A stretch of 63,985 nt of DNA, filler included, from Barthelona sp. PAP020 (taxonomy: Eukaryota): the NCBI GenBank assembly GCA_040182905.1. It is 4 parts of 4 records of this genome, joined end to end, with 100 filler letters (N's around TTAATTAATTAA, not from the genome) between each part and the next. Parts side by side here need not be neighbours in the genome. Positions count along the whole stretch, not along the records: positions 17,330 to 34,481 come from JARQWU010000248.1; positions 34,582 to 51,773 come from JARQWU010000249.1; 2 more parts are not named here. One strand, 5' to 3'. The first letter of the stretch is position 1, and every line of letters starts with the position of its first letter. Position numbers and translations under genes: made by a program. Of this stretch, positions 1 to 63,985 are shown one piece after another. The notes under the pieces were generated by a model. It saw nothing but the letters and a program-made list of their open reading frames with translations. It was not told the origin of the DNA and searched no databases.

Positions 1-4
1 TAAA

Positions 5-175
5 TTTGGGATAAAATTTTGATCCCAGCTCTTTTCCTATTTTGTGCTATCTGACTTTCATTTTAAAGAAAAAATTCATTGTTCAACAGTTCGATCTGGC
101 CTCAAAAGATTTTAACAAATAAACACTATTCTTTCTTATTCAGTCATGCACTCAGCGTCTCATGGCCTGGAAATA
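5..175 (-). repeat. Repeat family R1, copy A (diverged, internally deleted)
   Basis: tttgggataaaattttgatcccagct...ttcaacagttcgatctggcctcaaaagattttaacaaataaacactattctttcttattcagtcat...ggcctggaaata aligns by eye to the reverse complement of 34024-34207; lies ~200 bp 3' of the ankyrin gene. Confidence 0.85.
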
Positions 176-376
176 TCTTACAGCTATTTTCAAAATAGAA
201 ATAACTTCCACAAAACAACCAATCCTGCAATGACCTCTTTCACATCAAACATTTCAATTTCATTCCTTCATGCTGCCTTTTGACATGTAAAAAAAAAAAA
301 TATTTCTTTATCATCAACAAACTAAATAAACAAAAGGTTGAATATCTTCAACCAACAAATAACACCACTCAGACAT

Positions 377-2266
377 CTAATCATCATCATCATTACTCTC
401 GTCACACTCATCATCTTTTTTATCAATGTACTGACGCATGTTACCACCATTCCTTTCATTGATATCAACCAAGTCCCAACACATGTTAAATGACAGATCA
501 AAATCTCTTTGATTCATGTATACTCCAGCACTCACAAACTGTCTAATTATGGAACTCTTCACATTCATCATGACAAGTGTGGTCAAGAGATAACCTTCAT
601 CCTTTACCAACTCAATTAATTCAGATTGAGACACACGCTCAAAGTTCAAATCAATCGGTTCATCTTTCTCCAACAATTCTTCAGGACAATTTAGAATACA
701 ATATTCATCCATTTCTTCCCACAGCTCAACAGATGTATATAAACCATTAAAAAATAGTAGCATCTCAAAAGAGTCAATCTCAATTTTTGGATGGTTTAAA
801 AGCATTTTGGCAATTTCAATATTAGTTGGGTGACAACTAACTCCGAATGAAGAACATCCATCATCAGCACATAAGTTAACATCAGCTCCACGTTCCAACA
901 ACATTTTCGCAACATCAAAATGACCATACTCACAACTAATCATCAATGGTGATGCACCATTGCCATGACACAAATCTACGACAGCACCACGATCCAATAG
1001 CATTTTGGCAATATCAAAATGACCTTCTTGACAACTAATATACAATGGTGAAGACCCTTCATTATTACGTATGTTAATATCAGCCCCACGATCCAATAGC
1101 ATTTTGGCAACATCAAGATGATTTTCTTGACAACTAATATACAATGGTGAAGATCCTTCATTATTACGTATGTTAATATCAGCCCCATGTTCTAAAAGCA
1201 TTTTGGCAATATCAAGATGCCCTTCTTGACAACTAACATATAATGGGGAAACTCCATTAACGACTCGCAGACTGAGGTCAGCTTTATAATCCAAGAGAAT
1301 TCTAGCAACATTAAAATGACCATTTACACAACTGATAAGCAGTGGAGAAACCCCATTATTCAAACATTTGTTAACAATAGCATTATGTTCCAAAAGCAAT
1401 TTGGTAATATCAAAATTACCAACTTGACAACTGATGAACAATGGAGAAGCATTATCATCCTGACACAAATTTACATCCGCACCACGATCCAATAACATTT
1501 TGGCAATATCAAGATTACCCTTTTGACAACTGATGAACAATGGAGAAGTGCCAATATTAACACAGAAATTAACATCAATACCATAATCCAAGAGCATTTT
1601 AGCAATATCAAAATGACCTTTTTCACAACTAATATATAATGGTGAAGCACCATCATTCAAACATAAATTGAAATCGGCACCATTATCCAAAAGCATTTTG
1701 GCACAGTCAAGATGACCTTTTTCACAGGCAATATATAATGGTGAAGCACCATCACTGATACACAGGTTAACATTTGCAGCATGATCCAAGAGTGTTTTCA
1801 CAGTATCATAATGACCATTTTGACAACTTATCCACAATGCAGTATATCCATTATCATTCTTGTTGCTCATATTAATTTTGGCTCCATATCGCAAAAGAAT
1901 TTTAGTAACATCATGATGACCTTTTTGACAACAAAGAAATAATGGAGAAACACCCTCATCAATATAAAAATTAATGGTGCCACCAAAATCCAACAACAAT
2001 TCAACCATATCTGCATGTCCATTAATAACAGCACCACATAGCGATGTTCTTCCATCCTTACCACGTTTGTTTATGTCAACACCTGATTTAATACATTGTT
2101 TGACAAGTTCCATATTTCCATCATAAGCTGCAAAATATATCTTCTTTGGATAACCATTATCCTCAAATCCATCTATATCAAAGCCATTTGGAATGATGAC
2201 TTGGTCCATATTATGTTTAATAAATGGATCAACATTATTGATTTCAATGGTGTTTTTGGTACTCAT
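377..2266 (-). CDS. Ankyrin-repeat protein (~14 repeats) with unrecognised conserved 82-aa C-terminal domain and acidic tail
   Basis: Repeated G-x-SPLYISC-x-x-GH-x-D-IAKMLL-x-x-GAD units; C-terminus SELIELVK...CWDLVDINERNGGN...DDDD shared with 35118-35366. Confidence 0.95.
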   Translation of the reverse strand: MSTKNTIEINNVDPFIKHNMDQVIIPNGFDIDGFEDNGYPKKIYFAAYDGNMELVKQCIKSGVDINKRGKDGRTSLCGAVINGHADMVELLLDFGGTINFYIDEGVSPLFLCCQKGHHDVTKILLRYGAKINMSNKNDNGYTALWISCQNGHYDTVKTLLDHAANVNLCISDGASPLYIACEKGHLDCAKMLLDNGADFNLCLNDGASPLYISCEKGHFDIAKMLLDYGIDVNFCVNIGTSPLFISCQKGNLDIAKMLLDRGADVNLCQDDNASPLFISCQVGNFDITKLLLEHNAIVNKCLNNGVSPLLISCVNGHFNVARILLDYKADLSLRVVNGVSPLYVSCQEGHLDIAKMLLEHGADINIRNNEGSSPLYISCQENHLDVAKMLLDRGADINIRNNEGSSPLYISCQEGHFDIAKMLLDRGAVVDLCHGNGASPLMISCEYGHFDVAKMLLERGADVNLCADDGCSSFGVSCHPTNIEIAKMLLNHPKIEIDSFEMLLFFNGLYTSVELWEEMDEYCILNCPEELLEKDEPIDLNFERVSQSELIELVKDEGYLLTTLVMMNVKSSIIRQFVSAGVYMNQRDFDLSFNMCWDLVDINERNGGNMRQYIDKKDDECDESNDDDD

Positions 2267-2664
2267 ACTCAGGTAAAAACAAATTGATAAAAGAAAAAAG
2301 TCTCAAAAAGGAAAAAAGTCAAAAAAAATCATCTTCAAATCTTTGGATCATTCTAGTTTCGGTTATTCTGTTCGTAATACGCATAATTTTTGGTTACTTT
2401 AATCAATTCAAGAAAAATAAAATTGATTTCTATTTATTCATCTTTTTAAAATCAATTAAACATGGTTAAAAAACACAATTCAAGTGATCTATAAATATTT
2501 AAACAAATTATATTTGATTGAACGAAATGTAAATTTTTTTGCTTTGAAATATCCACTTAATTCCTATTTTTAATCAAACAATTATAAGGTTGATCAATTC
2601 AAAGGACACAATTTTAATATTTTCGTTTTTCCCAATTTTTTTTTTTTTGATAATTTGTTTTGCA

Positions 2665-5433
2665 ATGGCAACAAGATTATCAATTAACGATTTTCGTGTT
2701 GGAGATTATGACTATGCGACTACCATTGATGAGAGAATATTTTTGATATTAAGTTCTACTCCTGATTCCAAAGAAGACATTGCTGAAATAATTGAAAGAT
2801 TAAGAGTAGGGATTGAAGATGATTTAGATTTTATTCGAGGTGATTTGGAAAATCAAATACGTCAAGGAATGAATGAATTGCCCAAACTCCAAAACAACAT
2901 CACATATCAATATCGACATGTAATTGATTATATGAATAATATTAAACATGATGTTAGTTCTATGAATGAATTGCTTCTTGAAATTGATAACACTGTGGTT
3001 GCATCTTCGAAAGATGTTAAAAAGCAGGTTCAAAAGATGGATACAGCTAAAAAAGCTGATGAATTAAAGAAGCACTTATTAGAATTGGCCAATGATGATA
3101 TTAGCATTCTTGAAAAATTAACTACAATTGATGAAGTTTCTGCACATAAATTTCTTGTTAAGAGTTTGGAATCGATTAAACAAAACAACTTGGATGTGAT
3201 AGCGCAAGTTCAATTCAATAGTCGTGAGAAAGTGAAGAGACATGCCAGTGAAGTGATTGATGTGGTAGAGGAATTGTTTGAGAATACTTTTGAGAGTTAT
3301 ATATGTGATATTGAGTCTTTAAATGAAAGCGAATTGTCAAAACGTTTGAAACGTCTTGAATATGTTGCTGATTTACATGAAGAATTAAATTTACATGGTG
3401 AAAATAAAAAGAAACAGACTTGGAACATTAAAACAGTGATACAAGAGCATTTCAAACCACTTTATGTTCCGTATCAACCTACTGACTCAAATACCACTGC
3501 TGATAATGGTCTGAAGGGGTATATCCATTCAACGTCTTTACTTTATGATAATCATATGTTACAATATTTCCGCAATTTTGAAAAAATTGTAAAATTGCAT
3601 TGTAGAGTGTTTGAAGCTTGTGTTCGTGATGATATTTTAAATGAACCTCAAAATAGTAACATCTTATTTTTGAATATCTTCAATAGTTGTAATTCAGTAG
3701 TTGATGTTACAAGCAAAGCGTTTTTTGAATTCAGAAAAAAGAATATGAGTTCGTATTTTGTTCAATTAGTTGCTTTTTGCAATAGATTAGAGGATATAGT
3801 GAAGTCTAATGTTGAATTTCCAAATAAAGATGATGATATTCACAAGTTATTAATTTCATTACCGTTTGAACAACAAACATGTCATAATTATAGTGAATTA
3901 CAGAAGAGTACATTTGATTATTGGTTAAAACAAATCTTTGAATATAAACCTAAAGCAAAAGATGAAAAAATTACAACTAAACATTTACCACATTTAAACA
4001 GGTTGGTAGGTTTACCAAATGAAGCTTATCTTCATTTAAATGTTTTATTAAGAAAAAAACGTGGAAAAATGTATCCAAGATTAATAAATTCAATTGATTA
4101 TTTACGACAAGAAAAGATATCGAGCTATTTATTTAATGATGGTATAAATCCAGTGAAACCTCCATATTTTACTGAAATTGATACAAATCATGAATGGTTA
4201 GGATGTAATCGAGGACGTCATCTTCAAAATAGACTTAAAGATAGTGAAAATACAACAGAAATTATTTCTGATGATTTAGAAGAAGAATTATTAAGTGAAA
4301 GCAAATTTGTCTTTGATGATGAGATTTTAGCAACAAAAAGTCTTGTTGCTATCATGCTTTTTGATAGTACTAAGTTAAGATTATTGTCTTATTCTGCTAA
4401 CTACGATGATTTGATTTATATTTTTGAAAAATTTTCATATTATTATTTGGGTTATATCGTCAATACAGTCAATTGTTTTGTTGAAAAAATGCGTAATTTT
4501 AGTGGAAATTTAAAAGATTATCGTTTAACTAATTTGGAAAAAAATATTAAAAGTCAAAAACAATCTCAAATTCAATCTCAAATTCCAATATACTCTATAA
4601 ATGATTTTAATCTAGGATTGTTCTTTCAAACTCTCAAAAGAGCTTTTATTCTATTAGAATTATATCATTTAGCTTATGTCGATACTGTAGAATGGTTAAG
4701 TAAATGTACAAATGAAAATGTACCTCAAAAACGTGCTAGATCATATAGTACAACCTTCACAAGTCCAAGATCAACATCTCCATTGATTGGTAGTTCTAAT
4801 GCTGGTTTTGATCAAGACAATGAATCCAGTAACCTGTTGAAAATTTATCAAACAACTTTGTTCAATGCTTCCCATTCATCTAATCAACAAACTAATAAAT
4901 TAGATGAAGCTTTACAAACATTCTTTGATTTAATCACCAATTACCTGAATTATGTTGGGTTGGTATATGGAGATAGTCAAATGTATTTACGCATAACAAA
5001 TATGTCTGCTTCAAAAGTTGCCAAAAAGTATGTAGAAACAATTTCTATTGTTATTTCAATCGCTTCAACTTATTTGGAACAAGAAATGAAACCAGATTTC
5101 TTTTCTTTTTTAGTTTTTGTCGTTATTCATTCATTTGTCAAATTTATGCTTGATAGAGAAATTTCTTACAGTACAGTGTTGATGATGGATGTTGAATTGA
5201 TTCGTTCTGCTTTCTTTGACACAAAAATTTTGGATGAATTTGATCTTAAAGTTCCAAAACAACAATTGGCATTGTTCAAGGAAATCATTACTGTTTATCA
5301 ATTTGATAATGAGAGATTGAAAAGTTATTTCAATGAACAAAGAAATAGACCAATTTCAGTGTTCTTTTTGAATTATCCAGATGAACTTGATGTGTATCTA
5401 TCCAAATCAAAAGCAGGTAATCCCAATCTATAA
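2665..5433 (+). CDS. Large helical coiled-coil protein, probably a CATCHR tethering subunit (exocyst Sec10-like)
   Basis: Long ORF, first plausible ATG at 2665 (MATRLSINDF); N-terminal coiled coil, all-helical body, C-terminal ...VLMMDVELIRSAF reminiscent of Sec10; family call is by resemblance only. Confidence 0.45.
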   Translation: MATRLSINDFRVGDYDYATTIDERIFLILSSTPDSKEDIAEIIERLRVGIEDDLDFIRGDLENQIRQGMNELPKLQNNITYQYRHVIDYMNNIKHDVSSMNELLLEIDNTVVASSKDVKKQVQKMDTAKKADELKKHLLELANDDISILEKLTTIDEVSAHKFLVKSLESIKQNNLDVIAQVQFNSREKVKRHASEVIDVVEELFENTFESYICDIESLNESELSKRLKRLEYVADLHEELNLHGENKKKQTWNIKTVIQEHFKPLYVPYQPTDSNTTADNGLKGYIHSTSLLYDNHMLQYFRNFEKIVKLHCRVFEACVRDDILNEPQNSNILFLNIFNSCNSVVDVTSKAFFEFRKKNMSSYFVQLVAFCNRLEDIVKSNVEFPNKDDDIHKLLISLPFEQQTCHNYSELQKSTFDYWLKQIFEYKPKAKDEKITTKHLPHLNRLVGLPNEAYLHLNVLLRKKRGKMYPRLINSIDYLRQEKISSYLFNDGINPVKPPYFTEIDTNHEWLGCNRGRHLQNRLKDSENTTEIISDDLEEELLSESKFVFDDEILATKSLVAIMLFDSTKLRLLSYSANYDDLIYIFEKFSYYYLGYIVNTVNCFVEKMRNFSGNLKDYRLTNLEKNIKSQKQSQIQSQIPIYSINDFNLGLFFQTLKRAFILLELYHLAYVDTVEWLSKCTNENVPQKRARSYSTTFTSPRSTSPLIGSSNAGFDQDNESSNLLKIYQTTLFNASHSSNQQTNKLDEALQTFFDLITNYLNYVGLVYGDSQMYLRITNMSASKVAKKYVETISIVISIASTYLEQEMKPDFFSFLVFVVIHSFVKFMLDREISYSTVLMMDVELIRSAFFDTKILDEFDLKVPKQQLALFKEIITVYQFDNERLKSYFNEQRNRPISVFFLNYPDELDVYLSKSKAGNPNL

Positions 5434-5973
5434 AAACTTGTACATAAAAACCACAAAAAGCAAAATACAATAAAGATTTATCTCAATTATTTTTCCTTTG
5501 TCCGAAACGTTTTCAAAAACTTTCCAAACTTGAGAACTGACGCGTCAGGTGATTCTTAAATAATAAACCTTTATCTTTATTCATAAAGGGTGTGTTATTC
5601 TTTTCAAGAACCTCTCAGTCTTAATTCCTTTATTTCATAGGCCGTCCAATGAAAAGAGATGTTCTATAGAGTTGGTAAGTATTTTGCAGGATATTCAAAA
5701 GAGATAGAGGACTCAGGTTTTTTATTGTTTTGAGATTTATTTAAATTGCCCAAGACTTCTTGTACTCAATTTGAAAGTAATCAAAAAATTTGGAACAAAT
5801 AATGGTAAAGTTTCGTGCCCAAAAAGAAAGGAGAAAGAACAGAAGATTTTGACAAGAAACAAACAATCTTTCAAAACTTTCATTTTTCCTTTTTTTTTTT
5901 CATATAAAGAAAAAATTTTACATTTTCTTTATCAATTGAAAAACACTGAAATATTTTTGGCTTCAAAGAATAA

Positions 5974-8355
5974 TTAAATGTTTCTTTGAACTGGAGAGTT
6001 CATTTGTTGAAAATTACCACCGGAAACTTTTCCCTTTGGTTTTCTTAACAATAGCCATGCGACTACTCCAAGAATAGGAACAACAACAAAAGCCAAATAG
6101 ATGGGATTCATTCCAGCAACTTGAGGAAGCTCAGTGTCCAATGAAAAAGTAGACAAATGAGAGGTCAAACAAATTGTAACATTACCTTCTTCACTTAACT
6201 TTGTGACACCATCAATTTGCCATTCCTTATTAGTTTCATTATAATATTGACAAACACCCTTACCATTGATACGAACTTGAATCTTTTCTTGTAAATTCTT
6301 TATTGATAATGTAGCATTGCTTGTAAAAATGGAGATATCTACCATGTGAGTTCTATTGTAAGCAGCAGCAAATTCTTTACTTAATTCAGCAACTTTAACA
6401 CCAACTGACTCATCAGAAAGGCTACTGAAGGCACTTTTGGGAATGGTAACATTACCAGCAGTCACATTTAAATTTTGAGAAACACCTTCAATTTTAAGAG
6501 GGGTAATCTTCATTTCAACTTCTCCTTCAGTAAAACTGGAAGTTTCATTGAAACTTAATGCTTTTAATGAAGTTGTGGCAACTTCTTTCAAAACTTCAAT
6601 AACGTTCTTTGTAACATTAATATTCTGTTCCATTGTGCAGTTCATCACATTAGATCTAAGACGAGATGCAGTCTTGACAATCTTTTTCAATGTGTCAGGA
6701 TCTGAATAGTTACTTGCTTTCTTCATTGAAACCAATAATTCCAAAGACTCTTCAACATTGACACTGATATTATTAAACGTTTGAATAGTGTTTACAAAAG
6801 TGGAAGAACTTTGGGTATCATTAATATTAGCAGAGACAGCAGCCAATTTTTGAACAGCTGTTTTAATTTCAAGAGCTACACCAGTCTTATTGAATGTTCC
6901 TGTTTCATTAGCTTGAATCAAGACTTTTTCAATATATTCATTGATCTTTTGAGAAGCATCAACAATGTTGGATGTGTTGGCATTAGTAACAGCATTCTTG
7001 GCATCTTCAACCATTTTCTGAACTTCTTCTTTGTTATATGAAGGAATACTAATTCCAATACTAAGTTTGGCACTAACCTTTCCAGTTGACGTAACTGCAG
7101 TAACTTGAACAGTTTGATATGACTCTTTACCTGCCCCAATACTTGTGCATCCAGGAAGAATAGTCGTCAAAGTGGGTGTTTTTGTGGTAGAAATAAAACG
7201 TACATCATCACTAACACCACAATCAAATAATACCCAATTATAATATAATGCAGTAGAAGGAGCGTTAACAACAGTGAAAGTGAAATTGGTCTTTAAACTA
7301 ACTCCACTGCCAGGAGATGCATTTAATGTAATGGAAGAAGGAGGTTGACCAACCGTAAATTTTTTGGTTGAAGATAAATATCCAGTTTCAGTCTTACAAT
7401 ATGCAGTATAAGCTAAAGCTTGATAATTTCTACTTGCTGGTTCAGATTGAATGCAAACACTACTTGTCAAAGCGGTTGAAATATTAGAAATAACAACTGA
7501 TTTGGGGAAACTTCCATTGAAACGAATATTTTGACAGGCAACACTACTGGCACAAACAACTACATTCTCAGTTTGTGTAACGATGTCAGAATTAGCAGAA
7601 CGAATGGTTAAGGATGAACTGGCGTTAAGCAAAAAAGTTCTTTTTTCAACTAATTCACCATATTTTAATATTACTGATATGGTAGCCCCAATAGGAATTT
7701 TAGAGCCTTCTACAACAGTAAAATCTAATAAACCGTATAATTTTTCTTGGTCAACTTTTTTCTCAACTTTGAACAAATCAGGATAGTTAAAAATCCAAGT
7801 AACTTCCAATCCAGTACTCACAGTTGAACATTTTCCATCTAAAGTGGCATTAGCAAAAATACTGTTTTTTGCTGAAAGTTTGACAGCCATTGAAGTGATA
7901 TTAGTAATACCATTCAAGGAATGGGCAACTTTTAACTGACATAATAAGGCTTTGTTCTCAATAACTTGTTGAACAAGAGTTCCAACAACTGAATCACCCA
8001 TAATCATTTGACAAGTGACGTTGAAAGGGTAACTGTAAGAATAGGATGTATTCTTCAACACAACAACACTAGTAGGAGTTGATACATATTGATTGGTAAC
8101 ATTTGTTGTGGGAGAAGTCGATTGAAGGACAACATTTTCATTCTGATTCACTTGAGCTGTCCATTTGAAACTAATTTCACCAGGACAATTGATTGAATCA
8201 ACATAAGCAACAGTACGTAAAGTTAAAAGTCCATCGACAAATCTGGCATTGTCTACAATGAGACCATTTGAATACATAACTGCTTTTGGGCTGCATACAC
8301 AATTAATTGTGACAAAAAGGTATGATAAAGCAAAAATAAATGCTACAGCTTTCAT
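5974..8355 (-). CDS. Single-pass surface protein with REJ/PKD-like ectodomain and GAIN/GPS autoproteolysis motif
   Basis: Signal peptide MKAVAFIFALSYLFVTINC; S/T-rich beta ectodomain (ASPGSGVSLKTNFTF); GPS motif CQYYNETNKEWQIDGV...CLTSHLSTFS; one TM helix, short basic tail. Confidence 0.8.
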   Translation of the reverse strand: MKAVAFIFALSYLFVTINCVCSPKAVMYSNGLIVDNARFVDGLLTLRTVAYVDSINCPGEISFKWTAQVNQNENVVLQSTSPTTNVTNQYVSTPTSVVVLKNTSYSYSYPFNVTCQMIMGDSVVGTLVQQVIENKALLCQLKVAHSLNGITNITSMAVKLSAKNSIFANATLDGKCSTVSTGLEVTWIFNYPDLFKVEKKVDQEKLYGLLDFTVVEGSKIPIGATISVILKYGELVEKRTFLLNASSSLTIRSANSDIVTQTENVVVCASSVACQNIRFNGSFPKSVVISNISTALTSSVCIQSEPASRNYQALAYTAYCKTETGYLSSTKKFTVGQPPSSITLNASPGSGVSLKTNFTFTVVNAPSTALYYNWVLFDCGVSDDVRFISTTKTPTLTTILPGCTSIGAGKESYQTVQVTAVTSTGKVSAKLSIGISIPSYNKEEVQKMVEDAKNAVTNANTSNIVDASQKINEYIEKVLIQANETGTFNKTGVALEIKTAVQKLAAVSANINDTQSSSTFVNTIQTFNNISVNVEESLELLVSMKKASNYSDPDTLKKIVKTASRLRSNVMNCTMEQNINVTKNVIEVLKEVATTSLKALSFNETSSFTEGEVEMKITPLKIEGVSQNLNVTAGNVTIPKSAFSSLSDESVGVKVAELSKEFAAAYNRTHMVDISIFTSNATLSIKNLQEKIQVRINGKGVCQYYNETNKEWQIDGVTKLSEEGNVTICLTSHLSTFSLDTELPQVAGMNPIYLAFVVVPILGVVAWLLLRKPKGKVSGGNFQQMNSPVQRNI

Positions 8356-9038
8356 TTCGAAACAAAAAAAAAAACAATGGAAAAAAACCCGCAATCCTTC
8401 CAAACCTATTTTTGGAAAAATATTTCTATTCTTAATTCATGTGGGATATTTTATTTTGATTACCCCTATTTTAGATATTTAAAAATAAAACATCAAATTT
8501 GTTTCTCCCAATGAATGCCACAAAGCAATAGTTCTGCAATTTCAAAATTTCAAAAAAAGCGTTAAAACAAAACAAAAGTTTATTTAAGGTTTATGGTTGC
8601 ACATTAAAAAGTTTTTATCATAAAAATTGAAAGATCGAAAAAAAATTTTCACATTCAAGATTCTTCAAACACATTCATATAATTTCTAAAATCAAATTCT
8701 CTGTTGTTTTAGTTTTATTTATTTGATTTTCTTGTTGTCAATGTAAAAAAAAAAAGAAAATTTTGGAACCTGTTCATTTTTTTTTGCAATACTAAACGTT
8801 AATAATAAACAATCAAAAAGATATCAACAAATTTTATTTAAAAGAAATGACAGCAAGCCCGACACTCTATTACCATTGATTCAAAAAAGAGAAAAGAAAA
8901 AAAATTGCTTCTTCATGTAAAGCCAACCAAAGATTTTCTTTTCTCATTACAAAATGCACATTTACATTGTTTTAAAAGGTTAAAAATCTCTAAAACATCA
9001 ACAAATAGAAAAAGAACAAATAGAATGAGTTTTGAACA

Positions 9039-10682
9039 TCAAAACAAAGTCTCATCAGGATTAAAAGGCGGAGGCAAATAAACAAAGTTTTCTATTTCAT
9101 TTCCATTGGCAACTTGCATTTGTGGTTGTTGTGGTTGATGATTTGAAAAAGCGGTTTCTTGTAACTGATTTATTCTAACATTGTAACTTTGATTATGACT
9201 CCATAAATTGAAAGCAAGAATGGAATCCGAACTGTTAAAACCATATACTTCAGTATTGGCTTCATAAATTAGACTTTTGTCAAATTCATGAGGCAAGTGA
9301 GCTTGAGGCATGTGTGAAGGTACGTCATTTGTTTGATTTTGATTGTGTATTGTGAGTGAATTGTTCTTTTTCCTGTTACAATGCCTCCAAACTATTAAAC
9401 AACATCCTACACTTAAAAATAAAGCAAAAAAAAAAATAAATTGAGGAAAATAATCAGAAAAGTCTCTCCTTACGACTGGATCAGATGGTATTAAAGGAGG
9501 AACGGGTCTTATAGTGGGCATTTGTGTGTTGTCATACTTAATTCCAATCTTAGGAGCTTTATCACTAACAATTTTCCCATAATTATCCAAAAACAATGAA
9601 AAATAAGCAGTATATCGAACCGTCACAACCATAGCAACACCAAAGCGCTCATAATTATGTGGATCATCAGAAGTGATATATTCTGAAGTGTTTTCCAATG
9701 TATATTTGAGGATTCGACCTGGATCAACATATCGCTTATATGCAATGTATGGATCAGCTTCAATATCACATAAGCTAAACCAATTATGTCCAACAGCCAG
9801 AACAGGGGATGCTGATACAAAGTTATAACGGTCTATATGGATCTGCTTTTTCAACCATAGTTTAGAATTACTTTCCTCAATGAATAGAACTGATTTGTCT
9901 CCCTCAAAGTTCTCACAAAAAACCACAAAGTATCCATCAACCCAGCTTCCAGTATTACAAGTATATGCATTGAAACCAATCAAAGAATAATCCTGGGAAA
10001 GAGAACCATTGAAAACACGGATGTTCAGCACATTGTTCAATGTATAAAACATGTAGTGGTCTTTGAAGTCAAACGCTTTGACATGAAAATCATTATTTTC
10101 ATATGTTAATATGCCAGTTTCAACATTGACACTAAAAACATAGGTACCACCATAAGAGTCACCAACAAAACCATAAATAGTATCACCAATCCAACTCAAT
10201 GCACCAAAATCAGAAGAATATTTACAATTAATTTTTATTGAATCCATATATTCACATTCTCCTTTGTCAGAGACATAATTCGTTTCAAAAAATCGTATAT
10301 ACATATCTTTAGAGTATTTCATCATTATTAAATAAGCAAATTGTTTAAATTCACTGGAAAATACCGGTTTTACACTTAAAATTTGATCAAACTCCTCATA
10401 AAATTGACAATTTATAATTGGCACTGATTTACGCATATCAATTACACCAAATCCAGCATTTGATTCATTTGAATCTGCAGTTAATCTTCTTGTGTGATAA
10501 ATCAAAAAATTTTCATCTCCAGCTAACAAAATACTTGAAGATGAAAAATTGAAATTATTGTATGAATTTGATGCTGTTTCTGTTAAAGAAACGGTATAAT
10601 CAGCTTGAAAACTTCCACAAAAACCACAAATGAGACCACATAAAAGAAATCCGAAAACTATGCAACAATTTTCATCTTTCAT
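9039..10682 (-). CDS. Hypothetical type I membrane protein
   Basis: Hydrophobic N-terminus after MKDENCC, beta-rich ectodomain, TM FIFFFALFLSVGCCLIVW, Q/P-rich tail; start codon inferred. Confidence 0.7.
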   Translation of the reverse strand: MKDENCCIVFGFLLCGLICGFCGSFQADYTVSLTETASNSYNNFNFSSSSILLAGDENFLIYHTRRLTADSNESNAGFGVIDMRKSVPIINCQFYEEFDQILSVKPVFSSEFKQFAYLIMMKYSKDMYIRFFETNYVSDKGECEYMDSIKINCKYSSDFGALSWIGDTIYGFVGDSYGGTYVFSVNVETGILTYENNDFHVKAFDFKDHYMFYTLNNVLNIRVFNGSLSQDYSLIGFNAYTCNTGSWVDGYFVVFCENFEGDKSVLFIEESNSKLWLKKQIHIDRYNFVSASPVLAVGHNWFSLCDIEADPYIAYKRYVDPGRILKYTLENTSEYITSDDPHNYERFGVAMVVTVRYTAYFSLFLDNYGKIVSDKAPKIGIKYDNTQMPTIRPVPPLIPSDPVVRRDFSDYFPQFIFFFALFLSVGCCLIVWRHCNRKKNNSLTIHNQNQTNDVPSHMPQAHLPHEFDKSLIYEANTEVYGFNSSDSILAFNLWSHNQSYNVRINQLQETAFSNHQPQQPQMQVANGNEIENFVYLPPPFNPDETLF

Positions 10683-11127
10683 TTGTTTAGAAAACAAACC
10701 AAAAAATTGGTTTTCCGATTTCCTGAAAACAACTAAATCACAATCATTTTTTATATTAAAGATAATTCTGTAAGTTAAATGTATTTTTATCAAGAATAAC
10801 ATGGCTAAATGACTTAATTTAAAAAAGAAATTATTCATGTTCAAAAGTCATTTGGTGATAATTGACTGTTATTTTCAAGATATAAACATTAAATATTGAT
10901 AAAAGTGATTTTAAAAGTGAAGAAATGAGTCACTTTGATGATCTCATTTTTCACCAAAAGGACACATTTAAGAACTTGATAATAAAGTAATTTGAGAAAA
11001 TTATAATATTAAAGGGTTGTGGATGAATATTTGTCAATCAAAAAACAATTTATGAACAAAAAAGAAAGAAATTTACAAAATACAAAAAGAAACCAATGAA
11101 ATTATAAAAATATAAAGGGTTTCAATT

Positions 11128-11757
11128 CTATACCACATCATTTTCAACACAATACGAAATATATGCCCTAAATTCATCGAAAGTAAAAATCAAATCACTG
11201 TGTTGTGACTCAAACAGTGAATTCAAAATGTTTTCCAGAAATTTAAATTTTTTTTCATTTATTTTAAAAGCAGATAGAATCTTGCTGATTAATTTTACAA
11301 TTTCTTTATGTTTTTTCCCAACTTCATCATTATTATCAGGATGTAAGACAAAAAAACCATTATTATTATAATCTAAAGCATAAAACAATAATATAAGTGG
11401 ACTTGAACTGAATTCATCAATCCAATCCTTCAACAATATTTTTATATCAAATTCAATCCCCATAATTTCATTAATTTGATGATACAGTAAAAAAAATAAA
11501 CAAAATAAAATCAAGTTACGGTATTCCGATGCCACCAATTCATTTTGTTCTTTGAATAAATGGACTAATTTATCAACCATTAGATCATGAATGTAATCGT
11601 CAAAAAATTCATCGATTTCACTTGGTTTCATCCGTGTGAAACTGAATTCTTGGTGTTTTCGAGCAACATCAATAATAAAATCCAGTTTTGGTACAATTTC
11701 AGAATATCGACAGTCATACACATTAAAAAAAGAGATTTTCGAGTTTGAACATCCCAT
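11128..11757 (-). CDS. N-acylated degenerate EF-hand protein (calcineurin B/recoverin-like)
   Basis: MGCSNSK myristoylation/palmitoylation motif; EF-hand-like LFYALDYNNNGF and SDLIFTFDEFRAY. Confidence 0.55.
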   Translation of the reverse strand: MGCSNSKISFFNVYDCRYSEIVPKLDFIIDVARKHQEFSFTRMKPSEIDEFFDDYIHDLMVDKLVHLFKEQNELVASEYRNLILFCLFFLLYHQINEIMGIEFDIKILLKDWIDEFSSSPLILLFYALDYNNNGFFVLHPDNNDEVGKKHKEIVKLISKILSAFKINEKKFKFLENILNSLFESQHSDLIFTFDEFRAYISYCVENDVV

Positions 11758-11846
11758 TCAAGAGCGAAATCTTTGAAAATTTCTATGAAAAAAAGAATTG
11801 ATTTATTTTTAAGACAAGTTTTTGAAAACACCTCAAAACATCGTTA

Positions 11847-13919
11847 ATGCAAAATTTTTTAGTTGGAGATTTTTCAAACTCAAAAAAGAAATCAAAAGAC
11901 AAGTCGAACAAAAAAAAGCAACAGAAAATTGAAAAAAAAACAGACTTAAAGATAGAAAATGATTCTAACACTTTAAAAAAAGCTCCTATATTGGAAGAAT
12001 CGAAATTGTCAAAAAAGAATTCTTTAAAATTTGAAGTTTTAGCCGAATTAATGGAAAGATTGTCCAACAAGTCAGAAAGACTTTATAAAATAGATCAAAT
12101 TGCCGAATATTTAGAAATGGTTATTGAAAATCATACTGAAGCGTTTATTCCCTCTATGTATTTATTGGTTGGAAAACTATCTGCTGCTTTTGAGGGAATT
12201 GAAACTAATATTGGAAATGCTCTTATCATTAAGGCACTTGCTCAAGCAACAGGTAAAGCAGAAAAAGATATTCGTAATAAGCTAAAATCTACGGATTTAG
12301 GACAATTAGCCTTTAATACACGTAGACAAACCACTATTTCGTCGATGTTTGGTATGCAATTGGATGAATTAACAGTAGTTGAAGTTTTCTCAAAGTTAAA
12401 AGATGTTGCAATGACAGAAGGTCAAAATTCACAATCGATTCGTCTTGGTATTATTTCTCAGATGCTAAAAAGAGCCAGTAATGTGGAATCAAAGTTTATT
12501 GTTAGATTTTTGGTTGGTAAAATGCGTTTGGGAGTTCAAGTGGCAACCATTTTAAATGCAGTGGCAAATATTATTCAATGTGAATATAATACGCTGTCTG
12601 TGTGTTATCATTTAAATCCTTCATTACAAGAATTTGGAACAATGGTTCTTGAAAACTGGGATAATTTATCTGATGAATTTATTAGGGAGAATTATGGAAT
12701 TAAAATTGGGCAACCACTTGAGTTGATGGCCGCTGAACCAACAAAAGATGTGATGGAAATGTGGGAAAGATTTGGCGAGAAGCTTGTTGCTTGCGAATGG
12801 AAGTATGACGGTGAAAGGGCACAAATTCATTTTTGGCGTGAAAAAGGAGTGCCAAACATTCAAGTTTATTCAAGACATTTGGAAAAAACCACTCAACGTT
12901 TTCCCGATATTGTTGCAAGAATTGGGGAAGAGGTTCCTAATTCAATTGAATCCTTCATTGTAGATTGCGAAGTGGTTGCTTTTGATCAAAATGGATGTGT
13001 TCGTCCGTTTCAAGATCTTCAATCTCGTGGACGAAAGCATGTTAAGATGGATGACATCGAATTTCCTATCAAATTATATGTGTTTGATCTTATTTTTTAC
13101 AATGGAAAATCAATGACCAATGAGGAGTTCCAAACACGTCGTACTTCGTTGAGACAAATATTAGCTGAAATTTGTGACTTTACTGCTAAAAAACCAACTG
13201 AAATCATAATGCAGCCTGCTGATGGTCATGACTGTGATGCATTGGATCAAATTAGTGAATTGTTTATCAAGGCAAAAGATGTTGGAATGGAAGGTCTAAT
13301 GATAAAGAATTTGGCTTCTAAATATGAAAGCAAACGTTCTTTCGAATGGAGAAAACTAAAAAAAGACTATGATACAAATCTTGCAGATACGTTGGATGTT
13401 GTTCCTATCGCTGGAGTATGGGGAACTGGTGGCCGTTTGAATGTGTTTGGTGCATATATTGTTGCTGTGTATGATCCTGCACATGATGTTTTCGTGTCGC
13501 TTACCAAAACTGGAACTGGATTTTCTGATGAATTCTTGATGGAGCAGTTTAAATTGTATGAGGAAAACATGGTGGAATCAAAACCATACAATTACATTCA
13601 CGACGTTGCAACAAAGGACACTGGAAATATTGTTTGGTTGGAACCTATACAAGTTTGGGAGGTTAAAGCGGCAGATTTCACTCTTTCACCCACATATAAA
13701 TGTAAGTTTGGAGCTTTACAACCAAACAAGGGTATATCTGTGAGGTTCAATAGATTTGAAAGGAAGAGACCTGATAAACAACCTCAAAATGCAACAACCG
13801 TTGATCAGGTATTAAACATGTATAATGACCAGCCACAGATAAAATTACTGAATCAAAATAATGCAAATAAGGCAAATAACGAAGCAGAGTATGATGAAGA
13901 TGAAGATGACATGTTATAA
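11847..13919 (+). CDS. LIG1: DNA ligase I (ATP-dependent)
   Basis: [13 protein letters not shown] adenylation motif, [37 protein letters not shown]. Confidence 0.95.
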
Positions 13920-13956
13920 ACAAATAGAGAATTTTTTTTTTAATAGAAAAACTCTA

Positions 13957-15231
13957 ATGTCGGATGATGGTGTATTATTTAGAGGTGAAGCGGAGAATAT
14001 GATTGCTAAATTAGTGAAATTTCCTCTAAATAAGATTGGAAGCAAGAAATGGATGGTGCAACAACAATCAATCAATAAACTAAATTTGCAAGCCCACCAA
14101 AATGCAATGAATAAAACCAACGAATTTATACCAGATTTGTTTGTTGAATTAGATAAAGTAAATGTGTTAATTCATGAATTGATTGTGATTAATACATGGA
14201 AACAAAATGTTTTGCCATTGTTAATAAAAGATTTGGATCAATCTATAGCGATGCAATTGTATTTTGTGATGTATCATGAAGGTACAATAATCAATCTTTT
14301 AGAGATTTTGTTCTATCATTCTGAGATCTTTGAGTGTTGTTCCGAATATATAGTGGATCTTTTTGATTATTTATACACACAATTATCAAATCTTTCGATG
14401 ATTGATCCTGATAGGTTTCTTGATTTGGAAAATTCAAACATTATTGTTGTTCAAGAAAGAAATATTCGCTTTCAATTAATGGTTTCGTGCATCTCTTTGG
14501 TGTATTATTTGTGTCAAAATGTCAGTTTGTTGCCTCCAAGTGCTGCCTCCAGTTTGGTTGATTCATTTGATTTTCTTTTGTTATATAAACGCTTGATTGA
14601 TGAAAAACCATGGATGAGAAAGAAAAAAGGATCAACCAAGTTTGAAATATTTGATGCAGGAAATTGGATAGATTGGGATTTAAACAACCTTACAAGAGCT
14701 GAGGCTACATGCTGGATGGTTGTTCATTCGATTCTTAGTGATCCTAATCTGGTTCAAAAATATAAATGGACTGTGGGAAAAAAAGAATCTTTATTGATGT
14801 TGAGATCGAAATTGAATGAGGCTTTTATTGACAAGTTGCCACCATTACAGGATGTTCGTCAGTTTTTAGACCAGTTATCAATCACTAATTTGCCTTCAAA
14901 TGATACTTCATCATCGCTCATCATTATGGAAGAGGCAGAATTGAAACAAAAGATTGAATATAATGTAGATTGGAGTGATATGAAGGTTATATTTATCAAC
15001 AATTTGAAGGATTCCAATAATAATGATTATCTAAAGGATGTGATTGATTTATATTCCAAAGAGGCTGTGATTGACACACTAAGTAATCCCAAATGTTCAA
15101 ATTGTGGTCAATCTGCTTCAATGCGTTGTGCCAGATGCAAATCTGTTTGGTATTGTTCAAGAGAATGTCAATTGGAAGATTGGCCTAAACACAAGAAAGT
15201 TTGTAAAAAACTCAGTAAGACGAAGAAATAA
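13957..15231 (+). CDS. ZMYND10: Zinc finger MYND protein 10 (dynein arm assembly factor)
   Basis: [32 protein letters not shown]-terminal MYND CSNCG...RCARCK...[18 protein letters not shown]; start at MSDDGV. Confidence 0.9.
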
Positions 15232-15310
15232 AAATGGGTATATATTTATCGTTTGTTTTTACTTTTACTAGAAATCAAAAATCTCCCGTGACTAGCAAAT
15301 AATGCACTTG

Positions 15311-16462
15311 TTACTGCATGTTACTTTTGTTTGAAGGAGGTCTTGTCTTGCACTCATCATACAAAACAACAAAATCCCCCAAAACATCGCTATTAATACC
15401 TTCAGGTCCTTTTAATGGATGAGCCCGGGGAATCTCATCATCAACAACAATATTGATCAGATCGTTAATCAATGAATACTTAAGAACACGATCAGCCTCA
15501 GTGGTTCCTGAAAGCGAAGGACTAGCGTTCACCTCAATTAACCAGGGCTTGAGTGTATCATCAATTAAAATGTCGTATCCATATAATTCAAAACAATGAC
15601 GGTCACTAATCATGACCGATTGAACAGATTTTAACGATTGAATGATTATTTGGTCAATTTGAGCAAAACATTGTTCTGCTGCCTCATATCCATAGATAGA
15701 ATGAATATAAAGCATTAGATTACTAATTGACCACTTTGAACCATTCGAAGAATTGTAATTATCTGCATTCTTCTGAATAGCTATATTTGTTAAGTGCATT
15801 GTCATATTTTCTAGATTGGACATATCTTGACTATAATTTTCTGTACAAAATCGACAAAACCCTTCAGTATATTTATATGCTCGTAAAGGACGATGACTTG
15901 TTACAAGAACATACATTCTCATATCAAATTTTTTTCCCCCAATAATAAGCGGGTTATTTATATATCTCGAAACAATATACATTGTTCGAGCATTCAAATG
16001 TTTTTGTGACCATTTTCTGATGCCATTCAATGAAGACACAATATAAATACCCGTTCCTTGAGCTCGACCTGGAGGTTTGACAATCCAAAGGCTATTTGGA
16101 TTCTTACGAAATGCATCTTCAAATATTGCATATTCTGCTGGCAAATTATACGTAGCAGGCACAAAATCAAGAAATTGATTTGAAGAATTTTGTTGATTCT
16201 TTTCCACTTCTCTCTTATATCTTTTTATATTTTTAACCATCAAATCTTTTCTTGTCAATTCATAATGATTAGGAAAATGATTTAAAACTTGATTTTCTTG
16301 TAAACGAAATCGGCTATCAGGATTAAATAACAACTTTGCATTATGTACATTCGCCCAATAAAAATTCCAATCATCTCCGTGTGTAGGCGTCCATTTTCTT
16401 TGATTAAAATTTGTTATTAAACAATTTTTTTGTAAATCTGTTTTAAAAAGAACAGAGGGCAT
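15311..16462 (-). CDS. TTLL1: Tubulin polyglutamylase TTLL1
   Basis: NHFPNHYELTRKDLMVKNIKRY, KKFDMRMYVLVTS, HLTNIAIQK, CFELYGYDILID, PWLIEVNASPS. Confidence 0.88.
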   Translation of the reverse strand: MPSVLFKTDLQKNCLITNFNQRKWTPTHGDDWNFYWANVHNAKLLFNPDSRFRLQENQVLNHFPNHYELTRKDLMVKNIKRYKREVEKNQQNSSNQFLDFVPATYNLPAEYAIFEDAFRKNPNSLWIVKPPGRAQGTGIYIVSSLNGIRKWSQKHLNARTMYIVSRYINNPLIIGGKKFDMRMYVLVTSHRPLRAYKYTEGFCRFCTENYSQDMSNLENMTMHLTNIAIQKNADNYNSSNGSKWSISNLMLYIHSIYGYEAAEQCFAQIDQIIIQSLKSVQSVMISDRHCFELYGYDILIDDTLKPWLIEVNASPSLSGTTEADRVLKYSLINDLINIVVDDEIPRAHPLKGPEGINSDVLGDFVVLYDECKTRPPSNKSNMQ

Positions 16463-16800
16463 TAACCATTAAAAATAAAAAATATCTATTCACTTTTTTT
16501 CCTTAAAAACTTTATTTTTCTTTGGAAGTGTGAATTTTTGAAACATTGAGACTGAAGAACAACCAGATTAATCAAAAAAAAGTAAAGAAAATGTTAGTAA
16601 ACAATCAATCATTTTACAAAAGATAAATAGCAGGAAAAGGATTTGAAAATTATCGAAATGTAACACAAATAAGTAAAATAAAATCAAAAATAAATGGAGA
16701 TTCTACAAATAGACAAAGAATCAATCTTTTTTTTTTCTACCACAGCAAGTAGAATACGTTAAAAACTTGAAAATTCCATAATTTATCGATTTCTTTGTTA

Positions 16801-17229
16801 ATGAAAATTAAAAAAAACAATGATGCAAGTTTTTCCGAGTCAAATGTTATAGATAAGACCGAAAGTGAGAATGTTGGTTGTTTTGGCCAAAAGAAAAAAT
16901 TATTATCCCGAACGATTTTTATGAATGATCATGTTCAACCTGAAGAATGTGGTAATGTTACAAATGAAGTGAAAAATACCCAATACACACCTTTTACTTT
17001 TCTTCCTTTGACTCTTTATAATCAATTTAAATATTTTTTCAATTTATATTTCTTGTTATTGGCCTTATCTCAATTTGTACCTGTTTTACAAGTTGGTTTC
17101 TTAACCACCTATTTAGCACCATTGATTTTAATTCTTATGATCTCTTTAAGTAAAGAAGCATATGATGATATTCAGCGTTATCGGAGAGATAATGTTGAGA
17201 ACAATAAATTATACCAAAAGGTAACTCCT
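16801..17229 (+). CDS. P4-type ATPase (ATP9/Neo1-like flippase), 5' fragment cut by assembly gap
   Basis: NTQYTPFTFLPLTLYNQFKYFFNLYFLLLALSQFVP...KEAYDDIQRYRRD; runs into N block. Confidence 0.85.
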
Positions 17230-17329
17230 NNNNNNNNNNNNNNNNNNNNNNNNNNNNNNNNNNNNNNNNNNNNTTAATTAATTAANNNNNNNNNNNNNNN
17301 NNNNNNNNNNNNNNNNNNNNNNNNNNNNN
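17230..17329. other. Artificial contig linker (N44-TTAATTAATTAA-N44)
   Basis: Exactly 100 bp with a six-frame stop 12-mer; identical at three places. Confidence 0.97.
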
Positions 17330-17414
17330 TTTTTTTTTTTTTTTTTTTTTTTTTTATAAGAGTATTTTTGAAAAAAAAAAAAAAAAAAAATAATAATAAA
17401 GAAACATTTCATAT

Positions 17415-17819
17415 TTACAAAACAGAAGTATAAAGTTGTGTTTTAAATTCTTTATATGACAATGTAATGTGGTTACCCATAAAATCTTCAAGATGAATTC
17501 CTAAAAATTGACAAAGACTCCAAACATCTTTATTTAATAACTTATCATCATTATCAGAATCAAGCATTTTAAATAATTCTTCCAATGTATCTTCAAAAGA
17601 ATTATTTCCTTCAAAAGAGCAAATGTCTTCAAATTGCTGATAATCAATTGAACATTTGAATTTAAAGCTCGTAAAATAAGGCAACAGATCATCTGTTGTC
17701 AATATACCATCAGAAGATCTGCAGTCTATTTGATTAAACATTTTTTTAACAATGCAATTATCTTCTTCATTTTCATTCAATTGATTTTTTGAGCCAATTT
17801 TTTCAATACTTTGTGACAT
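17415..17819 (-). CDS. Small EF-hand protein
   Basis: MFNQIDCRSSDGILTTDDL and LFKMLDSDNDDKLLNKDV EF-hand-like loops; start at MSQSIEK. Confidence 0.7.
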   Translation of the reverse strand: MSQSIEKIGSKNQLNENEEDNCIVKKMFNQIDCRSSDGILTTDDLLPYFTSFKFKCSIDYQQFEDICSFEGNNSFEDTLEELFKMLDSDNDDKLLNKDVWSLCQFLGIHLEDFMGNHITLSYKEFKTQLYTSVL

Positions 17820-18139
17820 ACGTCGTAAGATTCTTACATGAGAGAAAAGAAAAAATGAAACAAGAAATTCTCCTAGTGATTTGGTTGGACTTTCCAAAAT
17901 TATTCTTCAGTTTGAAAATACTTTAAATGGTTTTCTTTATTTATTGTCTGTATTAAATTCACAAAATTTTGTTTTTTTTTTGTTGTGTTTTCAGTCCTTT
18001 TTGAAAAAACATTGTCAAAACAGTTACTGTTTATTTTTCTCCTTTGAATATGATTGATTGAAAAAAAATAAAACAAAAAGAGAAAAAAAAATAATTTATA
18101 CAAACTGCATTTTTCAAAAGAAGCGAAATCCAATCAAAC

Positions 18140-19795
18140 TTATGAATTTTGTAATTTTATAGCCAAAGTGTTATATTTACCTTTTAGTTCTTTAATTCTA
18201 TTCTTTAATTGAATATTTTCGTCTTGCAAAATGATATTTTTTTGTGACAGATCAGAAATATCACCACCAACTAATTTCTTTAATGTTTCTCTTTGTGATA
18301 ATATTTGTTGGTCATTTTGCATCATATTTTTTTCGAATTCTTCTTGCAATTCATTAAAATCGTTTTCTAATTTTTTGATTGTCATTTCAAATCTCATGAT
18401 TTCTTTTCTTTGTAAGGTGCTTTGAATTGGTGTTACATCAATATTTTTTTCCTTCAAAATGTTTTCTAAATATTGTATTTCATTGGAATATTTGTTGTTT
18501 AAATGCTCAAACTTTTGTAAACGTTTTATTAAACTTTGGTTTTCGTGTGTCAATATGAAATTATTTGTGATCAACTCACTTTTAGTGCTGGTTAAGAAAT
18601 CAATCTCATTTTCCAAATTATTTAAATACATTTGAACATTGTGATCATTGATGTTATTTGATTCAACATATACTTTGTTTTTACTTCTCAATTGATCATT
18701 TAACTTCTCAAGTTCTTTAATTCTTTTAATGAATTCTTTACTATCGATCTGTTCAGCTGTCACATCAAAAATAATATCATTTTGCTTCAAATAACTCCTT
18801 AATTTATCAATGTAAACACTATCATTTCTTGTCTTTTTTGCTACAACCTTTAATTTTTTCTTTAATTCATTAATTTCTCTTTCCATGACTGTATTTCTTG
18901 CTTCAACAGCATTCAACGTATTCTTTTGATTTTTTAAAATCTCTTTATATTGTTGTTCTTTTTCAAGTAATTCAGCTATTTGTAAAGCATGATTTTTCTC
19001 TTGTTTTTTGATATTTATCATTGCATTATCTTCATCCGATCTGTCTCCTACTCTCAATTCCAATTCTTTGACTTTTCTTTTTAACAGACTGATCTTTTCC
19101 GCTCTACCCTTAAATCCTTCCGGGTCTTCCAAGTATTTATCTAAATCAACATTATTTCCAATTTCAACAGACAATATCTTTCGCATTTTCTTTATCTCTA
19201 ATTTCAATTTATCAATAATAACCGTGTGTTGTCCTTGTCGTTGTAACATGGTATCCATATCTTTTTTTAATTTTCCAGTGTCTTGTTTCATATTCGGAGA
19301 TTCATTTTCATTTTCAATATTAGTGTGCGATTGAACCACAGCCAATAATTCATTAACTTGATGTTTTAGTTCAGCATTTATTCTTCGCTCTTTTCCTAAT
19401 TCAACAGATAACGCTTTGTTTCTTTTGGTCAAATTTTTTATTACTTGACTTTCATTTGTATTGTCATTTGGATTCAACATCCTGCCTTTTAACATTTCAA
19501 TTTCTTCTTTTTGAGCATTGATTGTATCAATTAATGAATGTTGCTGCAAAATGTTCTTTTGGGTGGATTGTATTTCATTCATATCCCACTTAAATGATGT
19601 AGTATTAATCATTTGATTTGTAATCGTGTTATTAGAGCTTGATGGTGAATATGAATTATTAATTGAATTTGAATTATTGAAAGTTGTATTTGGTTTGGAA
19701 TCAAATTCTGGATCGTAATATTCTGGTGGAGGATCATTATAATCATCATCACTAGAATCGTCGTTGAATCTAGTGTTTGGTAATCGATAGGACAT
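18140..19795 (-). CDS. Coiled-coil protein, CCDC13-like
   Basis: Long coiled coil with IKNLTKRNKAL, GFKGRAEKISLLKRKV, KKTRNDSVYIDKL resembling CCDC13 blocks. Confidence 0.65.
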   Translation of the reverse strand: MSYRLPNTRFNDDSSDDDYNDPPPEYYDPEFDSKPNTTFNNSNSINNSYSPSSSNNTITNQMINTTSFKWDMNEIQSTQKNILQQHSLIDTINAQKEEIEMLKGRMLNPNDNTNESQVIKNLTKRNKALSVELGKERRINAELKHQVNELLAVVQSHTNIENENESPNMKQDTGKLKKDMDTMLQRQGQHTVIIDKLKLEIKKMRKILSVEIGNNVDLDKYLEDPEGFKGRAEKISLLKRKVKELELRVGDRSDEDNAMINIKKQEKNHALQIAELLEKEQQYKEILKNQKNTLNAVEARNTVMEREINELKKKLKVVAKKTRNDSVYIDKLRSYLKQNDIIFDVTAEQIDSKEFIKRIKELEKLNDQLRSKNKVYVESNNINDHNVQMYLNNLENEIDFLTSTKSELITNNFILTHENQSLIKRLQKFEHLNNKYSNEIQYLENILKEKNIDVTPIQSTLQRKEIMRFEMTIKKLENDFNELQEEFEKNMMQNDQQILSQRETLKKLVGGDISDLSQKNIILQDENIQLKNRIKELKGKYNTLAIKLQNS

Positions 19796-19859
19796 AAAAA
19801 TTATAAGAAATTAAACTCACTTTTTTTTTGTTTGTCATTTTCAAATACAGTTTTTGAAA

Positions 19860-21086
19860 ATGAATTTTTTATATTTTGTTGTTGCTTTTTGTATTATTTC
19901 GTTGGTTCAATGTGAAGTGATACAAATTAACAAGAAAAATTCTAATTTATTAACCGAATCACCATGTATCGTTATGTTTGGTGCTTCTTATTGTGTTCAT
20001 TGTAAGAAATTTAAGCCAAATTTTATGAAAATAGACGAAAAATTGAAGGGTTCCACAATAATTCCCTATTATGTTGATATTGAAAAAAATAAGGATATTA
20101 GGGCCAAATATTCAGTAAAAAGATTTCCAACTATTATGTTTATTAACAAAACAGAATATTTTCCTTATGAACAAGCAAGAAATATTGATTCTATCGCTAC
20201 TTTTTGTAGAAATTTGGAAAACATTAATATTGATGAGCATAAAGAGGAAAAAATTATTGTTAGATCAAAGACTGAATTTGTTTTATGCAATCGTGATCCA
20301 AATGTTGAAGCTGAAGTTAAAAAGGTTGCTCGCAGATATCATCAGCATTTGTTTTTCACACAAAATACTGATAAAGATTGTAAATCTGATGAAATTACTG
20401 TGATTAGAAAAGACACAACATTCTCAAAGAAAATTGACTTTGAAACTTTGTTGAAAGATTGGAAAAAGTTTGAATCGTTCTTCACTTTGGAAATGTTTCC
20501 TTTGATCACAGAATTATCTCCATCAACCTTTAAACCACTTGCGGCATTGAATAGGAAGATTGTAATATTTATTATTGATGAAACATTTGATAAGTTTAAA
20601 GAAAAGTTTGAAACTTTTGAAGCACAAATGAATGAATATTCTTCATTGTTTACCTTTACCTTTTTAGTTGGTCCTATGCAGAAACATTATATCAGTAATT
20701 TTTATCTAACTTTGGAAGATTTGCCTGCAACTGTTGTTCTTGATGTAAGTAACAATGCTTTTTGGAAATTTTCAGGCATTGAGATTGATTCTTTATCAGG
20801 TATTTTGTCAGGAGAGATTAAACCATTTAAGAGTGATGGAAATACTTCATTTGATAAAATTTTGACAAATATAAGGCGTTTGGCAATGGAAGAACCCCTG
20901 AAATTTTTCCTATTTTTCATAATTTTCAGTGTTTGTTTGGTTTTTATCATACTAATCTTGTCTTGTTCTTCCATAAAGAAGATCAAAGAACAACCCATTA
21001 AACCAGCACCTGTCGTTGAGGAGGAGTTAGTCATGTTAGATGATGAAAAATCGAACGATGATGCAGATGCTGAAGAAATTGAATAA
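19860..21086 (+). CDS. Membrane-anchored protein disulfide isomerase family member (TMX3-like)
   Basis: Signal peptide, thioredoxin fold with YCVHCK, FPTI cis-Pro motif, non-catalytic b domains, C-terminal TM. Confidence 0.85.
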   Translation: MNFLYFVVAFCIISLVQCEVIQINKKNSNLLTESPCIVMFGASYCVHCKKFKPNFMKIDEKLKGSTIIPYYVDIEKNKDIRAKYSVKRFPTIMFINKTEYFPYEQARNIDSIATFCRNLENINIDEHKEEKIIVRSKTEFVLCNRDPNVEAEVKKVARRYHQHLFFTQNTDKDCKSDEITVIRKDTTFSKKIDFETLLKDWKKFESFFTLEMFPLITELSPSTFKPLAALNRKIVIFIIDETFDKFKEKFETFEAQMNEYSSLFTFTFLVGPMQKHYISNFYLTLEDLPATVVLDVSNNAFWKFSGIEIDSLSGILSGEIKPFKSDGNTSFDKILTNIRRLAMEEPLKFFLFFIIFSVCLVFIILILSCSSIKKIKEQPIKPAPVVEEELVMLDDEKSNDDADAEEIE

Positions 21087-21251
21087 ATTGACTTTATCTT
21101 TTTTAATTCTCACTCACACTTTGAAAATTCAAAAAATAAAAATAAAAACAAAAATGAAAACAAATTATATGTACATTTACTTAAATTCTTGAATAAATGA
21201 TCAAGATTGAACATCAATATCTGTGTTCAATCCTAATTAACAGGTAAAAAA

Positions 21252-22586
21252 TTAAACATTATGAAATTGGGCAACATAGTATTTTACTCTGTCAAAATTA
21301 TTGAAAAGGTTATCATCCAATCTTAACCATGTTACTGCATTGGTCTTACAATATCCATTTGCTTGATTAATTGTATTTTTGAAAGCGCCATCATCCCATC
21401 TTTCAATAGCATTTTCTCCAGCAAATCTTAATCCTTTATTACAGGTGGCAGCATGCACTTGATGAACTAATTCCTCAGGGGCACACAAATTTTGTCCATT
21501 CCTGGAACAAGAATTGGCTTGTTCATTATCAGTCATTTCTAAACATGTGAAATCAACAACTACAGGTAATCTGGCTAATTGATTAACAATTAATGCATAA
21601 GCATCATTGCCATTGGTATTATAATATCCTGCAGTAAGTTCAGCAGCATGAGAAGGTGTGTTGTACTGCCAATGAATTCCAGAAATCTTAAAAGCCATAT
21701 CTACTTTACCCATACCAGGTACAGCAGAAATTGTGGATAAAATTCTCATGGCATGATCAATGAGAGATTGAGAATACCATTTCAAGAAAAACAATCCATA
21801 TTCACTCTTATAGCCATCTCTAAAGAAACTTGTCTCCCAAGGCATGCTATTATAGTTTCCTGCATCAGTAGGTGGACTGTTCCAGTCAGGATTCACGGCT
21901 TTTGCTTTGCTTTGGAAATCTGCCATCATATATTTATCCCAACATTGGAAAGCACCGATACCAGGGAAATTCCAACGAGATAATTGATAAGAAGGATATC
22001 TAAGTTCACCACAAGGACCCAATCCAACTTGAATTTCATTTAAAGTATTACTAAGATAATCTTTAGCTTGATTTAATAATTCGGCAACATAATTGGCATA
22101 AACTTGAACAGGAGTTCTACCATTTAAAATTGGTTTTTCATCAATTCCCAATGACAAATATTCAGGATCAGGATTACCCCATTGATCTTTATAATAAATA
22201 TCAGGATTAACTTTTCCAATAGCTTCAACCCAACCAGGCAAACCAATTTTAACACCATCACCATTATTGTCTCCACATGTATGGAATGAGGCAACAAATT
22301 GAACTTTAATGTTGTTTTGTTTCGCTAATTCTAAAATTTTCATGTATGGCTTAAAATTATATTGTTTGGGTGCAGTTTCAACAATTCCCCACCAAACATC
22401 TAACATAACACCATCAACATTAATATCGTGTAATCTTTTAAACCAACTTCCAATGGTGTCTTCACCATAACCTAAATCACCATGAATATTAACGGTGTCC
22501 AAAGGCATCATCACATTAAATGCAGTTTTTGCACTGATAACAATGAGTACACAGCTAATAATCAAAAATTTGCCGATTGAAACCAT
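21252..22586 (-). CDS. Secreted beta-amylase (GH14)
   Basis: VMMPLDTV, VDGVMLDVWWGIVE, SFHTCGDNNGD, GLGPCGELRYPSY, KISGIHWQY, FTCLEM, AGENA; signal peptide. Confidence 0.95.
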   Translation of the reverse strand: MVSIGKFLIISCVLIVISAKTAFNVMMPLDTVNIHGDLGYGEDTIGSWFKRLHDINVDGVMLDVWWGIVETAPKQYNFKPYMKILELAKQNNIKVQFVASFHTCGDNNGDGVKIGLPGWVEAIGKVNPDIYYKDQWGNPDPEYLSLGIDEKPILNGRTPVQVYANYVAELLNQAKDYLSNTLNEIQVGLGPCGELRYPSYQLSRWNFPGIGAFQCWDKYMMADFQSKAKAVNPDWNSPPTDAGNYNSMPWETSFFRDGYKSEYGLFFLKWYSQSLIDHAMRILSTISAVPGMGKVDMAFKISGIHWQYNTPSHAAELTAGYYNTNGNDAYALIVNQLARLPVVVDFTCLEMTDNEQANSCSRNGQNLCAPEELVHQVHAATCNKGLRFAGENAIERWDDGAFKNTINQANGYCKTNAVTWLRLDDNLFNNFDRVKYYVAQFHNV

Positions 22587-23160
22587 GAAAAAAAAAAAAT
22601 TCTATGTTATTGATCTCTTTAATTTGTGATAGAATATTCATAAATTTTTTGAATATTTTTACACATAAGACAATGATGGACTTTTGTTCATTCAAACAAA
22701 AAAAACCAATATGCGAGACAGTAAAAAACATTTTGTGTGGGATTTCATATTTACTGAAAATTGTTTTTCTAAGTTTTTTTATTTTTTAACAAAACAAAAA
22801 AGGTTTAATCTCCTTCAATTGAATCTTTTGGATGATTTTTTATTGGATTTAAGGGAATGAAATTGATTAGTTTGAAAAAGATTCTAGATTTTTTTTTTAC
22901 CGTTTCCCAGTAAGATTTGATCTGATAAAATTTTTCATGTATCAAATGATTTGAGATATTAGGTCGATATTCAATCATTGATTGTATTCAAAGAGTGCGT
23001 GATTGACAAAAAGAATCTTTGGTAATTTTTTTACGATTGTACAATTAAAATGGCTTAATGATAAAAGTATGGAAATAAAAAAACAAATTTGATTTATAAT
23101 TGATGAATTGAATGAACACAACAAATGAATTTGAAAAATTAAATTAAAAAAATTGAAAAA

Positions 23161-24870
23161 CTATGGTGATAAATTGCAATTGAAGTTATCCAAAACCCCA
23201 CTAATATCTAATTCTTCAAAATGATGTTCTGACATCATTAAATCAAACAAATTTGAATCAAAACATTTAGTTTCGACATTAAAGCATGAATAAAAAATTT
23301 TTGGGAATGAAGTTCTTTCAAAAACGTTTAGAGGATGTTTTAAAGATTTATTTAGCAAATTATATTGTTCTAAATTGACTTTTAAAAGCTTATTTTTTAT
23401 TTTTAACTCTATGCAAGACAATCTGGCGTCAAATTTTTTAATCACTTGACAAATGGATTTGTTTGGCAAATTTTGAATGTTTTCAAGTTCAGTTTCATTT
23501 TGGATGAATTCTTTTCTCATGAATACAGGAAGTTGATCCAAATCAATAACAGGTCTAACATTGAAATCCTCATATTTTAATTGATTTGATGTTCCAATAC
23601 ACATATTGATAATATTGTGATTTTTTAAAGACGATAAAACATTATCGATCGTCCAATATTGACAACTAATGGAATGAAGTTTCATTTTTGAAAAATAGTC
23701 CTTACAACGTATTAAATACTTAGTTTCTTTTGTCTGAGCATATTTGAAAATAAATAAATACAAAAACTCATTTAAATAATGAGGTTCTTTGATGAAATCC
23801 CAGTACAGATCAATTCTTTGTTTGGTAGGCTTGAGCTCAACCAACACATTGAGGATATCTTTAGCATTGAAGAATTCATGTTTGATCAGGTAATTGGATA
23901 TTTTTTTTTCTTCAATTTCCAACAATTTCAAAACTTTATCAAAATTTTGTTTTTCTTTCAAAATATTCAAGAAATATTCATTAACGTCATCATAGGTGTA
24001 GTTATACTTTTCAAATAATTTTTTCAATTGTATATTATCGAATCTATCTAAAAATAGGGATAAAATTATTAAAGAATTGTTTATATAAATTCTAGTTTCA
24101 TTTTTTATCTTGCTAATATCTGTAGCAATTAGATTCAGACAAAACTCAACGAATTTCTCCTCATTCTCTTTCATACTTAAAGAACACATCTCATATATCT
24201 CTTTAAAAGCTAATTCTTGTAAACTAAAAACACTTCTTAAATTTTCAGGCACACTTTGTATGTCAACTTGAAAGTTTTCAAAAAATTTGTAAAAATTATC
24301 AAAATTTTCATTCATTAAACTGCTACATTGAAGCTTAGTCATGTGTTTTATATATGGTCGAATCAAAATAAATAAAAATTTTTGAAAATCATGGATTCCT
24401 TTGCATAAAGTTCGCAGATTTGGAGAATATTCCATAGATCTGCTTGACAAAACTATTGAAGATTCAACAGAAAAAAATATATACTCACAAATTTTCATTT
24501 TTTTGTCTAAAATAAATGGATTACCAAAAACAAAAGATTTTCCAATTTCTTCAATAAGATCAGCAAAAACAATGTATAAACATTTAAATAGATCTATATT
24601 AACATCATATATTTGAAAACATTTTAAGTATTGTATTATTTGAGTAATTTTTTTATCGTTCATTCTTTTTATCTTCAGTATTTCTTTAAATTGATTTAAT
24701 ATCTGTTCTCTTTGTTGATCAGTTTCATTTTTATCAATATTGAAATCAACTTTGTTGAATAAGTTGTATATTTCCTGACTGCAATGATCGAAAAACTTTA
24801 TTGATTCAGCTTCCTCTATTTTTTCAATATAATTCGAATAATTTGTTTCAAAATTTTCATAAAACTCCAT
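23161..24870 (-). CDS. Hypothetical helical protein (possibly a very divergent cullin-like scaffold)
   Basis: 569-aa ORF; only weak cullin-like segment SCIELKIKNKLLKVNLEQYNLL. Confidence 0.55.
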   Translation of the reverse strand: MEFYENFETNYSNYIEKIEEAESIKFFDHCSQEIYNLFNKVDFNIDKNETDQQREQILNQFKEILKIKRMNDKKITQIIQYLKCFQIYDVNIDLFKCLYIVFADLIEEIGKSFVFGNPFILDKKMKICEYIFFSVESSIVLSSRSMEYSPNLRTLCKGIHDFQKFLFILIRPYIKHMTKLQCSSLMNENFDNFYKFFENFQVDIQSVPENLRSVFSLQELAFKEIYEMCSLSMKENEEKFVEFCLNLIATDISKIKNETRIYINNSLIILSLFLDRFDNIQLKKLFEKYNYTYDDVNEYFLNILKEKQNFDKVLKLLEIEEKKISNYLIKHEFFNAKDILNVLVELKPTKQRIDLYWDFIKEPHYLNEFLYLFIFKYAQTKETKYLIRCKDYFSKMKLHSISCQYWTIDNVLSSLKNHNIINMCIGTSNQLKYEDFNVRPVIDLDQLPVFMRKEFIQNETELENIQNLPNKSICQVIKKFDARLSCIELKIKNKLLKVNLEQYNLLNKSLKHPLNVFERTSFPKIFYSCFNVETKCFDSNLFDLMMSEHHFEELDISGVLDNFNCNLSP

Positions 24871-25058
24871 TTTTATCGAAAAAAAAAAGAACTAATAAAA
24901 AAAGAGCAATTCTTTATAGTACTGCACTTACAAATTAATATTATCAAAAAAGTTCAATCAATTTATTCATTCAGAATTACTTTGACAAATATATTTGAAA
25001 ATAATAAAGAAGAACTTCGAAAAAATAATTTACATCAGTGAAATTTCAAACACAATCT

Positions 25059-27032
25059 TCAGGCAATTTGAAATTCTTTAACTTCATTCAAAACATCTAA
25101 AGCTTTATCCAACAATGATTTTTGAGTTGTCAATTCCTTTCTCTTTTTTGTAACGGCAGGATCTTGTTCCATTAATTTGTCAAACAATTCCTCTTTATAT
25201 AGCTTAGCAACTAAAACATTTTGTAATTTTTTTCTTGATGAATTGACCAAAAAGTGCATTACAACTTTTGGAATTGTGTCATTAATTTTCTTTTTGACAA
25301 TTGCAAAATAGCTCAGCAGTAATTTCTCAAACAAATTGACAGCATTTTCTTCTCTAGCTGTCAAAGGACCATTGGCTCTCAAATTTCTGGGAACATTTTC
25401 AACACTCTGATTAGGAGATTGATAAGAGTCGGTGTTATTTGGATCTTCAGTTCTTTCCACTCTATTCAATAAATCAGAAGCTTTTATAAAATCGGGATGA
25501 GAAGTGTTGATATAAGACAATTCAATGTCAATCAAATCTTCAATCATTTGCTTTGTAGGTAATAATTGGTCTTTTAGCAATTCATTTGTGACTTCAAGAA
25601 TGGAATCTTTCAATTTATTGAAATTTTCAACTGATTTTGGCATTGAAGCTTGCATTACTTTAGTCAATTCCTTGTAAACCAGTTCAGCACACTTTAATGA
25701 AGGTGTTTTTAAGATACTGATTTGATCTCTCGCCAATAATTCAAAAGCAGCTTCAGACACAAAAATACTGCTGGCACGTACACCACCTGCATTTCGAATA
25801 GCTGTTCTTATGTCATCTTTTGAAATTCGTTTCTCAGGGTTTAGATCTTGCAATTGTTTTTCCAAAATAACATGGAAAACGTAACTAATACGCGCACCTC
25901 CATACAATTCTTTTGTAGAAGCATTTGCAATTGTACCATCAATATAGCTATTGAATTCAGATGTGTACTCTGTCAACAGATGTAAAATTGTCGCACCAAC
26001 ATTGTGATCATCGACCGGTGAGGAATATTGAGCTAATTGTTCACAAACTTCTGAGTGCAATTTTTTGACAGTTTCAAATGTGGAAGGTAATGTTCGATGA
26101 ATGTGATGCATCAAAAAGAAACTCAAAGTTTTAGCAAGAAACCTGCTTCCCATCTTATGTGCTACAGGGCCATATATTTGATGGTTTGAAAAAAATTCTT
26201 CTTCCTTTTTTAAGGAAGCGCTGATTGGCATATTTTCATCAATTTGTCTTTGCGATCTGTTTACAACACCAATAAATCCAAGTCTTAATGGTACAACTTT
26301 TCCTTTGAGAATATTCAATGCATCTGTTCCACTATCCATTAAATCAATTTTTGTAATAACACCCAATGTCCTTTTTCCTTCAATATCAACCTCTCTTGCG
26401 AGTTGTAATCCATCAGAGTTAGCTAAATCAGTATTTGCTGCAGATACCGCAAGAATAATGGCATTGGGATTTGATATATATTCCAAACACATTTGTCTCA
26501 GCTGATGTTCAATATCTTTTGGTTGATCATCAACAGCAACTCTTGTAATTCCTGGTAAATCAACCAAAGTTAAATTTAAAACATTTGATGACCATATTTT
26601 CAGACTGATTGGAGTTCGACTCACACTCTTACCTGAACCAACCAACCTTATTGTTTCTCGACTTATTTCATCTCGTATTTTATTAAAATCATAAAAATAT
26701 TCTTCAGGTTTATGATGGAAGCATCCCCATTCGGTATATCGTTTATTATTTTCATCAACTCGATAATCGTCTTCTTCAATATGATTTAATTGTAAAACCA
26801 ATGGTCTTCTAGTTACGATTCCAGATCCTCTAGGTAAAAAGTCTCGTCCAACAACATTTTCTAAAACTGAAGATTTTCCGGAACTTTGGGAGCCAATAAC
26901 CACGATTTGTGGTAAATTAATTTGATTCTAAGAATGGTTAGTAATAGTAAATTGATTATTGCTTACAATTTGTCCACCAATTACGGAAAACACATCTTGT
27001 AGTTTGTTAATAACTGGTATTAGTTTTTCCAT
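25059..27032 (-). CDS. Dynamin-related GTPase (Drp1/Vps1-like), 2 exons (27032-26967, 26927-25059)
   Basis: Spliced N-terminus MEKLIPVINKLQDVFSVIGGQI/NQINLPQIVVIGSQSSGKSS; DLPG, TKID motifs, middle domain and GED. Confidence 0.95.
26928..26966 (-). other. Spliceosomal intron, 39 nt, phase 0
   Basis: GTAAGC...ACTAACCATTCTTAG; removal deletes an in-frame TAG and restores the conserved dynamin N-terminus. Confidence 0.9.
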
Positions 27033-27347
27033 TTGATACAATTATTACTAAATAAATAAATAAACAACTGTTTACATACATTGAAAAGTATGAATGATTG
27101 TAAACCAACCATTCTGAAATTATTTAAACACCATTATTTTTACAATTCTACATATTTATGATCTATGTGAACAATAAAAAAGGGAAAATGAGATAAAATA
27201 TAAGAACTGAAAACATTCAATTCACAAAAAAAAAAAAAAAATATTCTCAAAATAGTGCAAAAAATATCAAACAAAAACATGTTTTAAAGCAATTGAATTG
27301 TTTTTCAACAAGTTTTTGCACCATAAAATAAAAAAAGAAACACATTT

Positions 27348-28670
27348 TTATTTTAATTGAAATTCATGAAATAATCTGAATACTTCTTTTTCATTATCTA
27401 CCAAAGGATTACCATTATGTCCAAAAAAACATTTTAATTTATAGTCGTTTACATTTAATAAAGGATACATAATAGGTGAATTTAAAATTATGGTTTCTTT
27501 GACAAATTGTTTTTTAAAATCTACCCAATCATTATTTCTATTAAACAAATCCACATTACGGGACGAATTTGAAAAGATTACTTGATTATCCAAAATTTTT
27601 TCAAGTTTTTCTCTTTGATCATAATCCATTTCATGAAGTGATTTTTCAATGATTGTGTCATTCATATCGAAAGGATTTAATAAATAAACTTTTCCATTAT
27701 CATCTTCAAAACATTCCAAAAACAATAAAATATTCTGTTCATTCACTTCAGTAACAGGTTTATATTTCTTGACATTGACATCCATCTTATACAGTTCGCA
27801 ATCACTCTTTTTGCTGTAAATTGAATGAAAAATTGGAGCATTGATATTGTCTGATGAACTTGTTGAAGTTACTTTTTTTTTCTTTTTATCTTTGTCCTTT
27901 TCTTTTGTTTCAACCTCAACTACTTTATTTTCCAATGCATAATCCCCATAACAATCCAAATAGATATGAGGAGTGTCCATATTGAAAGTTGATGTTATTG
28001 TTCCATAATACTCCTCAAAGTCCTCTTTACTGTCAATCAAACTCACCATTTTATGAGAATCTCTCCATACTTTTAATCTTTCATAATTTTCAATATTTGG
28101 CTCCAATTCAAGATATACAGTGATTTGAACAGGAAAATTCGACGTTATAAGGTTATTTAAAGGAAAGTACATCTGAATCTTATTTTGGTCAGTCATTACA
28201 TTTTGATACTTTCGTACTTCATACGAGGGATAATCAAACAACCCAAAAATGTACTGTGAAATAAACGTATTTTTATCGAATATTTCAAATATTCGATTAT
28301 ATAAACCATACAATTCAAAATTGTTCTCTTCCAACAATAAATTGATAGAATTAATTTTCTGTTCAAAATTTTCATTTAAAAATATTGATTTGTAAATATT
28401 TATTGGACCAACGTTGAAATTATAGATATTATCAAAGCTTTCAACAATATATAATTGATAATACAATTCAAAATTCGGTAAATACGCCTTTTTAAGATAT
28501 ATACCCTTTAAAGTAGTATTTATTGGATGAAGTAAATTATTGGCTAGGGATACATATGGATTTTTATCATCTTCATAAAATATACAATCATTTATTGCTT
28601 TAGATAAGATTTTATTGATATCATGTTTTTCTAAATAATTATTAACTTCTTCTACACGTTCGTTACTCAT
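27348..28670 (-). CDS. Degenerate enolase-like protein with N-terminal dimerisation/docking-like helix pair (ENO4-like)
   Basis: N-term YLEKHDINKILSKAINDCIFYEDDKNPYVSLANNL; enolase-like relics IYLDCYGD and VYLLNPFDMND; K-rich insert; catalytic motifs not recognisable. Confidence 0.5.
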   Translation of the reverse strand: MSNERVEEVNNYLEKHDINKILSKAINDCIFYEDDKNPYVSLANNLLHPINTTLKGIYLKKAYLPNFELYYQLYIVESFDNIYNFNVGPINIYKSIFLNENFEQKINSINLLLEENNFELYGLYNRIFEIFDKNTFISQYIFGLFDYPSYEVRKYQNVMTDQNKIQMYFPLNNLITSNFPVQITVYLELEPNIENYERLKVWRDSHKMVSLIDSKEDFEEYYGTITSTFNMDTPHIYLDCYGDYALENKVVEVETKEKDKDKKKKKVTSTSSSDNINAPIFHSIYSKKSDCELYKMDVNVKKYKPVTEVNEQNILLFLECFEDDNGKVYLLNPFDMNDTIIEKSLHEMDYDQREKLEKILDNQVIFSNSSRNVDLFNRNNDWVDFKKQFVKETIILNSPIMYPLLNVNDYKLKCFFGHNGNPLVDNEKEVFRLFHEFQLK

Positions 28671-28862
28671 ATAAATCAATCAAAATTAAAGAAAAAAAAA
28701 ACAAAATATTTATCGTGACAGATATTGTATGAAATTAAAATAATATTCAAATAATAACATTTTGAAAATAATTTTGTATCAACCATACTTTGCTGAATGA
28801 AATTTTGTGCTTTTTTTTTTTCACAATCAATGTAGAAAAAATTATTTTTCTTTTATCCAAGG

Positions 28863-30281
28863 ATGTTTTTACCAATATATTCGATTGTTTCTATATTAAT
28901 GGCACTCGGATGTTCGTTATATGCGAAATTTTTTGGAAAATTCGACGATTTATTTTCTTTGGTTCTTGAATTAAGTTCGAATCCTTTTCCAATATTTGTA
29001 TTTGCAAATTTAGTTATTGCATTTTGTGTTATAATTGTTTGGATTATTAAGATTGCGATGTTTGGGGAGTTAACTTTAAATGAACAAGAAGAAGTCAAAG
29101 ATATTTTAAAAAAATTGATGTTTAGCTCAATTTTTTTAATAACTTCAGTTTATGGAGAACTTCGAATTACTTTTTTGATGCATATTGTGATATATTCCAT
29201 ATTGAATATTGCATTCATTATTTGTAAGACACGATTCTTGCATTTTGAGGTTAGAGTTTCAAATCCCGTAAAACTTTGGGAGAGAATACGTATGTTCTTT
29301 TCATTGGTTGCTCTCCTAGCCATTTCATATATTTACACGAGAATCACTTATAATTCAATGGGATTGACAAGTTTTTTATCAATTTTTCAACAAAAAATCA
29401 TTTCAAAAATGCATTATTATCAATTGTCCATAATTTCACAATGTCTCATGTTGATTATTGTTGGAACCCATATTCTTATCAAGTTTCTCATTTCAACTTA
29501 TGATTCTGTTCGTCATAATAACAGCTGGATGTATAGAAAAATTATTGACCTCATATTGGCATTTATTCCTTCATCAATTGCGTTTTTTATCATATTAAAT
29601 ATGTTTATTGCATTGTTTTCAAACAATGAATTGTTCAGTTCAAGACAAATTCAAATGTTACTTGAGTTATTCTTCACGGGTAAGAAATTTTGGACCGAAT
29701 TTATCAATTTCTTGCATTATATGAAGAGCTTAAAACAACTCAACAGCTTGCCTCATCCAACAGAAGAACAAATAGAGGAAAATAGGATGTGTGTCATTTG
29801 TCAAGATGAGACCAATATTGCAGATTGCAGAGTATTGCCATGTGGTCATGTATTTCATAAAAATTGCATTCGAGTATGGTTTGCTGAACGACAGATTTGT
29901 CCATTGTGTCATCGAAGCTTTTTTGATTCTGAAACATCTCAAGAGCGACAGGAAGAGCAACAGAATGAAAATCAATCAGAACCTGCACAAAATAATCAAG
30001 AACAAGAACAACAAGAACAACAAAGGGTAATATTTGGTGATCATCATTTCCATTTTGTAAATAACAACACCAATCAACAAGTTCATCATCAAAATAATAT
30101 CAATGGTCAACCGATTAATCAACAAACTATTCCTTCAATTAATATGTCTTCATTTGTAACAATAACTCTTGACACTACTCAAAATGAAACATCGTTACCA
30201 GAAACTCCAGATGTTTGGATGATTTGGAACAATGATATGAAACGGTTTATGCCTGCAAACATTGAAATAAATCTAATTTAA
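28863..30281 (+). CDS. ERAD E3 ligase, HRD1/synoviolin-like
   Basis: Multi-TM N-terminus (MFGELTLNEQE), RING-H2 CVICQD...LPCGHVFHKNCIRVWFAERQICPLCH, Q/N-rich tail. Confidence 0.85.
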   Translation: MFLPIYSIVSILMALGCSLYAKFFGKFDDLFSLVLELSSNPFPIFVFANLVIAFCVIIVWIIKIAMFGELTLNEQEEVKDILKKLMFSSIFLITSVYGELRITFLMHIVIYSILNIAFIICKTRFLHFEVRVSNPVKLWERIRMFFSLVALLAISYIYTRITYNSMGLTSFLSIFQQKIISKMHYYQLSIISQCLMLIIVGTHILIKFLISTYDSVRHNNSWMYRKIIDLILAFIPSSIAFFIILNMFIALFSNNELFSSRQIQMLLELFFTGKKFWTEFINFLHYMKSLKQLNSLPHPTEEQIEENRMCVICQDETNIADCRVLPCGHVFHKNCIRVWFAERQICPLCHRSFFDSETSQERQEEQQNENQSEPAQNNQEQEQQEQQRVIFGDHHFHFVNNNTNQQVHHQNNINGQPINQQTIPSINMSSFVTITLDTTQNETSLPETPDVWMIWNNDMKRFMPANIEINLI

Positions 30282-30458
30282 TTTCTTTTCTTCTTCTTTT
30301 AGAATTTTGCAATGGTAAACAAAACTTTTGATAAAAAAGATTAAGATTCATTTGACTGTTTACCAATAAATGTGCCATATTTTACCTTCAAACTTTAAAA
30401 AAGGTTTTGCAAAAGAAAAAAAAAAAGACTTGATCAACTATTTTTTTTTCTTTTGATT

Positions 30459-30794
30459 ATGGGACTTCCAAAATCCGAAAAATTCTTATTGCAATTCGCT
30501 TTTTTTATTTCTGTCTGGGCTTTCTGTGTTTTTGGTCACGCTTCTACTTATATAGCTGAAAAAGCTCCTAGATGGGTATTCTTTATCAAAGCTGTATTTT
30601 TTTAAAATTTTTGTTTTCTTTCTAACATTTAGTGCCCTCTTTGGATTGTTGTTTTTTTTGGTTTTTATTCTTGTGCGAAAATAGGTTTCCATCTCATTAA
30701 ATATCGTAGATGTCCTGAAGAAAGAGATTTGTTACAAAATGATATTGAAGAAGCAAAGAAATTCTATGCTGACAAGGGTGTTGTTCTTGAATAA
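30459..30794 (+). CDS. DPM3: Dolichol-phosphate mannosyltransferase subunit 3, 2 exons (30459-30593, 30633-30794); missed by the ORF track
   Basis: Spliced 98-aa product: two TM segments then CPLWIVVFFGFYSCAKIGFHLIKYRRCPEERDLLQNDIEEAKKFYADKG, the DPM3 signature. Confidence 0.85.
30594..30632 (+). other. Spliceosomal intron, 39 nt, phase 0
   Basis: GTATTT...TTCTAACATTTAG; contains in-frame TAA; removal yields DPM3. Confidence 0.85.
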
Positions 30795-30925
30795 TTGTAT
30801 TAATTTATAAAACGTCGTTTTGTTACACCATTTTTTTCTTTTTTGGGAGCAAATTTACGAATGCTTATTTGATTTATATCAAATGAAAAAGATAATACAA
30901 ATGAAAAATTATTTTGAATTTTTCC

Positions 30926-31811
30926 ATGGACAGAAAGTATTTATCGAATAATGTAGATGATGCATTGACACTAGGACTTGCAGAAACGGTGATGGCACAA
31001 CCCTATGATCCAATTAAATATTTAGGAGAATGGTTATTGGCCTATGATGAAAAACTTCAAATGAGTCAAAGGGTATGCGATATATTTTTTTATAATATTC
31101 TAACTGTCACAGCAACGGGATGAGGAAAGAAAATACAAACAATCTTTGGTAGATATTCAAAAGAACAAAGAAATCGATTTGGAAAATCTGCACAAAGCTT
31201 TAGAAACTGAAACACATCAATTAAAACAAATGAAAAGTGATGAAGAAAAAAGAAGAATGGAAAAGAAAATTGAATTAAAAAAACATCTTGAAAAATTAGA
31301 AGAAGAAAGAATTATGAAAGATCCTTTATTAAGAAATCGTCGTTTATTAATTCAAGTGCGTGAAGATTTGAGTGGTTTGCCTGCTTCTTCTCTGTTAGAT
31401 TTGAAGCGTAGTTCTGATATAAAATTGTCCACTCACAAAGTTCTCAAGGGTATTTTTTATGTGTTGGGGAAAAAACCTTCTGAAATGGAAGATTGGAGTG
31501 AAATAAGAGGTCATATTGCTGGTTCTTTATTTAAAACATTAAAAGCTTTTGATCCAGAAGAAAGATCTAAAAAACCCATTTATAATCGCTCCAGAGTTGT
31601 ATTTGATAGTTTTACTGATGAAGAAATTGAAGAAATTAGGGGGAATGAAATCATCAATGTTTGTTTTGAGTTTTTGAAAATTGCCAATGAATTACATGTT
31701 GCTTCCATTGGGGAAAAAATAAAAACAGCACTTGCAGATGGTTTTCAAGCTGAGGACGTTGATGATGAAGAGGATTTCGATGATGATGAAACTGAAACTG
31801 TGTTTGTATAA
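30926..31811 (+). CDS. Dpy-30-motif coiled-coil protein (likely axonemal), 2 exons (30926-31072, 31113-31811)
   Basis: MDRKYLSNNVDDALTLGLAETVMAQPYDPIKYLGEWLL Dpy-30 motif; intron removal joins ORFs 30914 and 31146 in frame. Confidence 0.8.
31073..31112 (+). other. Spliceosomal intron, 40 nt, phase 0
   Basis: GTATGC...TTCTAACTGTCACAG; restores frame between two ORFs. Confidence 0.88.
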
Positions 31812-31886
31812 AAAAAAAAGTTACTATTTTTTTATGTTAAAATTCATTGTTTTGCTGAACTGACAGTGGCAAAAGAATGAGAACAA

Positions 31887-31905
31887 ATACACAGTGCTTT
31901 GGAAA
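31887..31905 (-). repeat. Remnant of R1 terminus
   Basis: atacacagtgctttggaaa vs reverse complement of copy B atacacagtgcttcttggcttggaaa (13-bp exact match); 32 bp from the kinase-ankyrin stop. Confidence 0.45.
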
Positions 31906-31936
31906 GTCGGAAATTCTTGGAAAATTCAAATTATTG

Positions 31937-33811
31937 TCAATAATTGGAAATCAACAGGTCATATATTTGTGAATGTTCATTATCTCTTGCAATTTCTATA
32001 AGGGGAATACCTTCCTTCATTTTAGGATTTAAATTCGCATTACACTCTAATAACAATTGAACAACCTCAAGATGACCATTTTCACAACTGATATGCAACG
32101 GTGAAATGCCATCATTATTACACAAATTAATATCAGCTCCATTATTCAACAACATTTCAACAACATCAATCTGTCCACATTGGCAACTGATAAACAATGG
32201 TGACTCACCATCTTTAGAACGAAAATTGACATGAGCCCCATTGTCCAAAAGCATTTTAGCAACATCAAGATGACCCTTACAACAACTAATATATAATGAA
32301 GAAGCATCATTACTAAGGAGTGAATCAACATCAGCCCCATGATCCAAGAGCATTTTAGCAATATCAATATGGCCCTTGCAACAACTAATATACAATAAAG
32401 AAGCACAATCATTTTTGCATAAATAATCATGTTTACGATTTAATAACAATTGAACAACCTCAAGATGACCATTTGCACAACTGATATACAACGGTGAGAT
32501 GCCATCATTATTACACAAATTAATATCAGCTTTACAATCCAAGAGCTTTTTGGCAACATTGCTATAACCATTTTGACAACTAATAAACAATGGAGAAGCA
32601 CCATTGTTCTGACACAACGTAACATAATCACAAAAATCCAGCAAAAAGTTAACAACTTCAATATGTCCATTACAAGAGGCCATCCAAAGCGATGTTTTTC
32701 CTTCTTTGTCTTGTTTGTTCACATTGACTCCAACTTTAATGAACTGTTTGACAATCTCAAGATTTCCATTGCCTGCTGCATCATATATCTCCATTGGAAC
32801 ACCATCAACTTCAAATTTACCCGCTCTAAACTCATCTGGAATACTAACACTGTCCATGTTATGTTTAATCCATGGATTTTCAAGAATAGTATCGATAACC
32901 TTCTTTAAATAATCAGTAATCAATTCAAATGATGGTCGTTCATTGGGTTTTTTGTCAAAACAATTCTTTAAAATGCCATGACCAGGAACAGAAATAATCA
33001 TCTCGTCGGAATAAGGTAAATACCCGTTCAACAGCTCCATAAATGTTTCAATATCAGTATTTCCATTAAAAGGTGGAATGTTTGTTATTACATACATCAT
33101 CATCACAGCAAATGCCCACACATCAACAGCTTTTCTATTGAGTTTGTCATCATTTTGGCTTTTAATAACTTCAGGAGCACTATAACCAATGGAACCAATC
33201 ATAGAAACCACTGACATACTGTTAGAATCAGTCACTGTCCCAAAATCGCTCAAAGCAGGAATGAACTTCCCCTTCACTTTCTTTAAAAGAACGTTATTTG
33301 GCTTTAAATCACCATGCACTAAACCGGATTCATGACAATAATCCAGAGTAGAGGCAACTTGCATGAGTATCGTGAGTTTTTCCATCAACGAAAGATTGGG
33401 TATTTCATGTTCAAGAACTGAGTCACAAAATTCCATAACAATTCCAGTTTTACCATTAATTTCAGTAATTCCATGAATTTGACGAATGAAAGGATGATTT
33501 AGGACCATTGGCATGCATTCTTTGCGAAAATCGTAATCATTTGGTTTGTTATGAAAGAATTTGATAATAATATTAATTTTGTCTCTTTCAGCAGTACTCA
33601 AATATGCAAAAGCACCACTTGCAAAAACATGATTGATTATTTTAATGGTAGATCCCGAAATATCTGTAAGTATCAAGTTGTTCATGAGTTCTGTGAATGA
33701 CCCTAAATTTTCATTCCGATTTTGGCTTTTCGGTCGCCAATCATTCAAAAAATTGATGCCAATATCATTTTCTATCTCTCTAATGGTTGATTCAATTGTT
33801 TCTTCGGTCAT
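31937..33811 (-). CDS. Protein kinase fused to ~9 ankyrin repeats
   Basis: ASGAFA loop, IIIK, HGDLKPNNVLL, SDFG, GSIGYSAPE, DVWAFA; then cap PWIKHNMD...IYDAAGNGN and ankyrin units like those of 377-2266. Confidence 0.93.
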   Translation of the reverse strand: MTEETIESTIREIENDIGINFLNDWRPKSQNRNENLGSFTELMNNLILTDISGSTIKIINHVFASGAFAYLSTAERDKINIIIKFFHNKPNDYDFRKECMPMVLNHPFIRQIHGITEINGKTGIVMEFCDSVLEHEIPNLSLMEKLTILMQVASTLDYCHESGLVHGDLKPNNVLLKKVKGKFIPALSDFGTVTDSNSMSVVSMIGSIGYSAPEVIKSQNDDKLNRKAVDVWAFAVMMMYVITNIPPFNGNTDIETFMELLNGYLPYSDEMIISVPGHGILKNCFDKKPNERPSFELITDYLKKVIDTILENPWIKHNMDSVSIPDEFRAGKFEVDGVPMEIYDAAGNGNLEIVKQFIKVGVNVNKQDKEGKTSLWMASCNGHIEVVNFLLDFCDYVTLCQNNGASPLFISCQNGYSNVAKKLLDCKADINLCNNDGISPLYISCANGHLEVVQLLLNRKHDYLCKNDCASLLYISCCKGHIDIAKMLLDHGADVDSLLSNDASSLYISCCKGHLDVAKMLLDNGAHVNFRSKDGESPLFISCQCGQIDVVEMLLNNGADINLCNNDGISPLHISCENGHLEVVQLLLECNANLNPKMKEGIPLIEIARDNEHSQIYDLLISNY

Positions 33812-34023
33812 GGTGTGTAAGAAGAAAAAGTAAAAAAGCTAAAAAATAATTTGATACACAAACATTCTAAAATGTTTATCAGAACAACCAGTTTGGTGTT
33901 GAAATCAGTATCGATAATATGGAAAGAACAAGTTTATTGAACATATGATATTTTCACTTCACAAACAATCCAAAAATTTGAGAAATTTTTACTTTTGGAC
34001 CATTTGTAAATTCAACAAATAAT

Positions 34024-34207
34024 TATTTCCAAGCCAAGAAGCACTGTGTATGAGTGAATAAAAAAGAATAGTGTTTATTTGGTTAAAGGCTTTCGAGGCC
34101 CGATTGATCTGTTGAAAAACTTTAGATTTTCTAAGGCAAAGTTTAAACTTTAAAATTTTGCTTTTTGCAAAAATATAAAAAAAGCAGGGTCAAAAATTCT
34201 TTCCAAA
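34024..34207 (+). repeat. Repeat family R1, copy B
   Basis: tatttccaagccaagaagcactgtgtatgagtgaataaaaaagaatagtgtttatttggttaaaggctttcgaggcccgattgatctgttgaaaa...; near-perfect inverted match to 35894-36077. Confidence 0.92.
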
Positions 34208-34481
34208 CACACAACCTGGATTCACACAATTTACTTTCAGTCTGGATCTCACACCCTGAGTTTTTCCGAAATTCACTAAAATGACTTTTTGGGTTTCTTT
34301 TCATTGAAAATAAGTTTATGTCACTACTGGAGCAAAATATTAGACCACTTTTATCTTTTCTTATTGTTAACATATCAATTATTGGAGTCCAACACAACAA
34401 GAACAAAAAATATTGATAATAAATGATGTTGATTTTATTAACTAAATTGAAGGTTGTCACACTAACAACATTAGAGACTCT

Positions 34482-34581
34482 NNNNNNNNNNNNNNNNNNN
34501 NNNNNNNNNNNNNNNNNNNNNNNNNTTAATTAATTAANNNNNNNNNNNNNNNNNNNNNNNNNNNNNNNNNNNNNNNNNNNN
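34482..34581. other. Artificial contig linker (N44-TTAATTAATTAA-N44)
   Basis: Same 100-bp structure as the other gaps. Confidence 0.97.
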
Positions 34582-35366
34582 GGGACATAAATGGTGGTAA
34601 TGTTGTTTTGGAAGAAAAACATCACACTGGTTGGATTTGGAGAATAAGAATTTCACCAGATGGCAAATATCTTCTGACTGGAAGTGGTGATGGCAGTGCA
34701 AAATTAATTGATGCAGACAATCTTTCACTTGTTCAAACATTCAATAATAGAGGTACTGTTAGAGCTGTTGGCTTCCATCCCACCCAAAGAGTTGTTTTTA
34801 CTGGAGATGAGTTAAAAAGAGCCAGAATCTGGAACATGGACGGTGGATCAATTGTTCATACATTTAACTTAAGCGATGCAGTTTTTGATTTTTCTGTCGT
34901 GCCACCCAATAATTTTATTGTTATGGCAAGTAGGGGATATATTATCTCTTATAATTTGCATACTTTTCAAGAAATTCAAAAGATTCCGTTAAGTTGTGAT
35001 GTTTCTCATTTTTGCATTACTGCAAGCCCTGATAAAAGACAGTTAGTCTGTGGAAGATGTTCAAACAACCTTATTAAGACATTTTCATTGTCATTTTTAT
35101 ATGACAATTCACACATGTCAGAACTTGTTGAATTATCAAAGCACAGTGGCTTTGTGTTGTCAAATTTCATACAAATTAATAAAAACAGTCAAATAATCAG
35201 GCAGTTGGTAGCTGGTGGAATTGATATGAATGAAGAGGAGTATAACATGGTCATTAATACTTGCTGGGATTTAGTTGACATAAATGAAGCTAATGGTGGC
35301 AATTTGCATTTGTTTATGAACCGTAAAAGCGATAATGACGATGATGATGATGATGATGATGATTAA
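34582..35366 (+). CDS. WD40-repeat protein (5' partial) with the same 82-aa C-terminal domain as the ankyrin gene
   Basis: HTGWIWRIRISPDGKYLLTGSGDGSAKLID, VRAVGFHP...RARIWNMD WD repeats; tail SELVELSK...CWDLVDINEANGGN...DDDDDDDDD. Confidence 0.92.
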
Positions 35367-35646
35367 GTAATTCCACAACTTCAACATTGTTATCAAGTTG
35401 TGTGATTAACCATTTCTTGTACTGTTGCTTTTTGGTGTGATTTTTTTATTTGTTGATTATTATATTGAGGCAGCTTGATTCAAAGTCGATCGAGATTTGT
35501 TATTATCAATCTTAGGGAACACTTCATTTCCTTTTTCTTTATTTTGCAACCTATTTTTGTTTTATGTAAATTGTGTTTTATTTTTTGTATTTGAAGATGA
35601 AGATGGTTTTTTGTAAAAAATAAAAATAAAATAAAAATAATTTATT

Positions 35647-35760
35647 TATTTCCAAACCAAGAAGCACTGTCCATATGAGTGAACAATGGTGTTATTTGTG
35701 TTATTTAGTTAATAGATTTCAAAACCCGATTAATCTGTTGAAAAAACTTTAGGTTTTCTA
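35647..35760 (+). repeat. Repeat family R1, copy C (truncated, diverged)
   Basis: tatttccaaaccaagaagcactgtccatatgagtgaac...cccgattaatctgttgaaaaaactttaggttttcta; same orientation as B, ~280 bp 3' of the WD40 stop. Confidence 0.85.
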
Positions 35761-35893
35761 TGGTAATTGGTCAAGTTGTGAAACACTAAATTTATTTACA
35801 AAGAAAAAGAAATCAGAGAAAACTCATTTCAATAAATCTCAGCCACAGAAGATGAGTGGCTGCAATTGAATCTTGGTCATCAAGTATGAAAAT

Positions 35894-36077
35894 TTTGGAA
35901 AAATTTTCCATTCCAATTTTTTTGTATTTTTGCAAAAGTAAAATTTTAAAGTTTGAACTTTCCCTCAGAAAATCTAAAGATTTTCAACAGATCAATCGGG
36001 TCTCGAAAGCCTTTAACCAAATAAACACAATTCTTTTTTGTTCACTCATACGCACAGTGCTTCTTTGCTTGAAAATA
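35894..36077 (-). repeat. Repeat family R1, copy D (inverted relative to B and C)
   Basis: ...tttcaacagatcaatcgggtctcgaaagcctttaaccaaataaacacaattcttttttgttcactcatacgcacagtgcttctttgcttgaaaata. Confidence 0.92.
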
Positions 36078-36315
36078 CACTAAAACCTTTCCAAGACTGA
36101 AAAAACTCAGCAATCCCTCCTCTTTTACTATTATAGGCAATAGCCAATAAATAATTTTTGGAACAATAATTGATGATTAAAAAAAAAAGATTTGTTTACA
36201 TCTAAAAGTTGAACCCTTCAATGAAACCACTGGATCAAAATTTTGAAACAAGAAAATAAACAGCAAACATATATAAATAAAACCACTTTTCGTCAAAAAT
36301 TGAAATGAAATCCAA

Positions 36316-36795
36316 TTATGGTGGTTGACTGATCAACTCAATATTGGGAATTTCTTCAGGATGTAATTCAGGACCTTTTGCATTTCTTGAACCTACACAT
36401 CGTAAAACTGCAAAATATCCTGAATCTTCACAGTTGTTAGGGGTCAAAACCAAAGAATCTTGCAAATTTTCATTAATTTCCAAAATTTCTCCTTTATCTT
36501 TACCAGCAAGACCATAAAAATCAAATTTTTCACCATCTTCACAAATAATTTGAGCAAGAATGGAGGTTTTACCAATCTTTTGAGCACCTTTTTTCTTTTT
36601 TCCAGACACATTTGGTTTGTATAAATACTCTATTCTTTCAATTCCATGAGAAAACGCAATGTGATCATCACAAATACCAACAATTGCCAAACCATTTCGA
36701 AGAAGATGAATGTATTGATTATGTCCTGGTTTCTGATAATTAGAGATCTTATATATAAAACAATATCGATGAATTGGATCCATAAGAACATTCAT
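36316..36795 (-). CDS. ABITRAM: Actin-binding transcription modulator (FAM206A/Simiate family)
   Basis: QYIHLLRNGLAIVGICDDH, NVSGKKKKGAQ, GEILEINENL, GYFAVL. Confidence 0.8.
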   Translation of the reverse strand: MNVLMDPIHRYCFIYKISNYQKPGHNQYIHLLRNGLAIVGICDDHIAFSHGIERIEYLYKPNVSGKKKKGAQKIGKTSILAQIICEDGEKFDFYGLAGKDKGEILEINENLQDSLVLTPNNCEDSGYFAVLRCVGSRNAKGPELHPEEIPNIELISQPP

Positions 36796-36832
36796 TGTTA
36801 AAAATTGAGAAATGTATTTTTTTCTTTTTCAA

Positions 36833-37285
36833 ATGATGATTGTTAATTATTCAAATACGCTGAAAATCTTTAAAACTTTCCGACAATATTCGAGTGAAGT
36901 CCTTAATCGAGCCAGAAATCCAAAACACTTCGGTTATTTTGATGAAACTCTCCCCAATGTTGGAACGGCTTTCGTAGGCTCTGCAGCATGCGGAGATCTA
37001 TTAAAATTACAGATTAAAGTGGATGAAGAAGATCAAAAAGATGAAATAATATCAGATGCTGTTTTTCAAACATTTGGTTGTTGTTCTGCAATAGCTTCTT
37101 CCGATTTAGCAACTGAATGGTTGATTGGAAAATCGCTTGAAGATGCCACCAAGATTAACAATACATCTATTGCTGAACATTTACGTTTGCCTGGTCTAAA
37201 AAGACATTGCAGTGTTTTGGCAGAAGAAGCAATTGCTGATGCTATTCTTGATTATCAAATGAAAAAAAGTGATAAAAATTCATAA
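36833..37285 (+). CDS. ISCU: Fe-S cluster scaffold IscU with short N-terminal presequence
   Basis: YSSEVLNRARNPKHFG, GSAACGDLLKLQIKV, FQTFGCCSAIASS, HCSVLAEEAIADAI; start could be 36812. Confidence 0.93.
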   Translation: MMIVNYSNTLKIFKTFRQYSSEVLNRARNPKHFGYFDETLPNVGTAFVGSAACGDLLKLQIKVDEEDQKDEIISDAVFQTFGCCSAIASSDLATEWLIGKSLEDATKINNTSIAEHLRLPGLKRHCSVLAEEAIADAILDYQMKKSDKNS

Positions 37286-37308
37286 ACTTTTCAATCCTAA
37301 CAAAAAAA

Positions 37309-38439
37309 TCAAAAATTTACAAAACAATTGAAATAATACAGTTTGCCGCAAATTGAATCATCACGAACAATTAATCCATCTATTTCATATTGATATAGCA
37401 ACATTTCTGCCACTCCTAGAGCGATGCCCAAATGATTTCCAATATTAACAACAGACACACCTTTTGAAACATCTTTTTCCAAAAAATTGATGACTTGATT
37501 TTTGAGATTATCAAGTGATTTAGAATTTTCTTGGATTAACTTTACTCCATTTGGAAATTCAGTAACCACAAATTGAGATGTGGAAGGAAGGATATTCAAC
37601 GCACATAACATATCATCTGGAGAGATTAATTCAGCTCCTCTGGCTCTATTATAGTAGCAATAAAAATCAGTTAATGTCATTGCTCCCTTGGCTTGTGGTA
37701 ATAGCTTGGTCAAAAAATCGGCAAATTCAAAAGCCAATTGTGTATGATAATCAGATTTGAACTGACTTTTGGTCACAGGGGAAGAAATACCCAGATCAAT
37801 CATCATTTCATCAAATTCATTCTTTTCAGAATCATTTGTTAACTTCTTTTGCAAACGATTTGACATCGCTACCACTTCTCTAACTGAAGACATAAGAGAA
37901 TTTAAATTGTTAAAAGCATTTCCCAAAAGATCGTCATTATATTGTAAAGCTGCTTCTGTTTTTTTCTTTATACCAGCAATACCATGCATTTTTTTAGCTT
38001 CTTCCATTTCTTTTGTGACAACTTTTGTATCGATCTTTTTCCAGGCCTTTAAATCAAACGCGTGACTCATTATAGATGGAATATCATATGCTTTGTCTGA
38101 AAATTCAAAAGAAAAATATTTGGTTGGAATATCATCATCTTCGTTTTCTTGCAAAGGTTTAACATGTAATTTTAATGAACTGGGGGTCAAACCAAAAAAT
38201 CTTCTTTCACAAAACTCATGGTTAACGACATCCTCTAAATTCACAAAAATTCTCATTAATTCACATAATACTATTATTCTATGTGAAGTGAATTTTATTT
38301 CGCAATGTTCGCTCAATAATGTGTTTAATTCATACCATTTCACTTCCCTTTTTGTAACAGAGACCACTTCATCCTTAAATAATACGACTCTGCCCCTGTC
38401 ATCGAGGTCTATATTCCTATAATAAAATATTTCACTCAT
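37309..38439 (-). CDS. VPS36: ESCRT-II subunit Vps36
   Basis: GLUE-like FTSHRII, GIAGI, AFNNLNSLM, LGISSPVTK, YCYYNRARGAELISPDD, VRDDSICG. Confidence 0.9.
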   Translation of the reverse strand: MSEIFYYRNIDLDDRGRVVLFKDEVVSVTKREVKWYELNTLLSEHCEIKFTSHRIIVLCELMRIFVNLEDVVNHEFCERRFFGLTPSSLKLHVKPLQENEDDDIPTKYFSFEFSDKAYDIPSIMSHAFDLKAWKKIDTKVVTKEMEEAKKMHGIAGIKKKTEAALQYNDDLLGNAFNNLNSLMSSVREVVAMSNRLQKKLTNDSEKNEFDEMMIDLGISSPVTKSQFKSDYHTQLAFEFADFLTKLLPQAKGAMTLTDFYCYYNRARGAELISPDDMLCALNILPSTSQFVVTEFPNGVKLIQENSKSLDNLKNQVINFLEKDVSKGVSVVNIGNHLGIALGVAEMLLYQYEIDGLIVRDDSICGKLYYFNCFVNF

Positions 38440-39072
38440 TTCCAAAAAAACAATTAACAAAAAATTTTATTTCTGAAGACATATTCACACAATGAATCGT
38501 AAAAAGGGCAACTTATTCATGTCTTGTCTCATTAATTGCATTATATATTCATATTTGAGGTCTTTTCTTTTGTTTGATAGGACTGATCTTCTTGTAAATG
38601 ACTAGTAAACATGACATTTCTATTTTTCAGAGCAATTCCACATTTGATTGAAAATTTCTTCCTGGATATGAATGTCGAAAACTACCAGAATCCTTTTTCT
38701 TTCAATTTTCCTATTTATTTTATAAAACTTTCAAATTACCTTTGATTCTGTGGTTTAGTCTAAAAGAAAAAGTATAGATCAAAAAAAAAAAAATCTTTTG
38801 CTGAAGCTCACAGTAATGATTGAGTCAAGACTTAGATTTCAGAATGTATTTCAAAAAAAATATCAAAGAAATGTAAATTGATCAACAGAATATTTGCAAA
38901 ATCGTTTGAAAGGGGTAAAGAATTAAGTATCATCATATTTTTAATAAATTTACCTCAAATTTCTGTTTTACTCCAACAAAAGCAGAATAAACAAAAGGCA
39001 AATTTGAATTTTATGAATTTATTGGGAAATAATCTTTTTTTTTGTGAATATTTTCGAATCTAATTATGTTAA

Positions 39073-42000
39073 ATGTCAACATGTTATAATTCATTACAAT
39101 CGATATTAAAAACAAAAAATTTTTCCCCAAACCATGATATTTTTTCAATTCAATTTAATCAATCAAACAAATTGGTTGCAATTGTTTATCTGTCTTTTAA
39201 TTCATCTAAATTATTTTTATATAAGTGTACTTCGGATTTTGAATTGATTTTAATGTGTATTTTTGATCATCATGAAAGTTCAGTCCAATATATTTGTTTT
39301 TACAATGAAAATACGTTAGTATCTATAGATATTGATAATATAATGATAATATATGAATTTGAAATGCCATATGGATCAAAAATAAGTCATAAAAAAATTA
39401 AATTAGATTTTGCTGTAAACAAATGTAAAATGTCATTTAATTATGGATTATTGATATCTTCATTGTATAATAATGCAATTTATTTGGTTAATATTGATGG
39501 TGGTGTTTATAAATTAGCTGAGCATTTACCTTTTTTGCCCATTGATATATGTGGGTATTTAACCACAAAAAAGAAAGGAATTTTAGGGGTTATAATGAAT
39601 GATCGGGCATATATGGTTGAATTAACAAAACAAGGAACAATATGTCATTGTGTGAATGATTTGCCATTTATTAACATTGAATATTGGAAGGGAATGTTTT
39701 TTTTGATACAACCAAACAGAGTTATTGTTAAAAATAACAATAATGGTATGGAAAATGAATTGATTGGGGATGTAATTCATAAGGTTATTGTACAGACAGA
39801 TTGCATTATTTTTTTATTTACTACAACAATTCAGCAGATTGTAAATGATAAAACTGAAAAAAAATCTCAATTTTGTGTGAAAATTTTTGCAAATGACCAA
39901 GAGTTACTGTTTCAATTGGACAATCGAACCGAATGGATTAGCTATGTGTGGAAGACACGAACTTTATTTTATTTGTCAAATAAATTTGAAAAAAAACATG
40001 AAAAAGTTCAAATGCTAAAATTTGCAAATAGTTTTATGAGCAGGTTTTTTCTTTTGAAAATTAAAAATAAGTTTATAAAAATTGAAATGACTGATGTGAA
40101 TGTAAAGATTTATTCTTTAACTGATTTAAAACTCTTAAGTATTTTATCATTAAAAGGCATTGTTCATTTATGTTTCTTAAGTGAACATGCGTATATGACG
40201 ACAAACAATACTGTTTATCAAGTTTCATTGATTGATGGAAAAATTAAGAATTCGTTTGAATGTCAGCACCTGTCGAATATCATCGATATTTCTGTTATTG
40301 CTTTGCAAACTGAAAGAATCAATCTGTTGAAAATTATTTTTGAGCTTGATTCACCTCTTTATTTATATTTAGATGAAATTGAACAAACTGAAGCTGTAGT
40401 ATCAACTTTTTATGGTATCGATTGTACTCCTTTTACAATTTTTAAAAATTGCGTTCCATTTTTAAGTATTGAGGATTATTTAAACACTTCATGTTCAAAT
40501 TATTATTCTTTGTGTCAATTCGAAATTAACAGAAAAGATGATGATTTAAAGAATAATGAAATGAAAATACAGCCTTTCAAACAATTTTTACTCAGATATT
40601 TGGCAAAAAATGAGGAAAAAAAGAATGATGATGAAACGGGATATATCTATTCGGAAGAAGGTCTTCAAATTAACGAATATTATTTAGCAAATTCAAATAT
40701 CAATAATGTTCCTCAAATCAATATCTATGTGACAAAAAAAGATGATCCCTTTGAAAAACTGACCAATCAATTTTTGTTTGATTCAATCAAACCTTTTCTT
40801 TTGTATTGGAAAGTTAACTTGTTGCCAAATATTGATAAATTATTTGATTCTTTTCACAACGCTGACATTTACTCATTGAAAGATGAATTTTATAAAGGTT
40901 TGTTTTTCAACATTTTTGATAGTAACACATGGGTTGACAGTAGCATGTTTGAAGATTGGATATTCTTTGTAAGTGATGAAATAACTTCTGAATGGCTAAT
41001 GATGTGTTGTTGTCTTATTTATTATTTTCAAAAATTCAATCAATCTGATTTCGTTAAAATATTTAATGAAGAATTAATATTGTTTTTAAATCGTAACTTT
41101 TACGAAAATTCTAAGTTTAAGATTCCGAATTTTGAGTATTTTTTTGGTTTTTTAGAAAATTTTGATATTTCTTCTGAAATTGCAGAAATTTGTGTTACAA
41201 TAGTATGTTCGAGTTTGAATTATAATGTTAGAACATTACAAAGAAAGAAAAATAGAAAAAAATACATTTTATCTTATATGGATCAAATTTCTTCCCATCC
41301 TGAAAACATTAGTTCTTTAATCGTTTATTTTATTATGTTTCAACATTTCAAACCAATTGAATTTTCAAATTTTGATGTAACTTTTTACAAGATGATAGAT
41401 TCACTTTCTAAAATTAAAAAAATATATGCTCAAAGAAATGTTTTGAAAATTTTAAAATATTTAACAAATGAATTTGAAGCTATAAACAAATATTCAATTG
41501 ATTACTGTGAATATTTGGTAAAAAGCTTATCTCAAAACATATATGTTGAATTAAAAGCAGACAGTAAAGCTCAATTGTTAACATTTGTTCAAAAAAATGA
41601 TGAAAAATACGTTCAATTCTTGTTCAAATATTTATTTTCTGAAATTAAAAACAATAAAAATTTGCAATGTTTAAATGTTTTAAATTTTCTCATTCTAGAA
41701 AATCATAATTTAATTGAAAATCATTTGGACATTGTTTGTTATCAAACACTTGAATTATTCGGTTGCTTTTTCAGAACTGATCCCCTTTTTAGAGATAGCA
41801 TTTTTAAAATATTGAGAAATTTGGAAAAATGCTTTGGGTGGTTTGCTATTGATTTTGAGATCCATTTAGCTTTAATCATTTCAAAAAAACATGACAAAAA
41901 GAAATTGGATAATTTTCGTAAATCTCCAAAGCCCACACAATCCATTCAACTTGCAATTGTCAATCTTTTAAATTTATCTCAAACATATATTGATTTGAAT

Positions 42001-42165
42001 GAACCTGTTTTGAGTATTGAAAATAATCTTATCCAGAATCAATCTTTTGATTTGGTTTGTAAAACTTCACTTATTCACATAAAAATAATCAAAGCTCCTA
42101 TTCAATCTGACCAAAAATTGCAATATCAGATTATCAAAGAAAATTTTCCTTTGACTCGATTTTGA
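39073..42165 (+). CDS. Hypothetical large protein, degenerate beta-propeller N-terminus and helical C-terminus (WDR7-like?)
   Basis: 1030-aa ORF; HHESSVQYICFYNENTLVSIDID WD-like strand pattern; family call weak. Confidence 0.55.
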   Translation: MSTCYNSLQSILKTKNFSPNHDIFSIQFNQSNKLVAIVYLSFNSSKLFLYKCTSDFELILMCIFDHHESSVQYICFYNENTLVSIDIDNIMIIYEFEMPYGSKISHKKIKLDFAVNKCKMSFNYGLLISSLYNNAIYLVNIDGGVYKLAEHLPFLPIDICGYLTTKKKGILGVIMNDRAYMVELTKQGTICHCVNDLPFINIEYWKGMFFLIQPNRVIVKNNNNGMENELIGDVIHKVIVQTDCIIFLFTTTIQQIVNDKTEKKSQFCVKIFANDQELLFQLDNRTEWISYVWKTRTLFYLSNKFEKKHEKVQMLKFANSFMSRFFLLKIKNKFIKIEMTDVNVKIYSLTDLKLLSILSLKGIVHLCFLSEHAYMTTNNTVYQVSLIDGKIKNSFECQHLSNIIDISVIALQTERINLLKIIFELDSPLYLYLDEIEQTEAVVSTFYGIDCTPFTIFKNCVPFLSIEDYLNTSCSNYYSLCQFEINRKDDDLKNNEMKIQPFKQFLLRYLAKNEEKKNDDETGYIYSEEGLQINEYYLANSNINNVPQINIYVTKKDDPFEKLTNQFLFDSIKPFLLYWKVNLLPNIDKLFDSFHNADIYSLKDEFYKGLFFNIFDSNTWVDSSMFEDWIFFVSDEITSEWLMMCCCLIYYFQKFNQSDFVKIFNEELILFLNRNFYENSKFKIPNFEYFFGFLENFDISSEIAEICVTIVCSSLNYNVRTLQRKKNRKKYILSYMDQISSHPENISSLIVYFIMFQHFKPIEFSNFDVTFYKMIDSLSKIKKIYAQRNVLKILKYLTNEFEAINKYSIDYCEYLVKSLSQNIYVELKADSKAQLLTFVQKNDEKYVQFLFKYLFSEIKNNKNLQCLNVLNFLILENHNLIENHLDIVCYQTLELFGCFFRTDPLFRDSIFKILRNLEKCFGWFAIDFEIHLALIISKKHDKKKLDNFRKSPKPTQSIQLAIVNLLNLSQTYIDLNEPVLSIENNLIQNQSFDLVCKTSLIHIKIIKAPIQSDQKLQYQIIKENFPLTRF

Positions 42166-42400
42166 TTTAAGATGGTTTGAAAAAAATGCATAATTGTGAA
42201 TATTTTTGTTTCAAATTTTGATAAACCAAAAAAGAATTCTTTTTTTTTTTCTTTCACTAACTTTTATCACACTAATTTACCCAAAGAACCCAAAAAAATT
42301 CATTATATATCAATTTATCTATTTAAATTTCAAACAAAGTTTATTCAAACTCAAAAAAAAAAAAAATACCGAATGAGCATTATTTAATGAATACAATCTG

Positions 42401-43633
42401 TTAAATTTGTTGTTCCTGCTCAACAACAGCACCACTAAAACCTCCAAACATATTGTTCATAAAATCTTCAATCCCAACCATTTCAGAAGGTGGTAATTTG
42501 GCTAAATCTTCCCTAATAGGAGGAAGTAAAATGTTAAATGTAGAATGTGGATTAAAAGATACAGGAGTACCACTAGGCTGTTCACAAGCTTCAAAAGTCC
42601 ATGTTTCAAAAGAAGGAGTTTCCTCTTTTAACAAATTTTCGGCATGAAATTTGATACAAAAGCCAGCATTTTTGGTGTCACAATATGCTGGAGAAGAAAA
42701 AACTGTGACACATTTTCCACCATGACAAACTGTAGGTTCGTTGAACATTTCATGAGATCTAACCAACAATTTCAAATTGTTAGATTCCAAAAATGCTCTT
42801 GTAAATGGTTCAGGAAACAAATATCCAATGCCTCTTTGGGAAGGTTCCAATCTGTATTGATTTGAATCAATAGGATCAACCCATAATAAGTTTTCCAAAA
42901 TAGGATTGTTCCCAGGCTCAACAAAACGACAAATATCATTGATTTCTTCCAAAGAATGAGTCACTATATCAGCAGAAGAAGAATCAATGTCGACAGAAAT
43001 ACCTCCATGAACAATGGCGACAGCATCAGCATAAACAGTTATTAAAGGTAGACTCTTAAACAATTTTAAGCTTCTTGTCCAAATACTAATTCCTTGTTTA
43101 CCATAGGCAGAATGCAATTGAAACAAATATCCATACAAAAAAGAAGAATATAAAGATTCATGATTACCACGATTCAAAAAAACATTGTTCGGATACAAAT
43201 GTCGTAACATAACTAACGCTAAAAAGGTGTGTAAAGAATATGCTCCTCTATCAATAAAATCTCCATTAAATATTATGAAAAAATTTTCTTTTGGTGGCTT
43301 ATATAAAATGTCAAAATGTTTCAAAATGTTACACAAATCATAAAATCTTCCATGTAAATCACCAATAACAACATATTCCCCTTCTGTTACATATGGAACA
43401 CGAACTACATTGGGCATACGTTCCAAATGTGGTAAAAAAAATTCAAATAACATTATCATCAATGATGGATTTGGAAATAATTCCTCTTCATATAACTCTC
43501 TAATTAATTCACAATACATATCATGATTAAACTCCCGACCATCCTCAAATACAAGTTTTGATATTCTATCTGGAGAAGGTTTAATTGGTAAATATTTGGC
43601 TAAAGGACTTTGAAACAAGTACTGCATGCTCAT
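42401..43633 (-). CDS. PPP-family Ser/Thr phosphatase (PP5/PP7-like catalytic domain, no TPR)
   Basis: GDLHG, NGDFIDRG, NRGNHE, VHGG, RSHE, CVTVFSSPAYCD. Confidence 0.9.
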   Translation of the reverse strand: MSMQYLFQSPLAKYLPIKPSPDRISKLVFEDGREFNHDMYCELIRELYEEELFPNPSLMIMLFEFFLPHLERMPNVVRVPYVTEGEYVVIGDLHGRFYDLCNILKHFDILYKPPKENFFIIFNGDFIDRGAYSLHTFLALVMLRHLYPNNVFLNRGNHESLYSSFLYGYLFQLHSAYGKQGISIWTRSLKLFKSLPLITVYADAVAIVHGGISVDIDSSSADIVTHSLEEINDICRFVEPGNNPILENLLWVDPIDSNQYRLEPSQRGIGYLFPEPFTRAFLESNNLKLLVRSHEMFNEPTVCHGGKCVTVFSSPAYCDTKNAGFCIKFHAENLLKEETPSFETWTFEACEQPSGTPVSFNPHSTFNILLPPIREDLAKLPPSEMVGIEDFMNNMFGGFSGAVVEQEQQI

Positions 43634-43864
43634 TTTCAATTAATTATCTACTGATTAGCAAAAATTACGGGGTAATTCAATACTTTAAAGGAAAAAAACC
43701 AATTAAAAACGAATAAAAATTTGAATCTCCTCTTCCACAAAATCCCTTCTCTTTCTTTTTTTTTTTAAAGTGTCCCAAAAAAAATCGTTGTTTTATCATA
43801 AATATCAAATGATATTGTTATATTTCATTTGTTTTTGTTAAAAAATTATTTTTTGTTTATTTTT

Positions 43865-45172
43865 ATGTTCAATGCCAAAATAGAGAATGATGCCAATAAC
43901 AATGTGCCATTAGCCGAAAGAATGCGTCCAAAGGCTTTGGACGATATCATTGGACAGCCAATAATCTCAAAAGAAGGAGCTTTACGACTTTTATTAGATA
44001 ATTCAATATGCCCATCCATGATATTATATGGCGCACCAGGTTGTGGAAAGACTACTTTGGCAAAACTTATTGCAAAAATGATGGATTGTCATTTTGTTGT
44101 TTTGCAGGCAACCAACTGTAGTTTAAAAGATTTTAGAATGGAATTAAAAAAAGCACATACTTTGTCTCAATCGTTTGGGCAAAGAACAATAGTTTTTCTT
44201 GATGAAATACATGCTTGGAAGAAAAACCAACAAGATGAATTGTTGGCCAGTATTGAAAAAGGTTCAATAATATTTATTGGTGCAACAACTGAAAATCCAT
44301 CTTTTTGTGTTAACTCTGCCTTGCTTTCAAGAGTAAAGATTTTTCAATTGCAGCAATTGACTGATATTGACATGGAAAAAGTTTTATACAGGGCTATTGT
44401 CCATAAAAATGGACTTGATAGCAAAATAATTGTACCTTCAACAATAGTTAAGTTAATTTCTGAACTTGCTAATGGAGACGCTCGAAATGGTTTGAACACA
44501 TTGGAGTTAGCATCTCAAGTGGCTAAAGCAGCATCTCCTGGTGTTGTCACCATAACTGTAAAAGATGTTGAAAAGGCTATTGGTAAAACCACTGTGGCTT
44601 TTGATAAGAAAGGAGACTCATTCTTTGAACTGATTTCAGCATTAATTAAGTCTTGTCGTGGCTCAGACGTTGATGCTGCTTTGTACTATCTTGGCAGAAT
44701 GATGTTTGGAGGATGTGATCCTGTGTATATAGCTCGTAGATTGGTGATTTTTGCTTCAGAAGATGTAGGTTTTGCGGACTGGACTCTCAATTTAGAATGT
44801 TTAAATTGTTTAAATGCAACTAAATTGATTGGAATGCCAGAAATAACGTTCACTTTAATATCCACAACAATAAGATGTGCAACAGCACCAAAATGTAATC
44901 AAATTGAAGTCATTTTACACAATATGAAAGCAGTTGTGGATCGTTTTCCAACAGAACCTGTTCCTTTAATTATTAGAAATGCAACTTCAAATTTAATGAA
45001 AGAAATGGGATATTCAAATGGTTACAATCCAAGATACCAAGTTCAAGAATTTGGTGAGTATTTACCTAAAAGAGTTTTCAATTCAGGAATGAGATTATAT
45101 GTACCTGTTAATGAAGTTAACCCTTCTTTAAAAGAGTTGGATGATCCTATTAAAAAATCTCCTCAATTGTAA
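43865..45172 (+). CDS. WRNIP1: Replication-associated AAA+ ATPase WRNIP1/Mgs1/RarA
   Basis: PLAERMRP, GAPGCGKTT, FLDEIH, GATTENPSF, GDARNGLN, ISALIKSCRGSDVDAALYYL, FASEDVG. Confidence 0.93.
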   Translation: MFNAKIENDANNNVPLAERMRPKALDDIIGQPIISKEGALRLLLDNSICPSMILYGAPGCGKTTLAKLIAKMMDCHFVVLQATNCSLKDFRMELKKAHTLSQSFGQRTIVFLDEIHAWKKNQQDELLASIEKGSIIFIGATTENPSFCVNSALLSRVKIFQLQQLTDIDMEKVLYRAIVHKNGLDSKIIVPSTIVKLISELANGDARNGLNTLELASQVAKAASPGVVTITVKDVEKAIGKTTVAFDKKGDSFFELISALIKSCRGSDVDAALYYLGRMMFGGCDPVYIARRLVIFASEDVGFADWTLNLECLNCLNATKLIGMPEITFTLISTTIRCATAPKCNQIEVILHNMKAVVDRFPTEPVPLIIRNATSNLMKEMGYSNGYNPRYQVQEFGEYLPKRVFNSGMRLYVPVNEVNPSLKELDDPIKKSPQL

Positions 45173-45202
45173 AGAGAAATTCCAATTTTTTTTTTTTTAC
45201 AT

Positions 45203-46612
45203 ATGTTCAATTTAATATTTATTCCGTTTATAATTATTGGATTAAGCTATGAAACGTATATATTGAAAAAGTTTAATGAAAGAACTATTTTTCTTTTTTT
45301 GATTATTGTAATTGAGTACTTTTCAAATATTTTATTACCAAAATTAAATAATTTATCAATAAAATACATAAATGTAAGGAAAAAAACACGATTTTGGCGA
45401 TACATATTTTCTGACCATTTGTCCTTGGAGCTTTTGATAATTCTTTTTTCTTTTGATAAACAAATTTTTTCTGCTTCTATATTAATGGGGTTTTTGATTG
45501 TATGTATAAACGGTATTTATGAAAGTTTGTTAATTTTTGAAATATTCTATATTCCATTGTTAGAGACTTTAAATGAAGATGATATACGAGTAAATTTCAA
45601 AATTTTCAAACCTTTTGTGAAAAGAAAAACCATTTTACCATTTAGAAATCATATTGCGATAATTTTACTTTTGTTTAATTTAAAATTTATATTAAATGAT
45701 GGTTTGAATCGGATTAATTTTGTGAATTTGATTTTTAATACGAGCTTTTTAGTACTTGGGTTTGGTTATAATTTTTTTTCTCACATGACGTTTAAGGTAT
45801 TTCATTTTTGCCGATTACTGATAAACAGTTTGATTTTTTTTGGCCTTTTATGGACTAAAGAACAAAAATTTGGAAAGTTTAATGGTTTTTATTTTGTAAT
45901 CATAATATTAGAGACAATTGGGTATTTTTATCGATATTTTTATCTGTTGAACACTATAAAAGTTCAAACTTTCAAACAAATAAAATATGAAAAAAAAAAA
46001 TTTGAAAATGAAACTTGTCCAATTTGTTTTGTTGAATTCAAGGACAAAATAAATGACCCCATAATTAAAACCGCATGTAATCATTATTTTCATGAATATT
46101 GTATGAGTATATGGTTACAAAATGTTAGTGCTTGTAATTTTTGTCCAAAATGTCGAAAACAATTCAACACTTCTAATTCTGACAATTCAAATGCTCTCAT
46201 GAAACAATTAAAAAAATTTTCAAAGACAAAAACCCATCAAACCATCAAAAAATTCTTTTTCATAAGAGTATCTTTTGAAAAAATCATTGAATCATTGAAA
46301 TTGTTTAGATCTCATCGTTTTATTACTCAGAGAATTGATCAAACAGGAGAGTTTTTTCAAGAAGCATATCCTGAAGTTCCTATCGAAGTTATCAGAGATG
46401 TAATTCTCAATTCGAACAATAATATCAATTTTATTATGAATAGCTTGGCAAGTATTACTGTTGAAATTCATCAACAAAGGGAAAATATTAGAGAAGAAGA
46501 AAATCAATTGCCAAATGAAAATGTTGAAAATATAGATGATGAAAATAGAGTTTCAGAGATAGAAGAAGAGGTCATAGCAGAAGAAGAAATGGAAGAACCA
46601 GAAGAAATATAG
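45203..46612 (+). CDS. Multi-TM RING-H2 E3 ligase with CUE-like domain (gp78/AMFR-like architecture)
   Basis: Hydrophobic N-half; CPICF...CNHYFHEYCMSIWL...CPKCR; FQEAYPEVPIEVIRDVIL CUE-like motif. Confidence 0.75.
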   Translation: MFNLIFIPFIIIGLSYETYILKKFNERTIFLFLIIVIEYFSNILLPKLNNLSIKYINVRKKTRFWRYIFSDHLSLELLIILFSFDKQIFSASILMGFLIVCINGIYESLLIFEIFYIPLLETLNEDDIRVNFKIFKPFVKRKTILPFRNHIAIILLLFNLKFILNDGLNRINFVNLIFNTSFLVLGFGYNFFSHMTFKVFHFCRLLINSLIFFGLLWTKEQKFGKFNGFYFVIIILETIGYFYRYFYLLNTIKVQTFKQIKYEKKKFENETCPICFVEFKDKINDPIIKTACNHYFHEYCMSIWLQNVSACNFCPKCRKQFNTSNSDNSNALMKQLKKFSKTKTHQTIKKFFFIRVSFEKIIESLKLFRSHRFITQRIDQTGEFFQEAYPEVPIEVIRDVILNSNNNINFIMNSLASITVEIHQQRENIREEENQLPNENVENIDDENRVSEIEEEVIAEEEMEEPEEI

Positions 46613-46802
46613 TTTTTGTCTCAAACGTAAGTTTTTGACATTCAAAATGTCGTAATCTTTGGCATCACGTAAAAAGGTTATTGTAAATATATATTCCTTA
46701 AAAATAGGAAAGGTTTTTTATTTTTTGCTGAGCACAACATTGGAAGAAACACAAATTCGTCAACAATTCACACCTTTTGGAAAAATCTTTTTTTTTTTAA
46801 CA

Positions 46803-47828
46803 ATGTCAAGTTTCGAAAATCCTTTGATAGCTGGTGAACCGGAAAATATTGATGACATTTGTTGTAGATTGAGAATATACGAAAATACCAAATTTCTTTT
46901 AAATTTTGATTTAAAAGAAGATACCAGTGTTTATAATTTGAGAAAAATGCTGTCAATTAAGTTGAAAAAAGATATTAATCGAATTTGTTTGTACAAATGT
47001 GAAGAGAATAAGCCTGATGAGAAAATTAGATTGAGAGATATCCTTTTTGTTGCAAATGGATACCATTTTGATGAAAACCCTGATGCTTATATTATTTTTA
47101 AAGACTTAGGTCCTCAAATTAATTATAGATTGACTTATTATTTGGAGTATTTTTTTCCAATTTTGATATGGCTTATTATTTTAGTATTACCATCAGAATT
47201 TCTGTATGGAAAGACTTTTAATGTTCACAAACCAAATTTACAACAAACCGTTTGTTCAATTCTATTTTTATTTCATTTTGTCAAAAGATTATTGGAAACA
47301 AAATTTATTCATGATTTTTCGAGACCAACAATGCCACTTTTATATTGTTTCCGAAATGTTATATATTACTCATCCTTCAGTTGTCTTATTGCTTTTCATA
47401 TTTTAAAGCCATTCCCCAGTTCTAATCATTTGAGGCCAAGAGTTATTGGTTTAATTCCTTGTTGGATTGTTTGTGAAGTATTTAATGGTTATACTCATTT
47501 TGTTTTAAAAAAACACAGAAAATCTTCTCCCAAAAGGCATGCTAATGATGGCACGTTATTGAAAAATATTCCTTTACATTGGCTATTTAAAATTGTTGTT
47601 TGCCCCAATTATTTGTTTGAATTCTTAAGTTGGTGTTTTTTCACTGTAATTTCTCAATCTGTTCCATGTGTTTTTTTCACTATTTTTGGTTTTTTACAAA
47701 TGTCTCAATGGAGTTATCAAAAAAAGAGAACATATTTGCAACATTTGGAAAAATCGTCTGATCAAAAAAAAATTGCACATGTTGAAAAAATAAGAAAAAA
47801 AGCTTGTATTATCCCATTTATTTTATAA
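46803..47828 (+). CDS. TECR: Very-long-chain enoyl-CoA reductase (TECR/Tsc13)
   Basis: FKDLGPQINYRLTYYLEY, HFVKRLLETKFIHDFS..TMP, VVCPNYLFE, CIIPFIL. Confidence 0.9.
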   Translation: MSSFENPLIAGEPENIDDICCRLRIYENTKFLLNFDLKEDTSVYNLRKMLSIKLKKDINRICLYKCEENKPDEKIRLRDILFVANGYHFDENPDAYIIFKDLGPQINYRLTYYLEYFFPILIWLIILVLPSEFLYGKTFNVHKPNLQQTVCSILFLFHFVKRLLETKFIHDFSRPTMPLLYCFRNVIYYSSFSCLIAFHILKPFPSSNHLRPRVIGLIPCWIVCEVFNGYTHFVLKKHRKSSPKRHANDGTLLKNIPLHWLFKIVVCPNYLFEFLSWCFFTVISQSVPCVFFTIFGFLQMSQWSYQKKRTYLQHLEKSSDQKKIAHVEKIRKKACIIPFIL

Positions 47829-47911
47829 ATTAAAGAATTGATGAACACATTTTTTTTTCCATGTACAATAAAATCATTTTAATCAATTTTTTTTTTTTTG
47901 TTTTATCTTTC

Positions 47912-48475
47912 ATGATCCCACAAGAAAATACAACACCTAACACTAAATTTGACCAATTTGCAAAGGAATCACAACATCCTTCTGCTTTAAAATGTTATGT
48001 TGCTTTTAAAGCTGTAATCGCCACCTTATGTATCTTTCAACCCATTTTTTTAAGTAGTGGTGGTAACTTTATGCAAGTTATAATGATTCTTTTAATTTCT
48101 GGTGATTTATATGCAACAAAATCAGTTTTTGGCAGACTGTTAGCCGGATTGTATTGGTTTTCGGAATATGTAGAAGAAACAGATGATGTTGTTTGGAGAT
48201 TTACAACAAAGGAAAATACTCACAAAATTTCTTCAACAGACAGCAGAATTTTTTGGATTGGTTTATGGGGAAATGCTGCTTTCTTTGGTCTTTATCTTTT
48301 ACTTAGATTGATTTTACCAGTTTCACTTATTACAGCCCTTTTTGGTTTAGCCATGGCTATTATGAATATTGTGTGTTTTTTGAAATGTTCCAGAACCCAA
48401 AGGTCTTTATTGGCCGCCAAGGCGTCTGGGTTTGCCGGTAAAGTTGTTGCTAAAGGTGTGACTTCTCAACTTTAG
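47912..48475 (+). CDS. TVP23: Golgi membrane protein TVP23
   Basis: SQHP, DLYATKSVFGRLLAGLYW, WRF, DSRIFWIGL. Confidence 0.85.
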   Translation: MIPQENTTPNTKFDQFAKESQHPSALKCYVAFKAVIATLCIFQPIFLSSGGNFMQVIMILLISGDLYATKSVFGRLLAGLYWFSEYVEETDDVVWRFTTKENTHKISSTDSRIFWIGLWGNAAFFGLYLLLRLILPVSLITALFGLAMAIMNIVCFLKCSRTQRSLLAAKASGFAGKVVAKGVTSQL

Positions 48476-48626
48476 TTTTACTTGCTTCTTCTTTCATAAA
48501 TAAAATACCTTTTTTCTTTGTCACAAAAGTCTAAAAAATATATTTGTGTATTGAATTTCAAAAAGAAAAAAGAAACAAAAAAGATGAATGAAACATTTAC
48601 AAAAAAAAAAAAAAAAACACAAAACA

Positions 48627-49922
48627 TCATTTTTTTAACCACTTAGAATATACAACCAAAGGTGACAACTCAATTTCATCCTTTCCAATCCAAGAACCAT
48701 GTAATTTCAACAAATCTCTTCTAGCTGTGTCTGGGCTGTCAGTTGGTGAACCTGGTGCATTTTTCACTGGTGAAAATTCTTCGAATCTTGATACAGTAAA
48801 TACTTGGAATGTTTCCGCAAATTCAAGAACATCGTATATAAACTGTTCACATTTATATCCATTAGGTGTTTCAGGATTTGGTTTTTCAATACAAGGTATT
48901 TTTTTATGCGCCAAATGAAGAGGAAGTCTGATGTTAGATAATTTCTTCAAGAAAGCTAACTTGAACAAATGATTACAAATGTTTCCAGCCCCAAATGACA
49001 ATCTTCCATTGCCATCTTTCTGATATCTTTGTTCATCTTGCAATTCAGAATATTCAACAATGGAAGGCTTTCCATTTCTAAGAGAAACAACACCAACTTT
49101 TTCAAGAGGATCAGTTTTCTCCACCGTTTTTAAAGAAGTATCAAAATCACAACAAGAACCAACAAAAATTGGATCTGCTGGCAAAATCAAAATGTTGTCA
49201 ACAGAAAAAATATGTACATGTGAAATACCTCTTTGTTCCATATCTGATATACAACCAGTATCAATCATGGCACGATAAATGCCTCCGTTACCATCAGGAG
49301 AAGTTGCAATTACAGAATCAGTTTCTTTTAAAATTTTGCCTTCAGCATCGAAACAAGGAAATGAACCTTGCTGAAACAAAATGACGTTTTCATGAGATAA
49401 ACCAAAATAATGATTCTCTTTCAAATAGTCATCAATTTTTTTATGTGATAAAGGACTAGTCATGATATAAAACGGTACATTACCTCCAGTGTATTCATTC
49501 AAAAAGATAATACGCTCAAACATCAATTGAAATAAACTCTTGTTGCTTGGTAAACCTACAGAATACATTCCTTTAGGATTTGACGAGCCCAAACGAGTTC
49601 CCATTCCACCAGCCATGACAACACATGCAACTTGATTATTTTTAATCATTTCCAACCCTTTATTTTTCCAAATTTCAATTTGTTCTTCAGAACTGGATGG
49701 AAAATGTATGGAATCTTCAAATGGTGTAATATCAGTTTCTATTTCCACATTTTGATTACGATTAACTACAAAACTACTCAAATAATCGATGTCGATGGAC
49801 AAAATCTCATTCAATTGGGATAAAAACTTTTGTTGCAATTCTTCCGTCAAATTATCAAAATCTTTTAATAAATGTTCTTGACCCAACTCGGAAAGCTTTT
49901 CAGTGAGTGTTGAAATTTCCAT
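48627..49922 (-). CDS. UAP1: UDP-N-acetylglucosamine pyrophosphorylase
   Basis: MAGGMGTRLGSSNPKG, SPDGNGGIY, SVDNIL, IVEYSE, GNICNH, KCEQFIYDV, EFSPVKN. Confidence 0.93.
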   Translation of the reverse strand: MEISTLTEKLSELGQEHLLKDFDNLTEELQQKFLSQLNEILSIDIDYLSSFVVNRNQNVEIETDITPFEDSIHFPSSSEEQIEIWKNKGLEMIKNNQVACVVMAGGMGTRLGSSNPKGMYSVGLPSNKSLFQLMFERIIFLNEYTGGNVPFYIMTSPLSHKKIDDYLKENHYFGLSHENVILFQQGSFPCFDAEGKILKETDSVIATSPDGNGGIYRAMIDTGCISDMEQRGISHVHIFSVDNILILPADPIFVGSCCDFDTSLKTVEKTDPLEKVGVVSLRNGKPSIVEYSELQDEQRYQKDGNGRLSFGAGNICNHLFKLAFLKKLSNIRLPLHLAHKKIPCIEKPNPETPNGYKCEQFIYDVLEFAETFQVFTVSRFEEFSPVKNAPGSPTDSPDTARRDLLKLHGSWIGKDEIELSPLVVYSKWLKK

Positions 49923-49990
49923 GACAAAAAAGATAAAAATAGGGATGTGTGTAAAAATAGAAGGCGATTCAATCATTTTTTTTTATTAAC

Positions 49991-51598
49991 ATGAAGTGGT
50001 TAATTGCTTTGTTAACATTTATTCTTGTTGTATCTGCAACTGTAGACAATATAGAAAAAATTTTTGATAATTATGTAACCCAATTCAACAAAACATACTC
50101 TTCACCTGAAGAATATTTAAGAAGACGTGACATATTTGAAAAAAGGATAGAATTAATTGCTGATTTAGAAAAACAATATGGCAAAGGACATTTTAAAATC
50201 AATACTTTTGCTGATAGAGAAGCTAAAGAATTCGGTACAACTATTCCGAACCCTATTCCCTCAAATAGTGCTGCTGATGGTACTTTTCCAAATGCAAATT
50301 ATGATTTTGGAGAGATGTTGTCATTGCAAAGAACTACTTCTCTACCAGCAACATTTGATTGGAGATCCTCAGGTATGGTATCCCCTGTCCGTAACCAAGG
50401 ATCATGTGGATCTTGTTGGGCTCATGCCGGTGCTAGTGTGCTCGAAGCATCCTACAAGAAAAATACTGGAATTGAGTTTGATGTGTCACCTCAATGGGGT
50501 GTTGATTGTTCTACTACTGGTTGTAATGGTAATGTTTTACACGGGCTTTTTTTTGGTGCTACATCATTAAATACTCGTGTTCCTACTTATGCCGATTACT
50601 CATATACTGCTTCAGTGGGAACTTGTAAACTCCCTAGTCAATTTAGTGGTAAGATTAATGTGAAGAAATATGGTTATTTTTCTCCTACTTTCCAAATGAG
50701 TTCTGTAACTGATTTGAAACATGCAATTTCTGAATATGGTCCTTTGGCTGGCGCAATTTGTATAGATTCAATTCAAATGGCGTATTCTGGAGGTAATGCA
50801 ATCATTAGAAAAGTTGCCGATGATTCTACATATGTAAATGATATTTACAGGTGTTCTTCTGGACACGCTATTACAATTGTTGGTTGGGATGTACGTGATG
50901 GTAGCACATGTTGGTTGGTTAAGAATTCTTGGGGAAAGTCTTGGGGAGACAGTGGTTATTATTGTCTTGAAGCTGAAGATGGTGGTTTCGGTGCTTATTC
51001 AATTCAAAAATGGATTATGGGAGCTGTTGCTGATGATGAAACTGCTGATATTCCTGTGGCAGGAAGAGGTTGGACTGATCAAAGTGATGGTGGTATTCCA
51101 TCTTTCAATGATATTGTCGTTGATATAGCTGATCTGTACAAACAAACTGAGGAACAAAGAGTAAATGCTGCTTCAATGTCCAATTTATTTATTGGCTGGT
51201 TTATTTCCAATCCAACTTACACTTACATCGGTTTAGGTGTGTGTTTGTTCTTGTGGTTATACTTTGCAAAAATTCGTCCTTCTGGAAAAAGAAAAAAAAT
51301 CAGACAAGAAAGAGCAATGAAGAGATACATCGATTATTTAGAAAGAGAAGAACAGAAAAAGTTAGTATTAGCCATGAATAGTGGTGTTGTTCCTCAAAGA
51401 AGAGTAGTTCACAGACCTCCTCCTCAATTTAGTGGCCATGCCCCTTCAAAATCTGATCCCTCACGCCCTTTACCCATACATGGTGGTAAACAAATGCAAG
51501 TTCAGCAAATGGTTCCTGCTGGTTATTCAAATCAAAGACAACCTTTACCACCTAATGTACTTGGTGCTGGCTCTTATATGAGTCCAATTTACCAATAG
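49991..51598 (+). CDS. Papain-family (C1A) cysteine protease with C-terminal TM anchor and Pro/Gln-rich cytosolic tail
   Basis: Signal peptide, I29 prodomain, FDWR, QGSCGSCWA, HAITIVGW, KNSWG; TM YTYIGLGVCLFLWLYFA then KIRPSGKRKK. Confidence 0.92.
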   Translation: MKWLIALLTFILVVSATVDNIEKIFDNYVTQFNKTYSSPEEYLRRRDIFEKRIELIADLEKQYGKGHFKINTFADREAKEFGTTIPNPIPSNSAADGTFPNANYDFGEMLSLQRTTSLPATFDWRSSGMVSPVRNQGSCGSCWAHAGASVLEASYKKNTGIEFDVSPQWGVDCSTTGCNGNVLHGLFFGATSLNTRVPTYADYSYTASVGTCKLPSQFSGKINVKKYGYFSPTFQMSSVTDLKHAISEYGPLAGAICIDSIQMAYSGGNAIIRKVADDSTYVNDIYRCSSGHAITIVGWDVRDGSTCWLVKNSWGKSWGDSGYYCLEAEDGGFGAYSIQKWIMGAVADDETADIPVAGRGWTDQSDGGIPSFNDIVVDIADLYKQTEEQRVNAASMSNLFIGWFISNPTYTYIGLGVCLFLWLYFAKIRPSGKRKKIRQERAMKRYIDYLEREEQKKLVLAMNSGVVPQRRVVHRPPPQFSGHAPSKSDPSRPLPIHGGKQMQVQQMVPAGYSNQRQPLPPNVLGAGSYMSPIYQ

Positions 51599-51773
51599 AT
51601 TATCTTATTGTACAAAAAACTTCATTTTCTTTAATTTTTTTTTTGTAAATGAGCAACTTGTTCACAATTTCTTTTTTTATTTTTCCGAGGGAACTTTTCC
51701 CCTTTTGTTATTCCTTAAATTCCGAGATGCTGGTACTCAGGATTATTTGATTCGTTAGTTAATAAAATAAACC

Positions 51774-51873
51774 NNNNNNNNNNNNNNNNNNNNNNNNNNN
51801 NNNNNNNNNNNNNNNNNTTAATTAATTAANNNNNNNNNNNNNNNNNNNNNNNNNNNNNNNNNNNNNNNNNNNN
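51774..51873. other. Artificial contig linker (N44-TTAATTAATTAA-N44)
   Basis: Same 100-bp structure as the other gaps. Confidence 0.97.
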
Positions 51874-51923
51874 ATATGCATCAATATATTGATGAAAATG
51901 CTGATGAAAGTGATGATGATTAA
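51874..51923 (+). CDS. 3' end of a third gene carrying the shared C-terminal domain (rest lost in gap)
   Basis: Reads (N)MHQYIDENADESDDD*, matching NMRQYIDKKDDECDESNDDDD* of the ankyrin gene. Confidence 0.7.
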
Positions 51924-52301
51924 GTTTAACCGGTAAATTTTTGAGAATACATTTCTTTTTGGTTATTTATTATATTAAATTCTGAACAGTTTATATCCAA
52001 CTCTTGGGTGTAGGGGTTGTGGTTAAGAAGTTAGCAGCTTGACCTTTCTTTCACTTTTGCATATAAAAAAATTTGATTCTGAAAACTAGACTAATGCTAA
52101 AACAAATAAATGATTATCAATCAAAATTTTTGAAAGTTTAGGGAAATTTTTCTTTCTTTACCAGTCAAACATCCCTTCCACATTGATGGAGTTTTTGTGT
52201 AAATTGTCGTCTTCTTTTCGTGCAAGTTTTACAATATTTTTGAGTTGGACAGTTCAGACATTCATATGTTAGATATTTCGATGTTTCAACTCAAAAATCA
52301 G

Positions 52302-52369
52302 TAAAGACTTTATTATTCTCAGTTAGAGTTTGGGGGTACTTGCAATTGAGTCGTTTTATGTGGATGGTT
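52302..52369 (-). repeat. Repeat family R2, copy 1
   Basis: Reverse complement aaccatccacataaaacgactcaattgcaagtacccccaaactctaactgagaataataaagtcttta matches 63677-63745. Confidence 0.85.
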
Positions 52370-52607
52370 GCCTTTTTTCAATAACTCAAAAGGGCTCTTT
52401 TTGTCACTTCAACTTTTAATCTTGAGGTGTCTGTTTGTGTTTGAAAATTGTTGGAGAAAATCAAAGACATATTGCATGATATTTTGAATTGTTTGGAAAG
52501 GAATCTTTTTTGCAACATAAACACATAACTCAAGTTTTCTATCATCATCAATCATACAAAAAAAGTTTCATTATCATATTTATTGACTAAATTACAAGAG
52601 AACTGAT

Positions 52608-55600
52608 TCAATGTTCTGCAACATTGATATCTGGCAAATTTATGGCAAAGTCAGTACTGTTTGTTTCAAGCCCCAATTCTCTTCTTAAAAATGAGGATTC
52701 CTCAGGTCCTGTCTCAAAGATCAAATTCGATAACAAACTCTCTGGTTTGGCTGCTAAAGTTTTCAATGAATCAAATTCAATCAATTCACCATGGTCAAAG
52801 CACATAACACGATCATAATCAACAATGGTTTTAAGTCTGTGCGCAATTGTGATTATTGTTCTGTTTTGGAATTGATTTCTCAACACACTTTGAACCAATT
52901 TGTCAGTTTCATTGTCGATGCTACTGGTAGCTTCATCTAAAACTAAGATTCTTGTGTCATCTAATAAAGCACGAGCCAAACATACTAATTGTCTTTGTCC
53001 AACAGACAAATTTGCACCTGCTTCACTAATCTCGTAATCAAGTCCGTTTTCATCAACAAAAGCCTTTAAATTAGCTAATTCTAATGCTTTCAACAATTGA
53101 TCATCAGTGCATTTTTTAAAAGGGTCAAGGTTATGTCTTAAAGAAGCGTTGAACATCATAGGTGTTTGAGGAATCACACTGATAGCCTTTCTTAGATGTT
53201 GTAAACCGACTTCTTGATGGTCTAATCCATCAATTAAAATTTTACCTTCTGCTAATTCAAACGTTCTGAATAAAGCATTCAACATTGTTGATTTGCCACT
53301 GCCAGTACGACCAACAACAGCTATTTTTTCACCAGCTTCAATTTCTGCATTAACATTCTTTAAAACTAATTCTAAACCGTCACGATATCTTGCATCCACA
53401 TTTCTGAATGAAATAGTAGGTCTATTTACCCAATTTTCAGGTGGTTGGGGCTCATAATGGTCCTTTTCTTGTGTCAAATCCATATAAGCCAAAATTCTTT
53501 CAACAGCATTCATGGCCGTCTCTGCTTCAACATAAAAGACAATAACCATCGTAACAAGTAGAACAAGAGAAAGTGAAGAACTTATGGCAATGGCAGAATA
53601 TTCAATAGGGGTTTCAACAATTGTTGCAAGATACACAGTACCAGTGATCAATAACGCAGAAACAACATTGGAACGAATATCAACCCAACCACGAACCGCA
53701 GCATAATGGAACAATGTGCTACTATAAAAGTTGATGATACGGTCTGCATGAATTAAGAATCGATCTTCCATATCAAATGATTTAATAGAGGACAAAGAAC
53801 CCAAAGTATCCTTAAAATGTTCAATGATTGGGGTACGACTGACGTTCATCAATCTACGGATATCACGAGCAGAGGGTCTAAATTTCATGATAACCCAAAT
53901 CAAAATAGCAAACGATGGAATCAAAAAGGGAATAAAAATTGGAAAAATGACACCTAGAACAATGAAAGTAACGACAAATGTAGAAAACATCTGAAACACA
54001 AAACCTATCGCCATCGACAAACTGGTGTCAATACCAATAAAATCTGCTGAAAACCTGTTTAAAACTCTACCAACAGGGGTTTGATCAAAGAATGACATTG
54101 GAGCATGTAGAACACGAGTGATCAATTCGTGATGTAAAGTTTTTGAGCCGTTAACAGATAAATGTGCCAAAAATATCTTGCCAATCCACATAGTGATAAT
54201 GGTGATAATAGAAACAACAGAATACCAGATCAAATGAGAATACCTTCCACTGATCAAGGTGATGAAATATGGTGTTTTGAGAACAGTCCACCAAGCAAGT
54301 ATAAATGAAGAAAGTTGCTGAGTAATCGGTGAAAGCAAGATTACGATACAAAATAAAACCCAAGTTCTAAGACTTCCCAAAGCACCAAAATATCTTATCC
54401 AAATATTTCCTTTAACACCACCATGTAATAGTTCCTCATCTGTAGTCAATTGACCAGCAGCTAAAGTTTGTTCATTGTCTTCAGCATGAGTGATTTGGGC
54501 ATTTGGATCGGATAACACTGAAAGGGCTCTTAAATCAACATTGTTATAATTTAACTTTGGTAATGTCTGTAACTCCGGTTCATTTGTGTAATCATCGGTG
54601 ATAGTATTGTGTAACTCAACATCATATTCATTATCAGCGTCAAAACTGACGATTTCAAGATCATCACCAGTTTTTTTGTCAATACCTGCAAGAAGTGTTT
54701 GGAATTCATTGCAATTGTTTGATAATTCCTCAAAAGTACCACGATGCTTTATCTTTTGATCTCCAACAAGCAAAATCTCATCTGCAAAATCTAAATTATG
54801 AATATGATGCGTAGCAAAAATTACTGCCTTATTTTGTTCCTTGAAATGTTTCAAAACAAAATGTACAAGATGTTTTCCAACATGAGCATCAACAGCACTC
54901 AAAACATCATCTAAAACAATTAAATCACGATCAGAATACACTGCTCTTGCCAAGCACAAACGTTGTTTTTGACCACCAGACAAATTGATACCACGACCAC
55001 CAATTTCAATCAAATCACCTGCAATATCGCCAACTGATAACTGTTTGATGTCAGCAGACATAGCACATCTTTTTAAAGTCTCCTCATAACGTTCAGAATT
55101 CAAAGGGCTGCCGAAAAGAATGTTATCACGAAGGGTTGCATTGAATATTGTGGGTTCTTGAGGTACATAAGCAACAGAAGAAGAGATACGACGTGAACCA
55201 GAAGACAATTGCATTGAACCTATAATGCATTCTAATAATGAACTTTTACCACTTCCAACAGACCCACAAACACCTACAACTTGGCCTGGTTTCAAACTTA
55301 AATTGATATCAAGAAGTTTGAATGTTTCTTGTTGAGATAATGTGAAGACCTTTTTTATTTCGGCAGGAAGCTTTTCAAGTTGTTCAGAAGTCAATTCGAT
55401 TTTGTTCGAATTGAAACCAGGATCAACTTTTTCAGCGTTTTCAGTTTCTTTTGCTTCAAATTCAGGTAAATATTTGGTCAGTTCTGGAACAGGTGGAGCC
55501 TTCCATTCAAAGTTTCCATTTTCAATCTGTACACAAAAACCTTCATCGGGTGCAACATAAGAATCATACAGTTCATCTGCATCAAGGAACTCTTGTATAC

Positions 55601-56729
55601 GTTTATTACCCACAGAAACATCAGAAAGCGCTGGAAGAATTCTTGATATCATAGAGAGTGGATTTATCAGAGCGTAAAACCAAGAAAGTGCTGGGAATAC
55701 AACCTGTGGCCCTAAAGGCTGTTCATTAAAAATAATGTAAATAATAAAGGTTACAACAGGCAGTAAAAATTGCTGTGACGTTACTAATGCGATGACATGA
55801 GCAAAAATGCGTTGAATACCACTGATATGCACTAGTTCTTGTTCTCTAATTTCTTCAATCATTTCTTGTATTGGTTCTTCCCATGCCATTAACTTAACTC
55901 CATGAATTTGATTCAAGAATTCAGTTGCTTTTTGAACACGTAAATCAGCCTTTTTAATCAGACCTGAAAAATGAAATTTCAATGCCATGGCAATAAAAAC
56001 ATTTGCAGGCACAATAATGAAAAGAACTGCTAAAGCAGCAATTGGATACCAACCCATTTCTTTATACAGTAGTACAAAAACAACAATAATTACAATGGGA
56101 GCTGTGTAAATATCGTGAAACATTTGAAAAATATGAGTAAAACGTTCGACATCCGCAGTGATCAAATTTGTAATTGTCCCGCTGCTAAATTGCATCCTAG
56201 AATTCGAAGATAACTTCAAACTCTTGCGATATAAGGTGTCTGTTAAAGCATTTCTAACTTTGGCAGAAATCACAAACTGATAAAAAGTGTAAAAGGTTTG
56301 TGCAAATGATCTAACCAATGATGTAATCAAAAATAAACCCACAAATCTAAGCGTTTCATTTGTAGTACTGAAAGGATTCATTAACGTGATCAAAAGATCA
56401 CTTTGAACACTTGGCAAATACAATGTGATGGCATTTGAAATAGCACCTAAAATAAACGAAAAAAACAACAATCCAATATTAAATTTCAATAAGGGTGTCC
56501 ATTTTGGATACGGTTTATCTGTTCCTTCAACACTTTTTTTCCCTTCTTCTCTATAATAACGATATTGTTCACCCAAGGTAAGAGCATCGTATTTTTTTGG
56601 TATCGGAGGCAAAGTATTTTGGTTGATATTATTATCTGTACCATCTTTTATCGTAGTTGATGCAAAATTGAAAAACAACTTTGAAAACAATCCACTTTCA
56701 TCATATGGAGCTTCTTTATATTTTGACAT
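52608..56729 (-). CDS. ABCC/MRP-family ABC transporter
   Basis: TMD-NBD-TMD-NBD; GSVGSGKSS, NLSGGQKQR, FFDQTPVGRVLNRFS, GRTGSGKS, NLSVGQRQL, LDEATS. Confidence 0.95.
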   Translation of the reverse strand: MSKYKEAPYDESGLFSKLFFNFASTTIKDGTDNNINQNTLPPIPKKYDALTLGEQYRYYREEGKKSVEGTDKPYPKWTPLLKFNIGLLFFSFILGAISNAITLYLPSVQSDLLITLMNPFSTTNETLRFVGLFLITSLVRSFAQTFYTFYQFVISAKVRNALTDTLYRKSLKLSSNSRMQFSSGTITNLITADVERFTHIFQMFHDIYTAPIVIIVVFVLLYKEMGWYPIAALAVLFIIVPANVFIAMALKFHFSGLIKKADLRVQKATEFLNQIHGVKLMAWEEPIQEMIEEIREQELVHISGIQRIFAHVIALVTSQQFLLPVVTFIIYIIFNEQPLGPQVVFPALSWFYALINPLSMISRILPALSDVSVGNKRIQEFLDADELYDSYVAPDEGFCVQIENGNFEWKAPPVPELTKYLPEFEAKETENAEKVDPGFNSNKIELTSEQLEKLPAEIKKVFTLSQQETFKLLDINLSLKPGQVVGVCGSVGSGKSSLLECIIGSMQLSSGSRRISSSVAYVPQEPTIFNATLRDNILFGSPLNSERYEETLKRCAMSADIKQLSVGDIAGDLIEIGGRGINLSGGQKQRLCLARAVYSDRDLIVLDDVLSAVDAHVGKHLVHFVLKHFKEQNKAVIFATHHIHNLDFADEILLVGDQKIKHRGTFEELSNNCNEFQTLLAGIDKKTGDDLEIVSFDADNEYDVELHNTITDDYTNEPELQTLPKLNYNNVDLRALSVLSDPNAQITHAEDNEQTLAAGQLTTDEELLHGGVKGNIWIRYFGALGSLRTWVLFCIVILLSPITQQLSSFILAWWTVLKTPYFITLISGRYSHLIWYSVVSIITIITMWIGKIFLAHLSVNGSKTLHHELITRVLHAPMSFFDQTPVGRVLNRFSADFIGIDTSLSMAIGFVFQMFSTFVVTFIVLGVIFPIFIPFLIPSFAILIWVIMKFRPSARDIRRLMNVSRTPIIEHFKDTLGSLSSIKSFDMEDRFLIHADRIINFYSSTLFHYAAVRGWVDIRSNVVSALLITGTVYLATIVETPIEYSAIAISSSLSLVLLVTMVIVFYVEAETAMNAVERILAYMDLTQEKDHYEPQPPENWVNRPTISFRNVDARYRDGLELVLKNVNAEIEAGEKIAVVGRTGSGKSTMLNALFRTFELAEGKILIDGLDHQEVGLQHLRKAISVIPQTPMMFNASLRHNLDPFKKCTDDQLLKALELANLKAFVDENGLDYEISEAGANLSVGQRQLVCLARALLDDTRILVLDEATSSIDNETDKLVQSVLRNQFQNRTIITIAHRLKTIVDYDRVMCFDHGELIEFDSLKTLAAKPESLLSNLIFETGPEESSFLRRELGLETNSTDFAINLPDINVAEH

Positions 56730-57061
56730 TTAATTATTTTCAAAATATAAATAAAATAAAAGTACAAAGTTAAAAAAAGAAATCTACCACAACAGTCTGT
56801 CACATTTTTATTGAACAAGGTACCGACTTAAAATATTGAGAAAAACGAAATTTGCAAATACAGTACGATTTCATACTCACCAAAATGAGGAAATCAAAAA
56901 ATTGTAAACCAAAACATATATTCTCTTTTTGACTTTAATTTCCCCTACTTTTGATACAGAATGTAAAAATGTCAATCAATTCAAAATTTTTTTCATTGAA
57001 AACAACTTTTTCATCAATTGAAAGGAAAAAAATTTTTTTTTCAATCAAATTTTTGAAAATC

Positions 57062-58285
57062 ATGTTACAACCAAGATATACACCATATGATACAAGTGTA
57101 TCGAGACAATTTAAATCATATGAAATGAGTTTGGTTGACCCAAGATTTACTTCCAATTACATATACGCACCTGTTACTCTAGATTTTCAAGATGGAAAAA
57201 AACATGTGTATGAAACATTTTTATGGGATTTACATGACCCTAACACTACTTTATCTCAATTTGCAAAGACTTTAGTTGCTGATTTATGTTTGTCAAAGAG
57301 CGCTATTGACGAAATAATTGATAAAATAAGTCAAACGTTGAACGAATATCCTCGTAATTTTAATTTCAATGCCAAGCATTTAATTTTACGAATGCCTTTA
57401 AATATTAACATTGGTGAAGTTCATTACAGAGATACAATTGATTGGGACGTTATGAATCATTCTTTGAGTCCTGAAGATTTCTCGATGATTACTGTTCGAG
57501 ACCTTCGTTTACCTCAAACATTTGCTCCTGTTATTGCACATTCTATACGTTCACATATTTCAAAAGCTTTAGTTTTTATGATTCAACATGGTCAAAATGC
57601 AGCAGAATCCTCATTACCCCTTCCAAAAAGGTCACTTTGGACATTAGATCAAGTAGCCCAATTCACCCCTTACGTTTTTAGCAATGTTGAAAATCAACAA
57701 CATTTCAACAATCCTCAAGGACCCATAACATTCAATCAAATGTCTTCCAGAAAGCCCACTACTGAACCTCATCATAGCCTTCAGTTGAGAGATCCTGTAA
57801 GCTTCATGCAGGGTAGAAGATCTGTCGAAGCTATTTCTATTCATGTATCTCAACTTTTTGAAAAAGGTCATTCTGTGGCACAAATCATGGACGAAATGAA
57901 AGTAACCAAATGTGCTGTTCACAGAGTTTTGCTAAATCACAAACATTGGAAATTTGAAGACTTAACTTCATTGGATAATTTAGTTGAATTAGTTGTAAAT
58001 CGATCTTTACCAATGGTTGAGGTTGCTGATGTTTTAGATTGCCCCATCCCCATAATTATTAATCATTTGAGCGAGATTTTGAACACTGTACCCAATGATA
58101 TCAAAGAAGTATTCACTAAACACATCACCCATTATTCAGATATGTTTGAACAAAGAAGATTGTCCATTCACACTGATGATTTAACTTGGTTATGGAAACA
58201 AAAAGATTATGATCACCAGAGGATTAGTGATTTATTAGGAATTTCATTGACAACATTAAAGAGAAGAATGAAAGAATTTGAATAA
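57062..58285 (+). CDS. SNF5/INI1-family chromatin remodelling subunit with unusual C-terminal tandem HTH-like extension
   Basis: RPT1 PVTLDF...ETFLWD...QFAKTLVADL; RPT2 DTIDWDV...SPEDFS...DLRL...IAHSIR; tail with HTH-like motifs. Confidence 0.85.
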   Translation: MLQPRYTPYDTSVSRQFKSYEMSLVDPRFTSNYIYAPVTLDFQDGKKHVYETFLWDLHDPNTTLSQFAKTLVADLCLSKSAIDEIIDKISQTLNEYPRNFNFNAKHLILRMPLNINIGEVHYRDTIDWDVMNHSLSPEDFSMITVRDLRLPQTFAPVIAHSIRSHISKALVFMIQHGQNAAESSLPLPKRSLWTLDQVAQFTPYVFSNVENQQHFNNPQGPITFNQMSSRKPTTEPHHSLQLRDPVSFMQGRRSVEAISIHVSQLFEKGHSVAQIMDEMKVTKCAVHRVLLNHKHWKFEDLTSLDNLVELVVNRSLPMVEVADVLDCPIPIIINHLSEILNTVPNDIKEVFTKHITHYSDMFEQRRLSIHTDDLTWLWKQKDYDHQRISDLLGISLTTLKRRMKEFE

Positions 58286-58442
58286 AGTTGAATTTTGCAA
58301 TTTTGTTATTTTTATGTTTTTTTTTTCTGATATTCCTCAATTGTTAATTAATTAATTTATATTTAATTATTTTGATGTATATTTTTCTTCAATTAAAGAA
58401 TAAAGGTTTGATATTTTCTACATTTTTTTTTTTAAAAAAGAG

Positions 58443-59516
58443 ATGAAATTTGTTACATCAAAAAACACAACTGTAACAACTTTACCATTAGAAGAAAAAT
58501 GGAATCAAAAGGATTGTTTTATTAGAGTTTGGCCTGATAATATTGACGATATATACACTTTGTATTCAATAATATTTCCTTCTGATTTAGTAGAAGCCTT
58601 TTCTGTGAGAAAAGTTGCAAAAACCGTTGGAAATGTGGTTCATCAAAATCGTGTTATGGGATTTGTAACCGTACAAGTATTATCGACAGAATTATTGCAT
58701 AGTGAAGGTGTTTTACGTATTAAAGGAATTGTAATTAACGGTCCAGATCAAGGAATGATTGGAAGACAACATACAATTGAATGTATGACCAATGAAGTGG
58801 TTGGTATTTCAAAAATACCTGGTGAATGGATGTTATGTGACTGTAAAAATAAATTAATTGACGCTGTTGAGACTGTTAAAGGCATATTTGGAATCATTGT
58901 AGTGTTAAACAAATTATCTGCATCAATAGCATTGGTTAGTCACTTAATTACTTCTGTTGAAGTCTCTATTAATTCAATGGATGATAGTTATGAGAGCCTT
59001 CTCAACAGTTTTGATAATGTCGTTCAACCTTTTGTTAATGCAAGCAAACGTCCCCGCGTTATCATAGCATCTCCTGGATTTTATGCGAATCAATTTTTAA
59101 AGAAACTTCCCAAAGATTTGGTGTCAAAGTTTGATGTTTCTTCAATTCATGTACATGAAGGAATTCCCGATGAAATTCCTGAAATTGTTAGCAAAGAATT
59201 CCAATTACATGGTGGTAGTCAAATAAATCAAGAAGAATGTATTGAAAGAATCCTTTACACAATGGCTAGAAATCCTGATTTGGTTGTGTTTGGAGAGCAA
59301 GAAGTGGATGATGCGTTATCTTTTCATGCAATTGATGAGCTGTTTATCGCAGACGATTATATACGCATTGTTGGACCCACAAAATACAGTAGTTTATTGG
59401 AAAGATTGGAAATACAGGGAGGTAAATATACTACTTTGAGCGTTCGTCATCCTTCTGGTGAACAATTAGTTAGTTTCGGTCGATTGGTTGCATTATTAAG
59501 GTTTAAAATTGAATAG
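58443..59516 (+). CDS. PELO: Pelota/Dom34 ribosome rescue factor
   Basis: PDNIDDIYTLYSIIFPSDLV...RKV, LRIKG, GRQHTIE, IIASPGF, HPSGEQLVSFGRLVALLRF. Confidence 0.9.
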   Translation: MKFVTSKNTTVTTLPLEEKWNQKDCFIRVWPDNIDDIYTLYSIIFPSDLVEAFSVRKVAKTVGNVVHQNRVMGFVTVQVLSTELLHSEGVLRIKGIVINGPDQGMIGRQHTIECMTNEVVGISKIPGEWMLCDCKNKLIDAVETVKGIFGIIVVLNKLSASIALVSHLITSVEVSINSMDDSYESLLNSFDNVVQPFVNASKRPRVIIASPGFYANQFLKKLPKDLVSKFDVSSIHVHEGIPDEIPEIVSKEFQLHGGSQINQEECIERILYTMARNPDLVVFGEQEVDDALSFHAIDELFIADDYIRIVGPTKYSSLLERLEIQGGKYTTLSVRHPSGEQLVSFGRLVALLRFKIE

Positions 59517-59668
59517 GTTTTTAGAACATGGAACATAAGATTAATAAATTATCCTATTATTTATTTGTTTTTATATTTGCCATTTATTTAGATAGATCGT
59601 CAAATTTATTGTTGAAGCAATTGTAAAAAGAAGGATTACATTTTTATTTTTATTCATTCTTTTGTAAT

Positions 59669-60235
59669 ATGAATAATAATGTTCAAGACGATATCAAACT
59701 TTTAAAAGAATCGTTTTCTAACCATATTTTTCCATCTAATACGACGGAATCATTTTTAACAAATAATGAAACTGAAACATCTTTAACTGAAGCACATACA
59801 TTTATTCAATCAGATTTGATGAAATTAGGAAAAAATAAATCAACGAATGCATTTCCTCAATTGCCAATTTCTCCAAATTCAAAAAGAAACAGTAAAGATT
59901 TGCAAAAATACAGGTCAATTCGTAAAAACCATTCGTTTGTGCCTGTTTCCGATCACCAATCTGAAATTTCCACTTCTCCTTCAAAATTAGTATTAAATCC
60001 ATATAAATCTTGCAGATCTTGTGCAGATTTTAATAGTCATACAATGGATAAAGATGATTTAGATACCAATAACACACATGGTTTAACTAGAAGCAAAGCC
60101 AGTAAAAATTTACATAAAAAATTGACCAAAACTCTTACTACAGAAAATTTAGACACATCAAACAGCAAAGATAAAACGAATTATTCGCTTTTTCCCAAAT
60201 TGAGTGATTCTCCGAACAGCATTGTAAACATTTGA
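59669..60235 (+). CDS. Hypothetical S/N-rich disordered protein
   Basis: 188-aa ATG-started ORF occupying the intergenic slot; no motif recognised. Confidence 0.55.
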   Translation: MNNNVQDDIKLLKESFSNHIFPSNTTESFLTNNETETSLTEAHTFIQSDLMKLGKNKSTNAFPQLPISPNSKRNSKDLQKYRSIRKNHSFVPVSDHQSEISTSPSKLVLNPYKSCRSCADFNSHTMDKDDLDTNNTHGLTRSKASKNLHKKLTKTLTTENLDTSNSKDKTNYSLFPKLSDSPNSIVNI

Positions 60236-60492
60236 TATAAATTGCCAAAATAAAAACTTTTTTGTTCCAAATAATTAAGAATATAATTATGTTATAAACA
60301 AATTATAAACGAAAAAGGAAAAGACTAAAAAGATTATTCCCCCTAAAAAGAAAAAGCAGGCATTTTCATTATTTCCAAAAGAAATGTTAAAATCACTATT
60401 ATTTCTTTTAAAAAGAAGCAAATAAACTAAAAAGTTTAACAAATGCAGTTTCTTTTTTTTTTGATTTTAAACAATTGAATAGTTTATTAACA

Positions 60493-63429
60493 ATGGATTA
60501 TGAAGAAATTGAACTAGTGATTGAAGAAATTAAAAAATTAGAAGCATTGACAAAATTAAAGAAAATTAATGTTCCTGATTTAAATAATATATTAAACGAT
60601 TTATTATCCGATTTATCATCAGCTTTAGGATTTACTCCTGAACATTATTCAAAAGAATATGATAAATTAATGACGATTCTTTTGAAACTATATCAACATC
60701 CTTCATTTGACATGATCGATTCATATTTTTCTGTAATCACTTATTTACATACTAAATTGAACACATTACCCGATAAATCACAGATCTTATTGATAGATAT
60801 CAGTGAAGATTTATTATTAAAAGACAAACATAAATACTCTTCTTTATTGCCGTGTACAATCATGTGGTTATTAGCTGTATCATTGGATCAATATTCGAAA
60901 GTGAATGACATTAAAAGGGTATCACAATTTCTCGAAGATCTATATCTTTTTGATTATGAAGATGAAGATACAGTGACTTTGATTACCTTTTTAAAACGTT
61001 GTATGTATCATCCGACCTATTTAAAGACTGAACTTGGAAGAAAGAGTTTAGCACTTATGTTTCGAACGAACATTCATCTGTTATCTCATTTACACAGTTG
61101 TACCATTGCTACAATTCGTTTTTTATCTTTGTCACATTCACGGTTTTTGGGAGAAGTTGTGTTAAGGGCCTATCGAAAGTCTGATGCATTGATCAAGGTG
61201 AAATTAGATAATTTGCTGCAGGATGTTGCTAAACATGCGTTGTTATCGTTGAATCATGAGGATTCAAGAAGGTGTCGTCGATTTCTTGAACCTTTTTCAA
61301 ATGTACAAAATTCTAAAGAAATAGAAGCCTCTATGTACTCTATCATAAAACCTTTGGTTTTAGCAGGCATTCAAGGGGAAAATATGATTGGCAAGATGAA
61401 TGCCTACAAGTTGTTAAACTTGTTTTTCCCACTCCTTGATCCCTTTTCCAGTGTAAAAGCACAGAAACAATTCATTGAAACCCAATTAGACTGGTTAGTT
61501 GAGGATTGTTGGAATTGTTTCAGTGAAGTACGTGCCTGTTGTATCTCTATTGTTGGAGACTTTTTTTTAAACCACTCCATTGTATTCACCGGTAAATATA
61601 TTAGCAAATTTTCTGAAATCATTGAGAAATTGATGGTGGATGAAGATGTGGCGGTAAGAATTAGTTCCATACAAACAATTGACAAGTTGGTCAGAATACC
61701 CACTGATATCAATTTTGTTATAAGTTTTGAAAAGTTTTTCACCATTCTAAAAGAACGTTTATATGATAGCTCTATGAATGTACGAATTAATGTTTTGAAG
61801 GTTTATGAAAGTTTGATAAATTATGAGGATAAGACTTTTGAAATTGAAAGTATTTTGGAAGATCTTTTGTATTTATCAATCAAATGTTCCAATATGATTC
61901 AAATCAAGATAGCGAAATTAATTTTTCCGCTAATTTTTAACAATACACGTGAGATTTCCCAACAATGTTCTTTATTTTATAATTTAATTGAGTTAAGTCC
62001 TTTTGCTATGATGAATTTGAGTAAATTTTTCTTTGTCATCAATGGACTGAATGATACTTTAAATTTTTTGAATAATTTCGTATCTTTTGTGTTGGAGATA
62101 CAAAATGAGCAAGAAAATGCAGCAAATAATGTATTTTTAGCTATAAATAGATGCATAATAACAATTTTTGATAACATGGGTAAGATTAAACATTTAAAGG
62201 AAATTAATGAAGCAATAAATGAGATTATAGAACCATTAATTCAGAAATTGATTGAATTAGATGAATCAAGTGAATTTCAAGCAAAATTCATCAAAAACGA
62301 CATTGAAAATATTAAGAATATCATATTTGATTTATTAGAATATGCTTCTTATGAAATAAGGATTAAATATTTTGAAAATCCTATCAACGAATCTCAATTA
62401 ACACCATATTATAGAATGAAATTGAATTTAAACAATGTAAAAGATATAAAAGATGCAAAAGATGGTGGAATTACTAAAACAATAAATGATTTCTGTAAAA
62501 ATATTCCAAAAATTCAAAATATTCCTCAAAACATTTCAATTTTAAAAACAGGAATGAATGATCCTGAAACACAAATGATCATCATCAATCATAAGAAGAT
62601 TATTGAAATTTTTGGTTTTTTGATAAAAGAATTTGAAACGTTTGACGATGAAGAATCTCAAATATTTATTATAGTCTTAGGAGTAAATCTTTGTATCAGC
62701 AAAATTGAATATGCTAGAGAGATTTTCCAGAAATTATTGAGCATATTACAATTTACTCTCGTAGAATACAAGTATATTGCTGATCTTTTCTGTTGCATTG
62801 ATCCAGCGATATTGTTTGACAATACGCAAGAATTGTTCGACCTTCTTTCAAAATACTCATCTTTGGAAGATCAAAAAACTTATCAAATTGGTATTTTGAA
62901 GATTTTGGAAAATTGTTTAAAAACCAAATTTATGCAATTGTATGAATTAGCTCAATTTCTTGTTCATTTTGAAGAAACTTATTCCCTTTCAACAAATGTA
63001 TATTTATCAAACCTTGCTAGAACAATCTCAAAGAATTTTGATGACTTTGAACAATTCTCTTTCATTCAATCAATATTTGAAGCTTCTTTAGACTCTCCAG
63101 ATTACATGTGCAAATTACAAATTTTGAAGCAAAGTTTGAGGTTCAACAGTAACTTGGGAGTGCAATTGTTGATTTCCATCTTTCAAAAAATTCAAGATCA
63201 AGATCAAGACCAAGATTTTTCATATGTTCAAAAAGTTCAAATGTTTGTGGAAGATATTTTAAAATTGAACATAATGAAGAGAAACCATACTCAGATGATC
63301 AAACAATTGACTCAAGACTGGAAAGAAATTGTCGAGGCTGATGCGCAGAAACAGAATGGTCATGTGAATATTGTCAACAGTAGTTCAAAGATTGAAGAAG
63401 TTTCTGACACTGAAGATATGGAACAATGA
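60493..63429 (+). CDS. NCAPG2: Condensin II complex subunit G2 (HEAT repeats)
   Basis: LLPCTIMWLL, DIKRV...LYLFDYEDED, CMYHPTYLKTELGRKSL, LGEVVLRAYR, FFPLLDP, HEAT repeats. Confidence 0.8.
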   Translation: MDYEEIELVIEEIKKLEALTKLKKINVPDLNNILNDLLSDLSSALGFTPEHYSKEYDKLMTILLKLYQHPSFDMIDSYFSVITYLHTKLNTLPDKSQILLIDISEDLLLKDKHKYSSLLPCTIMWLLAVSLDQYSKVNDIKRVSQFLEDLYLFDYEDEDTVTLITFLKRCMYHPTYLKTELGRKSLALMFRTNIHLLSHLHSCTIATIRFLSLSHSRFLGEVVLRAYRKSDALIKVKLDNLLQDVAKHALLSLNHEDSRRCRRFLEPFSNVQNSKEIEASMYSIIKPLVLAGIQGENMIGKMNAYKLLNLFFPLLDPFSSVKAQKQFIETQLDWLVEDCWNCFSEVRACCISIVGDFFLNHSIVFTGKYISKFSEIIEKLMVDEDVAVRISSIQTIDKLVRIPTDINFVISFEKFFTILKERLYDSSMNVRINVLKVYESLINYEDKTFEIESILEDLLYLSIKCSNMIQIKIAKLIFPLIFNNTREISQQCSLFYNLIELSPFAMMNLSKFFFVINGLNDTLNFLNNFVSFVLEIQNEQENAANNVFLAINRCIITIFDNMGKIKHLKEINEAINEIIEPLIQKLIELDESSEFQAKFIKNDIENIKNIIFDLLEYASYEIRIKYFENPINESQLTPYYRMKLNLNNVKDIKDAKDGGITKTINDFCKNIPKIQNIPQNISILKTGMNDPETQMIIINHKKIIEIFGFLIKEFETFDDEESQIFIIVLGVNLCISKIEYAREIFQKLLSILQFTLVEYKYIADLFCCIDPAILFDNTQELFDLLSKYSSLEDQKTYQIGILKILENCLKTKFMQLYELAQFLVHFEETYSLSTNVYLSNLARTISKNFDDFEQFSFIQSIFEASLDSPDYMCKLQILKQSLRFNSNLGVQLLISIFQKIQDQDQDQDFSYVQKVQMFVEDILKLNIMKRNHTQMIKQLTQDWKEIVEADAQKQNGHVNIVNSSSKIEEVSDTEDMEQ

Positions 63430-63676
63430 ACAAATAAAGATTGATTGATTTTTTTTTTTTTTCCTTCTTTTTTTTTTGCTTGGATTGGACTTTGGAAATT
63501 TTAGTCACAAGAGATGAATAAAAAGTTGATTTGAAGAAAACAAAAGCTTTAATTGAAAGCTAAAATAGACTTCGGAACCCTTATCTTATCATTAAAACAA
63601 AGAGTATTGCACTTTTCTTTAAATACCCACGCCATCCAAACCGGAAACATTTCTTCTTTTTTTTAAGAGTGCTTTG

Positions 63677-63745
63677 AACCATCCACGCAAGACAACTCAG
63701 TTGCAAGTACCCCCAAACTCTAATCGAGAACAATAAAGATCTTTA
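63677..63745 (+). repeat. Repeat family R2, copy 2
   Basis: aaccatccacgcaagacaactcagttgcaagtacccccaaactctaatcgagaacaataaagatcttta; 23-bp exact core shared with copy 1. Confidence 0.85.
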
Positions 63746-63985
63746 TAAACATTTATTATTATTGTCGTGTGAATGTGTTGACCAAAACAGCAAAGATATT
63801 ATGGAGTAATTTCCCCAACCCCAGTTAGTAAAGTGTTCGTAGCAAAGCGGACGGATTTCACGTAAAAGACAATATAAATGTGTTTAAGGTTTCTTCTTGC
63901 AATTTCTGATATTAATGGATATCAAAATTGAAAGTGAAATAACAACAAAGAATCAAATGATTCAGGGTAATAAGGATGCAAGTGT

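Follow-up and report, generated by a model that had tools for sequence, protein, structure and literature searches.

A C-terminal helical domain shared by WD40 and ankyrin-repeat proteins of Barthelona sp. PAP020 as a candidate adaptor box

Four loci in a 63,985-nucleotide window of Barthelona sp. PAP020 DNA (the whole stretch that we analysed) encode, in different combinations, ankyrin (ANK) repeats, WD40 repeats, a protein kinase, and a helical domain of ~80 residues without a Pfam match, here called TAIL. What does it mean that one tail follows such different repeat domains? A preliminary description of the window saw in these loci a set of parts shuffled like those of immune receptors. Barthelona is a free-living anaerobic flagellate with a small genome; Table 1 of PMC11316075 gives ~13 Mb and ~6,300 predicted proteins for PAP020. 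The features of the four loci are as follows.

377..2266, minus strand: gene A (629 aa), a cap, 14 ankyrin-type repeats, a linker, TAIL and an acidic end; ANK Pfam matches
416..661, minus strand: TAIL of gene A (HMM E 3e-34)
2063..2242, minus strand: cap and first, degenerate ANK repeat of gene A, 52% identical to gene B residues 308-367
31937..33811, minus strand: gene B, a protein kinase, a cap and 9 ANK-type repeats, without TAIL; kinase and ANK Pfam matches
32711..32890, minus strand: cap and first ANK repeat of gene B, matching the gene A cap
34482..34581, no strand: linker of 44 N, a 12-base stop spacer and 44 N, artificial-looking, between two contigs
34582..35366, plus strand: gene C, the 3' part of a 7-blade WD40 and TAIL gene; WD40 Pfam matches
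35085..35327, plus strand: TAIL of gene C (predicted model: five helices, mean pLDDT 84.5)
51874..51923, plus strand: locus D, the 3' end (15 codons and stop) of a short ANK and TAIL gene (transcripts P0004-P0007, P0029 and P0030)

The open reading frames proposed for genes A, B and C proved real at these coordinates, with Pfam matches to ANK, kinase plus ANK, and WD40, respectively. Their parts are also combined across loci, as had been claimed, in a chain that runs WD40-TAIL, ANK-TAIL, kinase-ANK. The links are the TAILs of genes A and C (BLASTP E 1e-21, 41% identity over 85 columns) and the cap plus first repeat of genes A and B (52% identity over 60 aa); a sequence search with the cap domain found no relatives, which is weak evidence. 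At locus D, positions 51876-51923 read as 15 residues and a stop that equal the C-terminus of five of the six isoforms of one ANK+TAIL transcript, so the N-terminal partner that had been left as a question mark is ANK. Gene B lacks TAIL and thus is not itself a TAIL-type receptor. Its kinase, which is non-RD, keeps the K, HGD, DFG and APE motifs and has no clear family match: the best PDB matches were RSK4, SNRK, CaMK1G and Aurora (~1e-17), and the best 60 of 476 included no Nek kinase.

An identical 100-base linker occurs three times in the window (17230-17329, 34482-34581 and 51774-51873), enclosing complete segments of 17,152 and 17,192 bases after a first segment of at least 17,229. The first join cuts a P4-ATPase gene and has an unrelated EF-hand gene on its far side. 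Gene C begins at a contig start and lacks ~140 codons at its 5' end, which we sought to the left of the second join and did not find there. We infer that the linkers are artificial joins of unrelated contigs of ~17 kb each, sorted by length; consequently, genes B and C need not be adjacent in the genome, and the span 31887-36077, presented earlier as one gene system, crosses a join. The claim that two of three assembly gaps fall at family loci loses its footing, since these "gaps" are the identical, artificial-looking linkers, and the loci said to interrupt housekeeping runs sit at contig ends instead, gene A lying at the window start.

Beyond the window, we found 61 public TAIL proteins. In all of them (61/61) TAIL is single and C-terminal, ending 2-24 residues before the C-terminus, and an acidic end is general (in 49 of 55 TAIL proteins the final 10 positions include at least four D/E). 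Clustered at 80% identity they form 52 groups, or 54 with genes A and C added; every protein whose accession was seen (26/26) belongs to Barthelona sp. PAP020. By architecture, 44 of the 54 clusters are single WD40-type, three long propeller-like and two ANK; the remainder comprise one kinase-like+ANK, one ARM-like, one small helical and two fragments. These labels come from Pfam, apart from the long, kinase-like and helical ones and two or three weak WD40 labels, which were assigned by eye, and the rare architectures come from transcripts assembled de novo, which could be chimeras; P0017 and P0018 have tails 97% identical and propellers 49% identical. The ANK+TAIL combination of gene A is seen in genomic DNA, not only in transcripts. 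TAIL thus reaches well beyond two or three genes with a single architecture, as 54 clusters end in it behind several types of N-terminal domain. Among metagenome and viral contigs we confirmed no TAIL locus, and a word-based search with the gene A tail returned nothing, a search that is insensitive, since relatives of that length exist. Literature on Barthelona and WD40 yielded no paper on a TAIL family, judged by titles and abstract openings; the main text of PMC11316075, whose supplements could list these genes, does not contain the word "ankyrin".

The preliminary description had also tied the family to a DNA repeat, R1, as its dedicated tag. The R1 features are as follows.

44..175, minus strand: R1 copy a, outer end at 175, running toward the window start
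31887..31899, minus strand: claimed R1 remnant, a 13-base match only, at chance level
34024..34207, plus strand: R1 copy b, upstream of gene B and near the contig end, 88% identical to copy d over 186 nt
35647..36077, no strand: MITE-like element, R1 copies c (inward from 35647) and d (inward from 36077) facing each other, 74% identical over 135 nt, with TA at both outer ends

R1 itself is a real repeat, with four copies in the window at nhmmer E 1e-39 to 9e-33 and the next match at E 0.85 (the profile was built from the same four). The supposed remnant at 31887 is not: its 13 bases give no nhmmer match at E<=10, and matches of equal or greater length occur at two other places. In form, R1 appears to be a MITE's terminal inverted repeat. 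The element bounded by copies c and d spans 431 nt, is non-coding, and is the only complete R1 element. An inverted-repeat element shows the same end to both neighbours, which makes the shared relative orientation automatic, and a two-ended element of this kind thus explains what had been taken for a dedicated tag. All four copies begin with TA and their flanks differ beyond it, although the TA could belong to the repeat itself; no target duplication longer than TA was found at the four copies. MITEs of TA-targeting DNA transposons (Tc1/mariner, Stowaway type) are likewise non-coding, with long inverted ends and TA at the termini; R1 departs from the typical MITE in that its ends are only 74% alike, and no transposase was seen in the window. 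The window has no Rfam match, and a search of metagenome contigs for the R1 motif gave 0 matches. All three R1-bearing spacers touch a family gene, compared with 6 of 36 spacers overall that do so (p 0.003 uniform, 0.009 length-weighted; a post hoc comparison on 37 ORFs picked by hand), and R1 and the family genes share contig ends. A small, non-autonomous DNA transposon is the likely nature of R1; it would gather beside dispensable family genes and may help to duplicate them. Copies b and d were also considered as the ends of a Pack-type element carrying gene C; this is ruled out, as the pair spans a contig join.

Do these loci form an immune or prey-recognition repertoire? In the model put forward earlier, they are NLR-like receptors without an NTPase: sensing falls to the repeats and signalling to TAIL or the kinase, and the parts keep being reshuffled by recombination or by transposition of R1. 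We consider this quite unlikely. The family is large, limited to one lineage and mixed in architecture, R1 adjoins three of the four loci, and the DN3310 isoforms differ at 45 columns with alternative ANK repeat content, all of which suit the model, although the repeat missing in two of these isoforms may reflect an assembly skip, the flanking repeats sharing nine identical residues. So does the non-RD kinase of gene B, non-RD kinases being linked to immune receptors, and so does the variable top face of the propeller, whose loops exceed the bottom loops in variability among 31 core WD40 members (2.54 vs 1.92 bits, p 1e-4); WD40 paralogs generally vary in their top loops, which makes this comparison a weak control.

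Several observations argue against the model. Neither genes A, B and C nor the 55 motif-bearing TAIL proteins contain a P-loop, and genes A, B and C have no Pfam match to an NTPase (NACHT or NB-ARC). The high internal conservation claimed for the repeats is absent: it is defined as >85% identity over at least 100 aa (PMC4986451), whereas the ANK repeats average 66% identity in nucleotides and 52% in amino acids (in gene A, mean 52%; best pair 82% over 33 aa), and the WD blades of one protein, P0008, average 12% with a maximum of 22%. The proposed check of dN/dS per repeat position, run as site models of low power on 17 ANK repeats of 31 codons, gave an M0 omega of 0.19 and no significant class under positive selection (M8 vs M7, p 0.26; M8 vs M8a, p 0.10); one ANK hairpin site reached an ML omega of 3, which was not significant. 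Fungal NLRs of the HNWD group (HET-E, HET-D) likewise join WD40 or ANK arrays to different partner domains (PMC4986451), but TAIL proteins have no NACHT or NB-ARC and carry their repeats N-terminal of the constant domain, and the analogy is not supported, there being no NTPase, no high internal conservation and, in the low-power site models, no significant positive selection. Finally, a single architecture accounts for 44 of 54 clusters, and the ANK+TAIL members group as one clade (100/95) in the TAIL tree, which is otherwise largely open (36 of 49 inner branches), so that domain swaps look rare and old. We suggest that most of the family would stem from a WD40+TAIL gene through ordinary duplication, and that swaps, occasional and old, also contributed; one of them may have given ANK+TAIL, and the cap and ANK array would also have been joined to a kinase in gene B.

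The part that stays constant is TAIL. Seven columns of its profile are invariant in all 54 clusters (R38, G44, D61, L62, N66, G71 and N72), with a DL-x3-N-x4-GN motif as the core. A cysteine is kept in only 47 of 54, which ruled out the catalytic-Cys role that we had considered, and the 54 clusters hold no invariant residue set of catalytic type, contrary to the idea of TAIL as an effector. Seven invariant columns without an invariant cysteine fit a binding face rather than an active site. Among the 31 core WD40 members, mean identity is 53% in the C-terminal half of TAIL and 36% in the propeller.

The full WD40+TAIL protein is predicted as seven blades and a helical tail (pLDDT 90.4), with a predicted pair of beta-strands holding TAIL off the propeller; TAIL itself is predicted to fold into five helices, with a front half similar to a single ankyrin repeat. 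Foldseek searches of PDB and BFVD with the TAIL model returned nothing at E<=0.001. Over 48,161 chains, VIA-align gave a best Z of 4.1 (rmsd 3.4, 58 aligned), and ankyrin proteins and other generic helical repeats scored Z ~3.6; a second fold search reached at best Z 2.9, and the full model matched propellers only (Z up to 38.5). Searches with the predicted TAIL fold show neither a new fold nor a different one. At the sequence level, the best PDB match to the TAIL profile had E 0.41, the ESM Atlas gave no usable match for one TAIL, and hhalign of TAIL against the gene A ANK repeats was not significant (E 0.13).

The ankyrin-like front half raises the prospect that TAIL is a mere structural end cap, a degenerate ankyrin repeat with capping helices, and that duplication beside R1 transposons produced the family almost neutrally. 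Generic ankyrin proteins do match TAIL profile positions ~14-70, mostly 17-55, in a search of representatives, and the contig ends shared by R1 and family genes agree with such an origin. Yet a WD40 propeller, the domain in front of most TAILs, has no need of an ankyrin cap; conservation peaks in the non-ankyrin half; most members are long intact ORFs from transcripts; the ANK repeats are under purifying selection; and the only complete R1 element carries no gene. Taken with these points, the end-cap explanation is quite unlikely.

We favour, at a probability of about one half, TAIL as a docking box that links variable binding domains to one common partner, most likely a ubiquitin-ligase complex. 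The best reading of the Barthelona TAIL proteins is a lineage-specific family of adaptor "box" proteins, and of the options listed in the preliminary description "substrate adaptors" is the one we retain. Each WD40, ANK or ARM-like domain would pick its own substrate, the invariant face (R38 to N72 as listed above) would bind one conserved host protein, and that protein would lead to ubiquitination. The invariant TAIL columns suit this reading, and so do the variable top loops of the propeller, with the reservation about the control given above. A conserved tail on a variable head would equally fit a shared targeting or scaffolding tag that directs the repeat proteins to a single structure, be it cytoskeleton, membrane or chromatin. 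The general acidic end would suit such a tag, and known ligase-box motifs fail in TAIL: LPxP, for the Cul5 box LP-hydrophobic-P, occurs in 0/54 and the F-box-like LPxE[ILV] in 0/55 TAIL proteins; WDxR, the motif of DCAFs (DDB1-Cul4 receptors), in 2/55; and SOCS-box, F-box or PRANC Pfam matches in none of the 23 TAILs scanned at E<=10, a setting despite which HMMER filters drop most matches above ~0.1. No sequence feature points to a particular compartment, however, and where many recognition folds each carry one copy of a domain at the C-terminus, that domain is most often a ligase box, as with the SOCS box and PRANC. The BC-box consensus, (S,T,P)LXXX(C,S,A)XXX-hydrophobic (PMC3355856), is found in 1/54, within the last 115 residues. 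In Giardia, deletion of an ankyrin repeat relocalised a Nek, and repeats affect localisation in the Nek and Protein 21.1 ankyrin families (PMC3218828). On balance a tag that is not a ligase box seems unlikely, and would leave TAIL a lineage-specific domain of modest interest. A bolder form of the docking-box reading, which we hold unlikely, would make TAIL a new class of ligase-receptor box derived from an ankyrin-like hairpin, unrelated to the F-box, SOCS/VHL box, BTB and DCAF, spread with the aid of R1, and serving degradation-based surveillance against viruses, symbionts or prey proteins with ~1% or more of a very small genome.

Among known systems, poxvirus ANK-PRANC proteins pair an ankyrin array with a C-terminal ligase-recruiting box, like ANK+TAIL; TAIL proteins differ in being cellular, mostly on WD40, and free of PRANC or F-box matches and of LPxE. 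Giardia, a metamonad of Barthelona's sister group with a compact genome, has large lineage-specific ankyrin families of mobile repeats, with an N-terminal kinase (Nek-ankyrin kinases) or without one (Protein 21.1), some ending in a C-terminal RING (PMC3218828). The Barthelona repeats of genes A and B begin with SPL(Y/F)ISC-type sequence rather than the TALM of Giardia, its main family is WD40-based, and its tail is not a RING. Closest in layout are the SOCS-box receptors, in which WD40, ANK, SPRY, LRR or SH2 domains precede a C-terminal box; WSB (WD40) and ASB (ANK) proteins of the Elongin BC-Cul5 ligases likewise place one short conserved module behind many recognition domains (PMC4812663, PMC3355856). 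TAIL shares this order of recognition domain and single C-terminal box in 61/61 proteins and also resembles the SOCS box in its first helix, where an LxxL[CSAV][KR]-type core occurs in 34 of 54; it is longer (~80 residues vs ~40), and every TAIL protein of checked origin is from Barthelona. So small a genome keeps at least 54 repeat proteins that end in this unnamed domain. Were TAIL a ligase box, the design of SOCS-box receptors, in which a variable repeat domain precedes a C-terminal box, would have arisen again from other parts. TAIL is also a compact module with seven invariant residues, and its partner may hint at the role of the equally unexplained ankyrin expansions of Giardia.

The DNA of the window is AT-rich, gene-dense and eukaryotic, and includes the following loci:

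377-2266, minus strand: gene A, 14 ankyrin-type (ANK) repeats, then the tail domain (TAIL)
31937-33811, minus strand: gene B, a kinase with K, HGD, DFG and APE motifs plus nine repeats
34582-35366, plus strand: gene C, a WD40 gene, 3' part only
51876-51923: locus D, a stub identical to the C-terminal end of a short ANK+TAIL transcript (five of six isoforms)

The TAILs of genes A and C align with 41% identity (E 1e-21), and the cap (the stretch before the first ANK repeat) and first repeat common to A and B are 52% identical over 60 residues; no TAIL was found in gene B. Given these alignments, the domain calls and the identity at locus D, we therefore agree with the parts list of the preliminary description (ANK, kinase, WD40, TAIL and cap).

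A two-sequence TAIL profile recovered 25 proteins among 394 candidates, all from EukProt, and a 23-sequence profile searched against 1.84 billion representatives gave 70 matches at E≤0.001. Multi-stretch matches to the latter span only the front of the profile, and the two scanned were generic ankyrin proteins. TAIL occurs in 61 public proteins, always as a single copy ending 2-24 residues before the C-terminus. All 26 of those with an accession come from Barthelona sp. PAP020; of the rest, 15 are transcripts in EukProt and no source is shown for 20. Including A and C, the set forms at least 54 clusters at 80% identity, a lower bound because neither gene has a close match in it (best about 52% and 50%, respectively, over long alignments).

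Architectures of the TAIL clusters (labels beyond Pfam-supported WD40, ANK and weak ARM were assigned by eye)
Single-propeller WD40-type: 44, most supported by Pfam
Long propeller-like: 3
ANK: 2, Pfam-supported
Kinase-like plus ANK: 1
ARM-like: 1, weak Pfam match (E 0.0013)
Small helical: 1
Fragments: 2

As had been supposed, TAIL extends beyond two or three genes of fixed architecture and is joined to several kinds of N-terminal domain. A Pfam scan of 23 TAILs returned weak, scattered matches and no fitting family, and we found no published description of the domain in titles and text passages (supplementary files were outside the scope). TAIL is a real, lineage-specific domain family of known design. 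By eye, its most divergent public members (P0055, P0059, P0064, P0069, P0053 and P0076) have an extra N-terminal helical stretch, in P0076 without a propeller, which may pack against TAIL to make a split domain. The predicted start of P0010, a WD40+TAIL transcript, seems out of frame where the gene C contig begins; it is possibly a broken copy.

TAIL is predicted to form five helices (mean pLDDT 84.5), and a full-length WD40+TAIL model shows a seven-blade propeller, a long strand and then TAIL (pLDDT 90.4). Seven columns (R38, G44, D61, L62, N66, G71 and N72) are invariant in 54/54 clusters, the Cys is not, and an acidic C-terminal end is general. Among 31 core members, mean identity is 53% in the C-half of TAIL versus 36% in the propeller. 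The family combines a shared tail with variable heads, and it is improbable that TAIL is a neutral cap. Propeller loops vary more on the top than on the bottom face (2.54 vs 1.92 bits, p 1e-4; faces assigned from model strands by the usual convention), a contrast we take as weak support because it is common in WD40 families. Conserved CxC and CGxC motifs at the propeller closure of the core WD40+TAIL family (residues 276, 278, 296 and 299 of the public protein P0008, and the matching gene C stretch) are possibly a metal site.

The preliminary description had likened these genes to fungal NLR/HNWD receptors, as a repertoire diversified by recombination or transposition. According to passages of PMC4986451, a fungal NLR has three parts, the middle one an NTPase, and repeats count as highly conserved internally above 85% identity over 100 residues. 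In contrast, no P-loop was found in A, B, C or 55 TAIL proteins, and mean repeat identity is 52% in gene A (66% at the nucleotide level) and 12% among the WD blades of P0008; the analogy is not supported. Variable ANK positions lie mostly on the hairpin and first helix, but codon site models of 17 repeats estimated omega at 0.19, and neither comparison (p 0.26 and 0.10, at low power) gave a significant class of selected sites. An immune-sensor role is unlikely, if slightly less so than a neutral cap. A tree of TAIL was built from 52 of 63 rows, with 11 excluded (nine duplicate isoforms, a fragment and the public protein P0018). It groups gene A with the locus D transcript in a single clade (100/95) amid WD40 rows and otherwise leaves 36 of its 49 inner branches open. 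The tree fits a single ancient replacement of WD40 by ANK plus a few further captures, rather than constant reshuffling. Isoforms of DN3310, an ANK+TAIL transcript group, diverge at 45 columns and do not all contain the same repeats, and P0017 and P0018 share 97% identity in the tail and 49% in the propeller; these are signs of recent change, but unsafe ones that could be transcript assembly products.

The DNA repeat R1 has four copies with a sharp common outer end (profile built from them: E 1e-39 to 9e-33; next match E 0.85). Copies c and d (within 35647..36077) are opposed and delimit a non-coding element of 431 bases that has TA at either end; copy a (44..175) runs toward the window start and copy b (34024..34207) toward the contig end. 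This is presumably the anatomy of a MITE-like element. Because such an element presents the same end to both neighbours, the reported sharing of one relative orientation by the R1 copies is uninformative, and copy b lies upstream of gene B; the supposed remnant (31887) matches over 13 bases, a length equalled or exceeded at two other places. R1-bearing spacers touch a family gene in 3/3 cases versus 6/36 of all spacers (p 0.003, or 0.009 with length weighting; a post hoc test on hand-picked ORFs, and two of these three spacers lie at segment ends). The proposed linkage survives as a notable association, which insertion into dispensable regions fits as well as gene carriage. A second repeat, R2, occurs inverted at 52302-52369 (+), ~380 nt downstream of locus D, and 63677-63745 (-), 11.3 kb apart (87% identity over 69 nt).

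The "assembly gaps", two of which were said to fall at family loci, look like artificial joins: all three are one identical 100-base linker, a P4-ATPase (flippase) gene (16771-17229, +) is cut off at join 1 behind its N-terminal domain and an EF-hand gene follows beyond the linker, and the ~140 codons missing from gene C are absent left of join 2. We therefore infer that unrelated contigs of similar size (complete segments 17,152 and 17,192 bases; the first at least 17,229) were strung together, so the neighbourhood of B and C is not shown; B, C and D lie at contig ends and A at the window start. Multi-copy DNA is where short-read assemblies break. The published PAP020 short-read draft comprises 1,035 contigs (N50 24 kb, 13.2 Mb, 6,305 predicted proteins), as described in part of PMC11316075. 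The segment after join 1 opens with a poly-T/poly-A palindrome (17330-17396).

Of ten window proteins compared with EukProt, two have exact copies there, and a Barthelona sp. PAP020 protein represents the cluster of one of them. Other genes include a beta-amylase (GH14; 21252-22601, -; Pfam E 1e-89) with an exact copy in EukProt, and a single-pass membrane protein (5974-8436, -) that has a GPS motif (GAIN autoproteolysis; Pfam E 2e-4) but lacks a seven-helix part. The C-terminal part of 23161-24891 (-) is cullin- or APC2-like by eye, with no Pfam match at E≤0.01. IscU (NifU_N) lies at 36833-37285 (+); passages of PMC11316075 describe it as kept in barthelonids, with ISC components absent from skoliomonads.

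Gene B resembles the Giardia kinase-plus-ankyrin expansion, but without TALM-type repeats; some related Giardia proteins lack the kinase and some end in a RING domain (PMC3218828, in part). SOCS-box receptors, among them the WD40-bearing WSB and ankyrin-bearing ASB proteins (passages of PMC4812663 and PMC3355856), have the TAIL family's layout of a single constant module placed C-terminally on many kinds of recognition fold. By sequence TAIL does not belong to them: the BC box is found in 1/54 TAIL clusters and LPxP in 0/54, and the first helix retains only an LxxL-S-K-like core. A localisation tag, which could also account for one tail on many heads, is doubtful, though the likeliest of the alternatives. 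With the SOCS-box layout, yet no membership, we infer by analogy, with a probability of about 0.5, that TAIL is a docking box that would join variable recognition heads to one partner, most likely a ubiquitin ligase, much as the SOCS box serves WD40 and ankyrin receptors alike.
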